Positions 1-64,000 of a DNA stretch of 64,000 nucleotides are shown piece by piece. How positions within the stretch are numbered: position 1 is the first letter of the stretch; every line of letters begins with the position of its first letter. The stretch lies in the NCBI RefSeq assembly GCF_054482595.1, contig NZ_CM137008.1. The stretch is one strand, 5' to 3'. A program made the position numbers and the translations under genes. The notes beneath the pieces were generated by a model. That model worked only from the letters and a program-made list of their open reading frames with translations, ran no database searches and was not told the origin of the DNA.

Positions 1-1656
1 CGTGCATTGCGCTGCTGCGGAGTTTGGTTCGACATAGGCCAGGCGTTTACCGGCGAGGCACTGGGTGGATGGCCCTTCAATAATAATGTTCGGGTTCAGA
101 TCGAGATTAATGTGGAACCAGAAAGTTGAACCGCGATTCGGCTGGCTATGGAACGAAATATCGCCGCCCATTTCATTAACCAGTTTTTGTGTAATCACCA
201 GCCCCAGCCCGGTGCCACCATGACGGCGGGAAATACTGGCATCAGCCTGTCGGAAGGCCTGGAATAAGCGCGATTGATCGCGTTCAGGAATACCAATGCC
301 GGTATCCCGAATCTGCACTTCAATCTGCACTTTGGTATTACTCAGCGCACGTTTTTCTACCAGAATATCAATGTTGCCATTCTCGGTGAATTTAATTGCA
401 TTCCCCACCAGGTTAGTGATGATTTGCTGTAATCGCAGTGGGTCGCCGATCACGTTATCAGGCACGTCGCTTTTAATATTGAGCGTCAGTTCCAACCCTT
501 TATCGTGAGAAGAATGTGCCAGCAGAGTAACGACTTCATCCAGCGTGCTGCGTAGTGGGAATGGAATACTTTCCAGAATCAGCTTACCTGCTTCCAGTTT
601 CGAGAAGTCGAGAACATCATTAATAATTGCCAGCAAATTATTTGCCGAACGTTCAATCGTATTCAGGTGATCGCGCTGCGTTGGTGTTAATTCTGTTTTC
701 AGCGTCAGGCGGGTAAAGCCAATAACACCATTCAGTGGTGTACGCAGCTCGTGTGACATATTTGCCAGAAACTCGGATTTAATACGTGCCGCTTCCTGGG
801 CGCGCTTTTTCGCCAGATCCAACTCAACGTTCTGAATTTCCATCTGCTCCAGCGTTTCACGCAGATCGGACGTCGCCTGGTCGATATTGTGCTGCATCTC
901 TTCGTGATAAGCAGCCAGCGACATTGCCATCGAGTTGATACCGTTTTTCAGCATATCCAGCTCGCCGAGCATAAATCCTTCCACCCGGCTGTCGAGTTGC
1001 CCGCGACGGATGCGGTCGACGGTATTCACCATGTTGCGAATCGGACCGGTTACATCGCGCATTAAGCGCCAGCCAAAAATAAGCGCAATACCGATACAAA
1101 ACAGCATCATCACGCTGGAAATAAAGATCTCTTTATATTGCTGCAAGCGAACCGATTTAAGATCCAGCTCAAGCGCAATATATCCCAACATATTTTGACT
1201 ATTTTTGGCATCGCTACTGGGCGATTCGTCGGGGGAGTAACTCTCAGAAATAATCGGCGTGCGGAGGATCATAATATCGCCGTCACGAGTGACAGTGAGC
1301 TGGCGAGGAAACGGCACGTTGCTGCCGAGCTGCATTGATGAGGGATCAAGATGAAAATTGGAGGTGACAAAGAGTCGGTTATTTTCATCATAAACCGAAA
1401 TCGCGCGAACAATATCGGAATGGCGACGATGCAGTACGCTTATTAACTGACCGATAGATTCGCGATTTTGCAGGCTCATGCCATATTCAGTAGAAACTGC
1501 AAGCGGCTCAATAATGCTGGCACCGGCATCTTCCAGTTGACGCTGCAAGTCGTTATAGCGATGCACGACGAAAAAGATACTCAGCAATAAACCAATAAGG
1601 ACGGTCGGTGCCAGGATCAGAATCATCATGCGTGCGCGCAGGCTGTAGTTGGTCAT
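1..1656 (-). CDS. barA: BarA hybrid sensor histidine kinase, N-terminal part; 3' end lies beyond the window start
   Basis: Reverse-strand translation from the ATG (complement of 1654-1656) reads [12 protein letters not shown]..., the BarA N-terminus as I remember it; absent from ORF track because no stop falls in the window. Confidence 0.85.
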
Positions 1657-1712
1657 GGAGTTCCGTTATGGGACAATTAAGGTCACACTGTTAAATTGAG
1701 AAAGTCTCGCCA

Positions 1713-3014
1713 ATGGCGCAATTCTACTCTGCAAAACGACGCACGACGACGCGTCAGATCATAACCGTTTCAGTCAACGACCTCGACTCTTTTGGTCAGG
1801 GCGTGGCGCGACATAACGGCAAAACGCTATTTATCCCCGGATTATTGCCGCAGGAAAACGCGGAAGTTACTGTTACTGAAGATAAAAAACAGTATTCCCG
1901 CGCTAAAGTCGTACGCCGGTTAAGCGATAGCCCGGAACGCGAAACGCCACGCTGTCCTCATTTTGGCGTATGCGGCGGCTGTCAGCAACAACACGCCAGC
2001 GTGGATTTACAGCAGCGAAGCAAAAGTGCGGCACTCGCCCGATTAATGAAACACGAAGTCTCTGAAGTGATCGCCGATGTTCCCTGGGGCTATCGCCGTC
2101 GCGCGCGTTTAAGTCTGAACTACTTACCGAAAACACAGCAACTTCAGATGGGGTTTCGCAAAGCGGGCTCCAGTGACATTGTCGACGTTAAACAATGCCC
2201 CATTTTAGTGCCCCAACTTGAAGCATTGCTGCCCAAAGTCAGGGCATGCCTGGGCAGCTTACAAGCTATGCGCCATCTTGGTCATGTTGAACTAGTACAG
2301 GCAACCAGCGGCACGCTGATGATTTTGCGCCATACCGCACCGCTAAGTTCGGCAGATCGCGAAAAACTGGAACGCTTTTCGCATTCTGAAGGCCTGGATC
2401 TGTATCTCGCCCCCGATAGTGAGATACTCGAAACCGTCTCTGGTGAGATGCCCTGGTATGACTCAAACGGGTTGCGCTTAACTTTTAGCCCGCGCGATTT
2501 TATTCAGGTCAATGCGGGTGTGAACCAAAAAATGGTAGCGCGTGCGTTGGAATGGCTGGATGTGCAACCTGAAGATCGCGTACTGGATCTGTTCTGCGGT
2601 ATGGGCAACTTTACACTGCCATTGGCGACACAAGCAGCCAGTGTGGTGGGTGTAGAAGGTGTTCCGGCGCTGGTGGAAAAAGGCCAGCAGAATGCGCGTC
2701 TTAATGGCTTACAGAATGTGACGTTTTATCATGAAAATCTTGAAGAAGATGTCACAAAGCAGCCGTGGGCGAAAAACGGCTTCGATAAAGTGTTGCTGGA
2801 CCCGGCGCGAGCAGGTGCCGCAGGTGTTATGCAGCAAATTATAAAACTGGAACCTATTCGTATAGTTTATGTATCCTGTAACCCTGCAACGCTGGCTCGG
2901 GATAGCGAAGCGTTATTAAAAGCAGGATATACCATTGCGCGACTGGCGATGCTGGATATGTTCCCACACACGGGACATCTGGAATCGATGGTACTTTTCT
3001 CGCGCGTTAAATAG
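1713..3014 (+). CDS. rlmD: 23S rRNA (uracil1939-C5)-methyltransferase RlmD (RumA)
   Basis: 433 aa ORF starting [21 protein letters not shown]; Cys cluster and SAM-methyltransferase motif (DLFCGMGNF). Confidence 0.93.
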
Positions 3015-3061
3015 TTGCGATTTGCCGATTTCGGCAGGTCTGGTCCCTAAAGGAGAGGACG

Positions 3062-5296
3062 ATGGTTGCGGTAAGAAGTGCACATATCAATAAGGCTGGT
3101 GAATTTGATCCGGAAAAATGGATCGCAAGTCTGGGTATTACCAGCCAGAAGTCGTGTGAGTGCTTAGCCGAAACCTGGGCGTATTGTCTGCAACAGACGC
3201 AGGGGCATCCGGATGCCAGTCTGTTATTGTGGCGTGGTGTTGAGATGGTGGAGATCCTCTCGACATTAAGTATGGACATTGACACGCTGCGGGCGGCGCT
3301 GCTGTTCCCTCTGGCTGATGCCAACGTAGTCAGCGAAGATGTGCTGCGTGAGAGCGTCGGTAAGTCGGTCGTTAACCTTATTCACGGCGTGCGTGATATG
3401 GCGGCGATCCGCCAGCTGAAAGCGACGCACACTGATTCTGTTTCCTCCGAACAGGTCGATAACGTTCGCCGGATGTTATTGGCGATGGTCGATGATTTTC
3501 GCTGCGTGGTCATCAAACTGGCGGAGCGTATTGCTCATCTGCGCGAAGTAAAAGATGCGCCGGAAGATGAACGCGTACTGGCGGCAAAAGAGTGCACCAA
3601 TATCTACGCGCCGTTGGCGAACCGTCTTGGGATTGGGCAACTGAAATGGGAGCTGGAAGATTACTGCTTCCGTTATCTCCACCCGACCGAATACAAACGC
3701 ATCGCAAAACTGCTGCATGAACGCCGTCTCGACCGCGAACACTATATCGAAGAGTTTGTCGGCCATCTGCGCGCTGAGATGAAAGCTGAAGGCGTTAAAG
3801 CTGAAGTGTATGGTCGTCCGAAACACATCTACAGTATCTGGCGCAAAATGCAGAAAAAGAACCTCGCCTTCGATGAGCTGTTTGATGTGCGTGCGGTACG
3901 TATTGTCGCCGAGCGTTTACAGGATTGTTATGCCGCACTGGGGATAGTGCACACTCACTATCGCCACCTGCCGGATGAGTTTGACGATTATGTCGCTAAC
4001 CCGAAACCAAACGGTTATCAGTCTATTCATACCGTGGTTCTGGGGCCAGGTGGCAAAACCGTTGAGATCCAAATCCGCACCAAACAGATGCATGAAGATG
4101 CAGAGTTGGGTGTTGCTGCGCACTGGAAATATAAAGAGGGCGCGGCAGCTGGCGGCGCACGTTCGGGACATGAAGACCGGATTGCCTGGCTGCGTAAACT
4201 GATTGCGTGGCAGGAAGAGATGGCTGATTCCGGCGAAATGCTCGACGAAGTACGCAGCCAGGTCTTTGACGACCGGGTGTATGTCTTTACGCCGAAAGGT
4301 GATGTCGTTGATTTGCCTGCGGGATCAACGCCGCTGGACTTCGCTTACCACATCCACAGTGATGTCGGACACCGCTGCATCGGGGCAAAAATTGGCGGGC
4401 GCATTGTGCCGTTCACCTACCAGCTGCAGATGGGCGACCAGATTGAAATTATCACCCAGAAACAGCCGAACCCCAGCCGTGACTGGTTAAACCCAAACCT
4501 CGGTTACGTCACAACCAGCCGTGGGCGTTCGAAAATTCACGCCTGGTTCCGTAAACAGGACCGTGACAAAAACATTCTGGCTGGGCGGCAAATCCTTGAC
4601 GACGAGCTGGAACATCTGGGGATCAGCCTGAAAGAAGCAGAAAAACATCTGCTGCCGCGTTACAACTTTAATGATGTCGACGAGTTGCTGGCGGCGATTG
4701 GTGGCGGGGATATCCGTCTCAATCAGATGGTGAACTTCCTGCAATCGCAATTTAATAAGCCGAGTGCCGAAGAGCAGGACGCCGCCGCGCTGAAGCAACT
4801 TCAGCAAAAAAGCTACACGCCGCAAAACCGCAGTAAAGATAACGGTCGCGTGGTGGTCGAAGGTGTTGGCAACCTGATGCACCACATCGCGCGCTGCTGC
4901 CAGCCGATTCCTGGAGATGAGATTGTCGGCTTCATTACCCAGGGGCGCGGTATTTCAGTACACCGCGCCGATTGCGAACAACTGGCGGAACTGCGCTCCC
5001 ATGCGCCAGAACGCATTGTTGACGCGGTATGGGGTGAGAGCTACTCCGCCGGATATTCGCTGGTGGTCCGCGTGGTGGCTAATGATCGTAGTGGGTTGTT
5101 ACGTGATATCACGACCATTCTCGCCAACGAGAAGGTGAACGTGCTTGGCGTTGCCAGCCGTAGCGACACCAAACAGCAACTGGCGACCATCGACATGACC
5201 ATTGAGATTTACAACCTGCAAGTGCTGGGGCGCGTGCTGGGTAAACTCAACCAGGTGCCGGATGTTATCGACGCGCGTCGGTTGCACGGGAGTTAG
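3062..5296 (+). CDS. relA: GTP pyrophosphokinase RelA ((p)ppGpp synthetase I)
   Basis: 744 aa ORF starting MVAVRSAHINKAGEFDPEKW; full-length RelA. Confidence 0.95.
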   Translation: MVAVRSAHINKAGEFDPEKWIASLGITSQKSCECLAETWAYCLQQTQGHPDASLLLWRGVEMVEILSTLSMDIDTLRAALLFPLADANVVSEDVLRESVGKSVVNLIHGVRDMAAIRQLKATHTDSVSSEQVDNVRRMLLAMVDDFRCVVIKLAERIAHLREVKDAPEDERVLAAKECTNIYAPLANRLGIGQLKWELEDYCFRYLHPTEYKRIAKLLHERRLDREHYIEEFVGHLRAEMKAEGVKAEVYGRPKHIYSIWRKMQKKNLAFDELFDVRAVRIVAERLQDCYAALGIVHTHYRHLPDEFDDYVANPKPNGYQSIHTVVLGPGGKTVEIQIRTKQMHEDAELGVAAHWKYKEGAAAGGARSGHEDRIAWLRKLIAWQEEMADSGEMLDEVRSQVFDDRVYVFTPKGDVVDLPAGSTPLDFAYHIHSDVGHRCIGAKIGGRIVPFTYQLQMGDQIEIITQKQPNPSRDWLNPNLGYVTTSRGRSKIHAWFRKQDRDKNILAGRQILDDELEHLGISLKEAEKHLLPRYNFNDVDELLAAIGGGDIRLNQMVNFLQSQFNKPSAEEQDAAALKQLQQKSYTPQNRSKDNGRVVVEGVGNLMHHIARCCQPIPGDEIVGFITQGRGISVHRADCEQLAELRSHAPERIVDAVWGESYSAGYSLVVRVVANDRSGLLRDITTILANEKVNVLGVASRSDTKQQLATIDMTIEIYNLQVLGRVLGKLNQVPDVIDARRLHGS

Positions 5297-5309
5297 GCCG
5301 AAATTTGCT

Positions 5310-5352
5310 CGTATCTACAATGTAGATTGATATATACTGTATCTACATATGA
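5310..5352 (+). promoter_or_regulatory. mazEF promoter/operator region with palindromic repeats
   Basis: atctacaatgtagat palindrome and second tgtatctacatatgata copy directly upstream of mazE; matches the autoregulated mazEF operator known from K-12. Confidence 0.5.
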
Positions 5353-5373
5353 TAGCGGTTTGAGGAAAGGGTT

Positions 5374-5622
5374 ATGATCCACAGTAGCGTAAAGCGTTGG
5401 GGAAATTCACCGGCGGTGCGGATCCCGGTTACGTTAATGCAGGCGCTCAATCTGAATATTGATGATGAAGTGAAGATTGACCTGGTGGATGGCAAATTAA
5501 TTATTGAGCCAGTGCGTAAAGAGCCCGTATTTACGCTTGCTGAACTGGTCAACGACATCACGCCGGAAAACCTCCACGAGAATATCGACTGGGGAGAGCC
5601 GAAAGATAAGGAAGTCTGGTAA
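5374..5622 (+). CDS. mazE: MazE antitoxin
   Basis: 82 aa [30 protein letters not shown]; overlaps mazF start. Confidence 0.95.
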
Positions 5623-5957
5623 TGGTAAGCCGATACGTACCCGATATGGGCGATCTGATTTGGGTTGATTTTGACCCGACAAAAGGTAGCGAGCAAGCTG
5701 GACATCGTCCAGCTGTTGTCCTGAGTCCTTTCATGTACAACAACAAAACAGGTATGTGTCTGTGTGTTCCTTATACAACGCAATCAAAAGGATATCCGTT
5801 CGAAGTTGTTTTATCCGGTCAGGAACGTGATGGCGTAGCGTTAGCTGATCAGGTAAAAAGTATCGCCTGGCGGGCAAGAGGAGCAACGAAGAAAGGAACA
5901 GTTGCCCCAGAGGAATTACAACTCATTAAAGCCAAAATTAACGTACTGATTGGGTAG
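5622..5957 (+). CDS. mazF: MazF mRNA interferase toxin
   Basis: 111 aa [38 protein letters not shown]. Confidence 0.95.
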   Translation: MVSRYVPDMGDLIWVDFDPTKGSEQAGHRPAVVLSPFMYNNKTGMCLCVPYTTQSKGYPFEVVLSGQERDGVALADQVKSIAWRARGATKKGTVAPEELQLIKAKINVLIG

Positions 5958-6027
5958 TGTTACTAACTCACTTCTATTCTGGTCACAGGTTTCCACCTGA
6001 CAGACCCGCAATTTTCAGGACAATTCA

Positions 6028-6819
6028 ATGAATCAAATCGACCGTTTGCTCACTATTATGCAGCGCCTGCGCGATCCGGAAAACGGCTGCCCGTGGGATA
6101 AAGAGCAGACATTTGCCACCATTGCGCCTTACACCCTTGAAGAAACCTACGAAGTGCTGGACGCCATCGCCCGTGAAGATTTTGACGATCTTCGCGGTGA
6201 ACTGGGCGATCTGCTATTCCAGGTGGTGTTTTACGCGCAAATGGCTCAGGAAGAAGGGCGCTTTGACTTTAATGATATTTGCGCTGCTATTAGCGATAAA
6301 TTAGAGCGTCGCCATCCGCATGTTTTTGCTGATAGTTCTGCCGAAAACAGTAGTGAAGTGCTTGCCCGTTGGGAGCAAATCAAAACCGAAGAGCGCGCGC
6401 AGAAAGCGCAGCATTCGGCGCTGGACGATATTCCTCGTAGTTTACCGGCTTTAATGCGTGCGCAAAAAATCCAGAAACGTTGCGCCAACGTTGGCTTCGA
6501 CTGGACGACGCTTGGCCCAGTGGTTGATAAAGTCTACGAAGAGATCGACGAGGTGATGTACGAGGCACGGCAGGCTGTTATCGACCAGGCTAAACTGGAG
6601 GAGGAAATGGGTGACCTGCTGTTTGCCACGGTCAATCTGGCTCGTCATTTAGGGACAAAAGCGGAAATCGCATTGCAAAAAGCGAACGAAAAATTCGAGC
6701 GTCGTTTTCGCGAAGTGGAGCGTATTGTTGCCGCGCGTGGATTGGAAATGACAGGTGTTGACCTCGAAACAATGGAAGAAGTCTGGCAACAGGTAAAACG
6801 GCAGGAAATTGATCTCTAA
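6028..6819 (+). CDS. mazG: Nucleoside triphosphate pyrophosphohydrolase MazG
   Basis: 263 aa ORF MNQIDRLLTIMQRLRDPENGCPWDKEQTF. Confidence 0.93.
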   Translation: MNQIDRLLTIMQRLRDPENGCPWDKEQTFATIAPYTLEETYEVLDAIAREDFDDLRGELGDLLFQVVFYAQMAQEEGRFDFNDICAAISDKLERRHPHVFADSSAENSSEVLARWEQIKTEERAQKAQHSALDDIPRSLPALMRAQKIQKRCANVGFDWTTLGPVVDKVYEEIDEVMYEARQAVIDQAKLEEEMGDLLFATVNLARHLGTKAEIALQKANEKFERRFREVERIVAARGLEMTGVDLETMEEVWQQVKRQEIDL

Positions 6820-6832
6820 GGGAATTACGCGG

Positions 6833-6874
6833 TCAAGCGCCATTTGTGTCATTTTTTAAATGACAAGCGCTTGA
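6833..6874 (+). terminator. Nested imperfect hairpin downstream of mazG (possible terminator or protein-binding palindrome)
   Basis: tcaagcgc ... tgtcattt ttt aaatgaca ... gcgcttga; outer 8-bp and inner 8-bp arms; only a short T-run follows. Confidence 0.35.
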
Positions 6875-7031
6875 TTTGCGTCAAAAACATTTACCCCAAA
6901 GGGGCTATTTTCTCACTCCTGATTTCAATAGTGCGCTGGCGAAGAGGAGGGATAATGAAAGTTTGTGGCACAGGTCATGTTCGGGTATACTGCTTTCCCG
7001 TCCTGGTTATTCCATCGTCTTTTCAACCTAA

Positions 7032-8684
<1,653 letters not shown>

Positions 8685-8756
8685 GTAAAAAAGTTAGAAC
8701 GGCAACGCGTACCCTGGGTACGCGTTGTTTGTCTGGAGTTTCAGTTTAACTAGTGA

Positions 8757-10070
<1,314 letters not shown>

Positions 10071-10090
10071 GACTGACTTTATCTGATTTA

Positions 10091-10121
10091 AAAATGCCAG
10101 CCTCCGGGCTGGCATTTTTTA
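10091..10121. terminator. Rho-independent terminator shared by convergent eno and TPM operon
   Basis: aaaaa tgccagcc tccg ggctggca tttttt; GC stem flanked by A-run and T-run, so it works in both directions. Confidence 0.8.
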
Positions 10122-10129
10122 TGGTTGAG

Positions 10130-11023
10130 TTACCAGCGGCCGGATGCGCCGCCACCTCCAGAAGAACCGCCCCCGCCGCTAAATCCGCCGCCACTTGAGC
10201 CTCCACCGGAAGAGGATGAAGAAGAACCTTTTCTTGAAGCTCTTTCTTTACTGAGTTTTTTGTATTTGGCGCGTAGCTTTTTATTGACGATAAGCCAAAA
10301 AATAACCAGTGGTACGATCGCAAAAGGCGTTAACATACCGCAGGCAACGATTAAATTGGTCCATGGTCCTGGCTCGGCAACATAGAGGAATACCATCCCG
10401 TAAATGGCGCCAGTGAGAGTGATCCAGGGTAAATTCGACGGATCGGTAAAAACAATAAAATATGAAAGTACCGCCAGCAATATAATTACAGCAAGCGATA
10501 ATGGAATAGGGGGATTGATACTGTAATAATCCCCCCTGTCTTCCGGTAATTCACCATTTAACAGAAGCGCGCCGATATTTTCGCTTGCCAGTGTTAATCC
10601 ACCCATCAGGTCATCACTTTTGAAGGCAGGGATCAATATATCCCTGATAATCTTCGCCGCTTGCAGGTCGGTAACCACCCCTTCCAGCCCGTAGCCAACC
10701 TCAATACGAACAGCATGATCCTCCCAGGCAACCAGAAGTAAAATACCATCGTTTCTCTGCTTATCTCCCAGTTTCCAGCTATCAAAAACCCTTGTAGCAT
10801 ATTGTTCAATGGAATCGTCTCCGGTGGACGGCACTACTAATACAGCGACCTGCGCCCGTGTTTTATGTGTAATATCCTGCAGTTGCTGTGTCAGTGATTG
10901 TTGTTCAGAAGTGCTTAACGTACCAGTAATATCGGTCACCTGTTGGCGCAGTTCCGGCACAGCAATTTGCTGGGCAAGCCCAGGAAGACACCACAAAGTG
11001 AATAGAATAAAGATTAAGCGCAT
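10130..11023 (-). CDS. ygcG: TPM-domain (YgcG-like) membrane protein, paralog 1, with Gly/Ser-rich C-terminal tail
   Basis: ORF 10130..11035; likely ATG at 11021-11023 giving MRLIFILFTLWCLPGLA signal peptide; TPM core GILLLVAWEDHAVRIEVGYGLEG; predicted TM helices; tail SGGGGSSGGGGASGRW. Confidence 0.8.
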   Translation of the reverse strand: MRLIFILFTLWCLPGLAQQIAVPELRQQVTDITGTLSTSEQQSLTQQLQDITHKTRAQVAVLVVPSTGDDSIEQYATRVFDSWKLGDKQRNDGILLLVAWEDHAVRIEVGYGLEGVVTDLQAAKIIRDILIPAFKSDDLMGGLTLASENIGALLLNGELPEDRGDYYSINPPIPLSLAVIILLAVLSYFIVFTDPSNLPWITLTGAIYGMVFLYVAEPGPWTNLIVACGMLTPFAIVPLVIFWLIVNKKLRAKYKKLSKERASRKGSSSSSSGGGSSGGGFSGGGGSSGGGGASGRW

Positions 11024-11028
11024 TACGA

Positions 11029-12177
11029 TCACCAACGGCCGGATGAACCGCCGCCTCCTGAAGAACCGCCACCACCGCGGAAAGAATTTCTCGACGAAGA
11101 GCGAGAGTGAGCATTACGATTCCCCGTTTTCCTGTTGCTTTTTTCTCCTGATCCCAGCTTAAGATTGCCAGTAAATTTGGCCACAATGATCAGCAGAACG
11201 ATGCCAGCAATGGTTATTGGACCGATAAAATGATCAATTAACCCAATAATTGTTGAGATGAATGCAATATCTTTAATACTGGCGAACACCAGGCACCATC
11301 CCACAATAATTATCAGCATCACGACAAACAATGAATTTCGTCCTGATTCACGAACCTGCGGAGTCTTCTTTTGTTTTTTCACTTTAGCGTTTTTATTTTT
11401 TGGGGCCAGCATCATAGGAAATACGCGGCACAAATTAAAAACTACCGCGAGACGCTGCTTGCAGGTTGTTGCTAACAATAAACTAAAACAAACGATCGAC
11501 ACCCGCCGAATGATGACATCGTCCTGAAAGGAGAAAAACCAGACCATAGGGGTAATCATCGATATCATCCATATGCCACGCCGTGGGCGGCTGGCAAATC
11601 GCCAGAGGACAACGATGGCAACGATCATCAGCAGTGTCCAGGCAAGACATGGCAGCGAACGTTGCGGATTAGCAAACAGATGATTGGCTAAAGCATCCAA
11701 AGGGCTAAGGTTCGCTTTGATATGGGTAAACTGTGCGATGCTTTCAATTCCGCCCGTTAATCCAGCAAAGAGATTGTTTTTTTCGAATTCTGGCTGCATA
11801 TGGTAACGAACAATTTGCGCAGCTTGTTCCGGCGGCAACATCTGTTCCAGTCCATGTCCAATCTTCATTGACGCCAGCCCTTCCGGCCATACGACGAGAA
11901 TTAAGATACCTTCGCCATATCGCTTCTCTCCAACGGGTTTCCAGTGATATACCCCGTATCTCTGCGAGGCTGCAAGTTTAATGTTTTTGCCCCCTGTGGT
12001 CGGCGTAACCAACACGGCCACCTGGAAGTGGTTTTGCTGCTCGAGAGTCTGTAATTGTTGAGTTAAAGCAGTTTGTTCTTCTGTCGTTAATGTCCCGGTT
12101 AAGTCAGTCACTGAAGGCAATCGTTCAGCGAATACCTGAAAACCGCATAGCATCAGAAGTAAGAGAAAAATACGCAT
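11029..12177 (-). CDS. TPM-domain membrane protein, paralog 2 (382 aa, extended membrane region)
   Basis: MRIFLLLLMLCGFQVFA signal peptide; TPM core GILILVVWPEGLASMKIGHGLEQ; several hydrophobic segments; Lys-rich linker; tail GGGGSSGGGGSSGRW; stop 5 nt from paralog 1 start. Confidence 0.75.
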   Translation of the reverse strand: MRIFLLLLMLCGFQVFAERLPSVTDLTGTLTTEEQTALTQQLQTLEQQNHFQVAVLVTPTTGGKNIKLAASQRYGVYHWKPVGEKRYGEGILILVVWPEGLASMKIGHGLEQMLPPEQAAQIVRYHMQPEFEKNNLFAGLTGGIESIAQFTHIKANLSPLDALANHLFANPQRSLPCLAWTLLMIVAIVVLWRFASRPRRGIWMISMITPMVWFFSFQDDVIIRRVSIVCFSLLLATTCKQRLAVVFNLCRVFPMMLAPKNKNAKVKKQKKTPQVRESGRNSLFVVMLIIIVGWCLVFASIKDIAFISTIIGLIDHFIGPITIAGIVLLIIVAKFTGNLKLGSGEKSNRKTGNRNAHSRSSSRNSFRGGGGSSGGGGSSGRW

Positions 12178-12191
12178 ATCAATTCCTTTTG

Positions 12192-13115
12192 TTACCAGCG
12201 CCCGGAAGCGCCACCGCCACCAGATGAACCGCCACCACCGCTAAAATTGTCATTGTCGAATGAAGAGGATGACGATGATGAATAGTGGGAGAAAGAATTG
12301 CTTCTTGTATGGCGTGATGGCTGGTTGGCATCACGCATCAAATCCCGAACTTTTTTGCCGAAGGGGGTAAAAGCGATGGCGACAGCCAGGAACGGTGTGG
12401 CGAAGCAGAGTAATGTTGTGAGTACTCCCCAGCTTCCGCTGAAACCTGCTATAGGTAAAACAAAGGCCAGTACAATAGCTGCGAAGCAAATTACTCCCAG
12501 CGTTTTGATATATCCTCTGGCAGAAATAAACGTCAGTACTATCGCCCAGGCTAACAAGGCCCACCAACCGCTAAAAGGTAAAGGGTGATCGGCCGGTGCT
12601 ATCGTCGCTAAATTATTCCCTGCCAAACGGTTTTCAATATCGCTGAGTCCCTTTTGCAAGCCGCCAGCAAGATCACCATTTTTAAATGCCGGAATAATAC
12701 TGTTGCGAATAATTTGCCCGGACTGCGCATCCGTAATAATACCTTCCAGTCCGTAACCGATTTCAATACGCACGGTATGATCCTGCCAGGCGACTAACAG
12801 TAGAACGCCATCATCGCTGTCTTTATCACCCGGTTTCCAGCTATCGAATACCCGCGTTGCGTACTGCTCGATGGTTTCATCGCCTGTTGTATCAACCACT
12901 AACACGACCAACTGTGCGTGGTTTTTTTGCGTCAGGGCTTTAATCTGGTTGGTCAGGGTGTTTACTTCGCTGTTTGTTAATGTGCCGGTTAAGTCATTCA
13001 CATACTTGGGGGATTCAGGTACTGGAATTTGTGTGGCAAACACAGATGAACAGAAGAAAGCCATAAGGAAGATAAAATTTCGCACAGAACTTCCCCGCTT
13101 AATGAGCATTAGCAT
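12192..13115 (-). CDS. TPM-domain membrane protein, paralog 3
   Basis: 307 aa ORF; TPM core GVLLLVAWQDHTVRIEIGYGLEG; TM helices; tail SGGGGSSGGGGASGRW; start ATG at 13115 or 13109, overlapping the lemA 3' end. Confidence 0.75.
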   Translation of the reverse strand: MLMLIKRGSSVRNFIFLMAFFCSSVFATQIPVPESPKYVNDLTGTLTNSEVNTLTNQIKALTQKNHAQLVVLVVDTTGDETIEQYATRVFDSWKPGDKDSDDGVLLLVAWQDHTVRIEIGYGLEGIITDAQSGQIIRNSIIPAFKNGDLAGGLQKGLSDIENRLAGNNLATIAPADHPLPFSGWWALLAWAIVLTFISARGYIKTLGVICFAAIVLAFVLPIAGFSGSWGVLTTLLCFATPFLAVAIAFTPFGKKVRDLMRDANQPSRHTRSNSFSHYSSSSSSSFDNDNFSGGGGSSGGGGASGRW

Positions 13116-13701
13116 TCTGGCTAAAATCTATTGTTGGGGCTTTACTTACTGCGGCGACATCATCCGGTAAATAATTTTTCTTTGGCGTGTAATCCATGAC
13201 CTTTGCGGTTAATACAGCGGGGAATTTGCGGATAGTGACATTATATTGTTCAATGGCTTTAATATATCTTCCTCGCGCAACGGCAATTCTATTTTCACTT
13301 CCTTCGAGCTGTACCATTAAGTTTTGATAGAGTTCCTGAGATTTTAACTCAGGGTAACGCTCACTAATTATCGTTAACTGACCGAGAGTGCGAGTCACCT
13401 GCGCTTGAGCCTGTTGCCAGGCTTGTAATTTTTGTTCATCTCCCGGAGTTTGCTGAAGATCGCTACTGGCGCGATTAGCCTGGCTACGAGCCAATGTTAC
13501 GGCTTCCAGTACATCTCGTTCATGGCTGGAATAACCTTTAATGCTGGCGACAAGATTAGGAATAAGATCGGCGCGACGTTGATATTGATTCAATACCTCA
13601 GACCAGGAGGCGTTAACCTGCTCATCATAGGTTTGAATATCGTTATATCCACAGCCTGATAAATTGAAAATAAATATAATTACGATGAATATTCTGAGCA
13701 T
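13099..13701 (-). CDS. LemA-family protein, probable lipoprotein
   Basis: 200 aa ORF MLRIFIVIIFIFNLSGC with lipobox LSGC; LemA-like helical region; first gene of lemA-TPM-TPM-TPM operon. Confidence 0.75.
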   Translation of the reverse strand: MLRIFIVIIFIFNLSGCGYNDIQTYDEQVNASWSEVLNQYQRRADLIPNLVASIKGYSSHERDVLEAVTLARSQANRASSDLQQTPGDEQKLQAWQQAQAQVTRTLGQLTIISERYPELKSQELYQNLMVQLEGSENRIAVARGRYIKAIEQYNVTIRKFPAVLTAKVMDYTPKKNYLPDDVAAVSKAPTIDFSQNANAH

Positions 13702-13873
13702 GTTTAAATCCCTTTTAATTAATTCCTTAAAACATAATACTCTGCTTCATTTTATTCTTTATGATCTAATCCACTTTTTGCCATAAACCTGCCTGTAACA
13801 GAATGTTAATAAGACATGATTGTTGTGGCAGGATCTGCAATAATTAACAATTATCCACTTCACAGAGAATGCT

Positions 13874-14545
13874 ATGCAGTACCCGATTAACGAGATGTTC
13901 CAGACCCTGCAAGGTGAGGGTTACTTTACCGGCGTCCCCGCCATTTTTATTCGTTTACAGGGATGCCCGGTTGGCTGTGCCTGGTGCGACACCAAACACA
14001 CCTGGGAAAAGCTTGAGGATCGGGAAGTCTCCCTTTTCAGCATTCTGGCGAAGACCAAAGAGAGTGATAAGTGGGGGGCGGCGAGCAGTGAAGACTTGCT
14101 GGCTGTCATTGGTCGCCAGGGATATACCGCGCGGCATGTGGTGATTACGGGTGGTGAGCCTTGCATTCATGATTTGCTGCCACTGACTGACCTGCTCGAA
14201 AAGAACGGTTTTAGCTGCCAGATCGAAACCAGTGGTACTCATGAGGTACGCTGCACACCGAATACCTGGGTTACCGTATCGCCAAAGCTGAACATGCGCG
14301 GCGGCTATGAAGTGTTGTCACAGGCACTGGAGCGAGCCAACGAAATCAAGCATCCAGTGGGGCGCGTACGTGATATTGAAGCACTGGATGAACTTTTGGC
14401 GACGCTGACCGATGATAAACCGCGAGTCATTGCACTGCAGCCGATTAGCCAAAAGGATGATGCCACACGTTTGTGCATTGAAACCTGCATTGCGCGTAAT
14501 TGGCGTTTGTCGATGCAAACCCATAAATATTTAAATATTGCCTGA
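13874..14545 (+). CDS. queE: 7-carboxy-7-deazaguanine synthase QueE (YgcF)
   Basis: 223 aa ORF MQYPINEMFQTLQGEGYFTGVPAIFIRLQGCPVGCAWCDTKH; radical-SAM Cys motif. Confidence 0.93.
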   Translation: MQYPINEMFQTLQGEGYFTGVPAIFIRLQGCPVGCAWCDTKHTWEKLEDREVSLFSILAKTKESDKWGAASSEDLLAVIGRQGYTARHVVITGGEPCIHDLLPLTDLLEKNGFSCQIETSGTHEVRCTPNTWVTVSPKLNMRGGYEVLSQALERANEIKHPVGRVRDIEALDELLATLTDDKPRVIALQPISQKDDATRLCIETCIARNWRLSMQTHKYLNIA

Positions 14546-14883
14546 TTAAACATTTATAAGCGTTATAAATGGGTGGAACCTGTAAAGACTTCTACTCATT
14601 TATATTCTTTGTCGTCTCTGAAAAACCTCCATTTTGCCCATCCTGAACTAATCATTATCATTCTCTACAAATTCTGTGGCGTTAATTTTTCGCTGGAGTG
14701 AAAATTATTGCGGTAAAGTTTGGTAGATTTTAGTTTGTATAGAGTTATTTTAAATATTTACCTTTTTAATCAATTGGTTAAGTGCTCTTTAACATAATGG
14801 ATGTGTTGTTTGTGTGATACTGTAAAGTTGGTAGATTGTGACTGGCTTAAAAAATCATTAATTAATAATAGGTTATGTTTAGA
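14546..14883 (+). promoter_or_regulatory. AT-rich CRISPR leader for array A
   Basis: AT-rich segment ending ...ctggcttaaaaaatcattaattaataataggttatgtttaga immediately before first repeat; same ttaga junction as the cas2-proximal leader. Confidence 0.75.
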
Positions 14884-15339
14884 GAGTTCCCCGCGCCAGC
14901 GGGGATAAACCGGCCTGGCGATTTCTCGTCAGGCCTTGCGGTGTGAGTTCCCCGCGCCAGCGGGGATAAACCGTCAGTAAAGCGGCGCCCACTGATATCG
15001 GATTAGAGTTCCCCGCGCCAGCGGGGATAAACCGAGGGGCAGGGAGTGACGCTGGAGCAGGCGATCGAGTTCCCCGCGCCAGCGGGGATAAACCGGGAAA
15101 TTAGGCAAATGTGAACACGGCGGCCCCGAGTTCCCCGCGCCAGCGGGGATAAACCGCCAGTATTTTGTCGTGGATTGCGGGATCACCAGAGTTCCCCGCG
15201 CCAGCGGGGATAAACCGTTGAGTTTGTTCGTAACAACGCGGGTCATCTGGAGTTCCCCGCGGCAGCGGGGATAAACCGGGTACAAAAGAGGCCCCATTCT
15301 GGCAGGGCTCAAGTTCCCCGCGCCAGTGGGGATAAACCA
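14884..15339 (+). CRISPR. Type I-E CRISPR array A: 8 repeats, 7 spacers of 32 nt
   Basis: Repeat gagttccccgcgccagcggggataaaccg at 14884, 14945, 15006, 15067, 15128, 15189, 15250 (c13g variant), 15311 (degenerate terminal); exact 61-bp period. Confidence 0.97.
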
Positions 15340-15793
15340 CCATATAACCCGTTATCTCTTTCTCAAGTTTTTATATTAGCAGTACTCGTAATAAGCAACA
15401 TATCCACGTAACACCTCATGTTCAAAATAGTTCCCCATGCCAGATAAGTTCACAATTATCGATACAAAAAATCAAATTTAATCAAAGTGTTATTTGTATA
15501 ATCCTTAAACCGTTAAGAAATTTTAATGTATTATTTTTTTTAATATTAATTAATGCCTGTTAATTTTTTCTTTAGAATAACAGTGTGTTTTTTAAGCTTG
15601 TTATTCATTGATTAAGTAATAAATCTGGAAATTTGTCTTTGTTTTGAGGCTAATGAGTGGTTTTACATAACCGCCTCTATACGCTGTTGATGAATGGTTC
15701 TTATGAATAAAGATATCCAGTTCATACTTTAAGTGTAAATTGATAAAGTGCGATTCGTATTGTCTTTTATTCTAAAGACATCGAGTGTAGTTA

Positions 15794-15932
15794 ATATTCC
15801 TTGTAAAAACAGGGATAAACCGAACTAGTTAAAGTTTTTATTATGTTCCCTGCATCAGCGGGGATAAACCGGACTTGTTATCATTTTTTAAGTTGTCGAA
15901 CTTATGTTCCCCGCGTCAGCGGGGATAACCAT
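15794..15932 (+). CRISPR. Decayed CRISPR remnant (3 degenerate repeats)
   Basis: Degenerate repeats at about 15794, 15843 (atgttccctgcatcagcggggataaaccg) and 15904 (atgttccccgcgtcagcggggataaccat); spacers 20 and 32 nt. Confidence 0.7.
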
Positions 15933-15977
15933 TCAGGTATGTTCAGGCCGGGCTGTTTCCCGCCCGGCCTTCCTCAC

Positions 15978-17456
15978 TTACGCATTCGACCAGCTCTGGA
16001 TCGAATCCGCATTTCCCAATTCCCCATGCATCACTTCATACGATTTTTTCAGAATCACATCAGTATGTTTGGTTAGGTCTTTGAAAATGCCTTTATTCAT
16101 CGCGTCGTAGCGTTTGGCATTGCTCTCAATCGGTATAAAGATATCTTTCACGCGAACCATTTTATCGACAGCCGTTGCGTAATCCGGGTATAGCCCCAGA
16201 CCTACCGCTGTATTAATCGCTGCCCCCAGGCTTGCACAACCGTTAATGGCGTTACGTCGTGCCGGAAGGTTGAACACGTCGGCAAAAATCTGCATAAACA
16301 GATCGCTGTTCGAACCGCCGCCAGTAATGATTACATGCTTCGCAAAGTGATTCATTTCATTACACATATTGTCGTAATTGTTCTTCAGCGTCAGCGCCAC
16401 GCTTTCCAGTATCGAACGATATATCCATGCGTAATCCATGCTGGAATCAAAGCCGATCATAATCCCGCGTTTGTACGGTTCCCACGGATTGGTCAGCCAG
16501 TCCAGCACCGTCATCAGCCCATTACAGCCAGGTGGCACACTAGAGGCTTTCTTGTTGAGTAAATCTTCCGGTGAAAGATCCTGCGCCCTGGCATCCTGAA
16601 TTAACGACTCGCCTAACATGTCGCGCAGCCAGCTCACCGTCCACATGCCTTTGCGAATACCGTAACCTTCATACAGCAATGTTTGCGGAATAGAAGACAT
16701 AATCGGCCAGTACGCCACCGGATCTTTCGGCAAGGCTTTGCCGTTCATCATCAATGCGATGTAAGTGCCAAGAGAAATTACCGCAGTTTCATCATCCAGT
16801 AATCCGGCCCCCAGAGCTTCTACCGGTTTATCACTGGTGGTACAAACAACCGGCAGTCCTGCCGGGAAATGTGTCGCCAGTGCGGCTTGTGGTGTGATCT
16901 GTCCAAGGACGGTGCCAGGCATTTGCACATCAAACAGCATATGACGGGGGATATTAAACTTATCCATTACCGCAGCATCTTCACTCCATGCCCAGGTCTT
17001 ATAATCCACCGGCCACTGACCAAAATAGTTGGCGATATTGTCTTTAAACTCGCCGGTTAAGCGATGCGTCAGATAACCCGAAAAAGAGGTGACATAGGCC
17101 ACGTCAGGATTAGTGTGTTCGTAGGGACGCGTTACGCGTGCATCCTGCCAGCTAATCAATGGCGCAGCTGGCGTGCCATCGGCTTTCAATAACGCACGGC
17201 AGCAACGGATGGATCCCAGACCAATACCGACAATATCTTCTTTATTCCCGGCAAACTGACTCATCAAATCGTGACCGGCAAAACATAATGATGCCCATAA
17301 ATCGTCGTCAGGATGTTCTGCGGTATCGGCATCTGGCGTGTGCATCGGCTGCAATAAACCTTTGCCTTCGCAAACCACGTTACCTTCCAGATCGTACATC
17401 ACCACTTTTGTGCTCTGACTTCCGCCATCAATCCCTATGATGTATTTCTTCGACAT
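15978..17456 (-). CDS. ygcE: FGGY-family carbohydrate kinase YgcE
   Basis: 492 aa ORF MSKKYIIGIDGGSQSTKVVMYDLEGNVV. Confidence 0.9.
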   Translation of the reverse strand: MSKKYIIGIDGGSQSTKVVMYDLEGNVVCEGKGLLQPMHTPDADTAEHPDDDLWASLCFAGHDLMSQFAGNKEDIVGIGLGSIRCCRALLKADGTPAAPLISWQDARVTRPYEHTNPDVAYVTSFSGYLTHRLTGEFKDNIANYFGQWPVDYKTWAWSEDAAVMDKFNIPRHMLFDVQMPGTVLGQITPQAALATHFPAGLPVVCTTSDKPVEALGAGLLDDETAVISLGTYIALMMNGKALPKDPVAYWPIMSSIPQTLLYEGYGIRKGMWTVSWLRDMLGESLIQDARAQDLSPEDLLNKKASSVPPGCNGLMTVLDWLTNPWEPYKRGIMIGFDSSMDYAWIYRSILESVALTLKNNYDNMCNEMNHFAKHVIITGGGSNSDLFMQIFADVFNLPARRNAINGCASLGAAINTAVGLGLYPDYATAVDKMVRVKDIFIPIESNAKRYDAMNKGIFKDLTKHTDVILKKSYEVMHGELGNADSIQSWSNA

Positions 17457-17482
17457 GATTTTTCTCCTGTAATTTTCCTGGC

Positions 17483-18760
17483 TTACTTGCTGCTAGCCAT
17501 TGCGGGGGCGCTATCAGCAGTACGAATTTTTTGGAACAGCAAAAAGGTAAAGACAATCACCATGGCAAGCGCCGCCATGCCCATCAGCCACATATTGCGG
17601 TAGGCTTCTGCTGCGGGCAGGGTGTCTTGCCAGTGGCCGATAATTGGGTAAACGAAGACATCCGGCAGGAATCCAATCACCGAGCAAATACCTACCGTGG
17701 TGCCCATAATGTAAGACGGTGTTCTCGCTTCGCCAGGGCAGGCCCAGTACAGCCCGCGTGAGGCGTAACAGGTGAATCCCAGCAGTAAAATCAGGCCAAT
17801 CCCCATCGCGACCGATTGCGGGTTAGAGTTCGTGACGAGCAGGGCAGTTAACGCCAGCAGGCCGAGTACGGAAAGGATTTGGATCACGCGGGTAGGGGAT
17901 TTCACTTTGCTGTAGGTGGTGATTATGCCGCCAAGTGGGCCGCACAGCGCGCGGAAGATTTTGTTGATCACAATCCCCATGTAGCTCGCCGCCACCAGCG
18001 ACATGCCGTACATTTCGGTCAGATAGTTGGTGGAGTAACTCAGAATGGCGTAGATGGTGAAGACACCAAAAATCACCATGCTGCAATACCAGGTGGTACT
18101 GATACGCAAAACGGCCAGGATATCGCTAAGCTGGAATGACTGTTTTTCTTCGTTATTGGCACTGCGCAGGTTGTTGTTATCGCTAACAAAAAACCAGCAC
18201 AGAAGCCCCAACAAGATGTAAACCACACTGTAGATGATAATGACCGTTTTCAGGCTGGCGCTGTCATCCGGTGCAAAGCGAGAAAAGACCCACATGGTAA
18301 ACACCGCCAGCGACATTACACCGACGCCGCGCAGCCCTTCCATCCAGCCCATAATTTTCCCTTGCTCGCTATGATCGCCAAGCAACGATGCGGCTTTAAT
18401 CGACACCGACCACAGCATTAAAATCGTCGTTATCGCAAAGGCGACCTGAATACAGAGCATTACCCACAGCGGTGGATACGTTGCCATTAACAGACCCAGT
18501 AATCCGGTAATGATCATCGCGGAAGTAATCATTTTGCGATGTGAGAATTTATCAGCAATAACGCCGCTGGGGGCATAAAGAATAATAGCTGCAATACCAA
18601 AGGTACTCATTATTAAACCTATCTCGGTATTGCTGAATCCCATAAATTTCGCCATGGGAATTTGATAAATATAACGTAAATAAGCCAGGTCGAAACTAAC
18701 GCCGCCGCTAAAACTAATTATCGCGAGGGTTATCCAACGGCGATATGAGTTGTGTTGCAT
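17483..18760 (-). CDS. yqcE: MFS transporter YqcE
   Basis: 425 aa ORF, strongly hydrophobic, about 12 predicted TM helices; co-oriented upstream of ygcE. Confidence 0.88.
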   Translation of the reverse strand: MQHNSYRRWITLAIISFSGGVSFDLAYLRYIYQIPMAKFMGFSNTEIGLIMSTFGIAAIILYAPSGVIADKFSHRKMITSAMIITGLLGLLMATYPPLWVMLCIQVAFAITTILMLWSVSIKAASLLGDHSEQGKIMGWMEGLRGVGVMSLAVFTMWVFSRFAPDDSASLKTVIIIYSVVYILLGLLCWFFVSDNNNLRSANNEEKQSFQLSDILAVLRISTTWYCSMVIFGVFTIYAILSYSTNYLTEMYGMSLVAASYMGIVINKIFRALCGPLGGIITTYSKVKSPTRVIQILSVLGLLALTALLVTNSNPQSVAMGIGLILLLGFTCYASRGLYWACPGEARTPSYIMGTTVGICSVIGFLPDVFVYPIIGHWQDTLPAAEAYRNMWLMGMAALAMVIVFTFLLFQKIRTADSAPAMASSK

Positions 18761-19006
18761 ATCGTATTCCCATTTGTAATAGACAAAAAAAAGAGAAAAG
18801 TAAGCCGCCCTTTCAGGTGGATTACTTTTCTCAGGTCTCTAGTAATTGAAATAATAAATAACATGGAAAGCAGAGGTGTTGTGTGAGAGTAATCACGCTT
18901 CTGCTTTTTAAAACTATTTGATAATGCGAATATCACACTGTGATTACGATCACATTAGCAGTTATGCCCTTATGCTAAAAATTATCTCCAGTTACCAGAG
19001 ATAATG

Positions 19007-19054
19007 AGAAAGGTAACTTCCCTCTCGCGGGGGAAGTTACCTTTCTTTTTTTTT
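19007..19054 (+). terminator. Intrinsic terminator-like hairpin in ygcW 5' leader (candidate attenuator)
   Basis: 18-bp stem 19007-19024 / 19029-19046 (one G-U), 4-nt loop tcgc, then 8 T; ends 24 nt before ygcW ATG. Confidence 0.6.
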
Positions 19055-19078
19055 GCCTTACGGAAATTGGAGCTAACT

Positions 19079-19864
19079 ATGTCAATCGAATCTCTCAATG
19101 CGTTCTCAATGGATTTTTTCTCCCTGAAAGGTAAAACCGCAATTGTTACCGGCGGGAATAGCGGTTTAGGCCAGGCATTTGCCATGGCGTTGGCCAAAGC
19201 AGGCGCAAATGTCTTTATTCCTAGCTTCGTCAAAGATAACGGCGAAACAAAGGAAATGATTGAAAAACAGGGTGTTGAAGTTGATTTTATGCAGGTGGAT
19301 ATCACCGCAGAAGGCGCGCCGCAGAAGATTATCGCTGCTTGCTGTGAGCGTTTCGGAACAGTTGATATTCTGGTTAACAATGCCGGTATTTGTAAGCTGA
19401 ATAAGGTGCTGGACTTTGGTCGAGCCGACTGGGACCCGATGATTGATGTGAACCTGACCGCCGCATTCGAGTTAAGCTACGAAGCGGCAAAAATTATGAT
19501 CCCGCAGAAAAGCGGTAAAATTATTAATATCTGTTCATTGTTCTCTTACTTAGGTGGACAATGGTCACCTGCATATTCTGCCACTAAACATGCTCTTGCC
19601 GGATTCACCAAAGCTTATTGTGATGAACTAGGTCAATATAATATTCAGGTAAATGGTATCGCCCCTGGCTATTATGCAACAGATATTACGCTGGCGACAC
19701 GCAGTAATCCAGAAACCAATCAGCGCGTTCTTGATCATATTCCGGCAAACCGTTGGGGCGATACTCAGGATTTAATGGGCGCAGCCGTGTTTCTCGCAAG
19801 TCAGGCATCGAATTATGTCAACGGGCATTTATTAGTGGTCGATGGCGGTTATTTAGTGCGCTAA
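19079..19864 (+). CDS. ygcW: Short-chain dehydrogenase/reductase YgcW
   Basis: Start MSIESLNAF at 19079 with GGAG 8 nt upstream; TGGNSGLG Rossmann motif; ORF-track start 19004 is an in-frame upstream extension through the hairpin. Confidence 0.9.
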   Translation: MSIESLNAFSMDFFSLKGKTAIVTGGNSGLGQAFAMALAKAGANVFIPSFVKDNGETKEMIEKQGVEVDFMQVDITAEGAPQKIIAACCERFGTVDILVNNAGICKLNKVLDFGRADWDPMIDVNLTAAFELSYEAAKIMIPQKSGKIINICSLFSYLGGQWSPAYSATKHALAGFTKAYCDELGQYNIQVNGIAPGYYATDITLATRSNPETNQRVLDHIPANRWGDTQDLMGAAVFLASQASNYVNGHLLVVDGGYLVR

Positions 19865-19933
19865 CCCATAACGGTGGTTTCTGTTTTCTCTTATTAATGA
19901 TTATTCCATTTTTATTATCAGGAAGGAATTACT

Positions 19934-21388
19934 ATGTCTTTATCTCGCGCAGCGATTGTCGACCAGCTAAAGGAAATTGTTGGTGCAGATCGCGTAATTA
20001 CCGATGAAACAGTATTAAAGAAGAACAGTATTGACCGTTTTCGTAAATTTCCGGATATTCATGGCATTTATACTTTGCCGATTCCGGCAGCGGTCGTAAA
20101 ACTCGGTTCCACAGAACAAGTCTCCCGTGTGCTGAATTTTATGAATGCGCACAAAATTAACGGTGTGCCGCGTACCGGTGCTTCCGCCACCGAAGGTGGG
20201 CTGGAAACTGTTGTAGAAAACTCGGTGGTGCTCGACGGCTCCGCCATGAATCAAATCATTAATATTGATATTGAGAATATGCAGGCGACGGCGCAATGTG
20301 GCGTTCCCCTGGAAGTGCTGGAAAACGCGTTGCGTGAAAAAGGTTACACCACGGGGCATTCTCCGCAGTCAAAGCCGCTGGCGCAGATGGGCGGCCTGGT
20401 AGCAACCCGCAGTATCGGGCAGTTCTCCACACTCTACGGCGCAATCGAAGATATGGTCGTTGGTCTGGAAGCAGTATTGGCTGATGGCACCGTCACACGC
20501 ATTAAAAACGTGCCACGCCGCGCGGCTGGCCCGGACATTCGTCACATCATCATCGGCAACGAAGGTGCATTGTGCTATATCACTGAAGTAACAGTGAAAA
20601 TCTTTAAATTCACCCCGAAAAACAACCTCTTCTACGGCTATATCCTGGAAGACATGAAAACCGGCTTCAACATCCTGCGTGAAATCATGGTGGAAGGGTA
20701 TCGTCCGTCGATCGCTCGTTTGTATGACGCTGAAGATGGCACCCAACACTTCACCCATTTTGCCGACGGAAAATGTGTGCTGATCTTTATGGCTGAAGGT
20801 AACCCTCGCATTGCGAAGGCGACGGGCGAAGGGATTGCGGAAATCGTTGCCCGCTACCCGCAGTGCCAGCGCGTGGACAGCAAACTGATCGAAACCTGGT
20901 TTAACAACCTGAACTGGGGACCGGATAAAGTGGCTGCCGAACGTGTGCAAATCCTCAAAACCGGCAACATGGGCTTTACCACTGAAGTGTCCGGCTGCTG
21001 GAGCTGCATCCACGAAATCTACGAAAGCGTTATTAACCGTATTCGTATCGAGTTCCCGCACGCCGACGACATCACTATGCTGGGTGGTCACTCCTCTCAT
21101 AGCTATCAGAACGGCACCAACATGTACTTCGTCTACGACTACAACGTTGTCAACTGTAAGCCGGAAGAGGAAATCGACAAGTACCACAATCCGCTCAACA
21201 AAATCATCTGCGAAGAAACCATTCGCCTCGGCGGTTCGATGGTGCACCACCACGGCATTGGTAAACATCGCGTTCACTGGAGCAAGCTGGAACACGGCAG
21301 CGCGTGGGCGTTGCTGGAAGGGCTGAAAAAGCAATTCGATCCTAACGGCATTATGAATACGGGTACTATCTATCCGATTGAAAAATAA
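19934..21388 (+). CDS. ygcU: FAD-linked oxidase YgcU
   Basis: 484 aa ORF MSLSRAAIVDQLKEIVGADRVITDETVLKKNSIDRF. Confidence 0.9.
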   Translation: MSLSRAAIVDQLKEIVGADRVITDETVLKKNSIDRFRKFPDIHGIYTLPIPAAVVKLGSTEQVSRVLNFMNAHKINGVPRTGASATEGGLETVVENSVVLDGSAMNQIINIDIENMQATAQCGVPLEVLENALREKGYTTGHSPQSKPLAQMGGLVATRSIGQFSTLYGAIEDMVVGLEAVLADGTVTRIKNVPRRAAGPDIRHIIIGNEGALCYITEVTVKIFKFTPKNNLFYGYILEDMKTGFNILREIMVEGYRPSIARLYDAEDGTQHFTHFADGKCVLIFMAEGNPRIAKATGEGIAEIVARYPQCQRVDSKLIETWFNNLNWGPDKVAAERVQILKTGNMGFTTEVSGCWSCIHEIYESVINRIRIEFPHADDITMLGGHSSHSYQNGTNMYFVYDYNVVNCKPEEEIDKYHNPLNKIICEETIRLGGSMVHHHGIGKHRVHWSKLEHGSAWALLEGLKKQFDPNGIMNTGTIYPIEK

Positions 21389-21481
21389 TGTGTCAGGCAG
21401 CGTTCCGCGATGATGGGGCGTTGCCTTTTCGGCTTCTCAGGCGAGAAGCCGTTCTTATTACCGGACAATGAAGGGGTAAAG

Positions 21482-22819
21482 ATGAACACTTCACCGGTGC
21501 GAATGGATGATTTACCGCTTAACCGTTTTCACTGTCGAATTGCTGCGCTCACTTTCGGCGCACACCTGACCGACGGTTATGTTCTCGGCGTCATTGGTTA
21601 CGCCATTATTCAACTTACGCCCGCCATGCAACTGACGCCGTTTATGGCGGGAATGATCGGCGGCTCGGCGCTCCTTGGTTTGTTTCTTGGCAGCCTGGTT
21701 CTTGGGTGGATCTCCGACCATATTGGTCGGCAAAAAATCTTCACCTTCAGCTTTTTGCTGATTACGCTCGCTTCGTTCCTGCAATTTTTTGCCACCACGC
21801 CAGAGCATCTTATTGGACTGCGCATTTTGATCGGCATTGGTCTGGGAGGCGATTACTCAGTAGGTCACACCTTGCTGGCTGAATTTTCCCCGCGCCGCCA
21901 TCGCGGTGTTTTGCTGGGCGCATTCAGCGTGGTGTGGACCGTAGGCTATGTGTTAGCAAGTATTGCCGGACATCACTTTATTAGCGAAAGCCCGGAGGCC
22001 TGGCGCTGGCTGCTGGCATCGGCAGCTATGCCCGCGTTGTTGATTACGTTATTACGCTGGGGAACGCCAGAATCGCCACGCTGGCTACTGCGCCAGGGGC
22101 GTTTTGCAGAAGCTCACGCTATCGTGCATCGCTATTTTGGTCCCCATGTTTTACTGGGCGATGAAGTGGCAACGGCGACCCATAAACACATCAAAACCTT
22201 GTTCTCTTCGCGCTACTGGCGGCGCACGGCGTTTAACAGCGTCTTCTTTGTCTGCCTCGTAATCCCATGGTTTGTGATTTATACCTGGCTGCCAACTATC
22301 GCCCAGACTATTGGTCTAGAAGATGCGCTGACTGCCAGCCTGATGCTTAATGCGTTGTTAATTGTGGGCGCGCTGCTGGGATTAGTTCTGACGCACCTGC
22401 TGGCACATCGCAAATTTTTGCTGGGAAGTTTTTTGCTGCTGGCGGCAACGCTGGTAGTAGTGGCCTGTTTGCCTTCCGGCAGTTCATTAACGCTGCTGCT
22501 TTTTGTTCTCTTCAGCACCACCATTTCGGCAGTCAGTAATCTGGTGGGCATTTTGCCTGCGGAAAGTTTTCCTACTGACATTCGCTCGCTGGGCGTCGGT
22601 TTTGCCACCGCCATGAGCCGGTTGGGCGCGGCGGTAAGTACTGGCCTGCTGCCGTGGGTGCTGGCGCAGTGGGGAATGCAAGTTACCTTATTGATCCTGG
22701 CGGCAGTGTTGTTGGTTGGTTTTGTTGTGACCTGGCTATGGGCACCAGAAACCAAAGCACTCCCGCTGGTGGCGGCGGGAAATGTAGGAGGTGCGAATGA
22801 ACATTCTGTTAGCGTTTAA
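21482..22819 (+). CDS. ygcS: MFS sugar-type transporter YgcS
   Basis: Start MNTSPVRMDDLPLNRF inside ORF 21410..22819; sugar-transporter-like PESPRWL motif. Confidence 0.88.
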   Translation: MNTSPVRMDDLPLNRFHCRIAALTFGAHLTDGYVLGVIGYAIIQLTPAMQLTPFMAGMIGGSALLGLFLGSLVLGWISDHIGRQKIFTFSFLLITLASFLQFFATTPEHLIGLRILIGIGLGGDYSVGHTLLAEFSPRRHRGVLLGAFSVVWTVGYVLASIAGHHFISESPEAWRWLLASAAMPALLITLLRWGTPESPRWLLRQGRFAEAHAIVHRYFGPHVLLGDEVATATHKHIKTLFSSRYWRRTAFNSVFFVCLVIPWFVIYTWLPTIAQTIGLEDALTASLMLNALLIVGALLGLVLTHLLAHRKFLLGSFLLLAATLVVVACLPSGSSLTLLLFVLFSTTISAVSNLVGILPAESFPTDIRSLGVGFATAMSRLGAAVSTGLLPWVLAQWGMQVTLLILAAVLLVGFVVTWLWAPETKALPLVAAGNVGGANEHSVSV

Positions 22820-23576
22820 AGCCGAACCGGATGCCGGAATGCTGGCGGAAAAAGAGTGGCAGGCGGCGGCTCAGGGTAATAGCGGACCGGATGTTTCGCT
22901 ACTGCGAAGTTTACTCGGTGCTGATGAACAGGCTGCCGCCGCGCTGCTGTTGGCGCAGAGAAAAAACGGTACGCCGATGTCTTTAACCGCGTTGAGCATG
23001 GGGGATGAACGGGCGTTACACTGGCTGCGCTATCTCATGGCTCTTGGGTTTGAGGAAGCTGTATTGCTGGAGACGGCGGCAGATCTGCGCTTTGCGTCGG
23101 AATTTGTCGCTCGCCATATTGCCGAATGGCAGCGTCAGAATCCGCTGGATCTGATAATTACCGGCTGCCAAAGCAGCGAAGGGCAGAATGGGCAAACGCC
23201 ATTTTTGCTGGCGGAAACGCTGGGCTGGCCCTGCTTCACCCAGGTGGAGCGTTTCACTCTCGACGCGCTGTTTATCACCCTCGAACAGCGTACTGAACAT
23301 GGGCTGCGCTGTTGCCGGGTTCGCTTGCCTGCGGTGATTGCCGTGCGCCAGTGCGGTGAAGTGGCCTTGCCAGTACCGGGAATGCGCCAGCGAATGGCTG
23401 CGGGGAAAGCGGAAATTATCCGTAAAACTGTTGCTGCCGAATTGCCAGCGATGCAGTGTCTGCAACTGGCAAGAGCAGAGCAACGACGCGGAGCGACGCT
23501 GATTGATGGGCAAACGGTAGCAGAAAAAGCGCAAAAGCTATGGCAGGACTATTTACGCCAAAGGATGCAGCCATGA
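22797..23576 (+). CDS. ygcR: Electron-transfer-flavoprotein beta-like (FixA-like) YgcR
   Basis: ATG at 22797 (MNILLAFKAEPDAG); overlaps ygcS 3' end and ygcQ start. Confidence 0.85.
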   Translation: MNILLAFKAEPDAGMLAEKEWQAAAQGNSGPDVSLLRSLLGADEQAAAALLLAQRKNGTPMSLTALSMGDERALHWLRYLMALGFEEAVLLETAADLRFASEFVARHIAEWQRQNPLDLIITGCQSSEGQNGQTPFLLAETLGWPCFTQVERFTLDALFITLEQRTEHGLRCCRVRLPAVIAVRQCGEVALPVPGMRQRMAAGKAEIIRKTVAAELPAMQCLQLARAEQRRGATLIDGQTVAEKAQKLWQDYLRQRMQP

Positions 23577-24433
23577 ATATCGCAATTGTGACAATAAATC
23601 AGGAGAATGCCGCAATAGCAAGCTGGCTGGCGGCGCAGGATTTCAGCGGTTGTACCCTGGCGCACTGGCAGATTGAACCTCAGCCCGTAGTGGCGGAACA
23701 GGTGCTGGATGCGCTGGTGGAACAGTGGCAGCGAACGCCTGCGAACGTTGTTCTCTTTCCGCCGGGAACGTTTGGCGATGAACTGTCGACCCGGCTGGCC
23801 TGGCGTTTACATGGTGCAAGCATCTGCCAGGTGACTTCGTTAGAGATTCCAACCGTAAGCGTGCGCAAATCCCACTGGGGAAATGCGCTAACGGCGACGC
23901 TGCAAACAGAAAAACGCCCGCTATGCCTTTCCCTGGCGCGTCAGGCGGGAGCAGCGAAAAACGCCACGTTGCCCTCTGGAATGCAACAACTGAACATTGT
24001 CCCGGGTGCGCTTCCGGACTGGCTGGTTAGCATAGAGAACCTGAAAAATGTTACCCGCGACCCATTAGCTGAGGCCAGACGGGTGTTGGTGGTGGGGCAG
24101 GGCGGAGAGGCAGATAACCAGGAAATCGCTATGCTGGCAGAAAAGCTGGGAGCCGAAGTGGGCTACAGTCGGGCGCGAGTGATGAACGGTGGCGTTGATG
24201 CTGAAAAAGTGATTGGTATTTCCGGACATCTGCTGGCACCTGAGGTGTGTATTGTTGTTGGCGCTTCTGGCGCAGCAGCGTTAATGGCGGGCGTACGCAA
24301 TAGCAAGTTTGTGGTGGCGATTAATCATGACGCCAGCGCAGCGGTATTTTCACAGGCAGATGTTGGCGTGGTTGATGACTGGAAAGTGGTGCTGGAGGCA
24401 CTGGTGACAAACATTGACGCAGATTGCCAATAA
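23573..24433 (+). CDS. ygcQ: Electron-transfer-flavoprotein alpha-like (FixB-like) YgcQ
   Basis: ATG at 23573 (MNIAIVTINQENAAIASWL); C-terminal FAD-binding-like region. Confidence 0.85.
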   Translation: MNIAIVTINQENAAIASWLAAQDFSGCTLAHWQIEPQPVVAEQVLDALVEQWQRTPANVVLFPPGTFGDELSTRLAWRLHGASICQVTSLEIPTVSVRKSHWGNALTATLQTEKRPLCLSLARQAGAAKNATLPSGMQQLNIVPGALPDWLVSIENLKNVTRDPLAEARRVLVVGQGGEADNQEIAMLAEKLGAEVGYSRARVMNGGVDAEKVIGISGHLLAPEVCIVVGASGAAALMAGVRNSKFVVAINHDASAAVFSQADVGVVDDWKVVLEALVTNIDADCQ

Positions 24434-24439
24434 CGTGTT

Positions 24440-24545
24440 GCCGGATGATCCTGCCTACGGTTCTGGACTGGGGACCTGTAGGCCTGATAAGACGCGTTAA
24501 GCGTCGCATCAGGCGCTGAATGTCGGATGTGGCGTGCGGCCTACA
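24440..24545. repeat. REP/BIME palindromic units between convergent ygcQ and ygcP
   Basis: ggcctgataagacgcgttaagcgtcgcatcaggc plus gatgtggcgtgcggcctac; classic enterobacterial REP sequence. Confidence 0.8.
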
Positions 24546-24580
24546 AATCAAACCAAATTCAATTGGTTACGATTATCCCG

Positions 24581-25156
24581 TCAAAGCAATTTTTTCGCTA
24601 ACGTCCAGACTCCGGTATTCGTGGTGGAAAGCGCCACGACACCCGCGTTAATCGCATTACGCGCATCTTCTTCATCGCATACCAGCCCGCCAGCAATCAG
24701 CGGTTGGCGGATTTTTTCCGTCACCCAGCCCAGCACTTTGGGCATGCAGCCTGGCAGGATCTCAATACAATCCGGATTCGATTGCGCAACTTGCTTATCA
24801 ATGTTGTGAAACGAAATCGAATCAACAATAAACAGGCGATGAATACAGAAAAAACCTTCCGCTCTTGCCGCTTTCAACATTGAGGCTTTGGTACTGATAA
24901 TGCCGTCCGCCTCGGTCACCAGTTTCAAAAACTGAATCACGACTTCTTTATTTGACGCGCCTTCCAGCAAATCAACATGAATAAAAGCATATTTCCCGGC
25001 GTTCTTAATCTTTTTAACGATATTACTGATGGTGCAGATATTGCCGTACAACACGGAAATAAACTGGCATTCAGAGTCGATTGCCAGTTGTAGGCTGGCA
25101 TTATCTTTAACGGCAGCAATCACCGGATTCTGGCGGAGCAGGTGTAAGAGGGGCAT
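24581..25156 (-). CDS. ygcP: GlpP-family antiterminator-like protein YgcP
   Basis: 191 aa ORF MPLLHLLRQNPVIAAVKDNASLQLAIDSECQFISVLYGNI; GlpP-family assignment recalled from annotation, not derived here. Confidence 0.8.
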   Translation of the reverse strand: MPLLHLLRQNPVIAAVKDNASLQLAIDSECQFISVLYGNICTISNIVKKIKNAGKYAFIHVDLLEGASNKEVVIQFLKLVTEADGIISTKASMLKAARAEGFFCIHRLFIVDSISFHNIDKQVAQSNPDCIEILPGCMPKVLGWVTEKIRQPLIAGGLVCDEEDARNAINAGVVALSTTNTGVWTLAKKLL

Positions 25157-25172
25157 AAATTATCCTTATTAT

Positions 25173-25433
25173 TTATCCAAAACGGTAGGTGATGCCGAAT
25201 CCGGAAGGCGGATAGCGCCACTGTTGTAGTGTTGATTCGTCGCACAGCAAACGGCAGGTGCCACACTCCAGGCAACTGCGATAGTCAATACGTAAGTCAC
25301 CTTCCGGTGTGAGCGAAAAAAGACCTGCCGGACAGGCGTTAATCAACCGTTCTGCCGTCTGGCGCTCAACGGAGTCAGCCGGAACAATATGTGGCGCATC
25401 AGCAGCGCGCCAGAGATTACGGGCTACAGACAT
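25173..25433 (-). CDS. ygcO: Ferredoxin-like protein YgcO (FixX-like)
   Basis: Start MSVARNLWRAAD inside ORF 25173..25469; CxxCxxC motif (CLECGTCRLLC). Confidence 0.85.
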   Translation of the reverse strand: MSVARNLWRAADAPHIVPADSVERQTAERLINACPAGLFSLTPEGDLRIDYRSCLECGTCRLLCDESTLQQWRYPPSGFGITYRFG

Positions 25434-26695
25434 CGCAGACTCCTGATAACGTCGCCCGCCAGATGCCACAGGCCGTGACGACGTAAATGACGCCAGAATA
25501 ACTGGCGCAGCGGTGGAACAGGTTTATCACCCTGATCCCATAAATCGCGGGAAATATCCTGCATTAACGCAGGCCACGCCCAATACCAGCCAGGGCGTTG
25601 CAAAAGCGCCGGAACATGCTGATAACGCTGTAGAACATCCCACAGCAGGCTGCGCTCGACGTTGTGATGATAAAGCGGAAACAGATTTTGCGGCTCGCAG
25701 TGCTGGCAGGCGCTTATCAGCGTTTGTGCCGCCGCCTGTGCGCCAGTCAGCGCCATATCCATGCCGCGCACGGAGATTCCGGTATTGACGCAACTGCGTA
25801 ACGCATCGCCCACCAGCAGCCAGCCGTTACCGGCGTATTGCACTGGCATACTGTGCAAGCCACCTTCTGGCACCAGATGCGCACCATACTCCAGTGATTC
25901 CGTGTTTTTGATAAGCGGGCGCACTGCCGGATACGTTTTAAAGCGAGCCAGCAGCTCGCTTGCCGGAACACGACTTTGCGTAAGGGAAGAGAGCGGGCAA
26001 ACAATCCCTAACGAGAGCGTTTGTTGATTAGTATAAAGAAATGCGCCGCCGGGAAAGTCATCACAGATTCCGCCGCTGAACAGCAACGCTGCGCCTTCGT
26101 TATTCTCCAGATGAAAACGTTCTTCAATAGCGGATGTTTCCAGCGACAGCACTTCTTTGATCCCCAACGCCATCGCTTCGCCAGCAGGACGAGTCACTAA
26201 TCCGTGACGTTCAGCCAGGACGCTGTTGGCACCTTCTGCCAGCACCACATAACGGGCGCGGAGAATATCGTCACCACAAATGACACCACACACTCTGCCG
26301 TTTTCTTCATACAGTGCATCCACCGTCGCTCCGGGGATACATTCGACACCTTCTTTTTCGGCTTCGGCAACCAGCCACGGATCGAACCGTGCACGTAATA
26401 CACTCCAGGATTCACCGCCGGGCTGTAAGCTGGAAAACGTCGTTGCGCCATCCGGCGTTAACAGGGAAAGGCTTTCGTGAGTGATGCGTCGTTCAAGAGG
26501 CGCGGTCAGATGAAACTGAGGGAGGAGTTCCGCGAGTGCATGGGTATATAACCGCCCGCCGGAAAGATTTTTGCTGCCGGGGATTTCAGCGCGTTCCAGT
26601 AACAAAACGGATAAACCCGCTCGCGCGCAGCGTAACGCGCAAGCGGTGCCTGCAATACCGGCACCAATAATAATAATGTCGCAGTCGTCTTCCAT
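25424..26695 (-). CDS. ygcN: FAD-dependent oxidoreductase YgcN (FixC-like)
   Basis: Start MEDDCDIIIIGAGIAGTACA inside ORF 25424..26725; N-terminal FAD dinucleotide-binding motif. Confidence 0.87.
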   Translation of the reverse strand: MEDDCDIIIIGAGIAGTACALRCARAGLSVLLLERAEIPGSKNLSGGRLYTHALAELLPQFHLTAPLERRITHESLSLLTPDGATTFSSLQPGGESWSVLRARFDPWLVAEAEKEGVECIPGATVDALYEENGRVCGVICGDDILRARYVVLAEGANSVLAERHGLVTRPAGEAMALGIKEVLSLETSAIEERFHLENNEGAALLFSGGICDDFPGGAFLYTNQQTLSLGIVCPLSSLTQSRVPASELLARFKTYPAVRPLIKNTESLEYGAHLVPEGGLHSMPVQYAGNGWLLVGDALRSCVNTGISVRGMDMALTGAQAAAQTLISACQHCEPQNLFPLYHHNVERSLLWDVLQRYQHVPALLQRPGWYWAWPALMQDISRDLWDQGDKPVPPLRQLFWRHLRRHGLWHLAGDVIRSLRCL

Positions 26696-26772
26696 GTCAT
26701 GCCCCAGATATCCTGAACACAACACCCTAACATAGCGTTACTTAAGGGAAATTGACCGCCGACACACTCTTA

Positions 26773-27138
26773 TCATTCGCCGCGATAGATACAACCAGCG
26801 GTGCAGGTTTCTTTTACCATCACCGCACTTAACAGCGGCACAACGGGTTTAACCTGATCCCAAATCCATTTTGCTAAAACTTCGCTGGTCGGGTTTTCCA
26901 GACCTGGAATATCATTGAGATAATGGTGATCGAGGCGCTCATAAGTTGGCTTAAACGCCGCTTTCAGTTCAGCGAAATCGATAATCCAGCCCGTATGCGG
27001 ATCGACTTCCCCGGTAATTTCCAGTCGCACCATAAAGGAATGCCCGTGCAGGCGACCACATTTATGCCCTTCCGGGACGTGTGGTAAGCGGTGAGCGGCT
27101 TCGAAGGTGAAATCTTTAAATAACGTGGTGGACATCAT
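26773..27138 (-). CDS. queD: 6-carboxy-5,6,7,8-tetrahydropterin synthase QueD (YgcM)
   Basis: Start [33 protein letters not shown] inside ORF 26773..27222; 121 aa. Confidence 0.9.
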
Positions 27139-27222
27139 AATTTCTCTACAGGACGATAAAACCGCCGTAGAGTACCGGAAAGGCTGTTTTTTCGCATTAT
27201 CTAAAACGACTTTGTTGCGCAA

Positions 27223-27453
27223 AATCGCTGATTTATCTTAATGATTGGCTAAATTCATTTGTTTTTCATTAGGTTGGTTAATCTATTTTGTTGTTAAAGA
27301 CTATTGCTAAAACAGGTTAGTCGATTTGGTTATTAGTTATCGCTATCCCGTCTTTAATCCACACCGTTCACCCCGTTAACCTTACCTTCTCTTCTGTTTT
27401 ATGGGCGCTGACAGGGCGCAGAAACAGCTTTGCTTACTGGAACATAACGACGC
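27223..27453 (+). promoter_or_regulatory. cysJIH promoter region (CysB-activated in K-12)
   Basis: 231-bp AT-rich region between divergent queD and cysJ; regulation assigned from knowledge of cysJIH, no site mapped here. Confidence 0.45.
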
Positions 27454-29253
27454 ATGACGACACAGGTCCCACCTTCCGCGTTGCTTCCGTTGAACCCGGA
27501 GCAACTGGCACGCCTTCAGGCGGCCACGACCGATTTAACTCCCACCCAGCTTGCCTGGGTTTCTGGCTATTTCTGGGGCGTGCTCAATCAGCAGCCTGCT
27601 GCGCTTGCAGCGACGCCAGCGCCAGCCGCAGAAATGCCGGGTATAACTATTATCTCTGCTTCGCAAACCGGCAATGCGCGCCGGGTTGCTGAAGCATTAC
27701 GCGATGATTTATTAGCAGAAAAACTGAACGTTAAGCTGGTGAACGCGGGCGACTATAAATTCAAACAAATCGCCAGCGAAAAACTGCTCATCGTAGTGAC
27801 GTCAACGCAAGGGGAAGGGGAACCGCCGGAAGAAGCCGTCGCGCTGCATAAGTTCCTGTTCTCCAAAAAAGCGCCGAAGCTGGAAAATACCGCTTTTGCC
27901 GTGTTTAGCCTCGGCGATAGTTCTTATGAATTTTTCTGCCAGTCCGGGAAAGATTTCGACAGCAAGCTGGCGGAACTGGGCGGTGAACGCCTGCTCGACC
28001 GTGTCGACGCCGACGTTGAATACCAGGCTGCTGCCAGCGAGTGGCGCGCCCGCGTGGTTGATGCGCTTAAATCGCGTGCGCCTGTCGCGGCACCTTCGCA
28101 ATCCGTCGCTACTGGCGCGGTAAATGAAATCCACACCAGCCCGTACAGCAAAGACGCGCCGCTGGTGGCTAGCCTCTCTGTTAACCAGAAAATTACCGGG
28201 CGTAACTCTGAAAAAGACGTTCGCCATATCGAAATTGACTTAGGTGACTCGGGCCTGCGCTATCAGCCGGGCGACGCGCTGGGCGTGTGGTATCAGAACG
28301 ATCCGGCACTGGTGAAAGAACTTGTCGAACTGCTGTGGCTGAAAGGCGATGAAACTGTCACCGTTGACGGCAAAACGCTGACCCTGCGCGAAGCGCTACA
28401 GTGGCACTTCGAACTGACGGTTAACACCGCCAATATCGTTGAGAACTATGCCACGCTTACCCGCAGTGAAACGCTGCTGCCGCTGGTGGGCGATAAAGCG
28501 AAGTTGCAGCATTACGCCGCGACCACGCCGATTGTCGATATGGTGCGTTTCTCTCCGGCACAGCTTGATGCTGAAGCGCTGATTAACCTGCTGCGCCCGC
28601 TGACGCCGCGCCTCTATTCCATCGCCTCATCGCAGGCTGAAGTGGAAAGTGAAGTGCACGTCACCGTTGGTGTCGTTCGTTATGACATTGAAGGCCGCGC
28701 CCGTGCGGGTGGTGCCTCCAGCTTCCTCGCGGACCGCGTGGAAGAAGAGGGTGAAGTCCGCGTCTTTATCGAACATAACGATAACTTCCGCCTGCCCGCT
28801 AACCCGGAAACCCCGGTGATTATGATTGGCCCAGGCACCGGTATCGCGCCGTTCCGCGCCTTTATGCAGCAACGTGCTGCCGATGAAGCACCGGGTAAAA
28901 ACTGGCTGTTCTTTGGCAACCCGCATTTTACGGAAGATTTCCTCTACCAGGTGGAGTGGCAGCGCTACGTCAAAGAGGGTGTGCTGACGCGGATCGATCT
29001 CGCCTGGTCGCGCGATCAAAAAGAAAAAGTTTACGTACAAGACAAACTGCGCGAACAGGGCGCGGAGCTGTGGCGCTGGATCAATGACGGTGCCCACATT
29101 TATGTCTGCGGCGACGCTAATCGCATGGCGAAAGACGTTGAGCAGGCACTTCTGGAAGTGATTGCCGAATTTGGTGGCATGGACACCGAAGCGGCGGATG
29201 AATTTTTAAGTGAGCTGCGCGTAGAGCGCCGTTATCAGCGAGATGTCTACTAA
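27454..29253 (+). CDS. cysJ: Sulfite reductase flavoprotein alpha subunit
   Basis: 599 aa [33 protein letters not shown]. Confidence 0.95.
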
Positions 29254-30965
29254 TGAGCGAAAAACATCCAGGGCCTTTAGTGGTTGAAGGAAAACTGACA
29301 GACGCCGAGCGCATGAAGCTTGAAAGCAACTACCTGCGCGGCACCATTGCGGAAGATTTAAACGACGGCCTGACCGGCGGCTTTAAGGGCGATAACTTCC
29401 TGCTGATCCGCTTCCACGGCATGTATCAGCAGGATGACCGCGACATCCGCGCCGAACGTGCTGAACAGAAGCTGGAGCCGCGCCACGCGATGCTGCTTCG
29501 CTGTCGTCTGCCGGGGGGAGTGATTACCACTAAACAGTGGCAGGCGATCGACAAATTTGCCGGTGAAAACACCATCTATGGCAGCATTCGCCTGACCAAC
29601 CGCCAGACGTTTCAGTTCCACGGCATTCTGAAAAAGAACGTCAAACCGGTGCACCAGATGCTGCACTCGGTCGGTCTTGATGCGCTGGCGACCGCTAACG
29701 ACATGAACCGTAACGTACTCTGCACCTCGAACCCTTACGAGTCGCAGCTGCACGCAGAAGCGTACGAGTGGGCGAAGAAAATCTCTGAACATCTGCTGCC
29801 TCGTACCCGCGCGTATGCGGAGATCTGGCTCGATCAGGAAAAAGTCGCCACCACTGATGAAGAACCGATCCTCGGCCAGACCTACCTGCCGCGTAAATTC
29901 AAAACCACGGTAGTGATCCCGCCACAGAACGATATCGATCTGCACGCCAACGACATGAACTTCGTGGCGATCGCCGAAAACGGCAAGCTGGTGGGCTTTA
30001 ACCTGTTGGTGGGCGGTGGGCTTTCTATCGAACACGGCAACAAGAAAACCTACGCCCGCACGGCGAGTGAGTTTGGCTATCTGCCGCTAGAGCATACGCT
30101 AGCGGTGGCGGAAGCCGTCGTGACAACTCAGCGTGACTGGGGTAACCGAACCGATCGTAAAAATGCCAAAACCAAATACACGCTGGAGCGAGTGGGAGTT
30201 GAGACGTTTAAAGCGGAAGTGGAGCGTCGCGCGGGGATCAAATTTGAACCGATCCGTCCGTATGAGTTCACCGGACGTGGAGATCGTATTGGCTGGGTTA
30301 AGGGCATTGATGATAACTGGCACCTGACGCTGTTTATCGAAAATGGTCGCATCCTTGATTATCCGGGGCGTCCGCTGAAAACCGGCCTGCTGGAGATCGC
30401 GAAGATCCACAAAGGTGATTTCCGCATTACGGCGAACCAGAATCTGATCATCGCCGGTGTGCCGGAAAGCGAGAAAGCGAAGATCGAGAAGATCGCCAAA
30501 GAGAGCGGGTTAATGAATGCCGTCACGCCGCAGCGTGAAAACTCAATGGCCTGCGTCTCGTTCCCGACTTGCCCGCTGGCGATGGCGGAAGCGGAGCGTT
30601 TCCTGCCGTCTTTTATCGACAACATCGATAATTTAATGGCGAAACATGGTGTCAGCGATGAGCATATCGTGATGCGTGTAACAGGCTGCCCGAACGGTTG
30701 TGGTCGCGCGATGCTGGCGGAAGTGGGCCTGGTGGGTAAAGCGCCGGGTCGCTACAACCTGCATCTTGGCGGCAACCGTATTGGGACACGTATCCCACGG
30801 ATGTATAAAGAAAACATCACCAAGCCGGAAATCCTGGCGTCGCTTGATGAACTGATAGGGCGCTGGGCGAAAGAGCGCGAAGCGGGTGAAGGCTTCGGCG
30901 ACTTTACGGTGCGTGCGGGCATCATTCGCCCGGTGCTCGATCCGGCGCGCGATTTGTGGGATTAA
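29253..30965 (+). CDS. cysI: Sulfite reductase hemoprotein beta subunit
   Basis: 570 aa [33 protein letters not shown]; start overlaps cysJ stop. Confidence 0.95.
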
Positions 30966-30974
30966 CCATCAGCC

Positions 30975-31022
30975 CGGTCTTGTAGGCCTGATAAGACGCG
31001 TGAGCGTCGCATCAGGCAAGGC
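30975..31022. repeat. REP element in cysI-cysH intergenic region
   Basis: tgtaggcctgataagacgcgtgagcgtcgcatcaggc. Confidence 0.8.
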
Positions 31023-31038
31023 AAACAGTGAGGAATCT

Positions 31039-31773
31039 ATGTCCAAACTCGATCTAAACGCCCTGAACGAACTGCCGAAGGTAGATCGCATTCTGGCGCT
31101 GGCGGAAACTAACGCCCAACTGGAAAAACTGGACGCTGAAGGCCGCGTAGCCTGGGCGCTGGATAATCTGCCCGGTGAATATGTGCTTTCTTCCAGCTTC
31201 GGCATTCAGGCGGCGGTGAGCCTGCATCTGGTGAATCAGATTCGCCCGGATATTCCAGTGATCCTCACCGATACCGGTTACTTGTTCCCGGAAACCTACC
31301 GCTTTATCGATGAGTTAACGGACAAACTCAAGCTCAACCTGAAAGTGTACCGTGCTACCGAAAGCGCAGCCTGGCAGGAAGCACGCTACGGAAAACTGTG
31401 GGAACAGGGCGTTGAAGGCATTGAAAAGTACAATGACATCAACAAAGTCGAACCGATGAACCGGGCGCTGAAAGAACTTAACGCGCAAACGTGGTTTGCT
31501 GGCCTGCGCCGTGAACAATCCGGCAGCCGCGCCAATTTACCGGTGCTGGCAATTCAGCGTGGCGTATTTAAAGTGCTGCCGATTATCGACTGGGATAACC
31601 GAACGATATATCAGTATCTGCAAAAGCATGGCCTGAAATATCACCCATTATGGGACGAAGGATATTTATCGGTGGGCGATACCCATACAACCCGTAAATG
31701 GGAACCCGGCATGGCGGAAGAAGAAACGCGTTTCTTTGGCTTAAAAAGGGAATGTGGGTTACACGAAGGGTAA
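31039..31773 (+). CDS. cysH: Phosphoadenosine phosphosulfate reductase
   Basis: Start [21 protein letters not shown] inside ORF 30886..31773; 244 aa. Confidence 0.93.
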
Positions 31774-31790
31774 ATATTGCCGGATAAATT

Positions 31791-31830
31791 AAACGCCTCT
31801 GTCAGAAATGATGGGGGCGTTTTTATTTTG
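31791..31830 (+). terminator. cysJIH rho-independent terminator
   Basis: aacgcc ... ggcgtt hairpin followed by tttttatttt. Confidence 0.7.
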
Positions 31831-32130
31831 CGAGCAGCATTCCTGATTTTAAACGTGAACGCCGCTGGAAGAATTATCAGGTATAGAATGGCGTCGGGTG
31901 CTTGAGGCTGTCTGGCGTTAAGCATTCGCGAGGTTCCAGATGGACAAAAGCCCCAGGCGATATTTCTATCAACCTGAGGCTCGCGTTCGAACGTAGCAAT
32001 TCGGATGTTAGTCTCTTCTTTGCAGGGAGGCAAGACATGTGTATATCACTGTAATTCGATATTTATGAGCAGCATCGAAAAATAGCCCGCTGATATCATC
32101 GATAATACTAAAAAAACAGGGAGGCTATTA

Positions 32131-34797
32131 ATGGAACCTTTTAAATATATATGCCATTACTGGGGAAAATCCTCAAAAAGCCTGACGAAAGGAAATGATA
32201 TTCATCTGTTAATTTATCATTGCCTTGATGTTGCTGCTGTTGCAGATTGCTGGTGGGATCAATCAGTCGTACTGCAAAATACTTTTTGCCGAAATGAAAT
32301 GCTATCAAAACAGAGGGTGAAGGCCTGGCTGTTATTTTTCATTGCTCTTCATGATATTGGAAAGTTTGATATACGATTCCAATATAAATCAGCAGAAAGT
32401 TGGCTGAAATTAAATCCTGCAACGCCATCACTTAATGGTCCATCAACACAAATGTGCCGTAAATTTAATCATGGTGCAGCCGGTCTGTATTGGTTTAACC
32501 AGGATTCACTTTCAGAGCAATCTCCCGGGGATTTTTTCAGTTTTTTTGATGCCGCTCCTCATCCTTATGAGTCCTGGTTTCCATGGGTAGAGGCCGTTAC
32601 AGGACATCATGGTTTTATATTACATTCCCAGGATCAAGATAAGTCGCGTTGGGAAATGCCAGCTTCTCTGGCATCTTATGCTGCGCAAGATAAACAGGCT
32701 CGTGAGGAGTGGATATCTGTACTCGAAGCATTATTTTTAACGCCAGCCGGGTTATCTATAAACGATATACCACCTGATTGTTCATCACTGTTAGCAGGTT
32801 TTTGCTCGCTTGCTGACTGGTTAGGTTCCTGGACCACAACGGATACCTTTCTTTTCAAAGAAGATGCACCTTCAGGAATACAAGCGCTAAGAACATATTT
32901 TCAGGATAGACAGCAGGATGCGTGTCGGGTACTGGCGCTGAGTGGCCTTGTATCAAATAAGCGTCGTTATGACGGTGTACATGCCTTACTGGACAATGGC
33001 TATCAACCAAGACAATTACAGGTGTTGGTCGATGCTCTTCCTACAGCTCCCGGGCTGACGGTGATTGAGGCACCTACGGGATCAGGTAAAACCGAAACAG
33101 CGCTGGCCTATGCCTGGAAACTTATTGACCAACAACTTGCGGAGAGTGTTATTTTTGCCCTCCCTACACAAGCTACTGCAAATACAATGCTCAGCAGAAT
33201 GGAAGCGAACGCGAGCCGTTTATTTACCTCCCCAAATCTTATTCTTGCTCATGGTAATTCACGTTTTAACCACCTTTTTCAATCAATAAAATCACGCGCA
33301 TTTACTGAGCAGGGGCAAGAAGAAGCGTGGGTTCAGTGTTGTCAGTGGTTGTCACAAAGCAATAAGAAAGTGTTTCTTGGGCAAATCGGCGTTTGCACTA
33401 TTGATCAGGTGTTGATATCGGTATTGCCAGTTAAACACCGCTTTATCCGTGGTTTGGGAATTGGTCGAAGTGTTTTAATTGTTGATGAAGTTCATGCTTA
33501 CGACACCTATATGAACGGCTTGCTGGAGGCAGTGCTCAAGGCTCAGGCTGATGTGGGAGGGAGTGTTATTCTTCTTTCCGCAACCCTACCAATGAAACAA
33601 AAACAGAAACTTCTGGATACTTATGGTCTGCATACAGATCCAGTGGAAAATAACTCCGCATATCCACTTATTAACTGGCGAGGTGTGAATGGTGCGCAAC
33701 GTTTTGATCTGCCAGCTCATCCAGAACAACTCCCGCCCCGCTTTTCGATTCAGCCAGAACCTATTTATTTAGCTGACATGTTACCTGACCTTACGATGTT
33801 AGAGCGAATGATCGCAGCGGCAAACGCGGGTGCACAAGTCTGCCTCATTTGCAATTTGGTTGACGTTGCACAACTATGCTTCCAACGGCTAAAGGAACTA
33901 AATGACACGCAAGTAGATATAGATTTGTTTCATGCGCGCTTTACGCTGAACGATCGTCGTGAAAAAGAGAATCGTGTCATTAGCAATTTCGGAAAAAATG
34001 GGGAGCGAAATGTTGGACGAATACTTGTCGCCACCCAGGTCGTGGAACAATCACTCGATGTAGATTTTGATTGGTTAATTACCCAGCATTGTCCCGCTGA
34101 TTTGCTTTTCCAACGATTAGGCCGTTTACATCGCCATCATCGTAAATATCGTCCCGCCGGTTTTGAGATTCCTCTGGCAACCGTTTTGCTGCCTGATGGC
34201 GAAGGTTACGGACGACATGAGCATATTTATAGCAACGTTAGAGTCATGTGGCGGACGCAGCAACATATTGAGGAACTTAATGGAGCATCCTTATTTTTCC
34301 CTGATGCCTACCGGCAATGGCTGGATAGCATTTACGATGATGCTGAAATGGATGAGCCAGAATGGGTCATCAAAGGCATGGATAAGTTTGAAAGCGCTGA
34401 GTGTGAAAAGAGGTTCAAGGCTCGCAAGGTTCTGCAGTGGGCTGAAGAATATAGTTTGCAGGATAACGATGAAACCATTCTTGCGGTAACGAGGGATGGG
34501 GAAATGAGCCTGCCATTATTGCCTTATGTACAAACGTCTTCAGGTAAACAACTGCTCGATGGCCAGGTCTACGAGGACCTAAGTCATGAACAGCAGTATG
34601 AGGCTTTAGCACTTAATCGCGTCAATGTGCCATTTACCTGGAAACGTAGTTTTTCTGAAGTAGTCGATGAAGATGGGTTACTTTGGCTGGAAGGAAGGCA
34701 GAATCAGGATGGATGGATCTGGCAGGGTAACAGTATTGTTATTACCTACACTCGGGATGAAGGGATGACCAGAGTCATCCCTGCAAATCCCAAATAA
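32131..34797 (+). CDS. cas3: Cas3 helicase-nuclease (type I-E)
   Basis: 888 aa ORF MEPFKYICHYWGKSS; HD motif region (HDIGKF), Walker A APTGSGKT, DEVH box (VLIVDEVHAYD). Confidence 0.96.
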   Translation: MEPFKYICHYWGKSSKSLTKGNDIHLLIYHCLDVAAVADCWWDQSVVLQNTFCRNEMLSKQRVKAWLLFFIALHDIGKFDIRFQYKSAESWLKLNPATPSLNGPSTQMCRKFNHGAAGLYWFNQDSLSEQSPGDFFSFFDAAPHPYESWFPWVEAVTGHHGFILHSQDQDKSRWEMPASLASYAAQDKQAREEWISVLEALFLTPAGLSINDIPPDCSSLLAGFCSLADWLGSWTTTDTFLFKEDAPSGIQALRTYFQDRQQDACRVLALSGLVSNKRRYDGVHALLDNGYQPRQLQVLVDALPTAPGLTVIEAPTGSGKTETALAYAWKLIDQQLAESVIFALPTQATANTMLSRMEANASRLFTSPNLILAHGNSRFNHLFQSIKSRAFTEQGQEEAWVQCCQWLSQSNKKVFLGQIGVCTIDQVLISVLPVKHRFIRGLGIGRSVLIVDEVHAYDTYMNGLLEAVLKAQADVGGSVILLSATLPMKQKQKLLDTYGLHTDPVENNSAYPLINWRGVNGAQRFDLPAHPEQLPPRFSIQPEPIYLADMLPDLTMLERMIAAANAGAQVCLICNLVDVAQLCFQRLKELNDTQVDIDLFHARFTLNDRREKENRVISNFGKNGERNVGRILVATQVVEQSLDVDFDWLITQHCPADLLFQRLGRLHRHHRKYRPAGFEIPLATVLLPDGEGYGRHEHIYSNVRVMWRTQQHIEELNGASLFFPDAYRQWLDSIYDDAEMDEPEWVIKGMDKFESAECEKRFKARKVLQWAEEYSLQDNDETILAVTRDGEMSLPLLPYVQTSSGKQLLDGQVYEDLSHEQQYEALALNRVNVPFTWKRSFSEVVDEDGLLWLEGRQNQDGWIWQGNSIVITYTRDEGMTRVIPANPK

Positions 34798-34840
34798 CTT
34801 CGGGAATGATTGGTATCAATGACGATAACAAGACCAATAA

Positions 34841-34869
34841 CGGTTTATCCCTACTTAAGTAGGGAAGGT
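34841..34869 (-). repeat. Orphan degenerate CRISPR repeat-like hairpin, antisense to the arrays
   Basis: Plus strand cggtttatccctacttaagtagggaaggt versus repeat reverse complement cggtttatccccgctggcgcggggaactc: 19/29 identical including first 11 nt; hairpin kept by compensatory pairs. Confidence 0.6.
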
Positions 34870-35211
34870 GCACAATGTACATCTTCTTTTAATTTCCCGG
34901 TATGAGATTTTATATTCGCAGTATGAATATTTTATGTAATAAAATTTATGGTAATTATTATAACTAAAAGTTTCTTTGATAATAAAACGAATAACTTGCA
35001 GATTTGAAATGCATGCATTATTGTCTTTAAACAATTCAACACATCTTAATATATGTATAGGTTAATTGTATTAAACCAATGAATATATTTTTGCAGTGAA
35101 TGTGATTATTGAATTAATTACGCCGTATTTTTTCTTTGTTTTTACCGATAACGGAAGTGTGCCGACGTATAGAAATGCAGGAGAAATGTCGGAGCATATG
35201 AAGGAGAACAA
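34870..35211 (+). promoter_or_regulatory. AT-rich cas3-cse1 intergenic region; Pcas promoter for Cascade operon (H-NS/LeuO-controlled in K-12)
   Basis: Visibly AT-rich block between cas3 stop and cse1 start; role assigned from K-12 literature, promoter elements not mapped here. Confidence 0.55.
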
Positions 35212-36720
35212 ATGAATTTGCTTATTGATAACTGGATCCCTGTACGCCCGCGAAACGGGGGGAAAGTCCAAATCATAAATCTGCAATCGCTATACTGCAG
35301 TAGAGATCAGTGGCGATTAAGTTTGCCCCGTGACGATATGGAACTGGCCGCTTTAGCACTGCTGGTTTGCATTGGGCAAATTATCGACCCGGCAAAAGAT
35401 GACGTTGAATTTCGACATCGCATAATGAATCCGTTCACTGAAGATGGGTTTCAACAACTCATCGCGCCGTGGATAGATATGTTCTACCTTAATCACGCAG
35501 AACATCCCTTTATGCAGACCAAAGGTGTCAAAGCAAATGATGTGACTCCAATGGAAAAACTGTTGGCAGGGGTAAGCGGCGCGACGAATTGTGCTTTTGT
35601 CAATCAACCGGGTCAGGGTGAAGCATTATGTGGTGGATGCACTGCGATTGCGTTATTCAACCAGGCGAATCAGGCACCTGGTTTTGGTGGTGGCTTTAAA
35701 AGTGGTTTACGTGGAGGAACACCTATAACCACCTTCGTACGTGGGATCGATCTTCGCTCGACGGTGTTACTCAATGTCCTCACAATACCTCGTCTTCAAA
35801 AACAATTTCCCAATGAATCACATACGGAAAACCAACCTACCTGGGTTAAGCCTGTCAAACCCAATGAATCTGTGCCAGCTTCGTCAATTGGCTTTGTCCG
35901 CGGCTTATTCTGGCAACCAGCGCATATTGAATTATGCGACCCCATTGGGATTGGAAAATGTTCTTGCTGTGGGCAGGAAAGCAATTTGCGTTATACCGGT
36001 TTTCTTAAGGAAAAATTTACCTTTACAGTTAATGGGCTATGGCCCCATCCGCATTCCCCTTGTCTGGTAACAGTCAAGAAAGGGGAGGTTGAGGAAAAAT
36101 TTCTTGCTTTCACCACCTCCGCACCATCATGGACACAAATCAGCCGAGTTGTGGTAGATAAGATTATTCAAAATGAAAATGGAAATCGCGTGGCGGCGGT
36201 TGTGAATCAATTCAGAAATATTGCGCCGCAAAGTCCTCTTGAATTGATTATGGGGGGATATCGTAATAATCAAGCATCTATTCTTGAACGGCGTCATGAT
36301 GTGTTGATGTTTAATCAGGGGTGGCAACAATACGGCAATGTGATAAACGAAATAGTGACTGTTGGTTTGGGATATAAAACAGCCTTACGCAAGGCGTTAT
36401 ATACCTTTGCAGAAGGGTTTAAAAATAAAGACTTCAAAGGGGCCGGAGTTTCTGTTCATGAGACTGCAGAAAGGCATTTCTATCGACAGAGTGAATTATT
36501 AATTCCCGATGTACTGGCGAATATTAATTTTTCCCAGGCTGATGAGGTAATAGCTGATTTACGAGACAAACTTCATCAATTGTGTGAAATGCTATTTAAT
36601 CAATCTGTAGCTCCCTATGCACATCATCCTAAATTAATAAACACATTAGCGCTTGCCCGCGCCACGCTATACAAACATTTACGGGAGTTAAAACCGCAAG
36701 GAGGGCCATCAAATGGCTGA
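35212..36720 (+). CDS. casA: Cse1 (CasA, Cas8e) Cascade large subunit
   Basis: 502 aa ORF MNLLIDNWIPVRPRNGGKVQIINLQSLY. Confidence 0.95.
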   Translation: MNLLIDNWIPVRPRNGGKVQIINLQSLYCSRDQWRLSLPRDDMELAALALLVCIGQIIDPAKDDVEFRHRIMNPFTEDGFQQLIAPWIDMFYLNHAEHPFMQTKGVKANDVTPMEKLLAGVSGATNCAFVNQPGQGEALCGGCTAIALFNQANQAPGFGGGFKSGLRGGTPITTFVRGIDLRSTVLLNVLTIPRLQKQFPNESHTENQPTWVKPVKPNESVPASSIGFVRGLFWQPAHIELCDPIGIGKCSCCGQESNLRYTGFLKEKFTFTVNGLWPHPHSPCLVTVKKGEVEEKFLAFTTSAPSWTQISRVVVDKIIQNENGNRVAAVVNQFRNIAPQSPLELIMGGYRNNQASILERRHDVLMFNQGWQQYGNVINEIVTVGLGYKTALRKALYTFAEGFKNKDFKGAGVSVHETAERHFYRQSELLIPDVLANINFSQADEVIADLRDKLHQLCEMLFNQSVAPYAHHPKLINTLALARATLYKHLRELKPQGGPSNG

Positions 36721-37195
36721 TGAAATTGATGCAATGGCTTTATATCGAGCCTGGCAACAACTGGATAATGGAGCATGTGCGCAAATTAGACGTGTTTCAG
36801 AACCTGATGAATTACGCGATATCCCTGCGTTTTATAGGCTGGTGCAACCTTTTGGTTGGGAAAACCCACGTCACCAGCAGGCTCTTTTGCGCATGGTGTT
36901 TTGCCTGAGCGCAGGAAAGAATGTCATCCGACATCAGGACAAAAAACCGGAGCAAACAACAGGTATCTCGTTGGGAAGAGCTTTAGCCAATAGTGGAAGA
37001 ATTAACGAGCGCCGTATCTTTCAATTAATTCGGGCTGACAGAACAGCCGATATGGTCCAGTTACGTCGATTACTTACTCACGCCGAACCCGTACTTGACT
37101 GGCCATTAATGGCCAGGATGTTGACCTGGTGGGGAAAGCGCGAACGCCAGCAACTTCTGGAAGATTTTGTATTGACCACAAACAAAAATGCGTAA
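36713..37195 (+). CDS. casB: Cse2 (CasB) Cascade small subunit
   Basis: 160 aa ORF MADEIDAMALYRAWQQLDNG; 8-nt overlap with casA. Confidence 0.95.
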   Translation: MADEIDAMALYRAWQQLDNGACAQIRRVSEPDELRDIPAFYRLVQPFGWENPRHQQALLRMVFCLSAGKNVIRHQDKKPEQTTGISLGRALANSGRINERRIFQLIRADRTADMVQLRRLLTHAEPVLDWPLMARMLTWWGKRERQQLLEDFVLTTNKNA

Positions 37196-37207
37196 GGAAA
37201 CCTTTCT

Positions 37208-38299
37208 ATGTCTAACTTTATCAATATTCATGTTCTGATCTCTCACAGCCCTTCATGTCTGAACCGCGACGATATGAACATGCAGAAAGACGCTATTTTC
37301 GGCGGGAAAAGACGAGTAAGAATTTCAAGTCAAAGCCTTAAACGTGCGATGCGTAAAAGTGATTATTACGCACAAAATATTGGTGAATCCAGTCTCAGAA
37401 CAATTCATCTTGCACAATTACGTGATGTTCTTCGGCAAAAACTTGGTGAACGTTTTGACCAAAAAATCATCGATAAGACATTAGCGCTGCTCTCCGGTAA
37501 ATCAGTTGATGAAGCCGAAAAGATTTCTGCCGATGCGGTTACTCCCTGGGTTGTGGGAGAAATAGCCTGGTTCTGTGAGCAGGTTGCAAAAGCAGAGGCT
37601 GATAATCTGGATGATAAAAAGCTGCTCAAAGTTCTTAAGGAAGATATTGCCGCCATACGTGTGGATTTACAGCAGGGTGTTGATATTGCGCTTAGTGGAA
37701 GAATGGCAACCAGCGGCATGATGAGTGAGTTGGGAAAAGTTGATGGTGCAATGTCCATTGCGCATGCGATCACTACTCATCAGGTTGATTCTGATATTGA
37801 CTGGTTCACCGCTGTAGATGATTTACAGGAACAAGGTTCTGCACATCTGGGAACTCAGGAATTTTCATCGGGTGTTTTTTATCGTTATGCCAACATTAAC
37901 CTCGCTCAACTTCAGGAAAATTTAGGTGGTGCCTCCAGGGAGCAGGCTCTGGAAATTGCAACCCATGTTGTTCATATGCTGGCAACAGAGGTCCCTGGAG
38001 CAAAACAGCGTACTTATGCCGCTTTTAACCCTGCGGATATGGTAATGGTTAATTTCTCCGATATGCCACTTTCTATGGCAAATGCTTTTGAAAAAGCGGT
38101 TAAAGCGAAAGATGGCTTTTTGCAACCGTCTATACAGGCGTTTAATCAATATTGGGATCGCGTTGCCAATGGATATGGTCTGAACGGAGCTGCTGCGCAA
38201 TTCAGCTTATCTGATGTAGACCCAATTACTGCTCAAGTTAAACAAATGCCTACTTTAGAACAGTTAAAATCCTGGGTTCGTAATAATGGCGAGGCGTGA
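37208..38299 (+). CDS. casC: Cas7e (CasC) Cascade backbone subunit
   Basis: 363 aa [36 protein letters not shown]. Confidence 0.95.
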
Positions 38300-38301
38300 A
38301 C

Positions 38302-38976
38302 ATGAGATCTTATTTGATCTTGCGGCTTGCTGGGCCAATGCAAGCCTGGGGGCAGCCGACCTTTGAAGGAACGCGACCTACCGGAAGATTTCCGACCCGA
38401 AGCGGGTTATTAGGGCTACTCGGGGCTTGTCTTGGGATCCAACGTGATGATACTTCTTCATTACAGGCGTTATCAGAGAGTGTGCAATTTGCAGTGCGCT
38501 GCGATGAACTCATTCTTGACGATCGTCGTGTGTCTGTAACGGGGTTGCGTGATTACCATACAGTCCTTGGAGCGCGAGAAGATTACCGTGGTTTGAAAAG
38601 TCATGAAACGATTCAAACATGGCGCGAATATTTATGTGATGCCTCCTTTACCGTCGCTCTCTGGTTAACACCCCATGCAACGATGGTTATCTCAGAACTT
38701 GAAAAAGCAGTATTAAAGCCTCGGTATACACCCTACCTGGGGCGGAGAAGTTGCCCACTAACACACCCGCTTTTTTTGGGGACATGTCAGGCATCGGATC
38801 CTCAGAAGGCGCTATTAAATTATGAGCCCGTTGGCGGCGATATATATAGTGAGGAATCAGTTACAGGGCATCATTTAAAATTTACGGCGCGCGACGAACC
38901 GATGATCACCTTACCTCGACAATTTGCTTCCCGAGAATGGTATGTGATTAAAGGAGGTATGGATGTATCTCAGTAA
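38302..38976 (+). CDS. casD: Cas5e (CasD)
   Basis: ATG at 38302 (MRSYLILRLAGPMQAWGQPTFEG), 224 aa; ORF-track start 38296 is GTG two codons upstream. Confidence 0.93.
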   Translation: MRSYLILRLAGPMQAWGQPTFEGTRPTGRFPTRSGLLGLLGACLGIQRDDTSSLQALSESVQFAVRCDELILDDRRVSVTGLRDYHTVLGAREDYRGLKSHETIQTWREYLCDASFTVALWLTPHATMVISELEKAVLKPRYTPYLGRRSCPLTHPLFLGTCQASDPQKALLNYEPVGGDIYSEESVTGHHLKFTARDEPMITLPRQFASREWYVIKGGMDVSQ

Positions 38977-39562
38977 AGTCATCATTGCCAGGGCCTGGAG
39001 CAGGGATCTTTACCAACTTCACCAGGGATTATGGCATTTATTTCCAAACAGACCGGATGCTGCTCGTGATTTTCTTTTTCATGTTGAGAAGCGAAACACA
39101 CCAGAAGGCTGTCATGTTTTATTGCAGTCAGCGCAAATGCCTGTTTCAACTGCCGTTGCGACAGTCATTAAAACTAAACAGGTTGAATTTCAACTTCAGG
39201 TTGGTGTTCCACTCTATTTTCGGCTTCGGGCAAATCCGATCAAAACTATTCTCGACAATCAAAAGCGCCTGGACAGTAAAGGGAATATTAAACGCTGTCG
39301 GGTTCCGTTAATAAAAGAAGCAGAACAAATCGCGTGGTTGCAACGTAAATTGGGCAATGCGGCGCGCGTTGAAGATGTGCATCCCATATCGGAACGGCCA
39401 CAGTATTTTTCTGGTGATGGTAAAAGTGGAAAGATCCAAACGGTTTGCTTTGAAGGTGTGCTCACCATCAACGACGCGCCAGCGTTAATAGATCTTGTAC
39501 AGCAAGGTATTGGGCCAGCTAAATCGATGGGATGTGGCTTGCTATCTTTGGCTCCACTGTGA
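38963..39562 (+). CDS. casE: Cas6e (CasE) crRNA endoribonuclease
   Basis: 199 aa ORF MYLSKVIIARAWSRDLYQLHQGLWHLF; overlaps casD 3' end. Confidence 0.95.
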   Translation: MYLSKVIIARAWSRDLYQLHQGLWHLFPNRPDAARDFLFHVEKRNTPEGCHVLLQSAQMPVSTAVATVIKTKQVEFQLQVGVPLYFRLRANPIKTILDNQKRLDSKGNIKRCRVPLIKEAEQIAWLQRKLGNAARVEDVHPISERPQYFSGDGKSGKIQTVCFEGVLTINDAPALIDLVQQGIGPAKSMGCGLLSLAPL

Positions 39563-39577
39563 TTGAGGTGTAATAAA

Positions 39578-40780
<1,203 letters not shown>

Positions 40781-40885
40781 AAACAAAGAATTAGCTGATC
40801 TTTAATAATAAGGAAATGTTACATTAAGGTTGGTGGGTTGTTTTTATGGGAAAAAATGCTTTCAGAACAAATGTATACTTTTAGA
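40781..40885 (+). promoter_or_regulatory. CRISPR leader for array B
   Basis: AT-rich, ends ...gggaaaaaatgctttcagaacaaatgtatacttttaga directly before first repeat. Confidence 0.8.
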
Positions 40886-41768
40886 GAGTTCCCCGCGCCA
40901 GCGGGGATAAACCGCATTTAATGCAAAACTAATTGCACAATAAATAGAGTTCCCCGCGCCAGCGGGGATAAACCGGCGATAAACCTCCTCATCGCTGATA
41001 TCAATAAGAGTTCCCCGCGCCAGCGGGGATAAACCGATAAAGGCTCGGCGGCGCAAAAAATGGCACGGGAGTTCCCCGCGCCAGCGGGGATAAACCGCTC
41101 TCGTTGTTGTGCCTCAGTACCGGTGCGCGGAGTTCCCCGCGCCAGCGGGGATAAACCGCACACCGGTGCGACGGGAAACGTTCAGCGGCCGAGTTCCCCG
41201 CGCCAGCGGGGATAAACCGGGAATAGTTAATTTCGGTGATGGCTGCGTAAAGAGTTCCCCGCGGCAGCGGGGATAAACCGAGTAATGCTGCGTTGAGATG
41301 ACCAGGCGGGCTGAGTTCCCCGCGGCAGCGGGGATAAACCGTTGACGCCAGCGGCGACCCGCGCCACGGGCTTGAGTTCCCCGCGCCAGCGGGGATAAAC
41401 CGTAGCCAGACGTACTCGCAATCTGTCGGCGGTCGAGTTCCCCGCGCCAGCGGGGATAAACCACCAGTTCTCCGTATTCTGTGGTTATCGTTGCTGAGTT
41501 CCCCGCGCCAGCGGGGATAAACCGGGAGTTCAGACATAGGTGGAATGATGGACTACGAGTTCCCCGCGTTAGCGGGGATAAACCGCCCGGTAGCCAGGTT
41601 TGCAACGCCTGAACCGAGAGTTCCCCGCGCCAGCAGGGATAAACCGGCAACGACGGTGAGATTTCACGCCTGACGCTGGTGTTCCCCGCGCCAGCGGGGA
41701 TAAACCGGGCGCACTGGATGCGATGATGGATATCACTGAGAATTCCCCGCCCCTGCGGTAGAACACCC
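40886..41768 (+). CRISPR. Type I-E CRISPR array B: 15 repeats, 14 spacers of 32 nt
   Basis: Repeats every 61 bp from 40886 to 41740; variants at repeats 7-8 (c13g), 10 (3' a), 12 (cc to tt), 13 (g to a), 14 (a2t); terminal repeat 41740-41768 degenerate. Confidence 0.97.
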
Positions 41769-41788
41769 AGCTCCCATTTTCCAACCCA

Positions 41789-42826
41789 TCAAGACGCCTT
41801 CGCCAGCTCCTTCACCAACGGTAGCATTATCCGCATAACATCACGGCAGCGACGTTCTATTCTTCCAGGAAGTGCCTTATCAATATGTTGTTGATTATCC
41901 AGTCTTACGTCATGCCAGCTATTTCCCGCCGGGAAGGCAGGTGTTTTTGCGCGTTGCTGATAACCATCCTTATTCCCAAGATTCCAGTTAGTCGCTTCCA
42001 CCGAAAGTACAGCAATGCCCGCTTTGTCGAATATTTCTGCGTCATTACAACACCCAGTGCCTTTCGGATAATTTTTATTCAAACCCGGATTGGTCGTTGC
42101 GGCAATTCCATGACTACGCGCAATTGCCAGCGCCCTGTCGCGCGTTAATTTCCTTACTGCTTCAGGGGTTTTTACACCGCTGTTGAAATACAATTTATCG
42201 CCAACAATTAAGTTATCGAGATTAATCACCAGCAGCGTATTTTTCTTTTCGGTGTCACTCATCCGCTTGAGTAAATTCTCAGCGCCTAATTTCCCTTCCT
42301 CTTCGCCGCTGGTCGCCACAAATCGAATACCATACTCGGTAGGCGTATTTTTCAGGCGTTCTGCCAATTCCAGCATGACACCTAAACCTGCGGCGTTATC
42401 ATCCATTCCTTGTAACGTCAGCCCGCCGAGATTGGCATCGGCGTCAGCATCGCTCAGCGGGGCGTAAGTATCCAGATGCGCCATAATGATGATCTGCTGC
42501 GGGGCTTTGCCTTCATGAGCGGCAATCACCGTACTTCCCGTCACGTTATGCCAGCTCTTACGATTATCGCGGGCGGTATAAATATACCGACTATTAAATG
42601 TCCGAATATCACTGCGATAACCCATTTGCTGAAACTGTTGGCGAATATAATCGGCAGATAACATTTCTGCAGGAGTTCCGGTCATGCGTCCCGGAAAGAA
42701 AGTAGCAATATGTCGTGCCTGAGTATTAGCAAAATCGCCAGGTTTAGGTGACGAGGCGTGTACGGGGAGAATAAAGCATACGCCGAGCGCCAAGGCAGCG
42801 GTACGGTGGCGCAATGCGGAAAACAT
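41789..42826 (-). CDS. iap: Alkaline phosphatase isozyme conversion aminopeptidase
   Basis: 345 aa ORF MFSALRHRTAALALGVCFILPVHA with signal peptide. Confidence 0.92.
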   Translation of the reverse strand: MFSALRHRTAALALGVCFILPVHASSPKPGDFANTQARHIATFFPGRMTGTPAEMLSADYIRQQFQQMGYRSDIRTFNSRYIYTARDNRKSWHNVTGSTVIAAHEGKAPQQIIIMAHLDTYAPLSDADADANLGGLTLQGMDDNAAGLGVMLELAERLKNTPTEYGIRFVATSGEEEGKLGAENLLKRMSDTEKKNTLLVINLDNLIVGDKLYFNSGVKTPEAVRKLTRDRALAIARSHGIAATTNPGLNKNYPKGTGCCNDAEIFDKAGIAVLSVEATNWNLGNKDGYQQRAKTPAFPAGNSWHDVRLDNQQHIDKALPGRIERRCRDVMRIMLPLVKELAKAS

Positions 42827-43077
42827 AGTGAGTCCTTAAATACCATGCAAATTTTTTTACCGCCATAGTATGAAACTGCCGCTGCGCTAAAACAATTTCA
42901 AATCTTCCTAAACGCCCGAAATCCGGTGCCTTAAGCACTTTTTGATATTAGCTTTGCCAAATCGTTATTCCGTTAAGGAACTACTCATTCTAATTGGTAA
43001 TTTCATTCGTTCTCTTACGCTCCCTATAGTCGAAACATCTGATGGCAAGAAAATAGCGGTATTGCAAAGGAACGGTT

Positions 43078-43986
43078 ATGGATCAAAAACGACTTACTCA
43101 CCTGCGGCAACTGGAGGCGGAAAGCATCCACATTATTCGCGAGGTGGCGGCAGAATTCTCAAATCCGGTGATGCTCTACTCTATCGGTAAAGATTCCAGC
43201 GTCATGCTGCATCTGGCGCGCAAGGCGTTTTATCCAGGTACGCTGCCTTTCCCGTTGCTGCATGTTGATACCGGCTGGAAATTCCGCGAGATGTATGAGT
43301 TCCGCGATCGTACTGCTAAAGCCTACGGCTGCGAGCTGCTGGTGCATAAAAACCCGGAAGGCGTGGCGATGGGGATTAATCCATTCATACACGGCAGCGC
43401 GAAACATACCGATATTATGAAAACTGAAGGCCTGAAACAGGCCCTGAACAAATACGGTTTTGATGCCGCCTTCGGTGGTGCGCGCCGTGACGAAGAGAAA
43501 TCCCGCGCAAAAGAGCGAATCTACTCTTTCCGTGACCGCTTCCATCGCTGGGATCCGAAAAATCAGCGCCCGGAGCTGTGGCACAACTACAACGGGCAAA
43601 TTAACAAAGGCGAAAGCATCCGCGTCTTCCCGCTCTCTAACTGGACCGAGCAGGATATCTGGCAATACATCTGGCTGGAAAATATCGACATTGTGCCGCT
43701 GTATCTCGCTGCGGAACGTCCGGTTCTGGAACGCGACGGTATGTTGATGATGATTGATGACAACCGTATCGACCTGCAACCGGGCGAAGTGATCAAAAAA
43801 CGGATGGTGCGTTTCCGTACGCTGGGCTGCTGGCCGCTGACCGGTGCGGTGGAGTCAAATGCACAAACACTGCCGGAAATCATCGAAGAGATGCTGGTTT
43901 CCACCACCAGTGAACGTCAGGGTCGCGTGATTGACCGCGACCAGGCTGGTTCTATGGAGCTGAAAAAACGTCAGGGGTATTTTTAA
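43078..43986 (+). CDS. cysD: Sulfate adenylyltransferase subunit 2
   Basis: 302 aa [30 protein letters not shown]. Confidence 0.95.
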
Positions 43987-43987
43987 G

Positions 43988-45415
43988 ATGAACACCGCAC
44001 TTGCACAACAAATCGCCAATGAAGGCGGCGTCGAAGCCTGGATGATTGCGCAACAACATAAAAGCCTGCTGCGTTTTCTGACCTGTGGTAGCGTCGATGA
44101 CGGCAAAAGTACCCTGATTGGTCGTCTGCTGCACGATACCCGCCAAATCTATGAAGATCAGCTCTCATCGCTGCATAACGACAGCAAACGACACGGTACC
44201 CAGGGCGAGAAACTGGATTTGGCGTTGCTGGTGGATGGCCTGCAAGCTGAACGCGAACAGGGTATTACTATCGACGTGGCTTACCGTTATTTCTCTACCG
44301 AGAAGCGTAAATTTATTATCGCCGACACCCCCGGGCACGAGCAGTATACCCGCAATATGGCGACCGGCGCCTCAACGTGTGAGCTGGCGATCTTATTGAT
44401 CGACGCCCGTAAAGGCGTGCTCGATCAAACCCGTCGTCACAGTTTTATCTCCACGCTGCTGGGGATCAAACATCTGGTCGTAGCGATCAACAAAATGGAT
44501 CTGGTGGATTACAGTGAAGAGACATTCACCCGCATTCGTGAAGACTACCTGACTTTCGCCGAACAGTTACCTGGCAATCTGGATATTCGCTTTGTGCCGC
44601 TCTCTGCGCTGGAAGGCGACAACGTGGCTTCGCAAAGTGAAAGTATGCCGTGGTACAGCGGTCCGACACTGCTCGAAGTGCTGGAAACCGTGGAGATCCA
44701 GCGAGTGGTGGATGTCCAGCCAATGCGCTTCCCAGTGCAGTACGTTAACCGCCCAAATCTCGATTTTCGTGGCTACGCCGGAACGCTGGCATCCGGTCGC
44801 GTGGAAGTCGGGCAACGTGTAAAAGTGCTGCCCTCTGGTGTGGAATCAAACGTCGCGCGGATCGTGACTTTTGATGGTGATCGCGAAGAAGCCTTTGCCG
44901 GAGAAGCGATCACCCTGGTGCTGACGGATGAGATCGACATCAGCCGTGGCGATCTGCTGCTGGCGGCAGACGAAGCGTTACCAGCTGTGCAGAGCGCGTC
45001 GGTGGATGTGGTATGGATGGCGGAACAGCCGCTTTCCCCGGGCCAGAGTTATGACATCAAAATTGCCGGTAAGAAGACGCGTGCTCGTGTTGATGGCATT
45101 CGTTATCAGGTTGATATTAATAACCTTACCCAACGCGAAGTTGAAAACCTGCCGCTGAACGGCATCGGCCTGGTGGATCTCACTTTTGACGAGCCACTGG
45201 TGTTAGATCGTTATCAGCAAAACCCGGTTACCGGTGGGCTGATTTTTATCGATCGCCTGAGCAATGTGACCGTAGGTGCCGGTATGGTGCATGAGCCAGT
45301 TAGCCAGGCAACTGCTGCGCCATCTGAATTTAGTGCATTCGAACTGGAATTGAATGCCCTGGTTCGCCGCCACTTTCCACACTGGGGCGCGCGCGATTTG
45401 CTGGGGGATAAATAA
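43988..45415 (+). CDS. cysN: Sulfate adenylyltransferase subunit 1 (GTPase)
   Basis: 475 aa ORF; GTP-binding motifs GSVDDGKST and DTPGHEQY. Confidence 0.95.
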
Positions 45416-46020
45416 TGGCGCTGCATGACGAAAACGTCGTCTGGCATAGCCATCCGGTCACTGTGCAACAACGCGAGCTACACCACGGTCATCGTGGTGT
45501 AGTGCTGTGGTTTACCGGCCTCTCCGGGTCCGGTAAATCAACGGTCGCCGGGGCGCTGGAGGAGGCGTTACATAAACTCGGCGTTAGTACGTATCTGCTG
45601 GATGGCGATAATGTTCGCCACGGATTATGCAGCGATCTCGGTTTTAGCGATGCCGATCGTAAAGAGAATATCCGTCGCGTCGGTGAAGTGGCGAATTTGA
45701 TGGTTGAAGCCGGACTGGTGGTGCTGACCGCATTTATCTCGCCACACCGCGCCGAACGCCAGATGGTTCGCGAACGCGTAGGAGAAGGGCGCTTTATCGA
45801 AGTGTTTGTCGATACGCCGCTGGCGATTTGCGAAGCCCGCGATCCAAAAGGCTTATATAAGAAAGCGCGTGCCGGTGAACTGCGCAACTTTACGGGAATA
45901 GATTCCGTTTACGAAGCGCCTGAATCGGCAGAAATTCATCTCAATGGTGAACAATTAGTAACAAATTTGGTACAGCAATTATTAGATCTGTTGAGACAGA
46001 ACGATATTATCAGATCCTGA
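45415..46020 (+). CDS. cysC: Adenylylsulfate kinase
   Basis: 201 aa ORF; P-loop GLSGSGKST. Confidence 0.95.
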
Positions 46021-46069
46021 GACACCACCGGGTTTCCATGCCCGGTTCGTCAAAGTAACAGGATCAAAT

Positions 46070-46393
46070 ATGCGTAATAGCCATAACATTACACTAACAA
46101 ATAACGACAGCCTTACTGAGGATGAAGAAACCACATGGTCACTGCCTGGTGCCGTGGTCGGTTTTATCTCCTGGTTATTTGCGCTGGCGATGCCGATGTT
46201 GATTTATGGCTCTAACACGCTGTTCTTCTTTATCTACACCTGGCCTTTCTTTCTGGCACTGATGCCTGTCGCGGTAGTGGTGGGGATTGCGCTGCATTCA
46301 TTGATGGACGGAAAGCTACGCTACAGTATTGTTTTCACCCTGATGACAGTAGGCATTATGTTTGGCGCACTGTTTATGTGGCTACTGGGCTAA
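46070..46393 (+). CDS. ygbE: Small inner-membrane protein YgbE
   Basis: 107 aa hydrophobic ORF MRNSHNITLTNNDSLTEDEETTW. Confidence 0.8.
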   Translation: MRNSHNITLTNNDSLTEDEETTWSLPGAVVGFISWLFALAMPMLIYGSNTLFFFIYTWPFFLALMPVAVVVGIALHSLMDGKLRYSIVFTLMTVGIMFGALFMWLLG

Positions 46394-46586
46394 TTTGTAC
46401 TTTCCCGTCTCCTCTGTTCATAATTCAAACCGTAACTAATAATGAGATTATGTTCTGCACGCCCTGGGTATACGTAACAATGGACAAATGTGGTACATTT
46501 GCCCGCGTTGTCGCGGTATCCCCAACAGAGGATGTAGAGTCGTCTTCGGATGCATGGGATGATGATGCCGTTTTTCAGGGGGCAGG

Positions 46587-46898
46587 ATGGGTAAACTAAC
46601 GCTGCTGTTGCTGGCTATTCTGGTCTGGCTACAGTATTCGCTGTGGTTCGGTAAGAACGGTATACATGACTATACCCGCGTCAATGATGATGTGGCGGCA
46701 CAGCAAGCTACAAACGCGAAACTTAAAGCGCGAAACGATCAACTTTTTGCCGAAATTGACGATCTCAATGGCGGCCAGGAGGCGCTCGAAGAGCGTGCGC
46801 GTAATGAACTCAGCATGACCAGGCCGGGCGAAACTTTTTATCGTCTGGTACCTGACGCGTCGAAGCGCGCACAGTCTGCGGGGCAAAACAATCGATAA
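46587..46898 (+). CDS. ftsB: Cell division protein FtsB
   Basis: 103 aa [32 protein letters not shown]. Confidence 0.93.
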
Positions 46899-46916
46899 AT
46901 CAGCCCGGGAATTAAC

Positions 46917-47627
46917 ATGGCAACCACTCATTTGGATGTTTGCGCCGTGGTTCCGGCGGCCGGATTTGGCCGTCGAATGCAAACGGAATGTCCTAAGCAA
47001 TATCTCTCAATCGGTAATCAAACCATTCTTGAACACTCGGTGCATGCGCTGCTGGCGCATCCCCGGGTGAAACGTGTCGTCATTGCCATAAGTCCTGGCG
47101 ATAGCCGTTTTGCACAACTTCCTCTGGCGAATCATCCGCAAATCACCGTTGTAGATGGCGGTGATGAGCGTGCCGATTCCGTGCTGGCAGGTTTGAAAGC
47201 CGCTGGCGACGCGCAGTGGGTATTGGTGCATGACGCCGCTCGTCCTTGTCTGCATCAGGATGACCTCGCGCGATTGTTGGCGTTGAGCGAAACCAGCCGC
47301 ACGGGAGGGATCCTAGCAGCACCAGTGCGCGATACTATGAAACGTGCCGAACCGGGCAAAAATGCCATTGCTCATACCGTTGATCGCAACGGCTTATGGC
47401 ACGCGCTGACGCCGCAATTTTTCCCTCGTGAGCTGTTACATGACTGTCTGACGCGCGCTCTAAATGAAGGCGCGACTATTACCGACGAAGCCTCGGCGCT
47501 GGAATATTGCGGATTCCATCCTCAGTTGGTCGAAGGCCGTGCGGATAACATTAAAGTCACGCGCCCGGAGGATTTGGCACTGGCCGAGTTTTACCTCACC
47601 CGAACCATCCATCAGGAGAATACATAA
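46917..47627 (+). CDS. ispD: 2-C-methyl-D-erythritol 4-phosphate cytidylyltransferase
   Basis: 236 aa [25 protein letters not shown]. Confidence 0.94.
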
Positions 47628-48106
47628 TGCGAATTGGACACGGTTTTGACGTACACGCCTTTGGCGGTGAAGGCCCAATTATCATTGGTGGCGTACGCAT
47701 TCCTTACGAAAAAGGATTGCTGGCGCATTCTGATGGCGACGTGGCGCTCCATGCGTTGACCGATGCATTGCTTGGCGCGGCGGCGCTGGGGGATATCGGC
47801 AAACTGTTCCCGGATACCGATCCGGCATTTAAAGGTGCCGATAGCCGCGAGCTGCTACGCGAAGCCTGGCGTCGTATTCAGGCGAAGGGTTATACCCTTG
47901 GCAACGTCGATGTCACTATCATAGCTCAGGCACCGAAGATGTTGCCGCACATTCCACAAATGCGCGTGTTTATTGCCGAAGATCTCGGCTGCCATATGGA
48001 TGATGTTAACGTGAAAGCCACTACTACGGAAAAACTTGGATTTACCGGACGTGGGGAAGGGATTGCCTGTGAAGCGGTGGCGCTACTCATTAAGGCAACA
48101 AAATGA
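47627..48106 (+). CDS. ispF: 2-C-methyl-D-erythritol 2,4-cyclodiphosphate synthase
   Basis: 159 aa [42 protein letters not shown]. Confidence 0.95.
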
Positions 48107-49132
48107 TTGAGTTTGATAATCTCACTTACCTCCACGGTAAACCGCAAGGCACCGGGCTGCTGAAAGCCAATCCGGAAGACTTTGTGGTGGTGGAAGATTT
48201 GGGCTTTGAGCCTGATGGTGAAGGTGAGCATATTCTGGTTAGAATCCTCAAAAACGGCTGCAATACCCGTTTTGTGGCGGATGCACTGGCGAAATTCCTG
48301 AAAATTCATGCCCGTGAAGTCAGCTTTGCTGGGCAAAAAGACAAACATGCTGTTACAGAACAGTGGTTATGCGCTCGCGTGCCGGGCAAGGAAATGCCCG
48401 ATCTGAGCGCCTTTCAATTGGAAGGCTGCCAGGTACTGGAGTATGCGCGGCACAAGCGCAAGCTGCGTTTAGGGGCGCTGAAAGGTAACGCCTTTACCCT
48501 GGTTCTGCGCGAAGTGAGCAATCGCGATGACGTTGAACAACGTCTGATCGATATTTGCGTAAAAGGTGTACCGAACTACTTCGGTGCCCAACGTTTTGGG
48601 ATTGGCGGTAGCAACTTGCAGGGCGCGCTGCGCTGGGCGCAAACCAATACTCCGGTGCGCGATCGCAATAAACGGAGTTTTTGGTTGTCGGCAGCCCGCA
48701 GTGCGTTGTTTAATCAGATTGTTGCTGAGCGCCTCAAAAAAGCAGACGTTAATCAAGTTGTTGACGGCGATGCGCTACAATTAGCCGGACGTGGTAGCTG
48801 GTTTGTAGCAACCACCGAAGAATTGGCGGAATTACAGCGTCGCGTCAACGATAAAGAGCTGATGATAACCGCCGCATTGCCGGGCAGTGGCGAATGGGGA
48901 ACTCAGCGTGAAGCGCTGGCATTCGAACAAGCAGCTGTCGCCGCAGAAACTGAATTACAAGCTTTACTGGTGCGCGAAAAAGTTGAAGCCGCGCGCAGAG
49001 CGATGCTGCTGTATCCGCAACAATTAAGCTGGAATTGGTGGGATGACGTCACCGTAGAGATCCGTTTCTGGCTTCCGGCGGGTAGTTTTGCAACCAGCGT
49101 TGTCAGGGAACTTATCAACACAACAGGTGATT

Positions 49133-49152
<20 letters not shown>
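48103..49152 (+). CDS. truD: tRNA pseudouridine13 synthase
   Basis: 349 aa [38 protein letters not shown]. Confidence 0.93.
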
Positions 49153-50514
<1,362 letters not shown>

Positions 50515-50653
50515 AACGTGAGGAAATACCTGGATTTTTCCTGGTTATTTTGCCGCAGGTCAGCGTATCGTGAACATCTTTTCCAGTGTTCAGTATGGTG
50601 CCTTGCACGGTAATTATGTCACTGGTTATTAACCAATTTTTCCTGGGGGATAA

Positions 50654-51793
50654 ATGAGCGCGGGAAGCCCAAAATTCACCGTTCGCCGCATTGCGGCTTT
50701 GTCACTGGTTTCGCTATGGCTGGCAGGCTGTTCTGACACTTCAAATCCACCGGCACCGGTCAGCTCCGTTAATGGCAATGCGCCTGCAAATACCAATTCT
50801 GGTATGTTGATTACGCCGCCGCCGAAAATGGGGACGACGTCTACAGCGCAGCAACCGCAAATTCAGCCGGTACAGCAGCCACAAATTCAGGCTACTCAAC
50901 AACCGCAAATCCAGCCAGTGCAGCCAGTAGCTCAGCAGCCGGTACAGATGGAAAACGGACGAATCGTCTACAACCGTCAGTATGGGAACATTCCGAAAGG
51001 CAGTTATAGCGGCAGTACATACACCGTGAAAAAAGGCGACACACTTTTCTATATCGCCTGGATTACTGGCAACGATTTCCGTGACCTTGCTCAGCGCAAC
51101 AATATTCAGGCACCATACGCGCTGAACGTTGGTCAGACCTTACAGGTGGGGAATGCTTCCGGTACGCCAATCACTGGCGGAAATGCCATTACCCAGGCCG
51201 ACGCAGCAGAGCAAGGAGTTGTGATCAAGCCTGCACAAAATTCCACCGTTGCTGTTGCGTCGCAACCGACAATTACGTATTCTGAGTCTTCGGGTGAACA
51301 GAGTGCTAACAAAATGTTGCCGAACAACAAGCCAACTGCGACCACGGTCACAGCGCCTGTAACGGTACCAACAGCAAGCACAACCGAGCCGACTGTCAGC
51401 AGTACATCAACCAGTACGCCTATCTCCACCTGGCGCTGGCCGACTGAGGGCAAAGTGATCGAAACCTTTGGCGCTTCTGAGGGGGGCAACAAGGGGATTG
51501 ATATCGCAGGCAGCAAAGGACAGGCAATTATCGCGACCGCAGATGGCCGCGTTGTTTATGCTGGTAACGCGCTGCGCGGCTACGGTAATCTGATTATCAT
51601 CAAACATAATGATGATTACCTGAGTGCCTACGCCCATAACGACACAATGCTGGTCCGGGAACAACAAGAAGTGAAGGCGGGGCAAAAAATAGCAACCATG
51701 GGTAGCACCGGAACCAGTTCAACACGCTTGCATTTTGAAATTCGTTACAAGGGGAAATCCGTAAACCCGCTGCGTTATTTGCCGCAGCGATAA
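50654..51793 (+). CDS. nlpD: Lipoprotein NlpD (LysM + M23 peptidase-like)
   Basis: 379 aa ORF with lipobox LAGC and QPQIQ repeats; rpoS promoter/leader lies inside the 3' half in K-12. Confidence 0.93.
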
Positions 51794-51855
51794 ATCGGCG
51801 GAACCAGGCTTTTGCTTGAATGTTCCGTCAAGGGATCACGGGTAGGAGCCACCTT

Positions 51856-52848
51856 ATGAGTCAGAATACGCTGAAAGTTCATGATTTAAATGAAGATGCG
51901 GAATTTGATGAGAACGGAGTTGAGGTTTTTGACGAAAAGGCCTTAGTAGAAGAGGAACCCAGTGATAACGATTTGGCCGAAGAGGAACTGTTATCGCAGG
52001 GAGCCACACAGCGTGTGTTGGACGCGACTCAGCTTTACCTTGGTGAGATTGGTTATTCACCACTGTTAACGGCCGAAGAAGAAGTTTATTTTGCGCGTCG
52101 CGCACTGCGTGGAGATGTCGCCTCTCGCCGCCGGATGATCGAGAGTAACTTGCGTCTGGTGGTAAAAATTGCCCGCCGTTATGGCAATCGTGGTCTGGCG
52201 TTGCTGGACCTTATCGAAGAGGGCAACCTGGGGCTGATCCGCGCGGTAGAGAAGTTTGACCCGGAACGTGGTTTCCGCTTCTCAACATACGCAACCTGGT
52301 GGATTCGCCAGACGATTGAACGGGCGATTATGAACCAAACCCGTACTATTCGTTTGCCGATTCACATCGTAAAGGAGCTGAACGTTTACCTGCGAACCGC
52401 ACGTGAGTTGTCCCATAAGCTGGACCATGAACCAAGTGCGGAAGAGATCGCAGAGCAACTGGATAAGCCAGTTGATGACGTCAGCCGTATGCTTCGTCTT
52501 AACGAGCGCATTACCTCGGTAGACACCCCGCTGGGTGGTGATTCCGAAAAAGCGTTGCTGGACATCCTGGCCGATGAAAAAGAGAACGGTCCGGAAGATA
52601 CCACGCAAGATGACGATATGAAGCAGAGCATCGTCAAATGGCTGTTCGAGCTGAACGCCAAACAGCGTGAAGTACTGGCACGTCGATTCGGTTTGCTGGG
52701 GTACGAAGCGGCAACACTGGAAGATGTAGGTCGTGAAATTGGCCTCACCCGTGAACGTGTTCGCCAGATTCAGGTTGAAGGCCTGCGCCGTTTGCGCGAA
52801 ATCCTGCAAACGCAGGGGCTGAATATCGAAGCGCTGTTCCGCGAATAA
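51856..52848 (+). CDS. rpoS: RNA polymerase sigma factor RpoS (sigma-38), apparently intact
   Basis: ATG at 51856 ([20 protein letters not shown]), 330 aa, no internal stop; ORF-track start 51820 is an upstream extension. Confidence 0.95.
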
Positions 52849-52861
52849 GTAAGCATCTGTC

Positions 52862-52898
52862 AGAAAGGCCAGTCTCAAGCGAGGCTGGCCTTTTTCTT
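52862..52898 (+). terminator. rpoS rho-independent terminator
   Basis: gaaaggccagtctcaagcgaggctggcctttttctttt. Confidence 0.8.
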
Positions 52899-52967
52899 TT
52901 GTTTGGGAAGCTTGTGTTTTTGTCGCCTGGATAAGACACGTCAGCGTCCTACCCGGCAATTTGCATC

Positions 52968-53375
52968 CTATGTGTTCATCATCTTGCGCACCAGCTGCAC
53001 AAACAGCTCCTGCTCTTCTGCACTCAAACGCCCCAAAAATTCCTCATCCACGCTGTCACCAATCGGTATCGCCGCAGCAAGTATCTTTTCTCCTTCGGCA
53101 GTCAGCCAGACAAAGCGACGCCGCTTGTCAGCGGCATCATGTTCACGTCTGACTAAGCCACGATTCTCCATTCTTGCCAACATTTCTGCCAACGTTGCTT
53201 TGGTGCTGACTGCTGCTTCTATCAGTGCCACCTGTTCGATACCAGGCTTATCAGCAATGGCGCGCATCACCGCATACTGTGGTTTGGTCAGGTCAGGTAA
53301 CTCGTGCTGCCAGCGAGCCGTGTGCTGCTGAAAAAGCTGTCGTAACTGATGGAACGCTTTATTTCGTAACGCCAT
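52968..53375 (-). CDS. hosA: MarR/SlyA-family transcriptional regulator (HosA-like)
   Basis: Likely start MALRNKAFHQLRQLFQQ inside ORF 52968..53408; winged-helix MarR-like region; symbol recalled from pathogenic E. coli literature. Confidence 0.75.
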   Translation of the reverse strand: MALRNKAFHQLRQLFQQHTARWQHELPDLTKPQYAVMRAIADKPGIEQVALIEAAVSTKATLAEMLARMENRGLVRREHDAADKRRRFVWLTAEGEKILAAAIPIGDSVDEEFLGRLSAEEQELFVQLVRKMMNT

Positions 53376-53521
53376 GTAAACTCCGGGCAAACTATCTGCC
53401 GCTATCATAGCGGTTTTTCAGTGACGAAGGGGATGTTGTTACTTTTCAGTGCTTGCCGCAATGAGAACAGAGGCGTATTTTAATAATAACGTTCGTATAC
53501 GAACAATTAAGAGAGTAAGCA

Positions 53522-54115
53522 ATGAAACTGATCGTCGGTATGACAGGGGCTACCGGTGCGCCTCTTGGTGTGGCATTACTGCAAGCGCTGCGGGAGATGC
53601 CGAATGTCGAGACTCATCTGGTGATGTCGAAGTGGGCGAAAACCACCATTGAACTGGAAACGCCTTACAGCGCCCGCGATGTTGCTGCCCTCGCTGACTT
53701 CAGCCATAACCCGGCGGATCAGGCGGCGACCATCTCCTCAGGTTCCTTTCGTACCGACGGCATGATCGTTATTCCGTGCAGTATGAAAACGCTCGCCGGT
53801 ATCCGCGCTGGTTACGCTGATGGCCTGGTAGGGCGCGCGGCGGACGTCGTGCTCAAAGAAGGCCGCAAACTGGTGCTGGTGCCGCGTGAAATGCCGCTTA
53901 GCACCATCCATCTCGAAAATATGCTCGCACTTTCACGCATGGGCGTGGCGATGGTGCCGCCGATGCCTGCCTTTTATAACCATCCCGAAACGGTAGATGA
54001 CATTGTCCACCATGTAGTAGCCCGCGTGCTGGATCAATTTGGCCTCGAACATCCCCACGCCAGGCGCTGGCAAGGATTGCCGCAGGTCCGGAATTTTTAT
54101 CAGGAGAATGAATAA
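53522..54115 (+). CDS. ecdB: UbiX-like flavin prenyltransferase (decarboxylase B subunit)
   Basis: 197 aa ORF MKLIVGMTGATGAPLGVALLQALREMPNVETHLVMSKWA. Confidence 0.85.
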   Translation: MKLIVGMTGATGAPLGVALLQALREMPNVETHLVMSKWAKTTIELETPYSARDVAALADFSHNPADQAATISSGSFRTDGMIVIPCSMKTLAGIRAGYADGLVGRAADVVLKEGRKLVLVPREMPLSTIHLENMLALSRMGVAMVPPMPAFYNHPETVDDIVHHVVARVLDQFGLEHPHARRWQGLPQVRNFYQENE

Positions 54116-55542
54116 TGGCATTTGATGATTTACGCAGCTTTTTACAGGCGCTTGATGACCACGGCCAGTTACTGAAAATCAGCGAAGAGGTGAACGCGGA
54201 ACCGGATCTGGCTGCCGCTGCCAACGCCACCGGGCGTATCGGCGATGGTGCACCGGCGCTGTGGTTTGATAATATTCGCGGTTTTACCGATGCCCGCGTG
54301 GCGATGAATACCATCGGTTCCTGGCAGAACCACGCGATTTCCCTGGGCCTGCCGCCAAACACCCCGGTTAAAAAACAGATTGATGAGTTTATCCGCCGCT
54401 GGGATAACTTCCCGATCGCCCCGGAGCGCCGCGCCAATCCAGCCTGGGCGCAGAACACCGTCGATGGTGACGAGATTAATCTGTTCGATATCCTGCCGCT
54501 GTTTCGTTTAAACGACGGTGATGGCGGTTTCTATCTCGACAAAGCGTGCGTGGTTTCCCGCGATCCGCTCGACCCGGATAACTTCGGCAAGCAGAACGTC
54601 GGCATCTACCGCATGGAAGTGAAGGGCAAGCGTAAGCTCGGCCTGCAACCGGTGCCGATGCACGATATCGCCCTGCATCTGCATAAAGCAGAAGAGCGCG
54701 GTGAAGATCTACCTATTGCGATCACGCTCGGTAACGATCCGATCATCACGCTGATGGGCGCAACGCCACTGAAATACGATCAGTCTGAGTATGAAATGGC
54801 AGGCGCGCTGCGTGAAAGCCCGTACCCGATCGCCACCGCCCCGCTGACCGGTTTTGATGTGCCGTGGGGTTCAGAAGTGATCCTCGAAGGGGTCATCGAA
54901 AGCCGTAAACGCGAAATTGAAGGGCCGTTCGGTGAGTTTACCGGACACTACTCCGGCGGGCGTAACATGACCGTGGTGCGCATCGATAAAGTCTCTTACC
55001 GCACCAGGCCGATTTTCGAATCGCTGTACCTCGGCATGCCGTGGACCGAAATCGACTACCTGATGGGGCCAGCCACCTGTGTGCCGCTGTATCAGCAACT
55101 TAAAGCCGAGTTCCCGGAAGTACAGGCGGTGAACGCCATGTACACCCACGGCCTGCTGGCGATTATCTCCACCAAAAAACGCTACGGCGGCTTTGCCCGC
55201 GCGGTGGGCCTGCGTGCGATGACCACGCCGCACGGTCTGGGCTACGTAAAGATGGTGATTATGGTCGATGAAGACGTTGACCCGTTCAACCTGCCGCAGG
55301 TGATGTGGGCGCTCTCCTCGAAAGTAAATCCGGCAGGGGATTTGGTGCAGTTGCCGAATATGTCCGTGCTGGAACTCGACCCTGGCTCAAGCCCGGCGGG
55401 GATCACCGACAAGCTGATTATCGACGCCACCACGCCTGTCGCCCCGGACAACCGTGGTCACTACAGCCAGCCGGTGGTGGATTTGCCGGAAACCAAAGCC
55501 TGGGCTGAAAAACTGACCGCTATGCTGGCCGCACGTAAATAA
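54115..55542 (+). CDS. ecdC: UbiD-family aromatic acid decarboxylase (C subunit)
   Basis: 475 aa ORF MAFDDLRSFLQALDDHGQLLKISEEVNAEPDLAAAANA; start overlaps ecdB stop. Confidence 0.85.
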   Translation: MAFDDLRSFLQALDDHGQLLKISEEVNAEPDLAAAANATGRIGDGAPALWFDNIRGFTDARVAMNTIGSWQNHAISLGLPPNTPVKKQIDEFIRRWDNFPIAPERRANPAWAQNTVDGDEINLFDILPLFRLNDGDGGFYLDKACVVSRDPLDPDNFGKQNVGIYRMEVKGKRKLGLQPVPMHDIALHLHKAEERGEDLPIAITLGNDPIITLMGATPLKYDQSEYEMAGALRESPYPIATAPLTGFDVPWGSEVILEGVIESRKREIEGPFGEFTGHYSGGRNMTVVRIDKVSYRTRPIFESLYLGMPWTEIDYLMGPATCVPLYQQLKAEFPEVQAVNAMYTHGLLAIISTKKRYGGFARAVGLRAMTTPHGLGYVKMVIMVDEDVDPFNLPQVMWALSSKVNPAGDLVQLPNMSVLELDPGSSPAGITDKLIIDATTPVAPDNRGHYSQPVVDLPETKAWAEKLTAMLAARK

Positions 55543-55552
55543 GGAGAACAAG

Positions 55553-55789
55553 ATGATTTGTCCACGTTGTGCCGATGAACAGATTGAAGTGATGGCGAAA
55601 TCGCCGGTGAAAGATGTCTGGACGGTATATCAGTGCCAGCATTGCCTTTATACCTGGCGCGATACCGAACCGCTGCGCCGTACCAGCCGCGAACATTATC
55701 CCGAAGCGTTCCGCATGACGCAGAAAGATATTGATGACGCGCCAATGGTGCCGAGCATCCCGCCGCTGCTGGCGGAAGGTAAGCGCTAA
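55553..55789 (+). CDS. ecdD: Small decarboxylase D subunit with 4-Cys zinc-ribbon-like motif
   Basis: 78 aa ORF MICPRCADEQIEVMAKSPVKDVWTVYQCQHCLYTWRD. Confidence 0.8.
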   Translation: MICPRCADEQIEVMAKSPVKDVWTVYQCQHCLYTWRDTEPLRRTSREHYPEAFRMTQKDIDDAPMVPSIPPLLAEGKR

Positions 55790-55829
55790 TAAAAAGTGCC
55801 GGGTAGTGGCTTTGCTTTACCCGGCCTCA

Positions 55830-56486
55830 TTACTTTATTTTATAAAATGACAGCCGCCCGCTTTTCGGCGATCCGGTATCAATATAAATCTGGTTAGCGA
55901 ACGTCTGAATGTTATCAAACATCATATGTCCAAATATAAAATAATCAGCGCCGTTTATTTGTTGTAACTCGCCATTAAGCGATTTCTGCACACGATCAAC
56001 AGGCCAGAGTAATTCGCTCTCCGCTATTTCTTTACCAAAGAGATATTCACTCCCCGGATAATCTGCATGTGCGATGACATATTTTATGTTGTCGTTAGTG
56101 ATTTCAATAATATGTGGAAGGTGATGGAATTTCAGCAACAGATCTGTAGCTTCTTTTTGCTCTGAATCATTTAAATCGAAAAACCAGTCACCACCGCTGG
56201 CAAGCCACATATTGCCATCGCCGGTCGCGAACGCATCCAGCGCCATTGCTTCGTGGTTGCCTTTAACGGAGATAAACCAGGGCTGGTTTAGCAGGCGCAG
56301 GACGTTAAGACTCTCCGGCCCACGATCAATATTATCGCCGACAGAAATAAGTAAGTCGGTTTCGGGGAAAAAAGAGAGTTGATGTAAGCGGGATTGTAAT
56401 AACTGATATTCACCATGAATATCACCAACGACCCATATATGGCGATAGTGATGGGCATTGATTTTTTGATAGCGTGTAGATGGCAT
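55830..56486 (-). CDS. pphB: Serine/threonine protein phosphatase 2
   Basis: 218 aa ORF MPSTRYQKINAHHYRHIWVVGDIHGEYQLL; metallophosphatase GDxHG motif. Confidence 0.92.
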   Translation of the reverse strand: MPSTRYQKINAHHYRHIWVVGDIHGEYQLLQSRLHQLSFFPETDLLISVGDNIDRGPESLNVLRLLNQPWFISVKGNHEAMALDAFATGDGNMWLASGGDWFFDLNDSEQKEATDLLLKFHHLPHIIEITNDNIKYVIAHADYPGSEYLFGKEIAESELLWPVDRVQKSLNGELQQINGADYFIFGHMMFDNIQTFANQIYIDTGSPKSGRLSFYKIK

Positions 56487-56591
56487 GGTTTTACCCTGTA
56501 AAATAAGCTTTCCTATTATACAGGGTATTTTTATTTGATTCGTCAGTTATCGTTAATATTCCCGATAGCAAAAGACTATCGGGAATTATTA

Positions 56592-59153
56592 TTACACCAG
56601 ACTCTTCAGGCGATAAATCCATTCCAGCGCCTGACGCGGGGTGAGTGAATCCGGATCGAGGTTTTCCAGTGCCTCGACCGCAGGCGAGGTTTCTTCCGGT
56701 ACGGACAGCAAAGACATTTGTGTACCATCCACTTGCGTAGCGGCGGCGTTCGGCGAAATGCTTTCCAGCTCACGCAGTTTTTGCCGTGCGCGCTTAATCA
56801 CCTCTTTTGGCACGCCCGCCAGAGCTGCAACCGCCAGGCCGTAGCTTTTGCTCGCCGCGCCATCCTGCACGCTATGCATAAAGGCAATGGTGTCGCCGTG
56901 CTCCAGTGCATCGAGATGCACGTTGGCGACGCCTTCCATTTTCTCCGGTAACTGGGTCAGCTCGAAATAGTGGGTAGCAAACAGCGTCAATGCCTTAATC
57001 TTATTCGCCAGATTTTCCGCGCACGCCCATGCCAGTGACAGACCATCGTAAGTGGACGTTCCACGCCCGATCTCATCCATTAACACCAGACTGTATTCGG
57101 TGGCGTTATGTAAAATATTGGCGGTTTCAGTCATCTCCACCATAAAGGTTGAGCGCCCGGAAGCCAGGTCATCTGCCGCGCCTACGCGGGTAAAGATGCG
57201 ATCGATAGGTCCAATCTCGACTTTTTGTGCCGGTACATAGCTGCCGATGTAGGCCATCAGCGCAATCAGTGCGGTCTGGCGCATATAGGTACTTTTACCG
57301 CCCATGTTCGGGCCGGTAATAATCAACATCCGGCGCTGCGGTGACAGATTCAGCGGGTTGGCGATAAATGGCTCGTTCAGCACCTGTTCAACCACCGGAT
57401 GGCGGCCTTCGGTAATGCGAATGCCCGGTTTATCAATAAAGGTCGGGCAGGTGTAGTTCAGGGTATAGGCCCGTTCCGCCAGGTTCACCAGCACGTCGAG
57501 TTCCGCCAGCGCGCTCGCGCTCTGTTGCAACGCTTCCAGATGCGGCAACAGCAGGTCGAACAACTCTTCATAAAGCTGTTTTTCCAGTGCCAGTGCTTTG
57601 CCTTTTGAAGTGAGGACTTTGTCTTCGTACTCTTTCAGCTCTGGAATAATGTAACGCTCGGCGTTTTTCAGCGTCTGGCGACGCATGTAGTTGATGGGTG
57701 CCAGATGGCTTTGTCCACGGCTGATTTGAATGTAGTAGCCGTGCACCGCATTAAAGCCAACTTTCAGCGTGTCCAGGCCGGTACGTTCACGCTCGCGGAC
57801 TTCCAGACGCTCCAGATAATCGGTCGCGCCGTCAGCCAGCGCACGCCACTCATCCAGCTCTTCGTTATAGCCCGATGCGATAACACCACCGTCGCGTACC
57901 AGCACCGGCGGTGTGTCGATGATTGCTCGCTCCAGCAGATCGCGCAGCTCGGCAAACTCGCCCATCTTCTCACGCAGCGCCTGTACCGGTGCACTATCGA
58001 CAGTTTCTAACTGCGCACGCAGCTCCGGCAGTTGCTGGAAAGCGTGGCGCATACGGGCCAGATCGCGTGGGCGAGCAGTTCGTAAAGCCAGACGTGCCAG
58101 AATACGTTCCAGGTCGCCGACCTGACGCAGTACCGGCTGTAGCCCGGCGGTGAAATCCTGCAATGCGCCAATAGTTTGCTGGCGCTCAAGCAACACGCGG
58201 GTATCGCGCACTGGCATATGCAGCCAGCGTTTCAGCATACGGCTGCCCATCGGCGTGACGGTGCAGTCGAGCACAGAAGCCAGCGTATTTTCCGCACCAC
58301 CCGCCAGGTTCTGGGTGATTTCCAGATTACGACGCGTCGCGGCATCCATAATGATGCTGTCCTGCTCACGTTCCATGGTGATGGAACGAATATGCGGCAG
58401 AGTCGTACGTTGGGTATCTTTCGCATACTGCAACAGACAACCGGCAGCACAAAGTCCGCGCGGCGCGTTCTCGACGCCAAAACCGACCAGATCGCGGGTG
58501 CCAAATTGCAGATTCAACTGCTGGCGCGCGGTGTCGATTTCAAACTCCCACAGCGGGCGACGGCGCAGGCCGCGACGGCCTTCAATCAGCGACATCTCGG
58601 CGAAATCTTCTGCATACAGCAGTTCCGCCGGATTAGTGCGTTGCAATTCTGCCGCCATCGTTTCGCGGTCGGCCGGTTCGCTAAGGCGAAAACGCCCGGA
58701 ACTGATATCCAGCGTCGCGTAGCCGAAACCTTTGCTGTCCTGCCAGATAGCCGCCAGCAGGTTGTCCTGACGCTCCTGCAACAGGGCTTCATCGCTGATG
58801 GTGCCTGGCGTAACGATACGCACAACTTTGCGCTCAACCGGACCTTTGCTGGTCGCCGGATCGCCAATTTGTTCGCAGATGGCAACGGACTCGCCCTGAT
58901 TCACCAGTTTGGCGAGGTAGTTTTCCACCGCATGGTAGGGGATCCCCGCCATCGGGATCGGCTCTCCCGCTGAAGCACCTCGTTTGGTCAGTGAAATATC
59001 CAGCAGTTGCGACGCGCGTTTTGCGTCGTCATAAAACAGTTCATAAAAATCACCCATCCGGTAAAACAGCAGGATCTCGGGATGCTGGGCTTTCAGCTTG
59101 AGATACTGCTGCATCATGGGCGTATGGGCGTCGAAATTTTCTATTGCACTCAT
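56592..59153 (-). CDS. mutS: DNA mismatch repair protein MutS
   Basis: 853 aa [43 protein letters not shown]; Walker [10 protein letters not shown]. Confidence 0.97.
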
Positions 59154-59391
59154 GGGGTTATGTCCGGTTCCCTGATATTAAATGGGGTGTGATGGTTTTT
59201 ATTTTCGTTGTAATCACATAAGGCGCACATGATACCGGAGTTAATCATTTCAGGGGAAGAAGCGAACGGCGAGTTCTTGATGCTGGTTCCGGGAAAGATG
59301 CTGTTTTGCAGCTTTTGCGTGATGCTTATGAAGCAAGTACGCAAAATTGTATCGGTTGGCGAACCCTTCTTCTTTAGAGTCATAGTGCCCT

Positions 59392-59425
59392 TTAAGATTA
59401 AGTTGTAATATAAATGCATCTTAAT
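59392..59425 (+). promoter_or_regulatory. NsrR-operator-like inverted repeat upstream of ygbA (approximate coordinates)
   Basis: aagttgtaatataaatgcatctt about 20-45 nt upstream of ygbA ATG; right half aaatgcatctt matches NsrR half-site as I remember it. Confidence 0.45.
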
Positions 59426-59439
59426 GAGGTGGAGGCATC

Positions 59440-59793
59440 ATGTCCGGCAAGCGTATCTCTCGTGAAAAACTGACGATTAAAAAAATGATCGATCTTTATC
59501 AAGCGAAATGCCCGCAGGCGTCAGCGGAGCCGAAGCATTACGAGGCGTTGTTTGTTTACGCGCAAAAGCGGCTGGATAAATGTGTGTTCGGCGAAGAGAA
59601 GCCAGCCTGTAAGCAGTGTCCGGTGCACTGTTACCAGCCTGCAAAGCGTGAAGAGATGAAACAGATTATGCGTTGGGCCGGGCCGAGAATGCTGTGGCGT
59701 CATCCGATCTTAACCGTGCGTCATCTCATCGATGACAAGCGTCCGGTGCCAGAACTGCCGGAAAAATATCGTCCGAAAAAACCTCGTGAATAG
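59440..59793 (+). CDS. ygbA: YgbA (NsrR-regulon, Cys-rich small protein)
   Basis: 117 aa ORF MSGKRISREKLTIKKMIDLYQAKCPQASAEPKHYEALFVYAQKRLDKCVFGEEKPACKQCPVHCY. Confidence 0.9.
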   Translation: MSGKRISREKLTIKKMIDLYQAKCPQASAEPKHYEALFVYAQKRLDKCVFGEEKPACKQCPVHCYQPAKREEMKQIMRWAGPRMLWRHPILTVRHLIDDKRPVPELPEKYRPKKPRE

Positions 59794-59829
59794 TATGCCG
59801 GACAGTCAGATCTGTCCGGCAATTTGCAG

Positions 59830-61908
59830 TTAAATCAATGCCGATTTATCAATTCCCAGTCGCTTCATCCGTGACAGCAGGGTCGTGCGTTTCAGCCCCA
59901 GACGTTGCGCAGCGCCTTTAGGCCCGGCAACCACGCCGTTAGTTTCTTTCAGCACGCGAACAATCAACTGATATTCATCTTCGCCCTCCTGAGCGACAAC
60001 CGTTGCGGCAGGCGGCGTTTCAGGCTCCGGTAAAGCAATATCTGGCAATGACAGCTGCAGCACGTTGCCGCGTGTTAGCAATACCGCGCGCTCAATGACG
60101 TTTTCCAGTTCGCGTACGTTACCCGGCCACTCCATATTGCTCAAGGTGCGCAACGTCTCGGCAGGAATGCTGTCGATATTGCGCCCCAGACGACGGGCAA
60201 TTTTGAAGGTAAAGGCTTTCGCCAGCAGCGGAATATCTTCCGGACGCTCGCGTAGTGGCGGAAGGTGAATCGGGAATACGTTCAGGCGGTAATAGAGATC
60301 GCTACGGAACTCACGGTCGGCGACCATTTTTTTCAGATCGCGGTTAGTCGCGGCGATTAGACGCACGTCCGTCTGAATGATTTTGTTGCTGCCGAGGCGT
60401 TCAAACTCCTGTTCCTGCAATACACGCAGCAACTTCGGCTGTAACTCCAGTGGCATATCGCCCACTTCGTCGAGGAACAGGGAGCTTTTATCCGCCAGTT
60501 CAAAACGACCGATACGCTGGGCGCTGGCACCGGTAAAAGCCCCACGCTCATGACCAAACAGATCGCTCTCCAGCAATCCGGCAGGCATCGCCGCGCAGTT
60601 CATTTTGACCATGCGGCGATTATTACGCCCACTGAGATTATGGATAGCACGGGCAATCAGCTCTTTACCCGTGCCAGTTTCACCGAGGATCAGCACGGTA
60701 CTGTCACTTTGCGCCACCATTTCAACTTGTTTAAGCACGCTGTACATGGCTTCGCTGCGGCCAATAATCTCGCCAAATTCACTATCAACATTGTTGAGCT
60801 GCTCGGTCAGGGCGAGGTTTTCATCAACCAGCCGTTCTTTCAGACGATGGATTTCCTGATAGGCGAGGGCGTTATCGACAGCGATTGCCACACGTTCGGC
60901 AATCTGGCGCAGTAAATTCAGATTGGTAGTGGTAAACACTTTCTCTTCACATTGCGCCAGTTTCAGCACGCCCAGCATGGTGTCGCCAGACATCAGCGGT
61001 AACAGGCACAAGGTTTGAATCTGGTTGCCCCAGGTATCGAACAACATGCGTTCATACGGGGCTAAATCATCCCGCTCGTGGAGATTAATCAGCAGCATCT
61101 CTTTACTTTTGAACACGCGTTCGGTGAGGGTTCCGGCTTCATCGACTTCGCTCTGTTCGTGGGCGGGATGCTGTTTATCAAGATAGTGAGTGGAGTAGAT
61201 GTTGAGTTTGTTTTTACGGTGGCTGCGTAAGACGATACTGATATCGTCAATATCGAAATAGTAATGGATTTCTTTGGCGACTTCGCTGACCAGTTCGTCC
61301 ATATCCAGGCGGGAAAGCACCGCGTTGGTGATGGCGACCAGGATGCGGAAGTTATCGCGTTCCCGGCATAACAACTCATAGTCGACATTGTTAACGACGC
61401 GGCTCTGGATTTGTTCGGTGACGACAGAAACGATCTGCGTAAATGTTTGCAGACGATTGAACTCTTTTTCGCTCCAGGGGCGATCGTCATAACGAATAAA
61501 TTCACAGCCACCAAAAATATGCCCTTCCGCCGCCAGTGGCATCAGGCAATAGTGACCAAATTTGGGGTATAGCCCACCTGCGGCCAGCTGCGGCCAGGTT
61601 TCACAAAATTCTTCGTAACTGCAATGCAGCGTATCAGGGCGCGACAAAATGCTGCGTACCGGACCGTGTGCCAGAACAGTTTCGTCTTCATATTTAATGG
61701 GGGTGTCTTTTTCACGCGATGCGTAATAAGACGCACGTTGAGTCTGCGCTTGCCACAACACAATAGCCGCGTTGTCGGCGAGCGCAGAACGCTTTACCAG
61801 TTGCGAAAGAGCCTCACACAGCGAGGCCAGATCGGGCTGCTGCAATAGTGTCCGAGTGATGTCGAACAACCCTTGCTGTCCGAGATCACTCATCGGTGTA
61901 TATGACAT
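59830..61908 (-). CDS. fhlA: Formate hydrogenlyase transcriptional activator FhlA (sigma-54 dependent)
   Basis: Start MSYTPMSDLGQQGLFDITRTLLQ inside ORF 59830..61944; AAA+ sigma-54 activator domain with GESGTGKE; C-terminal HTH. Confidence 0.94.
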   Translation of the reverse strand: MSYTPMSDLGQQGLFDITRTLLQQPDLASLCEALSQLVKRSALADNAAIVLWQAQTQRASYYASREKDTPIKYEDETVLAHGPVRSILSRPDTLHCSYEEFCETWPQLAAGGLYPKFGHYCLMPLAAEGHIFGGCEFIRYDDRPWSEKEFNRLQTFTQIVSVVTEQIQSRVVNNVDYELLCRERDNFRILVAITNAVLSRLDMDELVSEVAKEIHYYFDIDDISIVLRSHRKNKLNIYSTHYLDKQHPAHEQSEVDEAGTLTERVFKSKEMLLINLHERDDLAPYERMLFDTWGNQIQTLCLLPLMSGDTMLGVLKLAQCEEKVFTTTNLNLLRQIAERVAIAVDNALAYQEIHRLKERLVDENLALTEQLNNVDSEFGEIIGRSEAMYSVLKQVEMVAQSDSTVLILGETGTGKELIARAIHNLSGRNNRRMVKMNCAAMPAGLLESDLFGHERGAFTGASAQRIGRFELADKSSLFLDEVGDMPLELQPKLLRVLQEQEFERLGSNKIIQTDVRLIAATNRDLKKMVADREFRSDLYYRLNVFPIHLPPLRERPEDIPLLAKAFTFKIARRLGRNIDSIPAETLRTLSNMEWPGNVRELENVIERAVLLTRGNVLQLSLPDIALPEPETPPAATVVAQEGEDEYQLIVRVLKETNGVVAGPKGAAQRLGLKRTTLLSRMKRLGIDKSALI

Positions 61909-61981
61909 TTTGTTCTTCCAGGAAAGCACCGCAAAGCGGTGCAAAAGGTCATTGACTAACTATAGGAGATTTAGAATTTTA

Positions 61982-62992
61982 TTAGCATATACGCGGAAGC
62001 GGTTCGGCGTGTGGTAAATCGAGGGTTCGTTTCACGCCATATAGACCGGCAAGACGAACACCTTTACGTTCCACCACTTCACCAATCAGCGCCGCGTCTT
62101 TCCCCAGTGGATGGGAATGTAACGCTGCCAGCACTTGCTCTGCCGCGTTGCGTTCAACGGCGATCACCAGTTTGCCTTCGTTGGCAAAGTTCAGGGCGTC
62201 CAGTCCCAGCAATTCGCAAACGCCGCGCACGGCAGGTTTAACCGGCAGCGCTGATTCAGAAATTTCAATACCGCAACCGCAGGCTGCCGCGAACTCATGA
62301 ACCACCGCGTTTACACCACCACGGGTGGCATCACGCAGCGCTTTCACGCCGGGAATGTCACGCAGCGTCTGAATAAGCGGCGTCAGCACCGCGCAGTCGC
62401 TGACCAGTTCGCCATCCAGCCCCAGCTGCTCACGCAGGTTAAGGATAGTCGCCCCGTGGTCGCCGAGTGTACCGCTCACCAGCAATACATCGCCTGCGGT
62501 TAGCGTCTGTGCGCCCCAGTGAATATTCGCCGGAATTGCGCCCATGCCCGCGGTGTTGATAAACAGTTTATCTGCCGCGCCGCGCTGCACCACTTTAGTA
62601 TCGCCAGTAACGATGGCAATGCCTGCCGTGCGGGCGGTTTCTGCCATGCTGGTCACTACGGCTTTCAGTGTCTCCATCGGCAATCCTTCTTCGAGGATAA
62701 AGCCACAGGAGAGATAGCGCGGAATAGCGCCACTGACCGCAACGTCATTGGCGGTGCCGCAAATCGCCAGCTTGCCGATATTACCGCCAGGGAAGAACAG
62801 CGGGTCAATAACGTAACTGTCGGTGGAGAACGCCAGACGGTCGCCTTCCGCTACCAGCTGCGCCAGATCAAGACGTGCCTGATCTTCCTGCTCTGCCAGC
62901 CACGGGTTGGCAAAGGCTTCCATAAACAGGCTGTTGATTAATTGCTGCATCGCCTGGCCGCCGCTGCCGTGGGCGAGTTGGATATTATTCAC
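61982..62992 (-). CDS. hypE: Hydrogenase maturation factor HypE
   Basis: 336 aa ORF MNNIQLAHGSGGQAMQQLINSLFMEAF, ends in Cys (PRIC). Confidence 0.93.
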   Translation of the reverse strand: MNNIQLAHGSGGQAMQQLINSLFMEAFANPWLAEQEDQARLDLAQLVAEGDRLAFSTDSYVIDPLFFPGGNIGKLAICGTANDVAVSGAIPRYLSCGFILEEGLPMETLKAVVTSMAETARTAGIAIVTGDTKVVQRGAADKLFINTAGMGAIPANIHWGAQTLTAGDVLLVSGTLGDHGATILNLREQLGLDGELVSDCAVLTPLIQTLRDIPGVKALRDATRGGVNAVVHEFAAACGCGIEISESALPVKPAVRGVCELLGLDALNFANEGKLVIAVERNAAEQVLAALHSHPLGKDAALIGEVVERKGVRLAGLYGVKRTLDLPHAEPLPRIC

Positions 62993-64000
62993 GCTTCACT
63001 CTCCTGCTGACGATACTGATACCACGCGGCGCACGCTCCTTCGGAGGAAACCATCAGCGCACCAAACGCGGTTTGAGGATTACAGGTGTTACCAAACAGC
63101 GGGCATTGATGCGGCTTACATTTGCCCGTCAAGACTTCGCCACAACGCGCGCGCGGGTCATCGCAGACCTGCTGCGGTGCCGGGCGGAAATGTGCTTCGG
63201 CATCGAATCGTTGATAATCCGGCGTCAGGTGCACGCCAGAAGATTCAATCACGCCTAAGCCGCGCCATTCGCTGTCGCCGTTGACACAGAACACATCGGC
63301 AATCGCCTGTTGCGCCAGCAGGTTACCGGCATCCGGTACCACCCGACGATACTGATTCTCTACCTTGCTGTGGGCCGCTATTTTCTGCTCCACCAGCATC
63401 ACCACGCCTTGCAGTAGATCAAGGGGTTCGAAACCAGCGACCACCAGCGGACGATGAAAATCGCTGGCGATAAAATTATAGGCATCAGTGCCGATAACCA
63501 TACTAACGTGGCCCGGCGCGAGGAACGCGTCGATACCGTTATCCGGCTGTTCCAGCAAACTGCGAAGCGTCGGGATAAGCGTAATGTGCTGGCAGAAGAA
63601 GTAAAAATTCTGCACATCACGCGCTTTCGCCTGTTGCAGAGTGATAGCGGTGGTCGGCATGGTGGTTTCAAAACCTAAGCCGAAGAACACCACTTTGCGG
63701 GTTGGATTCTCCTGCGCCAGTTTCAACGCATCCATCGGCGAATAGACGATGCGCACATCGGCACCGCGTGCTTTTGCCTGCAACAGCGATCCCTGTTTCC
63801 CCGGCACGCGCATGGCGTCGCCAAAGGTACAGAAGATGACTTCCGGATGGCTGGCAATCTCCACGCAGGTGTCGATTCTGCCCATCGGCAGTACGCACAC
63901 CGGGCAACCCGGACCGTGGATAAACTCAACGTTTTCCGGCAGTAACTGGTCGAGGCCGAATTTAAAAATGGCGTGGGTATGACCACCGCACACTTCCATA
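62989..64000 (-). CDS. hypD: Hydrogenase maturation factor HypD, C-terminal part; 5' end beyond window end
   Basis: Translation MEVCGGHTHAIFKFGLDQLLPENVEFIHGPGCPVCVLP with CGGHTH and GPGCPVC motifs; reading frame continues past position 64000. Confidence 0.9.
   Translation of the reverse strand, partial: MEVCGGHTHAIFKFGLDQLLPENVEFIHGPGCPVCVLPMGRIDTCVEIASHPEVIFCTFGDAMRVPGKQGSLLQAKARGADVRIVYSPMDALKLAQENPTRKVVFFGLGFETTMPTTAITLQQAKARDVQNFYFFCQHITLIPTLRSLLEQPDNGIDAFLAPGHVSMVIGTDAYNFIASDFHRPLVVAGFEPLDLLQGVVMLVEQKIAAHSKVENQYRRVVPDAGNLLAQQAIADVFCVNGDSEWRGLGVIESSGVHLTPDYQRFDAEAHFRPAPQQVCDDPRARCGEVLTGKCKPHQCPLFGNTCNPQTAFGALMVSSEGACAAWYQYRQQESEA

Follow-up and report, generated by a model that had tools for sequence, protein, structure and literature searches.

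Twin terminator leaders between yqcE and ygcW of Escherichia coli, candidates for antitermination by the GlpP-family protein YgcP

Why should a strong transcription terminator be placed immediately before the start codon of a gene? This question is raised by a stretch of 64,000 nucleotides of an Escherichia coli chromosome (hereafter, the window), in which a hairpin followed by a run of T residues is found within the yqcE/ygcW intergenic region. The 441 bases around this hairpin are 100% identical to those of E. coli Combat11I9 and have been found in 5,067 of 5,426 complete E. coli genomes. About 7% of the complete genomes have none of the intergenic region, which indicates that the ygc cluster is dispensable and sometimes deleted; strain PK8277 (NZ_CP080133.1, 1026933-1026976) retains just 44 nt of it, corresponding to window positions 18870-18913. 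The gene order is that of K-12, ygcE-yqcE / ygcW-ygcU-ygcS-ygcR-ygcQ / ygcP-ygcO-ygcN, and K-12 coordinates equal 2919352 minus the window coordinate (conversion verified). To the right of the hairpin lies ygcW (19079-19864, plus strand), which codes for an SDR protein and is the first gene of the ygcW-ygcU-ygcS-ygcR-ygcQ transcription unit; to the left lies yqcE (17483-18760, minus strand), coding for an MFS transporter and being the first gene of yqcE-ygcE. The ten-gene ygc/yqc cluster of E. coli K-12 is still without an assigned function. Its products include an SDR, an FGGY kinase (YgcE), an FAD oxidase with ETF, and MFS transporters, and in a scan of YgcP, YgcW, YgcU, YgcE, and YqcE against Pfam or NCBIfam all the cluster enzymes remained below the curated NCBIfam cut-offs. 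A literature search on ygcP and ygcW returned CRP, H-NS, and sigma-70 binding tables only, and no functional studies. The protein identity of YgcW ranges from 70 to 99% across several phyla; between E. coli (window 19079-19864) and Firmicutes, Actinomycetota, and Desulfobacterota (loci L052-L081) it is 70-80%, which is unusually high, and in these loci ygcW always adjoins ygcE- and ygcU-like genes.

The product of ygcP (24581-25156, minus strand) suggests where an answer may lie. A reading made from the sequence only had named YgcP as a GlpP-family antiterminator-like protein, and had proposed that it prevents formation of the terminator before ygcW. The family assignment is correct: YgcP gives a full-length match to PF04309 (G3P_antiterm; E = 1.6e-62), and its RefSeq product name is 'putative anti-terminator regulatory protein'. 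The analysis described below leads us to propose that YgcP may act on two leaders, one on each side of the intergenic region.

Two leader terminators in a mirrored intergenic region

The intrinsic terminator of the ygcW leader occupies positions 19006-19054 of the plus strand, with stem arms at 19006-19024 and 19029-19047, a loop at 19025-19028, and a U run that extends to 19054. The sequence-only reading had described an 18-bp near-perfect stem; the hairpin and its tcgc loop are real, but the stem is in fact perfect, since RNAfold yields 19 contiguous pairs (18 Watson-Crick and one terminal G.U) closed by the loop UCGC. The free energy is -31 kcal/mol (z = -7.97), none of 200 shuffles folds as well, and a terminator scan recovers the same site. 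The T run (19046-19054) comprises nine residues, two of them inside the stem, and is separated by 24 nt (G19055 to 19078) from the ygcW ATG at 19079, so that the hairpin lies on the coding strand and at the distance from the gene that had been claimed. An open reading frame beginning at 19004 is a mere 5' extension of ygcW. In a Term-seq study (Adams et al., 2021; PMC7815308, supplementary files 1 and 3), an RNA 3' end has been reported at K-12 position 2900311(-), which maps to window position 19041, inside the hairpin. This end is represented by 40,640 reads in MG1655 grown in LB to OD 0.4, is classed as 'orphan' at 38 nt upstream of ygcW, has a Rho score of 0.50 (not a Rho region), scores 15.8 as an intrinsic terminator, and has no regulatory element recorded for it (PMC7815308). 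The hairpin thus appears to be a real early stop signal for transcription, and the attenuator layout suggested earlier, a strong hairpin plus a T run before ygcW, is backed by RNA 3' ends mapped inside it in vivo.

The ygcW leader terminator has a paralogue in the leader of yqcE, which had been overlooked in the earlier reading. The whole yqcE leader element (18785-18853, minus strand) is matched by a covariance model with 70 bits, and the whole ygcW element (18984-19054, plus strand) with 74 bits. Within the yqcE leader, positions 18832-18785 (minus strand) read GAGAAAAGUAAUCCACCUGAAAGGGCGGCUUACUUUUCUC and then U8, the terminator stem being at 18832-18793 and the U8 at 18792-18785; this terminator folds at about -20 kcal/mol, and the gap from U8 to the ATG at 18760 is of 24 nt, the same as for ygcW. 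A Term-seq 3' end is also present here, at 2900556(+) (window 18796), 36 nt upstream of yqcE, with an intrinsic score of 11.4, not Rho-dependent, and with no regulator recorded (PMC7815308). The presence of 3' ends in both leaders indicates that sense transcription enters both of them and stops there under non-inducing conditions. The two ends, at 19041 and 18796, fall 3-6 nt inside the terminator 3' arms and outside the U tract, which would reflect either exonuclease trimming through the A-U-rich base of the stem or a processing site. They fit exonuclease trimming, the end at 19041, which is five bases into the 3' arm, probably being that of a terminated RNA trimmed to the G+C-rich part of the stem, although such ends do not by themselves strictly prove termination.

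The entire yqcE-ygcW intergenic region (18761-19078) is an imperfect mirror duplication, whose halves align over about 160 nt, so that CRP site, extended -10, leader, and U run are all found twice. On the ygcW side, the CRP site TGTGATTACGATCACA (18939-18954) is a perfect site; it is bound by CRP in ChIP experiments in ETEC (PMC4287617) and has a Kd of 1.7 nM by Footprint-seq (PMC12871828). This site lies at about -42 from the predicted start of the ygcW leader (around 18989-18990), which would be preceded by the putative extended -10 TGcTAAAAAT (18973-18982, plus strand). On the yqcE side, a second CRP-like site TGTGAGAGTAATCACG (18882-18897), presumably functional, is located at about -42 from the predicted leader start, and a putative extended -10 TGtTATTTA is found at 18863-18855 (minus strand). 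The spacing suggests a class II arrangement at both promoters. A -10-like element is placed 6-9 nt upstream of AGUUAC in all the leaders, and it reads TATAAT in Firmicutes. The intergenic region is also listed as H-NS-bound. The promoter upstream of the hairpin that the attenuator proposal presupposed is therefore supported by a bound CRP site and a conserved extended -10 at the right distance.

A conserved leader element and its antiterminator helix

The conservation of the leader has been explored in YgcW relatives from 80 species, taken with 8-kb flanks, in which genes were mapped by tblastn and leaders were found by a terminator scan followed by a covariance model (R1). The leader consensus, 5'-AGUUACU-AGAGA-N3-4-GAGAAAAGUAACUUCC...terminator-U8, holds in 56/56 of the loci showing a leader, which belong to Enterobacterales and Firmicutes. 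The full pattern comprises a -10 box, 6-9 nt, and 5'-A(G/A)UUAC(U/C) (0-4 nt) AGAGA N3-4 GAGAAA(A/G)GU(A/G)A(C/U)UUCC ... GGAAG.UU(G/A)CUUUUCUC U8-9. In each Enterobacterales locus, R1 detects exactly two leaders, which face ygcW and yqcE, respectively; in each Firmicutes locus with ygcP it detects between one and three, placed before ygcW, ygcU, and a divergent unit. The ygcW and yqcE leaders are its sole two matches in the window, and no leader is found by R1 in the ygcW/ygcE/ygcU clusters that lack ygcP. Among the 80 loci, ygcP and the leader occur together in 53, ygcP alone in none, the leader alone in three, and neither in 24; that is, the leader is present in 53/53 loci carrying ygcP, as against 0/24 ygcW loci in the last group. 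The three leader-only cases correspond to two truncated contigs and to one genome with a ygcP homologue apparently on another contig. Outside Enterobacterales, the same four counts are 10/0/0/17 (Fisher p = 1e-7). Neither set of counts is corrected for phylogeny, and common ancestry of a single cluster variant may account for part of the co-occurrence. The proposed link between the leader and YgcP is strengthened by this co-occurrence and by the similar layout of the glp leaders discussed below.

The terminator itself shows covariation: 93% of the cells are paired, double changes occur at 11 of 17 pairs, and none of 500 shuffles reaches this level. G.U pairs are frequent in the orthologues (U.G 52 versus U-A 48 at one pair, G.U 27 at another), which points to selection on the sense-strand RNA and not on a DNA palindrome. 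Neither the unpaired AGAG nor the GAGAAA changes in any of 32 diverse leaders, in contrast with an upper stem that is free to vary. In fact, the terminator base GAGAAA:UUUCUC is unchanged from E. coli to Clostridia and, together with the invariant AGAG, this argues for a constraint beyond what termination needs.

The leader can also form a second helix. The 5' A(G/A)UUAC(U/C) of the leader is complementary to the (A/G)GUAA(C/U)U of the terminator 5' arm, and both can form a 6-7-bp helix that excludes the terminator. In the ygcW leader, the predicted antiterminator 5' strand AGUUACC (18990-18996, plus strand) pairs with the 3' strand GGUAACU (19012-19018), which is also part of the terminator 5' arm, in a hairpin of -6.1 kcal/mol. 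The loop between them (18997-19011) contains AGAGA (18997-19001), the spacer UAAU, and GAGAAA (19006-19011), and is the candidate recognition element for YgcP. In the yqcE leader (minus strand), the corresponding parts are the 5' strand AAUUACU (18847-18841), the 3' strand AGUAAU (18826-18821), and the purine boxes AGAGA (18840-18836) and GAGAAA (18832-18827). The pairing is AGUUACU:AGUAACU in most leaders, AGUUACC:GGUAACU on the ygcW side of E. coli, AAUUACU:AGUAAU(U/C) on its yqcE side as well as, independently, in seven of the Firmicutes copies, and AGUUGCC:GGCGACU in locus L025. Two pairs are variable (G-C 52 / A-U 34 and U-A 60 / C-G 24), and once the variable spacer is allowed for no mixed combinations are left at either. 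At least six of the seven positions are paired in 101 of 103 distinct leaders, and the mean pairing is 6.59, versus 6.18 +/- 0.04 with permuted arms. An alternative fold overlapping the terminator 5' arm, for which the sequence-only reading had advised a search, is thus found, with compensatory covariation across the 103 distinct leaders. Folded alone, the antiterminator hairpins reach -1.4 to -6.1 kcal/mol and the terminators -20 to -31 kcal/mol; a weak antiterminator facing a strong terminator implies that the default state is 'off' and that a stabilising factor is needed for read-through.

A scan of positions 17000-21000 against Rfam 15, with E values up to 10, gave chance matches only (the best with 24 bits versus a gathering score of 90), so that the leader is a candidate new RNA family; in a literature search, no paper describing the element was found. 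A dispersed palindromic repeat of the REP/ERIC type has been discarded, given the two model matches in the 64 kb of the window and a blastn count of the palindrome with a median of two and a maximum of four places per E. coli genome, none on plasmids; this count mixes the yqcE copy with the palindrome matching its own reverse strand, and has been used solely against the dispersed-repeat reading.

Several loci deviate from the common arrangement. In Limnobaculum allomyrinae and Budvicia, both hairpins of one locus are identical (L030:7573-7646 and 7894-7967; L074:7614-7687 and 7894-7967), which points to gene conversion having taken place between these inverted copies. L. eriocheiris (L031:3080-3167) has an intergenic region of only 130 nt, with one hairpin that is flanked by A9 and T9 and gives a score on either strand; both promoters seem to have been lost here when the region collapsed by recombination. 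The ygcU leaders of Firmicutes form a structural sub-variant, with an extra hairpin of about 20 nt in the terminator loop (L054:10526-10609, L059:8711-8797, L061:10477-10562, L065:10394-10479). In a Buttiauxella MAG, a degenerate leader (L049:7908-7974, 34.8 bits) precedes a 79%-identical ygcW paralogue, at a locus without ygcP and other ygc genes. Finally, ygc loci of the enterobacterial type, with YgcW identities of 93-99%, are filed under unrelated phyla (L016, 'Chryseobacterium sp. 18061'; L048, 'Planctomycetota MAG'; L018; L044), and look like contamination or mis-binned contigs, not like transfer.

Proposed mechanism, rival explanations, and significance

The reading that we favour, with a probability of roughly 0.7, is that two CRP-driven divergent operons are subject to YgcP-dependent antitermination in a system of the GlpP kind; the ygcW hairpin would supply the terminator half in an attenuator under protein control, and yqcE-ygcE would be preceded by its equivalent. 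According to this model, cAMP-CRP would activate the two mirror-image promoters of the intergenic region, and each transcript would begin at or beside 5'-A(G/A)UUAC(C/U). In the default state, the strong terminators (-31 and about -20 kcal/mol, respectively) would form, and RNA polymerase would halt 24 nt before the start codon, as the 3' ends found in vivo indicate. Alternatively, as the covariation suggests, the 5' end of the transcript could pair with the first part of the terminator 5' arm to give a weak hairpin, whose loop of 14-15 nt would show the two invariant purine boxes, AGAGA and GAGAAA. Effector-loaded YgcP might bind this antiterminator and stabilise it, thus allowing read-through. 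The effector of GlpP being glycerol-3-phosphate, that of YgcP is by analogy probably the phosphorylated product of the FGGY kinase YgcE.

Other explanations have been considered. The AGAGA...GAGAAA-loop hairpin might act as a riboswitch, binding a pathway metabolite and stabilising the antiterminator on its own, with YgcP being an enzyme or an unrelated regulator. In its favour are an alternative fold that is conserved and whose unpaired nucleotides never vary, and the fact that RNA binding by YgcP is only predicted. However, the candidate aptamer would consist of a single helix of only about 29 nt, no Rfam family matches it, complete loci never show a leader without ygcP, and the like layout is found in glp leaders, for which GlpP control is experimentally established in B. 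subtilis; we therefore consider a protein-independent mechanism unlikely. The terminated RNA of about 50-65 nt might instead be the main product, a small RNA or sponge acting in trans, with read-through being incidental. The terminated species is abundant in LB, as the Term-seq reads attest, it ends in a stable hairpin plus U tail, which is the usual Hfq-binding architecture, and some 5' UTR fragments do act in trans (Adams et al., 2021; PMC7815308). Against this, there are two divergent copies placed exactly 24 nt before a start codon, the Firmicutes copies precede ygcW, ygcU, and transporter genes, and a covarying antiterminator would be purposeless in a stand-alone small RNA, all of which makes such a role quite improbable.

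Two further proposals concern the DNA and the coding potential of the region. The 42-bp palindrome, a long and perfect inverted repeat within a promoter region to which CRP and H-NS bind, could serve a dimeric transcription factor as its operator, or be one copy among many of a dispersed palindromic repeat. In many orthologues, however, the stem is kept by means of G.U pairs, which are possible only in RNA of the sense strand; a T run is present at just one end, RNA 3' ends have been mapped at the palindrome, and the sequence is not dispersed but limited to at most four places per E. coli genome. A role at the DNA level thus has very little to recommend it. Hardly credible is an attenuation mediated by ribosomes translating the ORF from the ATG at 19004. 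This ATG is in frame with ygcW, and AUGAGAAA recurs in many ygcW-side leaders, but neither the yqcE-side leaders (CCUGAGAAAAG, CGAAGAGAAAAG) nor the copies in Firmicutes have the AUG, and the ORF, which has neither a stop codon nor a leader peptide, just extends ygcW in the 5' direction.

Among the components of YgcP-dependent antitermination, the GlpP mechanism as a kind of regulation, the hint in the YgcP annotation, and the 3' ends in a public table are already known. What appears to be new is the twin leaders, the RNA element with its covarying antiterminator, its cross-phylum distribution and strict association with ygcP, and the control that the leader would exert on an orphan catabolic cluster of E. 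coli. To our knowledge, antitermination of the GlpP type has been shown experimentally solely for the glp genes of Firmicutes. If the model is right, E. coli has such a system, and two Term-seq 3' ends listed without a regulator become explained. An orphan sugar-utilisation cluster would also gain a testable regulator, and leader-reporter fusions would provide a direct screen for the pathway inducer, because read-through should be switched on only upon accumulation of the kinase product. In addition, the two purine boxes within a covarying hairpin would be a concrete, mutable recognition site for the poorly characterised GlpP family.

Comparison with GlpP and other antitermination systems

The GlpP system of B. 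subtilis offers the closest term of comparison. The 5' UTR of glpD alone renders foreign promoters glycerol-inducible, and this induction is lost without glpP (PMC9604022); GlpP bound to glycerol-3-phosphate has been described as binding the antiterminator (PMC7430163). The layout stemL-[RGAGA N2-4 GAGA(A)]-stemR is common to the B. subtilis glpD UTR and to seven leaders located beside glpP homologues, and in the glp leaders the right-hand strand and the second purine box continue into the terminator 5' arm. The antiterminator of the published B. subtilis glpD 5' UTR reads GGUC[CUGAGAUGAGGAGA]GACC, and those of the sampled loci read UUGGUC[GGAGACAAGGAGAA]GACCAA (L082 glpF), GGUC[AGAGAACUGGAGUA]GACC (L082 glpD), GGUU[ACGAGAUAUGAGAA]GACC (L094 glpD), and AGGUC[AGAGAAAAGAGAAA]GACCU (L095 glpK), with further glp leaders of like layout in L086, L089, and, twice, L090. 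In E. coli, the predicted counterparts are AGUUACC[AGAGAUAAUGAGAAA]GGUAACU for ygcW and AUUACU[AGAGACCUGAGAAA]AGUAAU for yqcE. Run on 75 kb, the model derived from the ygc leaders recovers the glpF leader of L082 (E = 0.011, boxes in register); five more glp leaders, at E = 0.3-9, are among its 27 weak matches. Conversely, a mini model (R2) built from seven canonical glp antiterminators misses the ygc leaders in the window, its best match (E = 2.5) being to unrelated sequence; this model holds too little information, and MAFFT aligned its boxes out of register. A hand-written descriptor, composed after both classes of leaders had been seen, finds just the two leaders in the window and seven sites in the 58 kb of glpP loci, versus about one in shuffles. 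The sequence likeness of the ygc leaders to canonical GlpP targets thus appears only weakly significant. The antiterminator stem GGUC:GACC is located in the glp leaders at L082:172-197 and 4301-4322, at about 2800-2850 on the minus strand of L094, and at L095:150-180. Beyond pairing, the sequence of the stem (GGUC:GACC versus GUUAC:GUAAC) may discriminate between paralogous proteins. In the case of the glpP homologues found in the context of an ABC transporter (L085) and of an Na/H antiporter (L092), no recognisable leader was seen, so that some PF04309 proteins come without an RNA element.

Other systems share the logic proposed for ygc with different components. In the BglG/SacY/LicT type, represented in E. 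coli by bgl, a protein-stabilised antiterminator also overlaps the leader terminator of a catabolic operon; as far as we know, this is the only well-known example of such logic in sugar catabolism of E. coli. These proteins, however, have a CAT-PRD fold, are controlled by PTS phosphorylation, and recognise a RAT element, and the CAT-PRD type was not found among YgcP, YgcW, YgcU, YgcE, and YqcE in the Pfam or NCBIfam scan. Another example is that of HutP and TRAP of B. subtilis, in which repeated purine-rich boxes (NAG or GAG triplets) decide between terminator and antiterminator (PMC7430163), as proposed here for the leaders of ygcW and yqcE. HutP and TRAP are unrelated ring-shaped oligomers that use a different number and spacing of boxes, and TRAP promotes termination.

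In both the GlpP and the ygc systems, a PF04309 protein is encoded with the regulon (glpD, glpFK, and glpTQ in B. subtilis), which is made up of several operons, each having a promoter-proximal intrinsic terminator in its 5' UTR; the beginning of the terminator 5' arm can be paired by a short strand located upstream, the antiterminator loop presents two GAGA-type purine boxes, and a catabolite control is placed on top (CcpA for glp, CRP for ygc). YgcP is about 33-40% identical to the glp-adjacent GlpP homologues sampled (P0163, P0181, P0191, P0196, P0205, P0219, and P0247). On the other hand, the ygc system would control genes for an SDR, an FGGY kinase, an FAD oxidase with ETF, and MFS transporters, and its effector is therefore presumably different; its antiterminator stem is GUUAC:GUAAC instead of GGUC:GACC, its host range includes Proteobacteria, and its two leaders form a mirror pair. 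We tentatively suggest, with somewhat less than even confidence, that YgcP and the twin leaders represent a second, effector-distinct GlpP-family regulon of Proteobacteria and Firmicutes, in which the two GAGA boxes would be read in a 5'-terminal antiterminator loop, the stem sequence would serve as a specificity code that avoids cross-talk with glp, and the effector would be a phosphorylated catabolic intermediate.

Follow-up and report, generated by a model that had tools for sequence, protein, structure and literature searches.

The type I-E system of E. coli K-12 is the reference model for Cascade. CreA of the CreTA systems (type I-B Haloarcula and others) is a degenerate mini-CRISPR with two repeats, and its guide binds a promoter by limited PAM-proximal pairing. 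Divergent promoters flank CreA, and the effector cas genes are driven from one of them. CreA also represses an adjacent toxin gene and so makes Cascade addictive, whereas a conserved toxin ORF is not apparent in the cas3-cse1 spacer of E. coli. An experimentally validated counterpart is CreR of Salmonella enterica type I-E, i.e., a degenerate mini-CRISPR in the cas3-casA spacer, in which psiR1 provides the 5' handle, psiR2 has 3'-handle features and psiS pairs in part with an AAG-flanked site at PcasA. The Salmonella CreR represses PcasA with the Cascade of E. coli MG1655, and excess crRNA or AcrIE8 relieves the repression (Liu et al. 2023, bioRxiv 10.1101/2023.03.10.532045). Phage mimics of CreR-type guides were described in a later preprint.

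For E. coli itself, Shmakov et al. predicted a mini-array in the type I-E locus (2023, bioRxiv, PMC10120712; in NAR under the title 'Widespread CRISPR-derived RNA regulatory elements'). The available text of that paper places the mini-array between cas3 and cas8e/cse1, with transcription running against that of cas3, a well preserved proximal repeat and a degraded distal one. Its spacer partly matches an AAG-flanked site overlapping an H-NS site immediately upstream of Pcas. According to the same text the E. coli prediction was computational, and the validation experiments were on type I-F1 only. According to PMC7074321 and PMC10011333, Pul et al. (2010) reported a divergent H-NS-repressed promoter, anti-Pcas, in the cas3-casA spacer of E. 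coli K-12. In the relevant passages of these two papers, the anti-Pcas RNA is structured, 150-200 nt long and overlaps the cas3 transcript, and its role is unexplained.

The window, i.e., the whole 64-kb stretch of DNA analysed here, is from E. coli, and its plus strand encodes a type I-E system of the K-12 type. The cas3 ORF occupies 32131..34797. The Cascade operon of cse1, cse2, cas7, cas5 and cas6e spans 35212..39562 with all genes intact (cse1 at 35212-36720), so the proteins that would process and carry a guide are encoded beside the element described below. The cas1 gene is split by a frameshift, and cas2 is present too. Two CRISPR arrays, at 14884-15339 and 40886-41707, are also on the plus strand. 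The spacer between cas3 and cse1 is 414 bp long and contains the mini-array.

The original prediction concerned a 29-mer at 34841..34869, here called psiR1, which reads ACCTTCCCTACTTAAGTAGGGATAAACCG on the minus strand (34869..34841). It consists of ACCTT, a 6-bp stem of CCCTAC and GTAGGG around the 4-nt loop TTAA, and the intact 8-nt 5'-handle source ATAAACCG. A match to the array repeat at 19/29 positions had been claimed, and a re-count against GAGTTCCCCGCGCCAGCGGGGATAAACCG gave the same value. The 3' block GGGATAAACCG, which contains the handle source, was complete as described. The relation to the repeat stem was also as predicted, i.e., two pairs of CCCCGC/GCGGGG are changed in CCCTAC/GTAGGG and both are compensated, and the loop is altered from GCCA to TTAA with the 6-bp/4-nt geometry preserved. 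The unit starts 44 nt beyond the end of the cas3 stop codon, as had been stated.

Exact copies of GGGATAAACCG were counted in the window. There are 23 copies, 22 on the plus strand and one on the minus strand. The plus-strand copies are 20 in the two arrays and two in remnant repeats near 15.8 kb, and the sole minus-strand copy is psiR1, which bears out its description as antisense to the arrays. The chance estimate given for this 11-mer was correct; shuffled sequences expect 0.02 copies in the window. The identity of 19/29 is by itself unexceptional because two unrelated plus-strand sites, 994-1022 and 54336-54364, reach the same score. The significance of psiR1 comes from the contiguous handle and the in-register hairpin, not from bare identity.

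The label 'orphan' for the 29-mer did not hold. The pattern TTCCC-N10-GGGAT, for which shuffles expect 0.14 occurrences, was confined in the window to repeats, whether true or remnant, and to two sites on the minus strand. The first site (34866..34847) belongs to psiR1, and the second (34806..34787) defines another degenerate repeat, psiR2, 60 nt downstream on the same strand. The 29-mer is thus the less decayed of two repeats in a degenerate mini-CRISPR, psiR1 - psiS - psiR2, lying antisense to the end of cas3. No other repeat-like site was found by repeat scan in the K-12-type cas3-cse1 spacer.

The psiR2 unit, TCATTCCCGAAGTTATTTGGGATTTGCAG (34781..34809, minus strand), is composed of TCATT, the hairpin CCCGAA-GTTA-TTTGGG and ATTTGCAG. 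It is strongly degenerate and matches the array repeat at 14/29 positions, and its 5' handle is retained at 4/8 positions, against 8/8 in psiR1. The 6-bp/4-nt hairpin geometry is retained with one G.U pair, which is valid only in minus-strand RNA. The loop includes the three bases complementary to the stop codon of cas3 (34795-34797), and part of the unit is constrained by the C-terminal codons of cas3. Between the two units lies psiS, a spacer-like guide of 31 nt, not 32, at 34810..34840 on the minus strand (TTATTGGTCTTGTTATCGTCATTGATACCAA, the guide starting with TTATTGGTCTTGTTATCGTC). The period from psiR1 to psiR2 is 60 nt, against 61 in real arrays. The DNA flank of psiS itself is CCG, which is not a PAM, as for a normal array spacer.

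The minus-strand RNA of the region, 141 nt, folds better than 200/200 shuffles (z = -4.1). The cleavage position of Cas6e in type I-E repeats is known. Assuming that Cas6e cuts after G21 of each psiR, the predicted mature crRNA-like RNA is 34789..34848 (minus strand), i.e., 60 nt in which psiS (31 nt) is preceded by an 8-nt handle and followed by a hairpin 3' handle of 21 nt.

The element is not a canonical CRISPR array, as its repeats are 19/29 and 14/29 identical to the array repeat and a single psiS, with point changes only, was found in nine K-12-type sequences. An ordinary spacer-acquiring mini-array was rejected on the ground that psiS is fixed across strains. In the Rfam search of the whole window at gathering thresholds, only sok was detected. 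Permissive Rfam searches at the mini-array gave noise only; because the genuine array repeats also fall below the threshold of every CRISPR-DR family, Rfam is uninformative here.

A search of the psiR1 flank for a partial match with seed and PAM had been proposed, and it gave a candidate target near the cse1 promoter. The predicted protospacer of psiS is TTATTcGTtTTaTTATC, located at 34964..34994 on the minus strand, 218 bp upstream of cse1. This site and psiS agree at positions 1-5, 7-8, 10-11 and 13-17, i.e., 14 of the first 17 positions, with mismatches at 6, 9 and 12. Type I-E Cascade flips out guide positions 6 and 12, which do not pair. Two of the three mismatches are at these flipped-out positions, and position 9 is a true mismatch in most E. 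coli strains. The full seed with an AAG PAM occurs at one site in the window, in the same intergenic region as the mini-array. When psiS was shuffled, 0/20,000 shuffles matched the AAG-flanked sites of the cas3-cse1 spacer equally well.

This arrangement differs in detail from that of Salmonella CreR. The first letters of the Salmonella psiS are TAG, and it matches its target at 15 positions in a row. That target is approximately 140 bp upstream of casA, and the element lies within 206 bp of casA. The E. coli array is instead next to cas3, with its predicted target 218 bp upstream of cse1.

The AAG PAM of the predicted target is at 34995..34997 (minus strand), and its complement CTT overlaps the plus-strand hexamer TTGCAG, which resembles a -35 element. 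TTGCAG (34996-35001), a 17-nt spacer and the -10 hexamer TATTGT (35019-35024) form a candidate Pcas core promoter at 34996..35024. This is a consensus prediction, read from the sequence and by analogy to the hexamers of two related loci (L090 and L005), and not a mapped start. On the minus strand, a promoter-like site was found at 34979..35008, with the -35 hexamer TTCAAA (35008..35003), an 18-nt spacer and the -10 hexamer TATTAT (34984..34979). The body of the predicted target covers this site. It is a candidate for anti-Pcas; in the consensus scan its predicted start is near 34972, which would give a transcript of approximately 190 nt through psiR2. The location of a psiS target immediately upstream of Pcas is likewise given in the available text of Shmakov et al. 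(PMC10120712).

The proposed reading is that the mini-array would be a CreR-type gene for a crRNA-like regulatory RNA, by which Cascade could repress its own promoter. We give this reading a probability of roughly 75%. The present analysis shows the anatomy, its conservation, the covariation in the hairpins and the co-evolution of guide and target, and from these the start of transcription, the cleavage by Cas6e, the loading and the repression are inferred. The minus-strand promoter in the cas3-cse1 spacer, probably the published anti-Pcas promoter, would produce the RNA of approximately 190 nt through both hairpins. Cas6e would cut it at the 3' base of each hairpin, releasing the RNA of 60 nt, in which a perfect ATAAACCG would serve as the 5' handle ahead of the 31-nt guide and the hairpin 3' handle. 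Cascade would take up this psiS RNA, and the guide would then pair with the AAG-flanked site (34997..34964) over the PAM-proximal approximately 17 nt only. The PAM overlaps the -35 region of the candidate promoter of cse1, and the protospacer lies over the antisense promoter. Such partial pairing is expected to permit binding and not Cas3-licensed cleavage, so that Cascade would repress its own operon and probably the promoter of the guide as well. The production of Cas proteins would be tied to the amount of Cascade free of ordinary crRNAs or anti-CRISPRs. In laboratory K-12, H-NS silences the type I-E locus, so any such feedback loop would operate there only on derepression.

One alternative is a relic, i.e., a decaying fragment of an old array, or of an aborted array duplication between cas3 and cse1, with no present role. 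Both units are indeed degenerate, a Salmonella relative has decayed further and has no target, and the spacer region has gone entirely in several relatives. A relic is nevertheless improbable in view of the comparisons within E. coli and between lineages that follow.

Within E. coli, the cas3-cse1 spacer of the window is 100% identical to that of strain XH990 and 98.8% to that of K-12. The K-12-type spacer was found in approximately 1,130 of 5,426 complete genomes, at 95-100% identity. The psiR1 unit is invariant in the nine K-12-type sequences, i.e., eight E. coli genomes (window included) and one contig of an E. coli-like MAG. They include strain JNE151685, the most divergent K-12-type sequence found. 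Its intergenic region is 88.6% identical, and psiR1 with its flank forms an invariant block in it, which argues against a relic.

In JNE151685 and AHM8C212RI, seed position 7 is A instead of G, in psiS and in the target alike. In these two sequences position 9 pairs as well, and the mismatches in the first 16 nt are at 6 and 12 only. The changes may represent a single evolutionary event. A relic does not account for the paired change at position 7. In O157-type E. coli loci, which were reached via cysH synteny, the cas3-cse1 spacer is 97 bp and contains no mini-array; the distant-mode DNA search of E. coli genomes recovered the K-12-type spacer only.

Related loci were collected with Cas3. The scan of the genome collection gave mostly very distant Cas3 proteins (Chloroflexota and Actinomycetota), and Marinomonas alone was useful; closer relatives were obtained by protein search and contig look-ups. 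Among the best organism-named matches, Cas3 identity was 72% for a Salmonella lineage, 58-59% for Atlantibacter, 54-56% for Xenorhabdus, 55% for Marinomonas and 53-56% for Erwinia, Pantoea and Cronobacter. The closest relatives are patchily distributed, and several Cas3 relatives have no cas3-cse1 spacer region at all.

The layout of the mini-array recurs in four loci whose Cas3 is 55-62% identical, i.e., Marinomonas (L005), Xenorhabdus (L096) and two metagenomic contigs (L086 and L090). Where the relatives have an intact handle and a long cas3-cse1 spacer, an antisense mini-array lies directly against the stop codon of cas3. The units are spaced like repeats across the loci, by 60-62 nt. The psiS of each relative is unrelated to the others and matches its own AAG-flanked target on the same strand. 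In L086, psiS starts with TAGTTCTCTTTCTACTT and the target reads TAGTTaTCTcTgTACTT, and 0/20,000 shuffles scored at least as high as observed. The corresponding sequences are TTGCTCGGTGTATTA and TTGCTatGTGTATTA in L090, with 5/20,000 shuffles and a mismatch at seed position 7, and TCTGTTTTTTAATG and TCTGTaTTTTAtTG in L005, with 2/20,000. In L096, psiS starts with TCATTCTGTACA and has two tandem target sites (3/20,000). The targets in L086, L090 and L005 are 186-218 nt upstream of cse1.

An overlap of the PAM complement with a -35-like hexamer of the form TTGnnn is common to E. coli, L090 and L005. By promoter scan, the predicted promoters are TTGATC/17/TATATT in L090 and TTGAAT/16/TATTAT in L005, and each begins inside the PAM complement. 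With the E. coli locus included, a lineage-specific match of psiS to a target with AAG PAM has been upheld five times over, which a relic would not explain.

Selection on RNA structure had been suggested for the 29-mer, with an alignment across loci named as the check, and the alignment agrees with it. The comparison covered 13 repeat and psi-repeat units, which lie at syntenic positions but were selected in part with a score favouring paired stems. Pairing holds in 98.7% of the stem cells and 13 double-sided changes were counted, a result reached by 0/500 shuffles. The three basal C-G pairs of the stem are invariant or nearly so across the 13 units, with one U-G at the third pair. On the plus strand, several of the G.U pairs would turn into C.A mismatches, which marks the minus-strand RNA as the functional form. 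Neutral decay would not preserve a perfect 8-nt handle and compensated hairpins across Cas3 proteins of 55-62% identity.

The Salmonella locus (L084) has a decayed 5' handle, and no target was found there in any register. It is treated as a decayed copy, which looks as loss of function would, and the element is accordingly dispensable in that Salmonella lineage. Together with the O157-type loci, L084 serves as a negative control. The original prediction had left a choice between a relic of array formation and a regulatory RNA. The regulatory part gained good comparative support from the hairpin covariation, the conserved handle and the co-evolving AAG-flanked target, and the relic part is disfavoured.

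As improbable as a relic is a plain antisense RNA. The anti-Pcas transcript would then overlap the 3' end of cas3 and alter its termination, stability or translation by pairing, and the hairpins would be stability or termination elements without any part for Cascade. With psiR2 covering 34795-34797, such a transcript would run across the cas3 stop codon, and the region is strongly structured. A role of this kind has been suggested for anti-Pcas in the literature. However, simple pairing with cas3 leaves unexplained the exact conservation of ATAAACCG, the spacing of 60-62 nt and the co-evolving AAG-flanked target upstream. In Xenorhabdus (L096), moreover, psiR2 sits after the stop codon, not across it. 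An antisense effect on cas3 could coexist with a CreR function.

The hairpins could also act only as a decoy, titrating Cas6e or Cas7 like the phage RNA anti-CRISPRs made of solitary repeat units, with psiS guiding nothing. Solitary repeat units and RNA anti-CRISPRs (Racr) of phages, and viral Cracr arrays, are known. Like the E. coli element, they have hairpins resembling repeats but located outside arrays, and these engage components of Cas6 and Cascade. Both E. coli hairpins keep the stem base (CCC/GGG) and the flanks, the parts expected to be important for Cas6e binding. A decoy would have no need for a spacer-like sequence with a co-evolving PAM-flanked target. The known examples are on mobile elements and Racr have no functional guide, whereas the E. 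coli element is chromosomal, lies inside the cas locus and has two units and a co-evolving self target. For these reasons the solitary repeat unit or Racr class was rejected, and we regard a pure decoy as very unlikely.

Least probable is a cas3 terminator or a palindromic protein-binding site, for which speak the position 44 nt past the cas3 stop codon and the perfect 18-bp palindrome TCCCTACTTAAGTAGGGA, identical on both DNA strands; an intrinsic terminator and a simple palindromic operator were both rejected, because neither hairpin is followed by a T-run on either strand and the terminator scan found none there, in related loci the G.U stem pairs would be C.A mismatches on the plus strand and the loops are not palindromic, and the asymmetric ATAAACCG block is conserved in the minus-strand sense only.

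Under the preferred CreR-type reading, the precursor of the guide is probably the anti-Pcas RNA. The predicted RNA of approximately 190 nt, spanning psiR1, psiS and psiR2, fits the structured, H-NS-repressed anti-Pcas RNA of 150-200 nt as described in the passages cited above (PMC7074321 and PMC10011333).

We are highly confident that psiR1-psiS-psiR2 is the E. coli mini-array of Shmakov et al., as there is no other repeat-like site in the K-12-type spacer and the other E. coli variant leaves no room for one. The element is thus very probably already known, both in kind and in instance. In the preprint text of Shmakov et al., as far as available, Pul et al. 2010 is cited and anti-Pcas is not named. 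That text likewise gives neither covariation within E. coli nor homologous arrays in Marinomonas or Xenorhabdus. The link to the anti-Pcas RNA, the intra-E. coli covariation and the deep conservation of the module appear to be absent from it. The present analysis adds an independent confirmation, together with evolutionary evidence of selection on the E. coli copy, both within E. coli and across distant lineages.

The CreR-type reading, if true, has consequences for the use of the E. coli system. Expression studies in hns-deleted or LeuO-induced strains would contain a hidden feedback loop. The anti-Pcas RNA would acquire a function. Over-expressed arrays or anti-CRISPRs should derepress Pcas.

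A broader joint reading can be offered tentatively, and it is rather doubtful as a whole. In it, the anti-Pcas RNA would be the precursor of a functional native CreR whose target has its PAM on the Pcas -35 element, and Cascade would autoregulate its operon and sense crRNA load or anti-CRISPRs. The module would be ancestral to the whole K-12-type type I-E clade and shared with Marinomonas, Xenorhabdus and Atlantibacter-like loci. In these relatives, the guide would also gate a membrane peptide of approximately 40 aa as a CreTA-like toxin, which E. coli would have lost.

The relatives encode a conserved ORF for a membrane peptide of approximately 40 aa between the target and cse1. No significant PHROG match was found for this peptide (best E-values 0.05-0.1), and the E. 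coli cas3-cse1 spacer contains no homologue or remnant of it. E. coli has a 39-codon ORF at 35096-35215, in which the differences of JNE151685 are almost all non-synonymous.

A conserved ORF of approximately 40 codons was found in four related loci, between cse1 and the target site of the guide, i.e., the AAG-flanked site that partly matches the spacer-like psiS. The ORF was located at 5891-6013 in metagenomic contig L086, 5398-5520 in metagenomic contig L090, 5457-5591 in Xenorhabdus L096, and 6856-6972 in Marinomonas L005. Its product is a single-pass membrane peptide, e.g., MAEVIEAIKEFLKVANSINYQGIALISLLIALLALVKHRH, with N16, G22, and an LAL motif unchanged in all four loci. The L086 and L090 peptides were 50% identical (E = 1e-10). 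No significant match to the peptide was obtained in a PHROG search, and no remnant of it was found in E. coli or in the Salmonella copy with a decayed handle (L084). The membrane peptide could be produced from a guide-repressed promoter as a toxin similar to CreT, the toxin partner in CRISPR-repressed toxin-antitoxin (CreTA) modules, or as a small membrane protein linked to Cascade. For psiS of Xenorhabdus L096, two AAG-flanked partial targets were placed in tandem, 18 nt apart (5340-5390, minus strand).

In the window, a GTG-start ORF of 39 codons, MNVIIELITPYFFFVFTDNGSVPTYRNAGEMSEHMKENK, precedes cse1 on the plus strand (35096-35215), and its TGA shares bases with the cse1 ATG (ATGA). The ORF is uninterrupted in the divergent E. 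coli strain JNE151685, yet eight of the nine nucleotide differences there are non-synonymous. It is doubtful as a coding sequence.

Apparent insertions were noted in the cas3-cse1 spacer. Contig L004, a MAG contig labelled 'Bacillota' and 97% E. coli-like, carries an apparent insertion-sequence end within the spacer, downstream of the target site (3255-3294). In E. coli strain E1648, an IS1 transposase is annotated under the match that runs from the end of cas3 through the spacer into the start of cse1 (hit H42). Such insertions would cut Cascade off from its own promoter.

A third strong hairpin, GGGATGAC-TCTG-GTCATCCC, was found within the cas3 3' end (34761-34780, minus strand). On the proposed antisense RNA it lies directly downstream of the degenerate repeat psiR2, and it could be a marker of the 3' end of this RNA. 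It could also merely reflect coding constraint. The palindrome recurs in two relatives, Atlantibacter L085 and L090, and there codes for the Cas3 motif GMT(R/K)VIP.

The cas1 gene of the window (39563-40494, plus strand) is split into two ORFs of differing frame. The first (39563-40051) aligned to positions 3-143 of the Cas1e profile and the second (40048-40494) to positions 154-268. The strain is probably defective in spacer acquisition; Cascade, Cas6e, and Cas3, by contrast, are intact. Approximately 450 bp past the first array, three remnant repeats (15794-15932, plus strand) showed identities of 18/29, 24/29, and 23/29, with spacings of 49 and 61 nt. They are a decayed small array, and account for the two extra GGGATAAACCG matches in the window.

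From the cas3 relatives and locus L087, K-12-type Cas3 was seen to be patchily distributed, and the K-12-type cas3-cse1 spacer was present in only approximately 21% of complete E. coli genomes. Among the named best matches, the nearest Cas3 relatives outside E. coli belong to one Salmonella lineage (72%), followed by Atlantibacter, Xenorhabdus, Marinomonas, and Erwinia/Pantoea (53-59%). In O157-type E. coli, another cas3-casA pair occupies the same cysH-linked site. This pair, together with the patchy distribution, suggests that the whole module was replaced horizontally.

A hok/sok module is represented between cysH and cas3 by its antitoxin RNA, sok (31896-32051, plus strand; Rfam RF01794, 97.5 bits). 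The O157:H7 annotation has a Hok/Gef gene at the equivalent position.

Follow-up and report, generated by a model that had tools for sequence, protein, structure and literature searches.

[quoted passage not shown] The gap considered here lies in a 64,000-nt stretch of DNA (the window); its source is E. coli, and the gap is 100% identical to that of strain XH990. The best explanation, which we hold to be very probable, is an AT-rich, H-NS-controlled region of the kind called IGLB in K-12, combined with a CreR-type feedback by a mini-array read from anti-Pcas.

Both flanking genes are on the plus strand, appear in the list of open reading frames and are annotated in K-12 and in XH990: cas3 at 32131-34797 (888 aa) and casA at 35212-36720, the latter preceded by the Shine-Dalgarno sequence AAGGAG (35201-35206). 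They leave 414 bp between them (34798-35211), so that the length given in the preliminary description of this DNA is borne out by the coordinates; the annotated gap in K-12 MG1655 has the same length. Downstream of casA lie casB-E, cas1, cas2 and then an array of 15 repeats (40886-41797), and a second CRISPR array is found at 14884-15339. The gap region was found in 1133 of 5426 complete E. coli genomes, in every case on the chromosome. A blastn search of the E. coli genomes with 'distant' settings for another I-E variant returned the same 1133 genomes only.

It had also been claimed that the gap is far more AT-rich than the genes on either side, that both CRISPR leaders are AT-rich as well, and that windowed G+C would show this. 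The figures agree. The G+C fraction is 0.302 in the gap and 0.281 in the 342 bp first flagged (34870-35211), compared with 0.446 in cas3, 0.441 in casA and 0.506 in the window; the leaders have values of 0.276 (40781-40885) and 0.261 (14700-14883). Only 0.43% of all 414-bp windows are equally low in G+C, and a greedy ORF model gives 24 gaps that measure 80 bp or more, of which this one is the lowest. The 200-bp profile has its minimum, 0.22, at 34900-35099, within an AT-rich core at 34870-35130 (0.20-0.26). At the ends of the gap, in the 72 bp next to cas3 and the 81 bp next to the Shine-Dalgarno sequence, G+C is about 0.40. TpA steps reach 0.135 in the gap vs. 0.047 in the window, about a threefold difference, and A/T tracts are 2.7 times as dense. 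The gap holds two 9/10 matches to the high-affinity H-NS motif, where 1.6 sites of at least 8/10 are expected per 470 nt. From this composition and the K-12 literature the core is presumed to be a platform for the nucleation and spreading of H-NS that holds divergent promoters. The gap between cysH and cas3, at about 31774-32130, is far less AT-rich (0.44); the small RNA SokX is annotated in K-12 in the gap upstream of cas3 that corresponds to this stretch.

The K-12 IGLB, with Pcas and anti-Pcas, silencing by H-NS and antagonism by LeuO, was reportedly described by Pul et al. and by Westra et al. in 2010. In K-12, Pcas (Pcas8e) is located in the cas3-casA region and is silenced by H-NS, or by StpA if H-NS is absent; LeuO activates it and CRP represses it (PMC10011333, PMC7074321, PMC4782391, PMC6698644). 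LeuO binds two extended AT-rich sites on either side of the promoter and the H-NS site (PMC6698644, PMC3497052), and its core has been described as 19-bp 7-5-7 (PMC6698644). A CRP box at -281 to -259 overlaps a LeuO site (PMC10013973), and SlyA binds the 414-bp cas3-casA fragment, for which the site TTATTGAATTAA was proposed (PMC5797941). [quoted passage not shown] Its RNA of 150-200 nt runs into the 3′ end of cas3 and overlaps the cas3 transcript (PMC7074321).

The present gap occupies the same locus as the K-12 IGLB, and although the source strain is not K-12, the identity to MG1655 is 98.8%, with five substitutions (34813, 34829, 34918, 34947 and 34978). Two of these are in the guide described below, one is in its target and two are in a presumed LeuO/CRP region. 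Because the 233 bp nearest to casA are identical to MG1655 and only five positions differ overall, the K-12 interpretation transfers: homology supports the view that the same control of Pcas would operate at this locus, binding itself being documented in the K-12 literature only. The claim of H-NS and LeuO control in the preliminary description stands on that footing. By location, homology, richness in AT and TpA, and matches to the H-NS motif, the region belongs with the K-12-type Pcas regions. The casA promoter of Salmonella Typhi resembles it in its silencing by nucleoid proteins and relief by LeuO (H-NS/LeuO/Lrp; Medina-Aparicio et al., 2011), but is under Lrp, whereas the E. coli operon is not regulated by Lrp (PMC3497052).

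Several elements of this control can be placed on the sequence. The probable Pcas lies on the plus strand at 34996-35024, where conserved architecture suggests a -35 hexamer TTGCAG (34996-35001), a 17-nt spacer and a -10 hexamer TATTGT (35019-35024); the hexamers reach no more than 7/12, and the PAM of the target described below shares positions with the -35. Consensus scans give candidate anti-Pcas promoters on the minus strand between 34954 and 35008, which would transcribe the mini-array. One (34982-34954) has TTATCA at 34982-34977 and AATAAT at 34959-34954, the other (35008-34979) has TTCAAA at 35008-35003 and TATTAT at 34984-34979. In the gap, counts of promoter hexamers from the consensus scan are at or below the expectation from shuffled AT-rich DNA, and the scan matches were used as candidates only. 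A palindrome scan found two 7-N5-7 palindromes, 34912-34930 and 34928-34946, within a putative upstream LeuO/CRP region at 34912-34953; the published CRP box would fall at 34931-34953 when its coordinates are taken relative to the ATG of casA. The proposed SlyA site is present on the plus strand at 35106-35117, 100 bp upstream of casA (PMC5797941).

The hairpin at the cas3-proximal edge of the gap was reported in the preliminary description as an orphan. The hairpin is real (34841-34869), and it is not an orphan: it is the first unit, psiR1, of a two-repeat array on the minus strand. psiR1 (ACCTTCCCTACTTAAGTAGGGATAAACCG) is identical to the repeat at 19 of 29 positions and shares an exact 11-mer, GGGATAAACCG; its 8-nt 5′ handle, ATAAACCG, is perfect, and two compensatory changes in its 7-bp stem, which is closed by a tetraloop, leave 7/7 pairs. 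It is followed by psiS (TTATTGGTCTTGTTATCGTCATTGATACCAA, 34810-34840, minus strand), a 31-nt spacer-like guide placed between the two units, and by psiR2 (TCATTCCCGAAGTTATTTGGGATTTGCAG, 34781-34809, minus strand), a degenerate second repeat with 14/29 identity that overlaps the last codons and the stop codon of cas3. psiR2 has lost the sequence of the 5′ handle and keeps the 7-bp stem, with 7/7 pairs, and the tetraloop. The canonical repeat, psiR1 and psiR2 fold to an identical dot-bracket. When 11 sequences of repeats or repeat-like units, drawn from six loci, are compared, the stem is paired in 93.5% of cells vs. 77.8% in shuffles, and 13 changes affect both sides of a pair, a result reached in 0 of 500 shuffles; when the register is slid the signal collapses. 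Because of the second unit, the identical folds and a covariation beyond that of shuffles, the stretch from 34869 to 34781 is, as judged from its sequence, a degenerate two-repeat mini-CRISPR. Two units flanking a spacer, a psiR1 handle intact at 8/8 positions and the retention of both hairpins are the structural features of CreR-type mini-arrays. Comparison of the element with Rfam gave only chance snoRNA matches (E above 1), and when Cracr-like mimics of the mini-array were sought in phages and plasmids, chance matches alone appeared.

A transcript starting near 34947-34972, as from the candidate anti-Pcas promoters, would measure 166-190 nt to the end of psiR2, and the reported RNA is 150-200 nt long. 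The earlier suggestion that RNA from the hairpin would be subject to the same control is in line with the behavior of K-12 anti-Pcas, which is H-NS-repressed and runs into the 3′ end of cas3. Directly after psiR2 on the minus strand, inside the 3′ end of cas3, there is a further hairpin, AGGGATGAC-CAGA-GTCATCCCT (34761-34782), with a 9-bp stem and a 4-nt loop. It is present in the minimum free energy fold of a 196-nt minus-strand RNA (z = -3.75) and may form the 3′ end of the anti-Pcas/mini-array transcript; a terminator scan found no T-run terminator on either strand. By eye, G+C-rich hairpins are seen at the equivalent position in several relatives.

A target for the guide is found within the gap itself. 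psiS begins TTATTGGTCTTGTTATC, and a partial protospacer for it, TTATTCGTTTTATTATC, occupies 34994-34978 of the minus strand. Ahead of it is the PAM AAG at 34997-34995 (CTT on the plus strand), which is AAG in all nine loci compared. Guide positions 1-5, 7-8, 10-11 and 13-17 are matched, that is, 7/7 in the seed and 14 of the 15 positions that are not flipped; only 14 bases pair, and the one mismatch at a paired position is at position 9. This is the only seed-perfect, PAM-flanked psiS site in the window. None of 20,000 shuffled guides reached 14/15 non-flipped matches, and only 0.5% had any site with seed and PAM in the gap. The best match to the H-NS motif in the gap, TCGTTTTATT (9/10, 34981-34990), lies within the target. 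Partial complementarity with an intact seed, an AAG PAM and a position adjoining the likely Pcas -35 are what is expected of a CreR target. With the mismatch at position 9 and 14 paired bases, stable binding by Cascade that carries the E. coli guide would not be guaranteed.

Within E. coli, the 8-nt handle, the seed and the PAM are invariant in 10 alleles, and the polymorphic positions of psiS, 34813 and 34829, are both outside the seed. Purifying selection on the mini-array and target within the species is unsupported, as 3 variable sites in 109 nt do not differ significantly from 17 in about 320 nt. Two linked haplotypes are seen at 34813/34829/34978, T/T/A in the K-12 type and G/C/G in the window type. 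The first two sites change the guide, at positions 28 and 12, and the third changes position 17 of the target; the window haplotype pairs one base more, at position 17, than that of K-12.

Species-representative genomes were scanned with CasA, which gave 24 loci, and the cas3-cse1 junction could be read in 20. There is no gap in 13 of the 20, where cas3 runs into the start of cse1. In the gapless loci L004, L007, L008, L010, L012, L014-L019 and L024 (around 3001-3004) this is usually a 4-bp overlap of the ATGA type. Only Citrobacter amalonaticus, two Pantoea, Edaphovirga and a Thiotrichaceae MAG have long gaps, of 317-367 bp; in an Erwinia the gap is 183 bp. All five long gaps have a psiR1 on the minus strand at the cas3-proximal edge, with a hairpin and a handle like ATAAACCG. 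Four of the five have a second repeat-like unit near the cas3 stop; in Edaphovirga none passed the scan. Three more metagenomic loci, found through the peptide family described below, have the same layout. Because most relatives in the CasA clade are without a gap, the long gap with its mini-array is, on this distribution, a derived insertion limited to some lineages.

The guides of the eight other loci are mutually unrelated in sequence, and for each of them the gap of its own locus holds an AAG-flanked minus-strand match, located 176-248 bp upstream of cse1. Among guide positions 1-12 of the nine loci there are 16 mismatches, 13 of them at positions 6 and 12, which are the bases flipped out and left unpaired by I-E Cascade (PMC3497052; Shmakov et al., PMC10120712). 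At eight of the nine, the CTT complementary to the PAM merges with the TTG of a -35-like hexamer, and a -10-like hexamer follows 16-17 nt on. With mismatches concentrated at 6 and 12, AAG kept throughout and promoter-like hexamers beside the site in eight of the nine loci, guide and target covary across genera, and the pattern is one specific to Cascade bound at a promoter.

All eight relatives with a mini-array also have, between the target/promoter and cse1, a small open reading frame with a Shine-Dalgarno sequence that would encode a peptide of 35-46 aa (L003, 2867-2980; L005, 2826-2954; L006, 2854-2973; L021, 2881-2991; L020, 2848-2988; L035, 1549-1680; L036, 2195-2302; L037, 492-617). Between its end and cse1 there are 10-14 nt. 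The single-TM peptides, of which MDLKRIIDSLNRITPLAITFIALVIAMLALVVVLRSQ is an example, have an amphipathic segment at the N-terminus and a single hydrophobic helix, and the consensus is ...L..L..I(T/S)P.(G/A)IA.LAL..A..AL.... When 1.84 billion representatives were searched in full with HMMER, only 12 members came up, and the three that were checked all lie 13-14 nt upstream of a cse1; a word-indexed protein search returned the query members only, and no Pfam family corresponds to the peptide. Its placement matches the architecture of the Cascade-repressed toxin demonstrated by experiment in Citrobacter rodentium, and by this analogy of arrangement the peptide is likely a Cascade-repressed, CreT-like toxin. 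In the E. coli gap no homologue was found in six frames with tblastn and an HMM (best E 0.11). A GTG-start reading frame of 39 codons at 35096-35215 (MNVIIELITPYFFFVFTDNG...), which overlaps the casA start by ATGA and is without a Shine-Dalgarno sequence, was considered as a relative and rejected, as the shared tripeptide ITP is not significant and there is no significant similarity; it is probably not a gene.

The mechanism that we propose would have two layers. In the first, established in K-12 and extended here from the 98.8% identity, the AT-rich, TpA-rich core would serve as a platform for binding and spreading of H-NS or StpA, and H-NS would occlude Pcas, which drives casABCDE-cas1-cas2, together with the back-to-back, divergent anti-Pcas. 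LeuO, and probably SlyA and BaeR, would bind flanking sites and break the H-NS filament, with CRP competing with LeuO. In the second layer, the function of which is predicted, anti-Pcas would transcribe the mini-array from 34869 to 34781. Cas6e would cut both hairpins to release a crRNA-like RNA of about 60 nt (minus strand, 34848-34789), beginning at AUAAACCG and consisting of the 8-nt handle, the 31-nt guide and a 21-nt hairpin. Cascade loaded with this guide would pair over about 17 nt with the target; this site overlaps a candidate anti-Pcas promoter, and its PAM overlaps the -35 of the probable Pcas. Because the match would be too short to license or recruit Cas3, Cascade would repress the operon that encodes it and probably also the guide. 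Such negative feedback of the CreR type would be relevant only once silencing by H-NS is lifted. Autorepression would be at most partial, because Cascade is, according to the literature, strongly expressed in hns mutants of K-12.

Both parts of this proposal have precedents. Shmakov et al. (2023; PMC10120712) predicted an E. coli I-E mini-array. Their mini-array lies between cas3 and cas8e in the orientation opposite to cas3, with a well-conserved upstream and a degraded downstream repeat, as here, and no IHF site was found at it (PMC10120712). They placed its target immediately upstream of Pcas (PMC10120712); the AAG-flanked, partial match that overlaps an H-NS site just upstream of Pcas was re-derived independently in the present work. 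The coordinates of their element and of psiR1-psiS-psiR2 are equated through their description, not through a sequence. Since control by H-NS and LeuO is textbook regulation of E. coli I-E and the mini-array with its target had already been predicted by Shmakov et al., the finding is in these respects already known.

The I-E CreR of Salmonella enterica is likewise a degenerate psiR1-psiS-psiR2 upstream of casA with an AAG-PAM partial match, located about 140 bp upstream of casA (Liu et al., 2023). It belongs to a different cas variant and has a different sequence, and it matches over 15 consecutive nucleotides, whereas the E. coli match is 14/17 and interrupted. With Salmonella CreR, Cascade from E. 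coli MG1655 represses 8.6-fold, and excess crRNA or AcrIE8 relieves the repression (Liu et al., 2023, bioRxiv 10.1101/2023.03.10.532045). The CreTA module of Citrobacter rodentium also has an opposite-strand crRNA-like gene and a PAM-flanked target at a promoter, but it includes a translated 96-bp toxin ORF and uses an ATG PAM, in contrast to the AAG PAM of E. coli, where no toxin ORF is detectable (Basta, Campbell et al., 2025; PMC12055562). By sequence, psiR1-psiS-psiR2 is of the CreR type, with processing and repression in E. coli predicted. The element is not CreTA as defined by the toxin, not a canonical CRISPR array and not a terminator. As an array it was rejected because only 19/29 and 14/29 positions of its repeats are identical to the consensus.

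It is possible, though unlikely, that the gap is nothing but an AT-rich, H-NS-silenced promoter in which the repeat units are the decaying relic of an array or of CreTA, with no working guide in E. coli. The loss of function in such a relic would suit the absence from E. coli of the peptide gene that accompanies the mini-array in all eight relatives, the guide mismatch at position 9, a conservation within the species that does not exceed background, and the broken cas genes of many strains (cas1 here, casA or cas3 in others). Decay would not readily account for a Cas6e-type geometry kept exact in both hairpins through compensatory changes, nor for a handle, seed and PAM that are intact and do not vary in 10 alleles, and the agreement of guide and target is far beyond chance. 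Reviews relay that Pul et al. originally suggested an antisense role, in which anti-Pcas RNA would act on the 3′ end of cas3 through termination, stability or translation, and would not guide Cascade. The RNA would indeed overlap the last 40 nt or so of cas3 along with the stop codon, and it is strongly structured (z = -3.75). We consider this improbable as a replacement for the guide, since the repeat-like geometry, the perfect 5′ handle and the covarying, PAM-flanked targets in nine loci are left unexplained; antisense and guide roles are not mutually exclusive.

Two further readings are very improbable. One is that the gap hides a Cascade-repressed toxin and is a full CreTA addiction module. 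The opposite-strand crRNA-like gene, the PAM-flanked target at a promoter and the location between cas3 and casA are shared with C. rodentium (PMC12055562), and the relatives do carry a 35-46 aa single-TM peptide ORF, with Shine-Dalgarno sequence, just upstream of cse1. The tblastn and HMM searches, however, found no peptide homologue in any frame of the E. coli gap, no ORF preceded by a Shine-Dalgarno sequence is present in 34998-35211, and the only longer plus-strand ORF, at 35096-35215, does not encode a TM peptide. Moreover, published studies routinely work with K-12 derivatives from which cas genes have been deleted. The other is that the hairpin at 34841-34869 is an intrinsic terminator of cas3. 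Its stability as a stem-loop (-10.3 kcal/mol) and its position, 44 nt past the stop codon of cas3, could suggest this, but no T-run follows on the plus strand, a terminator scan of 34500-35400 was empty, and the exact handle ATAAACCG on the other strand would be left without explanation.

Under the preferred reading of H-NS control joined to CreR-type feedback, a more specific history can be put forward tentatively, and it falls somewhat short of being probable: anti-Pcas RNA would be the precursor of a CreR guide under H-NS silencing, and the gap would descend from a CreTA cassette that has lost its toxin. The ancestral cassette would survive in Citrobacter amalonaticus, Pantoea, Edaphovirga and several uncultured lineages, and in E. 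coli the toxin ORF would have been replaced by an extremely AT-rich, H-NS-bound leader. The comparison suggests a route by which a CRISPR addiction cassette loses its toxin and comes under a host silencer. If the feedback is real, the model organism of type I-E biology has a second, RNA-guided layer of control, and anti-Pcas, reported in 2010, has a function; a self-targeting guide probably explains it. Direct testing is feasible, as E. coli Cascade, hns mutants and Pcas reporters exist.

Some further observations concern the integrity of the locus. In strain E1654 (L038) the gap is interrupted by an IS1 that separates the probable Pcas from casA and lies about 130 bp upstream of the latter; it adds 777 bp, with a 9-bp duplication, TAACCAATG, equivalent to 35073-35081 of the window. 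The casA gene of E1654 has an internal stop, and cas3 or casA is broken in several other sampled strains. In the window, cas1 appears frameshifted, as the 918-nt gene of K-12 corresponds here to two ORFs (39563-40051 and 40048-40494), and the annotation in the identical strain XH990 reads 'frameshifted'; because of this, spacer acquisition is probably defective in the source strain. About 450 bp past the second array, beyond a very AT-rich stretch (15340-15793, G+C 0.28), there are three degenerate repeats at 15794-15932, with 18-24 of 29 positions identical to the consensus; these probably represent the short companion array that E. coli is known to have.

Follow-up and report, generated by a model that had tools for sequence, protein, structure and literature searches.

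A recurrent loop-position variant of the type I-E CRISPR repeat in the two arrays of an Escherichia coli lineage

We analyzed a C-to-G change at position 13 of the CRISPR repeat (c13g) that is present in both arrays (A and B) of a 64,000-nucleotide stretch of Escherichia coli DNA, referred to here as the window. We consider it likely that c13g is a neutral substitution that recurs where the type I-E repeat is least constrained, with an old, in-place copy in array A and a separate origin, followed by a single copying, in array B. In array A, the change would be an old mutation that occurred in place, upstream of the oldest spacer, and was inherited together with changes of the terminal repeat by several lineages. 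In array B, a separate and younger mutation would have struck the repeat that then lay next to the leader, and this variant would have been copied once, through the repeat duplication carried out by Cas1-Cas2 upon integration of spacer 7B. The resulting block of two variant repeats and spacers 7B and 8B (R*-S7B-R*-S8B) would then have come to lie beneath consensus repeats, likely via recombination at repeats between diverged sister arrays, that is, two arrays derived from a common ancestor with spacer 9B first, each with its own spacers added since; alternatively, the block would have been deleted in the lineage of strain 33F4. After the frameshift of cas1, spacer acquisition would have stopped, leaving only loss and duplication of repeat-spacer units.

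Arrays, cas genes and variant repeats of the window

The window corresponds to the cysH-cas-iap region of E. coli. Gene names and array positions were taken from the RefSeq annotation of a 100%-identical record, NZ_AP023197 (strain TUM18780), with coordinates shifted by +11392. Repeats were located by scanning for the 29-nt consensus with up to 3 mismatches allowed, and shuffled sequence was scanned for comparison; this mismatch-tolerant scan recovered 22 repeats with an exact 61-nt spacing in the window and 0 in the shuffles. Both arrays consist of 29-nt direct repeats and 32-nt spacers, the format of type I-E, and, according to the annotation of the identical record, they lie next to a type I-E cas operon and occupy the two canonical sites (cas2-iap and queE-ygcE). 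No match to a CRISPR repeat family was returned by Rfam across the window. The arrays, leaders, cas genes, variant repeats and spacers whose coordinates are given below are all on the plus strand.

Array A, the CRISPR II array of E. coli (14884..15339), lies between queE/ygcF and ygcE and comprises 8 repeats and 7 spacers. It is preceded by an AT-rich leader (about 14750-14883) and ends in a degenerate terminal repeat (15311..15339) with 3 mismatches (A1, T17 and A29). Array B, the CRISPR I array (cas2-iap; 40886..41768), lies downstream of the cas operon and upstream of iap and comprises 14 repeats plus a degenerate terminal copy, with 14 spacers; the 14 scanned repeats span 40886-41707, and the degenerate terminal copy is found near 41740. 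Its leader (40781..40885) is seen in the sequence to be AT-rich and is identical in 33F4. A remnant mini-array of two degenerate repeats and one spacer is located about 500 nt downstream of array A (15843-15932). Its two repeats both have T at position 13 and deviate from the consensus by 5 and 6 mismatches; its spacer, together with near-identical repeats, is also found in strains 104, EC974 and Res13-Sevr-PER07-33.

The type I-E cas operon (32131..40780) encodes cas3, casA, casB, cas7e, cas5e, cas6e, cas1e and cas2e; the annotation of the identical record places cas6e at 38963-39562 and cas2e at 40496-40780. In the window, a frameshift splits the cas1e gene (39578-40494) into two ORFs that overlap (39563-40051 and 40048-40494). 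The annotations read for five records of the clade (THO-010, XH990, Santai, GF66.1 and TUM18780) also mark cas1e as frameshifted, but the gene is intact in 33F4. Judging by this frameshift, the window lineage probably has a dead adaptation module. The repeat, the 61-nt period, the two sites, the orientation and the cas gene order are the same as in the CRISPR I and CRISPR II arrays of the E. coli K-12 type, from which the window lineage differs in its frameshifted cas1e and in its leader-proximal spacers, which are lineage-specific. Between cysH and cas3, Rfam reported a match to the sok antitoxin RNA (RF01794, 97.5 bits) at 31896-32051.

The c13g repeat (GAGTTCCCCGCGGCAGCGGGGATAAACCG, C13 to G) is found in exactly three repeats of the window, starting at 15250, 41252 and 41313. 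The first-pass annotation had placed it at repeat 7 of array A and at repeats 7 and 8 of array B, about 26 kb apart, and our scan bears out both the positions and the distance (26,002 nt between the two sites). The crRNA of spacer 6A receives its 3' hairpin handle from repeat 7 of array A (15250-15278), and the crRNAs of spacers 6B and 7B receive theirs from repeats 7 (41252-41280) and 8 (41313-41341) of array B, respectively. The same annotation had described the neighboring repeats as consensus, which holds for array B (repeats 6 and 9) but not for the downstream neighbor in array A, the degenerate terminal repeat at 15311-15339. An assembly or sequencing artefact was rejected as a source of the variant, as eight independent complete genomes, TUM18780 and seven others, match the window at 100% over both arrays, and the variant block is present in 14. 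By a hand estimate, three identical substitutions among about eight would be expected under uniform random mutation with a probability of roughly 1e-5, so the repetition of c13g needs an explanation, either copying or a favored site.

Recurrence of c13g at the repeat loop

Exact 29-mers of the repeat variants, extended to 30 bases by one N at the end, were searched against 5,426 complete E. coli genomes. In the GAG-type repeat, c13g was found at 132 places in 104 genomes, with three copies in 14 of these genomes and one copy in the other 90; in the GTG-type repeat, it was found at 30 places in 30 genomes. This gives a total of 134 of the 5,426 genomes (about 2.5%). The C-to-T change at the same position of the GAG-type repeat (c13t) is present at 972 places in 231 genomes, and the C-to-A change (c13a) was found in none of the 5,426 genomes (0 places in GAG-type repeats).

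In E. coli, c13g occurs in at least nine spacer contexts across both arrays, and in about 15 contexts overall. Those in CRISPR II are the unit of spacer 7A present in the window, a unit of the strain-104 type, and units on three metagenome contigs that carry an E. coli CRISPR II leader or trailer (L019, L024 and L027). The strain-104 type unit (CTAGG...|R*|GAGCGACC...) is present in 77 genomes, and its repeat always has G. Those in CRISPR I are the pair of array B, one repeat each in strains F3_13_1_3 (the penultimate) and MP1 (number 14 of 17), and a metagenome array (L022) whose oldest spacer is the same as that of array B. Outside E. coli, c13g was found as single repeats in genomes of Enterobacter and Citrobacter, as five adjacent repeats in the interior of an Edaphovirga cremea array, as a run of three on a soil contig, and as at least nine consecutive repeats in another metagenome array (L018). 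In one Enterobacter array, four separate repeats differ from the consensus at position 13, three of them with T and one with G. Most occurrences of c13g are lone repeats inside arrays. Several of these arrays were read by eye, and a per-position tally of variants in the fetched loci was excluded as evidence because the loci had been selected for c13g.

The variant is therefore found beside unrelated spacers in different arrays, strains and species, the distribution expected of homoplasy. The first-pass annotation had suggested shared ancestry for the copies in the two arrays and had named as the refuting observation that the variant be common at many positions across strains; with at least nine contexts in E. 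coli and its presence in three other genera, this is what we observed, and the shared-ancestry reading is not sustained. Taken on these comparisons, c13g appears as a recurrent change at a permissive loop site that has arisen many times.

The metagenome array L018 (OEPS010000726.1, about 7040-7620) begins with a repeat that abuts an apparent ORF, as read by eye, and has no leader. Its older repeats combine G13 with T14 or carry an extra C-to-T change in the stem, and the order of these forms is interleaved.

Folding of the repeat predicts a 7-bp hairpin in which position 13 is the second base of a 4-nt loop (G12 N13 C14 A15), with a minimum free energy of -15.1 kcal/mol and a z-score of about -3.2 to -4.5. 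Replacing C13 by G or T leaves the predicted fold and its energy as they are, and the predicted structure is likewise unchanged in the variant with TT in the loop. Within the repeat, the bases between the inverted repeats have been reported to be the least conserved and to be dispensable for adaptation, with substitutions there cutting adaptation three-fold at most (Goren et al., 2016; PMC5039180). The variability of the type I-E repeat loop is attributed in that work to Kunin (2007), and c13g falls within the same four least-conserved bases. In addition, most of the 3' handle is not required in vitro for either the binding of Cascade or the recognition of targets (PMC4288178). Based on the predicted folds and on this published work with other loop substitutions, c13g would be functionally neutral, and no effect of the change on function is expected.

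The lack of C-to-A changes departs from what a purely neutral site would show under the usual mutation spectrum of E. coli, as C to G recurs at this position. In E. coli, G:C-to-T:A changes usually exceed G:C-to-C:G changes. This absence suggests either selection on the loop or neighbor-templated mutation, in which G13 would be a copy of G12. Template switching at the quasipalindrome was considered as a source of c13g and set aside, since it would also alter position 12 or positions 14-15. The loop changes studied in Goren et al. (2016), and in Kunin (2007) as represented there, are other than c13g, and the skew of E. coli toward G and T with no A is not addressed in that account.

Histories of the variant in arrays A and B

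Spacer 7A (GGTACAAAAGAGGCCCCATTCTGGCAGGGCTC; 15279..15310), the oldest of array A, is present in 83 E. coli genomes. The G13 repeat followed by this spacer (GGTACAAAAG...) and the terminal repeat was found in 45 complete genomes at a match of at least 99%. The repeat upstream of spacer 7A is the consensus form, with C13, in strain EC974, and has G13 in the window, in 33F4 and in Res13-Sevr-PER07-33, in all of which it was read directly. In O145:H28 strains, matching coordinates indicate G13 upstream of spacer 7A with an added A2T change, and a spacer 7A unit with both G13 and A2T was read directly in a metagenome contig (L016). Small differences in the terminal repeat are linked to the C13 or G13 state of the unit.

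The same repeat-spacer unit thus exists with and without c13g, the pattern of homoplasy. Since spacer 7A is seen with both C13 and G13, the change in array A would have been made in place, and it reads as an old point mutation that was subsequently inherited. By the same comparison, it does not appear to be a product of recent acquisition; it is a lone variant repeat, with no adjacent run of the kind left by repeat duplication. The CRISPR II array of Res13-Sevr-PER07-33 (L028, 718-990) has spacers 1A (the newest) and 7A (the oldest, with G13) as in the window, with two different spacers between them. This array appears to be a mosaic, which implies recombination at repeats or a large internal replacement.

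In array B, the two variant repeats, spacer 7B (41281..41312) and spacer 8B (TTGACGCCAGCGGCGACCCGCGCCACGGGCTT; 41342..41373) form a 122-nt block (41252-41373) in the order R7*, S7B, R8*, S8B. Among the 5,426 complete genomes, the arrangement S6B-R*-S7B-R*-S8B is present at full length in 14 only, and spacer 7B, which occupies the CRISPR I site only, was not found outside these 14 genomes. All 14 also carry c13g in array A. Strain 33F4, read directly, has G13 in array A and consensus repeats throughout array B, and genome counts alone give the same distribution for Res13-Sevr-PER07-33 (G13 in array A, none in array B). As 33F4 has the variant in array A and not in array B, and as the pair is limited to 14 genomes, the event in array B would be the younger one, nested inside the array A haplotype.

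The five versions of array B that were read from the clade (the window, Santai, GF66.1, THO-010 and XH990) differ only by deletions and tandem duplications of units. Santai is without S2-S3; GF66.1 has S4 duplicated; THO-010 has S4-S5 duplicated and S9 absent; and XH990 has both S4-S5 and S11-S13 duplicated. Such variation, restricted to the loss and duplication of units, fits the frameshift of cas1e. In the CRISPR I arrays of THO-010, XH990 and GF66.1 (L007, L008 and L010, respectively), the tandem duplications comprise one to three units and carry repeat variants along with them; in XH990, the repeats with TT13-14, A18 and T2 are duplicated. These three trailer-end variants are common to the window and 33F4, the sole array from outside the clade that was read through its trailer end.

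Spacers 1B-5B are specific to the clade, according to a BLAST search of spacers 1B-6B that was swamped by matches to the consensus repeat. No match of spacer 8B to a phage or plasmid was found, and a search of spacers 5B-9B against phage and plasmid collections, at E values up to 1, gave no match, and so no common target; such a target would have suggested a single adaptation episode. Matches of spacer 8B in strains AF39 and GMF054 were rejected as instances of the same unit and taken as independent acquisitions, as they correspond to similar but non-identical spacers in T13-type arrays. Two unrelated strains whose CRISPR I repeats all have T13 carry near-identical counterparts of spacer 8B in that array (L005, 1590-1621; L006, 1588-1619), and the protospacer region of spacer 8B seems to have been sampled independently in those two strains. 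Repeat 10 of array B (41435-41463) ends in A in place of G (…AAACCA), a change that it has in common with 33F4. During acquisition, the last base of the repeat comes from the protospacer side, and this ending may be the record of an off-register acquisition and no mutation.

Origin of the array B pair and rival explanations

In type I-E systems, IHF guides integration to the repeat next to the leader; this repeat is split, both daughters are filled in from its strands, and the new repeat is in this way a copy of the first repeat of its own array. The adjacent run that such a duplication leaves is seen at repeats 7 and 8 of array B. That a first repeat with G13 would be copied faithfully by Cas1-Cas2 has indirect support in the metagenome array with at least nine G13 repeats in succession. 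The best reading of the two array B copies is, in our analysis, a single mutation that would have been copied once at the integration of a spacer, and the two probably derive from one template, that is, from each other. Runs of variant repeats that reach the leader are found in strain 104 (five repeats with A10 and T13) and in 33F4 (two repeats with A27). In array B, repeats 1-6 are consensus and the newer repeats do not all carry the variant, so an extra event is needed, either recombination, reversion or internal integration.

Conserved stretches of repeat variants have been explained by duplication of adjacent repeats at spacer acquisition (Touchon and Rocha, 2010; PMC2886076), and in those stretches, as in array B, adjacent repeats share a point variant within a consensus array. 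Table S6 of the same study includes a Salmonella internal run of three C13-to-T repeats with consensus repeats on the leader side. Array B differs from this run in having G and not T, and two repeats and not three, and c13g is, in contrast to that study, also present as a single copy in the second array of the same genome. The array of Edaphovirga and the published Salmonella run are bounded by consensus repeats on the leader side, as is array B.

The comparison with 33F4 bears directly on the extra event. In the CRISPR I array of this strain, the order is the leader, spacer Sx, spacer 6B, a consensus repeat, and spacer 9B onward; the array is otherwise collinear with that of the window and is missing exactly the 122-nt block R*-S7B-R*-S8B. 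The window and 33F4 do not differ in cas2, in the leader or in any spacer that both have. The block appears, from this alignment, to have its own history of insertion or deletion, and three histories fit it: recombination between sister arrays, two internal integrations, or a deletion in 33F4 combined with reversion or conversion of repeat 6. Mosaic arrays of the kind that recombination at repeats would produce do exist, as the CRISPR II array of Res13-Sevr-PER07-33 illustrates. No array with R* at the leader and spacer 7B was found in the 5,426 genomes or in the metagenome scan. A comparison of the window with 33F4 gave no step in SNP density at array B, and divergence is patchy on both sides of it.

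Three rival explanations of the pair were weighed against a mutation copied once at integration. Under internal, or ectopic, integration, an ancestor with S6B-R-S9B would have received spacer 8B with a copying error, and spacer 7B would then have been inserted at the variant daughter, making R*-S7B-R*-S8B a natural record of the ectopic integration of two spacers between spacers 6B and 9B. The absence from 33F4 of exactly the block bounded by variant repeats speaks for this, as do the identity of cas2, the leader and the shared spacers, from which the two arrays are homologous by descent, and the predicted repeat pattern (G, G, C), which is that of the window and needs no reversion; internal runs bounded by consensus repeats are, moreover, known elsewhere. 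However, two integrations at one internal site run against the IHF-directed, leader-proximal course of integration, the end of spacer 6B is unlike the end of the leader, as judged by eye, and either a deletion in 33F4 or sister-array recombination explains the same data. We regard ectopic integration as improbable as the origin of the pair, and give the same low credence to the block being a natural record of it. If it were true, internal runs of loop variants in enterobacterial arrays generally would trace such events. Less probable still are two independent point mutations in the neighboring repeats 7 and 8, with position 13 as a hotspot. The predominance of isolated single c13g repeats and the Enterobacter array with four separate changes are in keeping with such a hotspot, but a rough count of c13g contexts (about 10) against distinct E. 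coli repeat units (a few thousand) puts the chance of an independent hit on a given neighbor well below 1%, and runs of identical variants are common and are explained by copying.

The remaining rival is the one that the first-pass annotation had put forward, recombination between the arrays or acquisition from a shared variant template; in the form weighed here, G13 of array A would have served as the donor for a very short gene conversion or unequal recombination into array B. Several observations are compatible with such a transfer: c13g is uncommon (about 2.5% of genomes); the two arrays have identical repeats in direct orientation, 26 kb apart; the variant of array A is the more widely spread, hence the older, so that a transfer from A to B is possible; and G13 is present in array A of every one of the 14 genomes that have the array B pair, otherwise a mild coincidence, as the rough chance of the array B event striking a lineage that already had c13g is about 2%, or perhaps 15% if several events are allowed. 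This co-occurrence in one lineage is the sole argument in favor of a link. On the other hand, a comparison of all window spacers found none shared by arrays A and B, and no spacer in common between CRISPR1 and CRISPR2 was reported by Touchon and Rocha (2010; PMC2886076) either. The homology available is only 29 bp long, and the pair would require the conversion of both repeats, or of one repeat followed by its duplication. The variant of array A is at the trailer end and hence cannot template new repeats, and c13g arose without a donor elsewhere, since the genomes of the strain-104 type, F3_13_1_3 and MP1 have a single copy. For these reasons, the proposal of exchange or of a shared template is not supported by the data, and we consider a transfer between the arrays unlikely, on a par with ectopic integration. 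A separate origin in array B, copied once at the integration of spacer 7B, would thus remain our preferred reading of the pair.

On the comparisons made here, c13g appears to be no evidence of exchange between the two arrays, and a repeat variant that is common to two arrays of one genome is not to be read as such. As the first-pass annotation had anticipated, repeat-spacer units marked by c13g can indeed be followed from strain to strain, and repeat variants are useful as lineage markers: the array A unit marks 45 genomes, including 33F4 and O145:H28, and the array B pair marks a clade of 14 genomes. The c13g change is itself an ordinary, previously described polymorphism of CRISPR arrays at a permissive position of the repeat loop.

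Follow-up and report, generated by a model that had tools for sequence, protein, structure and literature searches.

Organization of the CRISPR2.1 locus

The window, that is, the whole stretch of 64,000 nucleotides analysed here, is a segment of an E. coli chromosome. Its region 40780–41900 recurs with 100% identity in 8 independent complete genomes, TUM18780, 88COLEC, and APEC37 among them. In the annotation of the matching records, the genes follow the order cysH, cas3, casA, casB, cas7e, cas5e, cas6e, cas1e (frameshifted), cas2e, CRISPR, and iap. The CRISPR array of interest (hereafter designated array B) is thus located between cysH and iap, together with the adjoining cas3-casA-casB-cas7-cas5-cas6e-cas1-cas2 operon and an AT-rich leader, and the array region itself is annotated as CRISPR in NZ_AP023197.1, a record 100% identical to it. 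The following features of the window are considered below; the coordinates of cas2e were carried over from the annotation of a matching record (offset, 30779).

14884–15339: array A, which is CRISPR2.3
38963–39562, plus strand: cas6e (casE), encoding the pre-crRNA endonuclease, identical to CasE of K-12 MG1655 in 199/199 amino acids
39578–40494, plus strand: cas1e pseudogene, put out of frame beyond about residue 147 (of 305) by a 1-bp deletion at about 40018
40496–40780, plus strand: cas2e
40781–40885, plus strand: leader (leader-T or K-12 type), which sets the array polarity, identical to the K-12 leader at 104/105 positions and to an E1-type leader at 73/105
40886–41768, plus strand: array B, the E. 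coli type I-E CRISPR2.1 array extending from cas2 to iap, with 15 repeats and 14 spacers in a 61-bp period
41789–42826, minus strand: iap, a convergent gene delimiting the array on its trailer side

The repeats of array B (R1–R15) start at 40886+61n and are 29 nt long (28 nt plus one spacer-derived base), separated by 32-nt spacers (S1–S14). Their consensus, GAGTTCCCCGCGCCAGCGGGGATAAACCG, is found exactly in 8/15 repeats and agrees with the E. coli type 2 repeat consensus (PMC3737337); its predicted fold is a 7-bp stem with a tetraloop (minimum free energy (MFE), −15.1 kcal/mol; z, −3.6). Because the leader occupies 40781–40885, the segment 41557–41768 is the leader-distal end of array B. This segment, for which the first-pass annotation had proposed a mutation load rising with distance from the leader, coincides exactly with R12 through R15.

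The cas1e pseudogene has 917 nt versus 918 nt in K-12 cas1, with 12 further mismatches, and is likewise annotated as a frameshifted pseudogene in TUM18780 and O157:H16 Santai. With cas1 frameshifted, the locus lacks an intact Cas1-Cas2 adaptation module, array B being a CRISPR array nonetheless; in all structural respects tested, the locus belongs to the E. coli I-E CRISPR2.1 family, and the cas1 pseudogene is its sole defect. Owing to the 1-bp deletion, array B cannot grow further in this lineage, in which adaptation is presumably dead and the arrays are frozen. An Rfam scan of array B gave sub-threshold chance matches only, a promoter scan of the leader under a strict rule gave no consensus sigma-70 site, and the terminator-like calls of a terminator scan were confined to the repeat hairpins. 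Searches of phage and plasmid collections with all 14 spacers revealed no target; the matches were either mis-filed CRISPR arrays or weak chance ones.

Variant repeats and their distal bias

Parsing of array B into its units bore out what the first-pass annotation had read from the letters: R1–R6, R9, and R11 are consensus, R12 has a cc to tt change in the loop, R13 has a G to A change in the 3' stem (G18 being the partner of C9), R14 has an A to T change at position 2, and R15 is largely degenerate (9/29 mismatches). These and the remaining variants are distributed as follows.

41252–41341, plus strand: R7-S7-R8, with C13G in both repeats, an island flanked by consensus repeats and also found in Santai
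41435–41463, plus strand: R10, with G29A at the position that enters with the spacer
41525–41678, plus strand: block S11-R12-S12-R13-S13, shared unchanged with K-12
41557–41585, plus strand: R12, with C13T and C14T, converting the tetraloop GCCA to GUUA
41618–41646, plus strand: R13, with G18A, by which pair four of the stem (the first being C6-G21) becomes a C9·A18 mismatch
41679–41707, plus strand: R14, with A2T, a CRISPR-A (GTG...) repeat within a CRISPR-T (GAG...) array
41708–41739, plus strand: S14, the species-wide 'anchor' spacer GGCGCACTGGATGCGATGATGGATATCACTGA
41740–41768, plus strand: R15, the degenerate terminal repeat GAATTCCCCGCCCCTGCGGTAGAACACCC, with four stem pairs left and G21 replaced by A

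The variants in R12–R14 are all situated within the 21-nt part of the repeat that forms the 3' handle (positions 1–21), and none is in the 8-nt 5' handle. The G29A change in R10 is not a repeat mutation, since base 29 is inserted with the spacer (PMC3737337).

Variant repeats are biased toward the distal end of array B, as indicated by an exact rank-sum test (p=0.0030, n=15; p=0.0063 without the terminal repeat), by a Spearman correlation (rho = 0.75, p=0.0013), and by the comparison of R12–R15 (4/4 variant) with R1–R11 (3/11 variant; Fisher p=0.026). In a conservative test, in which R10 (spacer-borne base) and R14 (alternative repeat type) were set aside and R7/R8 were counted as one event, the value was p=0.06–0.09, so that array B by itself provides only modest evidence. 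The bias is repeated in array A, where the variants are R7 and R8 of 8 repeats. Moreover, among 111 distinct repeat-spacer units from 12 E. coli CRISPR2.1 arrays (terminal repeats left out and shared units counted once), the 17 variant units had a mean normalised position of 0.69, which was reached in 0/20,000 within-array shuffles. Variants are thus enriched toward the trailer, with the terminal repeat being the most divergent.

Spacer 8 of array B (41342–41373; TTGACGCCAGCGGCGACCCGCGCCACGGGCTT) shares two 9-mers with the repeat core, CGCCAGCGG (positions 11–19 of the repeat) and CCCGCGCCA (positions 7–15); its source may have been a CRISPR-like sequence, or it may be a rearranged repeat. When the array was folded locally, this spacer reduced the hairpin probability of R8 to 0.55, compared with at least 0.92 for all other repeats.

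Sharing of array B units among E. coli genomes

A set of 5,426 complete E. coli genomes was probed with two-spacer units of array B, a genome being counted when at least 80% of the unit was present, and the breadth of sharing was taken as a proxy for age.

S1-R2-S2: 11 genomes of 5,426
S6-R7-S7: 14 genomes of 5,426
S9-R10-S10: 16 genomes of 5,426
S12-R13-S13: 650 genomes of 5,426, 643 of them with an exact match
S14-R15: 3,746 genomes of 5,426

Sharing climbs steeply toward the trailer, and the variants of R12–R15 fall in the two oldest tiers. These results support the age gradient that had been proposed for the array, in that the distal units are older, far more widely shared, and hold the variants. 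Two corrections attach to this reading: the variants were inherited, and R14 is not a product of decay.

An inherited K-12-type block

K-12, EC15, L26, and Santai all carry the block S11-R12(TT)-S12-R13(G18A)-S13 without a single base difference, and S12 and S13 of the window correspond to sp1.11 and sp1.12 of K-12. At the leader-proximal end, the spacers of K-12, EC15, and L26 are wholly unlike those of the window, and the Santai array is the array of the window minus two units. Judged from these identities, the variants of R12 and R13 are inherited alleles and not signs of ongoing decay in this strain. The K-12 repeat with the 'TT mutations' has been printed in the CRISPRDetect paper as an example of mutation in a 3'-end repeat (PMC4869251).

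The G18A change of R13 recurs elsewhere, so that three contexts are known: the K-12-type block, R3 of O121 RM8352 (L003, 1560–1588), a GTG-type repeat with unrelated flanking spacers, and R1 of the short CRISPR2.3 array of EcPNK004 (L014, 1503–1531). In the last of these, no CRISPR feature is annotated and no cas gene was found within the 3-kb stretch examined. Since G18A is there in the first, leader-proximal repeat, variants are not strictly distal. The recurrence would fit a recurrent, unconstrained transition.

A CRISPR-A repeat and the terminal anchor

R14, GTGTTCCCCGCGCCAGCGGGGATAAACCG, has T at position 2 (GTGTTCC...) and is otherwise consensus, making it an exact copy of the CRISPR-A type. 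CRISPR-A is the repeat type of the cas-EO (E1) lineage, whereas cas-EK (E2) strains with leader-T use CRISPR-T, which starts with GAG (PMC3737337); in E. coli cas-E, E1 has been replaced by E2 (PMC3903273). Five of the arrays compared (L003, L004, L005, L011, and L012) have GTGTTCCCCGCGCCAGCGGGGATAAACCG throughout, and the array of PEC1021 (L013) has the same type with an additional C27T in most repeats. The stretch from R14 to the trailer is identical to that of the E1 strain O121 RM8352 at 147/150 positions and to that of K-12 at only 138/150, and the block directly upstream of R14 is identical to K-12. Array B is therefore a mosaic, in which a K-12-identical block adjoins an E1-like end. 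R14, with its exact CRISPR-A allele and E1-like trailer, appears to be a CRISPR-A unit that was retained or recombined in, and its explanation as a decay mutation was rejected.

A degenerate repeat with its spacer has been described as an 'anchor' at the iap end of CRISPR2.1, whichever cas-E variant is present (Almendros et al. 2014, PMC3903273). All 12 arrays parsed have S14, in slightly varying form, on their iap side, and R15 matches the terminal repeat of E1 strains at 28/29 positions. By this comparison, R15 is old and stable and is not actively eroding. The exact S14-R15 allele of the window is uncommon, being present in 29 genomes at 99% identity or more.

Origin of the distal variants

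Taken with the known mode of array growth, these observations make it highly probable that 41557–41768 is the oldest, iap-proximal end of CRISPR2.1 and that its variants are fossils with separate histories. Spacers are inserted at the leader-repeat junction with duplication of the first repeat (PMC3737337; PMC4869251), and it is a general rule that repeat mutations build up leader-distally (PMC4869251). Growth of the array would thus be one-ended: because the first repeat is duplicated at each insertion, the leader-proximal repeats would be recent copies of one template and hence alike, and the distal repeats, never re-copied, would keep each substitution or the repeat type in use at the time of their formation. 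R12 (loop TT) and R13 (stem G18A) would then represent a three-spacer block passed unchanged to about 650 sequenced genomes including K-12, R14 a CRISPR-A unit retained or recombined in with the anchor S14-R15, and R15 the long-degenerate terminal repeat of that anchor.

The copying of leader-proximal repeats can be followed in the PEC1021 array (L013, 2377–2800), in which R1–R7 all have C27T, within the part forming the 5' handle, and the older R8–R10 are without it; a change in a leader-proximal repeat was therefore propagated to all later units. The C27T change of PEC1021 is in itself a 5'-handle variant that has been tolerated or fixed.

Polar growth alone does not explain the C13G island of R7/R8, which stands between consensus repeats and thus calls for recombination or reversion. 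C13G is also found in R7 of array A (15250–15278), and its presence in both arrays suggests recombination or inter-array exchange. Together with the junction of K-12-type and E1-type sequence between S13 and R14, the island points to inter-array recombination, a process documented at CRISPR2.1 (PMC3903273; PMC4524480). On the sequences compared here, part of the pattern would be mosaic block assembly and not in-place decay. Substitution in place after acquisition of the unit is plausible for R12 and R13, and not for R14 or R10. Selection against processing defects is probably weak, given the great age of the spacers, the lack of a target in the phage and plasmid collections searched, the frameshift in cas1, and the silencing of the E. 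coli I-E system by H-NS (PMC5965381).

Among the alternatives, mosaic assembly can be carried furthest, and we put the chance at about one half that the gradient reflects the provenance of recombined blocks of different origin, namely strain-specific S1–S10, K-12-type S11–S13, and the E1-type anchor R14-S14-R15, and not time-dependent decay in place. The perfect identity of S11–S13 to K-12 next to an E1-like end argues for it, as do the C13G island amid consensus repeats, the documented recombination at CRISPR2.1, and the iap protein WP_000490429.1, which is common to the E1 strain 2014C-3051. Mosaic assembly is nevertheless compatible with the age model, as the blocks are still ranked by breadth of sharing, and the need remains for the substitutions of R12 and R13 to have arisen, and been kept, in units no longer re-copied.

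Selection could instead have kept the G18A repeat and the degenerate terminal repeat as functional variants, with candidate roles in limiting processing, in marking the array end, or as an 'anchor' against total loss through repeat-repeat recombination, the last of which has been put forward (PMC3903273). The persistence of G18A unchanged in 643/650 carriers, its occurrence in three unrelated contexts, and the 28/29 conservation of R15 across cas-E lineages are consistent with such roles. However, the 643 genomes include many laboratory derivatives of K-12 and clonal relatives, so that the conservation may reflect no more than recent common descent; one recurrence of G18A is in a locus without annotated nearby cas genes or a CRISPR feature, which fits unconstrained mutation; and G-to-A transitions are common. 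We therefore consider selection for function improbable. Still less probable is that the G18A repeat is a recurrent, tolerated or favoured allele blocking Cas6e at one position; if true, the blocked cut would lead to a two-spacer RNA, S12-R13-S13, or to specific silencing of S13. Chance placement of the variants, which the conservative single-array p=0.06–0.09 would allow, has next to no likelihood, given the cross-array shuffles and the like bias of array A, and sequencing or assembly error was ruled out by the identity of the array in 8 genomes and by the presence of the R12/R13 variants in K-12 and about 650 genomes.

Predicted processing of the distal repeats by Cas6e

For the oldest units of array B, the repeat variants raise the further point of processing, as the first-pass annotation had suggested that processing of the distal spacers is poor. 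In a mature I-E crRNA, the 32-nt spacer is preceded by 8 nt from the upstream repeat and followed by 21 nt from the downstream one, the latter folded into a 7-bp stem with a tetraloop; the stem base is the site of Cas6e cleavage (PMC5965381). All eight nucleotides of the 5' handle are needed, and a single nucleotide of the 3' handle suffices in vitro (PMC4288178); handle requirements are also treated in PMC4499155. Each repeat form was folded alone, with the following results.

Consensus: MFE −15.1 kcal/mol, full stem
C13G (R7, R8): MFE −15.1 kcal/mol, hairpin as in the consensus
TT (R12): MFE −15.1 kcal/mol, hairpin as in the consensus
A2T (R14): MFE −15.2 kcal/mol, centroid equal to the consensus hairpin at −15.1 kcal/mol
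G18A (R13): MFE −8.9 kcal/mol, interrupted stem
R15: MFE −5.3 kcal/mol, four pairs, without C6-G21, C7-G20, and the cleavage-site G

In local folding with 32-nt flanks on each side, the interrupted stem of R13 forms with a probability of 0.93. A fold of the whole transcript of about 1 kb gave erratic inter-repeat pairing, with loss, for example, of the R8 and R10 hairpins; it was rejected as an artefact of global folding, and the local values were used.

According to these predictions, poor processing is plausible only at R13 and R15, and not at R12 or R14. Cas6e would be impaired at R13 by the weakened, interrupted stem, and at R15 by the loss of the basal pairs and of G21. If R13 stayed uncut, the loss would fall chiefly on S13, left with no free 8-nt 5' handle, and in part on S12, left with no 3' hairpin. 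The crRNA of S14 would possess a normal 5' handle; lacking a canonical 3' hairpin, it would be held less stably in Cascade (PMC4499155). No effect is expected on S11 or on the 5' end of S14, as the R12 hairpin is unchanged and the shift at R14 is only 0.1 kcal/mol.

In the literature, we found no per-spacer crRNA abundance for the distal K-12 spacers, and PMC11317134 contains no repeat mutagenesis. In K-12, spacers 2, 4, and 8 account for 68% of the Cascade-bound crRNA, and sp1.1, 1.3, 1.4, and 1.8 are the spacers behind off-target binding by Cascade (PMC5904413). The distal K-12 spacers are not prominent in those data, and neither are several proximal spacers with perfect repeats. As Cas6e, R12, and R13 are identical to those of K-12, the processing hypothesis is addressable in K-12, and the isolate itself is not needed.

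Relation to known CRISPR2.1 arrays

The iap-cas2 array of K-12, termed CRISPR-I or CRISPR2.1, was reportedly described by Ishino in 1987 and by Diez-Villasenor in 2010 and 2013. Array B resembles it in the locus (cysH-cas-CRISPR-iap), the CRISPR-T repeat, the leader (104/105), Cas6e (199/199), and the identical distal block. It differs from the K-12 array in several respects: the ten leader-proximal spacers of the window are unrelated, its penultimate repeat is pure CRISPR-A whereas that of K-12 adds G12A and C13T, its S14 ends in GA and that of K-12 in TG, its terminal repeat is an E1-like allele without the K-12 indel, and its cas1 is frameshifted.

A 3'-end concentration of variants, with most divergence in the terminal repeat, is also the pattern of leader-distal degeneration that serves as an orientation cue in CRISPRDirection/CRISPRDetect (PMC4869251). 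Nothing essential differs from that pattern, except that R14 of the window is an alternative repeat type and not a decay product. S14-R15 is the very tandem described as an anchor by Almendros and coworkers (PMC3903273), which is present in both cas-E lineages. In terms of the types of Diez-Villasenor et al. 2013 (PMC3737337), R1–R13 are CRISPR-T, accompanied by leader-T and K-12-type cas genes, and R14 is CRISPR-A; unlike in that scheme, a lone CRISPR-A unit ends a CRISPR-T array.

The pattern is therefore an instance of known leader-distal repeat degeneration, and the K-12 variants, the anchor, and the CRISPR-A type have already been published. Its importance beyond correct annotation is slight. 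It fixes the orientation of array B and shows it to be a three-tier mosaic, made up of spacers specific to the strain, a block of K-12 type, and a species-wide anchor with the repeat type of the other lineage.

Additional repeats in the window

The last repeat of array A (15311–15339) carries three changes, G1A, C17T, and G29A. About 450 bp past this array, three degenerate repeat copies represent the CRISPR2.2 remnant (15787–15937), and the same layout is seen in EcPNK004. Spacer 3 of array A (15035–15066; AGGGGCAGGGAGTGACGCTGGAGCAGGCGATC) is identical to a CRISPR2.1 spacer of PEC1021 (L013, 2772–2803), an E1-type array with GTG repeats. The presence of AGGGGCAGGGAGTGACGCTGGAGCAGGCGATC in different arrays and cas lineages could result from independent acquisition or from inter-array transfer. 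Elsewhere in the window, at 10132–12246, a G+C-rich segment of 53 nt is present in three copies, 79–81% identical and 899 and 1163 bp apart, which are probably conserved stretches of paralogous genes.

Follow-up and report, generated by a model that had tools for sequence, protein, structure and literature searches.

The two CRISPR arrays in the 64,000 nucleotide stretch of contig NZ_CM137008.1 (RefSeq assembly GCF_054482595.1) analysed here, the whole of which is referred to as the window, very likely document, as a fixed record, temperate phages and an F-like conjugative plasmid that were encountered in the past. Judged from their sequence, they are the ordinary type I-E CRISPR pair of a K-12-related E. 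coli strain. Of the 21 spacers, 5 (24%) have convincing protospacers in mobile elements, these being A2, B2, A5, B8, and A7. The original prediction had named as its own refutation an absence of significant hits anywhere, and this is not what was found.

The arrays, their cas genes, and K-12

The following features were identified at the two loci.

14884..15339, + strand: CRISPR array A, between queE and ygcE, with 8 repeats and 7 spacers (A1 to A7)
32131..34797, + strand: cas3, intact, 888 aa (NF007248, 1607 bits)
35212..39562, + strand: Cascade operon, cse1, cse2, cas7e, cas5e, and cas6e, all intact
39578..40494, + strand: cas1e pseudogene, with 1 A deleted at approximately 40018 relative to K-12, in two reading frames
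40496..40780, + strand: cas2e, intact, 94 aa
40781..40885, + strand: AT-rich leader of array B, from the cas2 stop codon to the first repeat, placed as in K-12, with a putative promoter
40886..41768, + strand: CRISPR array B, on the iap/cas2 side, with 15 repeats and 14 spacers (B1 to B14)
41525..41739, + strand: spacers B11 to B14, the trailer-end block, common to K-12 MG1655 and thousands of other genomes

The repeat of both arrays is GAGTTCCCCGCGCCAGCGGGGATAAACCG, the same as the repeat of K-12. The partly palindromic 29 nt repeats, the 32 nt spacers, and the 61 nt period are those of a type I-E system. The repeats of array B are spaced at exactly 61 nt and the last of them is degenerate. 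The 14 spacers in array B and 7 in array A that were originally described, all of 32 nt, are correct in their coordinates, counts, and lengths, with 32 nt being the exact length of all 21 from A1 to A7 and from B1 to B14. Both arrays read 5' to 3' on the + strand and array A likewise has an AT-rich leader upstream. Array B is identical, and annotated as CRISPR, in eight RefSeq genomes. The locus in strain TUM18780 that is identical to array A is annotated in its RefSeq record.

Two repeats end in ...ACCA in place of ...ACCG, these being repeat 10 of array B (41435-41463) and the terminal repeat of array A (15311-15339). The final base of the repeat is normally a G copied from the PAM. Either the PAM from which B10 was taken may have lacked the G, or the end base of repeat 10 may have mutated.

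The genes upstream of array B are in the order cas3, cse1, cse2, cas7e, cas5e, cas6e, cas1e, and cas2e, with iap downstream of the array. The NCBIfam curated cut-offs for type I-E are exceeded by every Cas protein except Cas1, and the RefSeq annotation agrees. The two pieces of Cas1e score 182 and 164 bits, both below the TIGR03638 cut-off of 215.6 bits. An intact Cas1e-Cas2e adaptation module was therefore not found, cas2e being intact and cas1e split. All of the relatives examined have the 1 nt deletion in cas1, and the gene is annotated as frameshifted in 8 independent assemblies (TUM18780, 88COLEC, APEC37, W619, Santai, GF66.1, XH990, and THO-010), the sources of which are humans, chickens, a pig, and a duck in Japan, Singapore, Russia, China, and Switzerland. 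Since eight assemblies of such different origin share it, the deletion is a trait of the lineage and not a sequencing error.

Between cysH and cas3 there is a match to the Rfam sok antitoxin RNA (RF01794, 97.5 bits) at 31896-32051 (+), so that cas3 is immediately preceded by a chromosomal hok/sok-type locus, as in K-12. Between the arrays this was the sole match in the Rfam search, which found no match to a CRISPR repeat family.

The arrays are at the same chromosomal positions as in K-12, in the arrangements cysH-cas3...cas2-array-iap and queE-array-ygcE. The suggestion in the original prediction that the spacer counts differ from those of K-12 was right. The iap-side array of MG1655 has 14 repeats and 13 spacers, counting a terminal degenerate repeat that is un-annotated in RefSeq, compared to 14 spacers here, and the 394 nt array between queE and ygcE has 7 repeats and 6 spacers, compared to 7 spacers here. 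The B11 to B14 block is held in common with K-12, including its repeat polymorphisms, although the last 2 nt of B14 differ. Spacers B1 to B10 and the whole of array A are not in K-12, and cas1, frameshifted here, is intact there. Upstream of queE, at 12192-13701 (-), there are LemA-family and TPM-domain genes, one of which is annotated as partial in TUM18780; at this position K-12 has ygcG and yqcG.

Lacking a functional Cas1, the arrays can take up no further spacers. The arrays of the relatives with the cas1 frameshift contain no spacer that is absent from the arrays in the window and differ only by the duplication (B4; B4-B5; B11-B13) or deletion (B2-B3; B9) of existing units. In every relative the spacer nearest the leader is B1, thus the leader-end differences that would mark active adaptation were not seen. 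The duplications, in GF66.1, XH990, and THO-010, are internal and in tandem, involving spacer-repeat units. Since they are present in relatives with a frameshifted cas1, the arrays are able to change by repeat recombination even without Cas1.

It was originally expected that matches would date the arrays. This holds for relative ages, which are given by the order of the spacers and by the B11 to B14 block shared with K-12, and not for an absolute date. The cas1 frameshift sets the point after which no spacer joined the arrays, from which no absolute date follows either.

Similar spacers are found in the arrays of other strains. The arrays of unrelated strains, including HS and LF82, have spacers matching B8 (41342-41373) at 26-27 of 27-28 aligned bases, and several strains have a spacer matching B1 (40915-40946) at 29/30. 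This suggests either independent acquisitions from variants of one protospacer or old spacers that have diverged.

Protospacers in prophages and F-like plasmids

The matches of individual spacers to mobile elements are listed below.

14974..15005, + strand: spacer A2, 32/32 with PAM ATG, in a 'lysozyme inhibitor LprI family' gene of a lambdoid prophage in EC958 and approximately 450 other genomes
15157..15188, + strand: spacer A5, 31/32 (mismatch at position 22) with PAM AAG, in a DUF1133 gene of a lambdoid prophage in STEC384 and STEC379
15279..15310, + strand: spacer A7, 29/32 (mismatches at positions 14, 18, and 30) with PAM ATG, in traD of F and more than 1,500 F-like conjugative plasmids
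40976..41007, + strand: spacer B2, 32/32 with PAM AAG, in a DnaB-like replicative helicase gene of the same prophage as A2
41220..41251, + strand: spacer B6, tentative, 23/32 with PAM GAG, in the GF43 prophage, on the strand of the B8 site and 3.5 kb upstream of it
41342..41373, + strand: spacer B8, in a prophage gene for a tail-fibre N-terminal domain, 30/32 with PAM AAG (JNE151685) and 29/32 with PAM AGG (GF43)

Widely shared spacers were taken out of the query against the E. coli genomes to stop their matches to arrays from masking others, and four further targets, those of A2, B2, A5, and B8, were thereby exposed. The A2 and B2 protospacers are 3.4 kb apart, on opposite strands of one lambdoid prophage, which is inserted beside tRNA-Leu/Cys/Gly and pgsA. 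One or both of these sequences are present in 458 of 5,426 complete E. coli genomes (~8%), always at 100% identity and mostly paired, and among these 458 matches only about a dozen are arrays. The prophage is common in ST131, with strains EC958 and JJ1886 among its carriers. It is absent from the array-bearing genomes, of which there are approximately 14, all related.

Spacers A2 and B2 are each the second spacer from the leader in their own array. Primed acquisition linking the two was considered and is not supported, the protospacers being on opposite strands of the prophage.

The B2 sequence is also present in five IMG/VR viral contigs. In one of these, IMGVR_UViG_2740892219_000010 (1402-1439), the protospacer is perfect and has the PAM ACG instead of AAG, which could be a PAM escape variant or a neutral polymorphism.

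The match of B6 falls outside the usual limit of 4 mismatches. Of its 9 mismatches to the GF43 prophage, 7 are at third codon positions, and the site is probably a diverged homologue only.

The alignment of A7 to traD, in F and in thousands of F-like conjugative plasmids, covers the whole spacer. Across the 72,556 plasmids searched, the best allele matches at 29/32, and PLSDB has no traD allele with fewer than three mismatches to A7. In F traD, mismatches 18 and 30 are at synonymous third codon positions. Taken alone, this match has a low BLAST score (46 bits, E = 0.3), and it was accepted because the alignment is full-length, a PAM is present, two of the three mismatches are at synonymous third positions, and reversed spacers served as a control.

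Strain TUM18780, in which the arrays are identical to those in the window, is host to an IncF ColV-type plasmid, pMTY18780-2 (NZ_AP023199.1). The traD site of this plasmid (12119-12150) matches A7 at 28/32, the fourth mismatch being a synonymous change of GGT to GGG at seed position 3. As TUM18780 carries an F-like plasmid, A7 does not exclude all plasmids of this type.

Among the same 72,556 plasmids, B14 was the only spacer other than A7 to give matches, and these were rejected as protospacers since all are in CRISPR arrays, on three chromosomes filed as plasmids and on one IncHI2 plasmid with an entire cas operon. The 293 kb conjugative IncHI2 plasmid pIOMTU792 (NZ_LC542972.1, 243939-249966) has a complete type I-E segment made up of cas5e, cas6e, cas1e, cas2e, an array, and iap. 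The last spacer of its array resembles B14 (28/32). The segment appears to be a stretch of the E. coli chromosome that a plasmid has picked up.

Of the phage and plasmid matches originally suggested as a possibility, those in the prophages of other E. coli and in traD of plasmids were found, and none was found in deposited phage genomes. A search of 50,697 deposited phage records (INPHARED) with the 21 spacers gave nothing credible. Its lone match, 25/26 nt to a Salmonella houtenae chromosomal contig (E = 0.4), was treated as chance. Exact scans of IMG/VR with N at every sixth position, for which B2 with its five contigs was the positive control, took in A1, B1, B3, B11, B12, B13, and B14 and gave no match for any of these. 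There was no non-array match in the phage records, plasmids, or E. coli genomes for A1, A6, B1, B3 to B5, B7, B9, and B10. In a spread sample of the E. coli genome matches, those of A3 and A4 were to arrays only. Spacers B11 to B14 have thousands of matches to arrays, from which non-array chromosomal matches cannot be separated. With 16 of the 21 spacers lacking a convincing target, most of the array record is unread.

Chance similarity and self-targeting

The matches are almost certainly not chance similarities, which would leave the arrays uninformative; for A2 and B2 this explanation is already refuted. The E-values of the imperfect matches are modest (0.3 for A7, 0.02 for B8, and 0.001 for A5) and the searches ran over very large databases (7.3 and 28 Gb), both of which speak for chance. 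However, by our own calculation, approximately 6e-8 matches of 32/32 would be expected for 21 spacers on both strands of 28 Gb, and two were found. Full-length matches of at least 29/32 would be expected approximately 2e-3 times over the 7.3 Gb plasmid set, also by our own calculation and before any PAM is required, with better matches being expected far less often than this.

The flanking sequences also argue against chance. The AWG-type PAM that the original prediction proposed to look for is present 5' of the protospacer at all five best matches, as ATG for A2 and A7 and as AAG for A5, B2, and B8, with its G corresponding to the last base of the repeat as in type I-E systems. An AWG would occur by chance at approximately 1/32 of sites. 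All five claimed protospacers are within annotated phage or plasmid genes, and a check for flanking repeats found none. Reversed spacers used as a control had no match in the E. coli genomes and in the plasmids a single 43 bit match, to a Streptomyces replicon.

It was also raised in the original prediction that spacers might match the host chromosome, indicating autoimmunity or gene regulation. Approximately 10% of complete E. coli genomes have been reported to have a self-targeting spacer (Dion et al., ISME J 2024, PMC10910852), yet for the spacers here self-targeting is extremely improbable. Beyond the arrays, none of the 21 spacers has a match in the window better than 21/32, which is at the level of chance. 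The genomes were screened by BLASTN with the 21 spacers joined by N linkers against the 5,426 complete E. coli genomes. All 14 array B spacers are present in eight chromosomes (TUM18780, TUM18530, 88COLEC, APEC37, W619, DETEC-C31, YZMc3-1, and 2824), and each of these, with its identical array B, has exactly two matching places, both of which are the arrays (E <= 10, ~42 bits). This screen covers near-full-length matches; short partial or seed-only pairing would escape it, which is a point in favour of self-targeting. In GF66.1, XH990, and THO-010 there are three or four matching places, the extra ones of which were suspected self-targets and proved to be the duplicated units within the arrays.

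Immunity and the meaning of the record

As an extension of established type I-E biology, the arrays would be transcribed from the leader and the transcript cut by Cas6e into 61 nt crRNAs that are loaded into Cascade. On binding a protospacer flanked by a PAM, Cascade would recruit Cas3 and the DNA would be degraded. In such a process A2 and B2 would be perfect guides against the ST131-type phage. With Cascade and Cas3 intact, the strain could in principle destroy this phage, and probably the targets of A5 and B8 as well.

The laboratory rules for type I-E interference are said to come from Semenova in 2011, Fineran in 2014, and the Cascade structures, and reportedly give AAG, ATG, AGG, and GAG as PAMs, positions 1-5 and 7-8 as the seed, and every sixth position as unpaired. 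Set against these rules, the PAMs of all of the matches here would be interference-proficient and the mismatches of A5, B8, and A7 are outside of the seed. In the classical F traD, mismatches 18 and 30 fall at unpaired every-sixth positions, therefore only the one at position 14, outside of the seed, counts. The traD site of pMTY18780-2, with its mismatch at seed position 3, is predicted to escape direct interference.

Type I-E systems in E. coli are usually silenced by H-NS, a point restated by Dion et al. (PMC10910852). Interference in nature would depend upon relief of this silencing.

It is possible, if unlikely, that the arrays provide working immunity under natural selection, with A2 and B2 kept to block lysogeny by the ST131-type prophage and A7 kept to limit F-like plasmids. 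An anti-prophage hypothesis has been published (PMC10910852), and here Cascade and Cas3 are intact despite the dead cas1. There are two perfect spacers with good PAMs against one widespread prophage that is absent from all array-bearing genomes. However, these genomes are few and closely related, such that the absence from each is not independent, and shared ancestry rather than immunity may account for it. The Santai subgroup has lost B2-B3 and yet has not gained this prophage. The extra mismatch at seed position 3 in the resident F-like plasmid of TUM18780 is as would be seen in an escape variant, and the ACG in place of AAG beside one IMG/VR copy of the B2 target points the same way. The GGG allele of the traD site is nonetheless found in approximately 3,000 plasmids (80-90% identity band), and as a common synonymous variant it is no evidence of escape or selection. 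The normal silencing of the system by H-NS also argues against selected immunity.

More specifically, this acquisition-dead lineage could be keeping its intact Cascade-Cas3 and two perfect spacers by selection, through the blocking of lysogeny by a lambdoid phage found almost universally in the pandemic ST131 clone, with the ACG PAM and traD position 3 being traces of escape. This is considered quite improbable. If true, the selected Cascade-Cas3 with A2 and B2 would illustrate, in a natural E. coli lineage, 'anti-prophage' type I-E immunity that is functional.

The reading preferred here, that of a fixed record of past encounters, is in keeping with published work. Dion et al. (PMC10910852) reported that the spacers of E. 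coli CRISPR1 almost exclusively target prophages in bacterial genomes, that the arrays remain stable, and that resident prophages are seldom self-targeted. As in that study, the phage targets here are in prophages within bacterial genomes and not in deposited virulent phages, and 5 of 5 matches pass its criterion of 4 or fewer mismatches over 32 nt. The proportion of spacers assigned is 24% (5/21) here, compared to approximately 60% by Dion et al. with far larger bacterial and virome databases. Their study treats CRISPR1, whereas the second array is covered here too and one plasmid target, traD, is added. The findings are a clean instance of the pattern already known, in which E. coli spacers target prophages, and are nothing new in kind.

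For roughly one spacer in four, the source can be read as a temperate phage or an F-like plasmid met in the past. It is still a matter of debate in the field whether the native type I-E system of E. coli is ever effective against temperate phages. Several sequenced isolates, among them TUM18780, 88COLEC, APEC37, and W619, combine an intact interference module, a dead cas1, and two perfect, PAM-correct spacers against the ST131 prophage. Such isolates, together with that prophage, are a convenient natural pair for testing native type I-E immunity against temperate phages.
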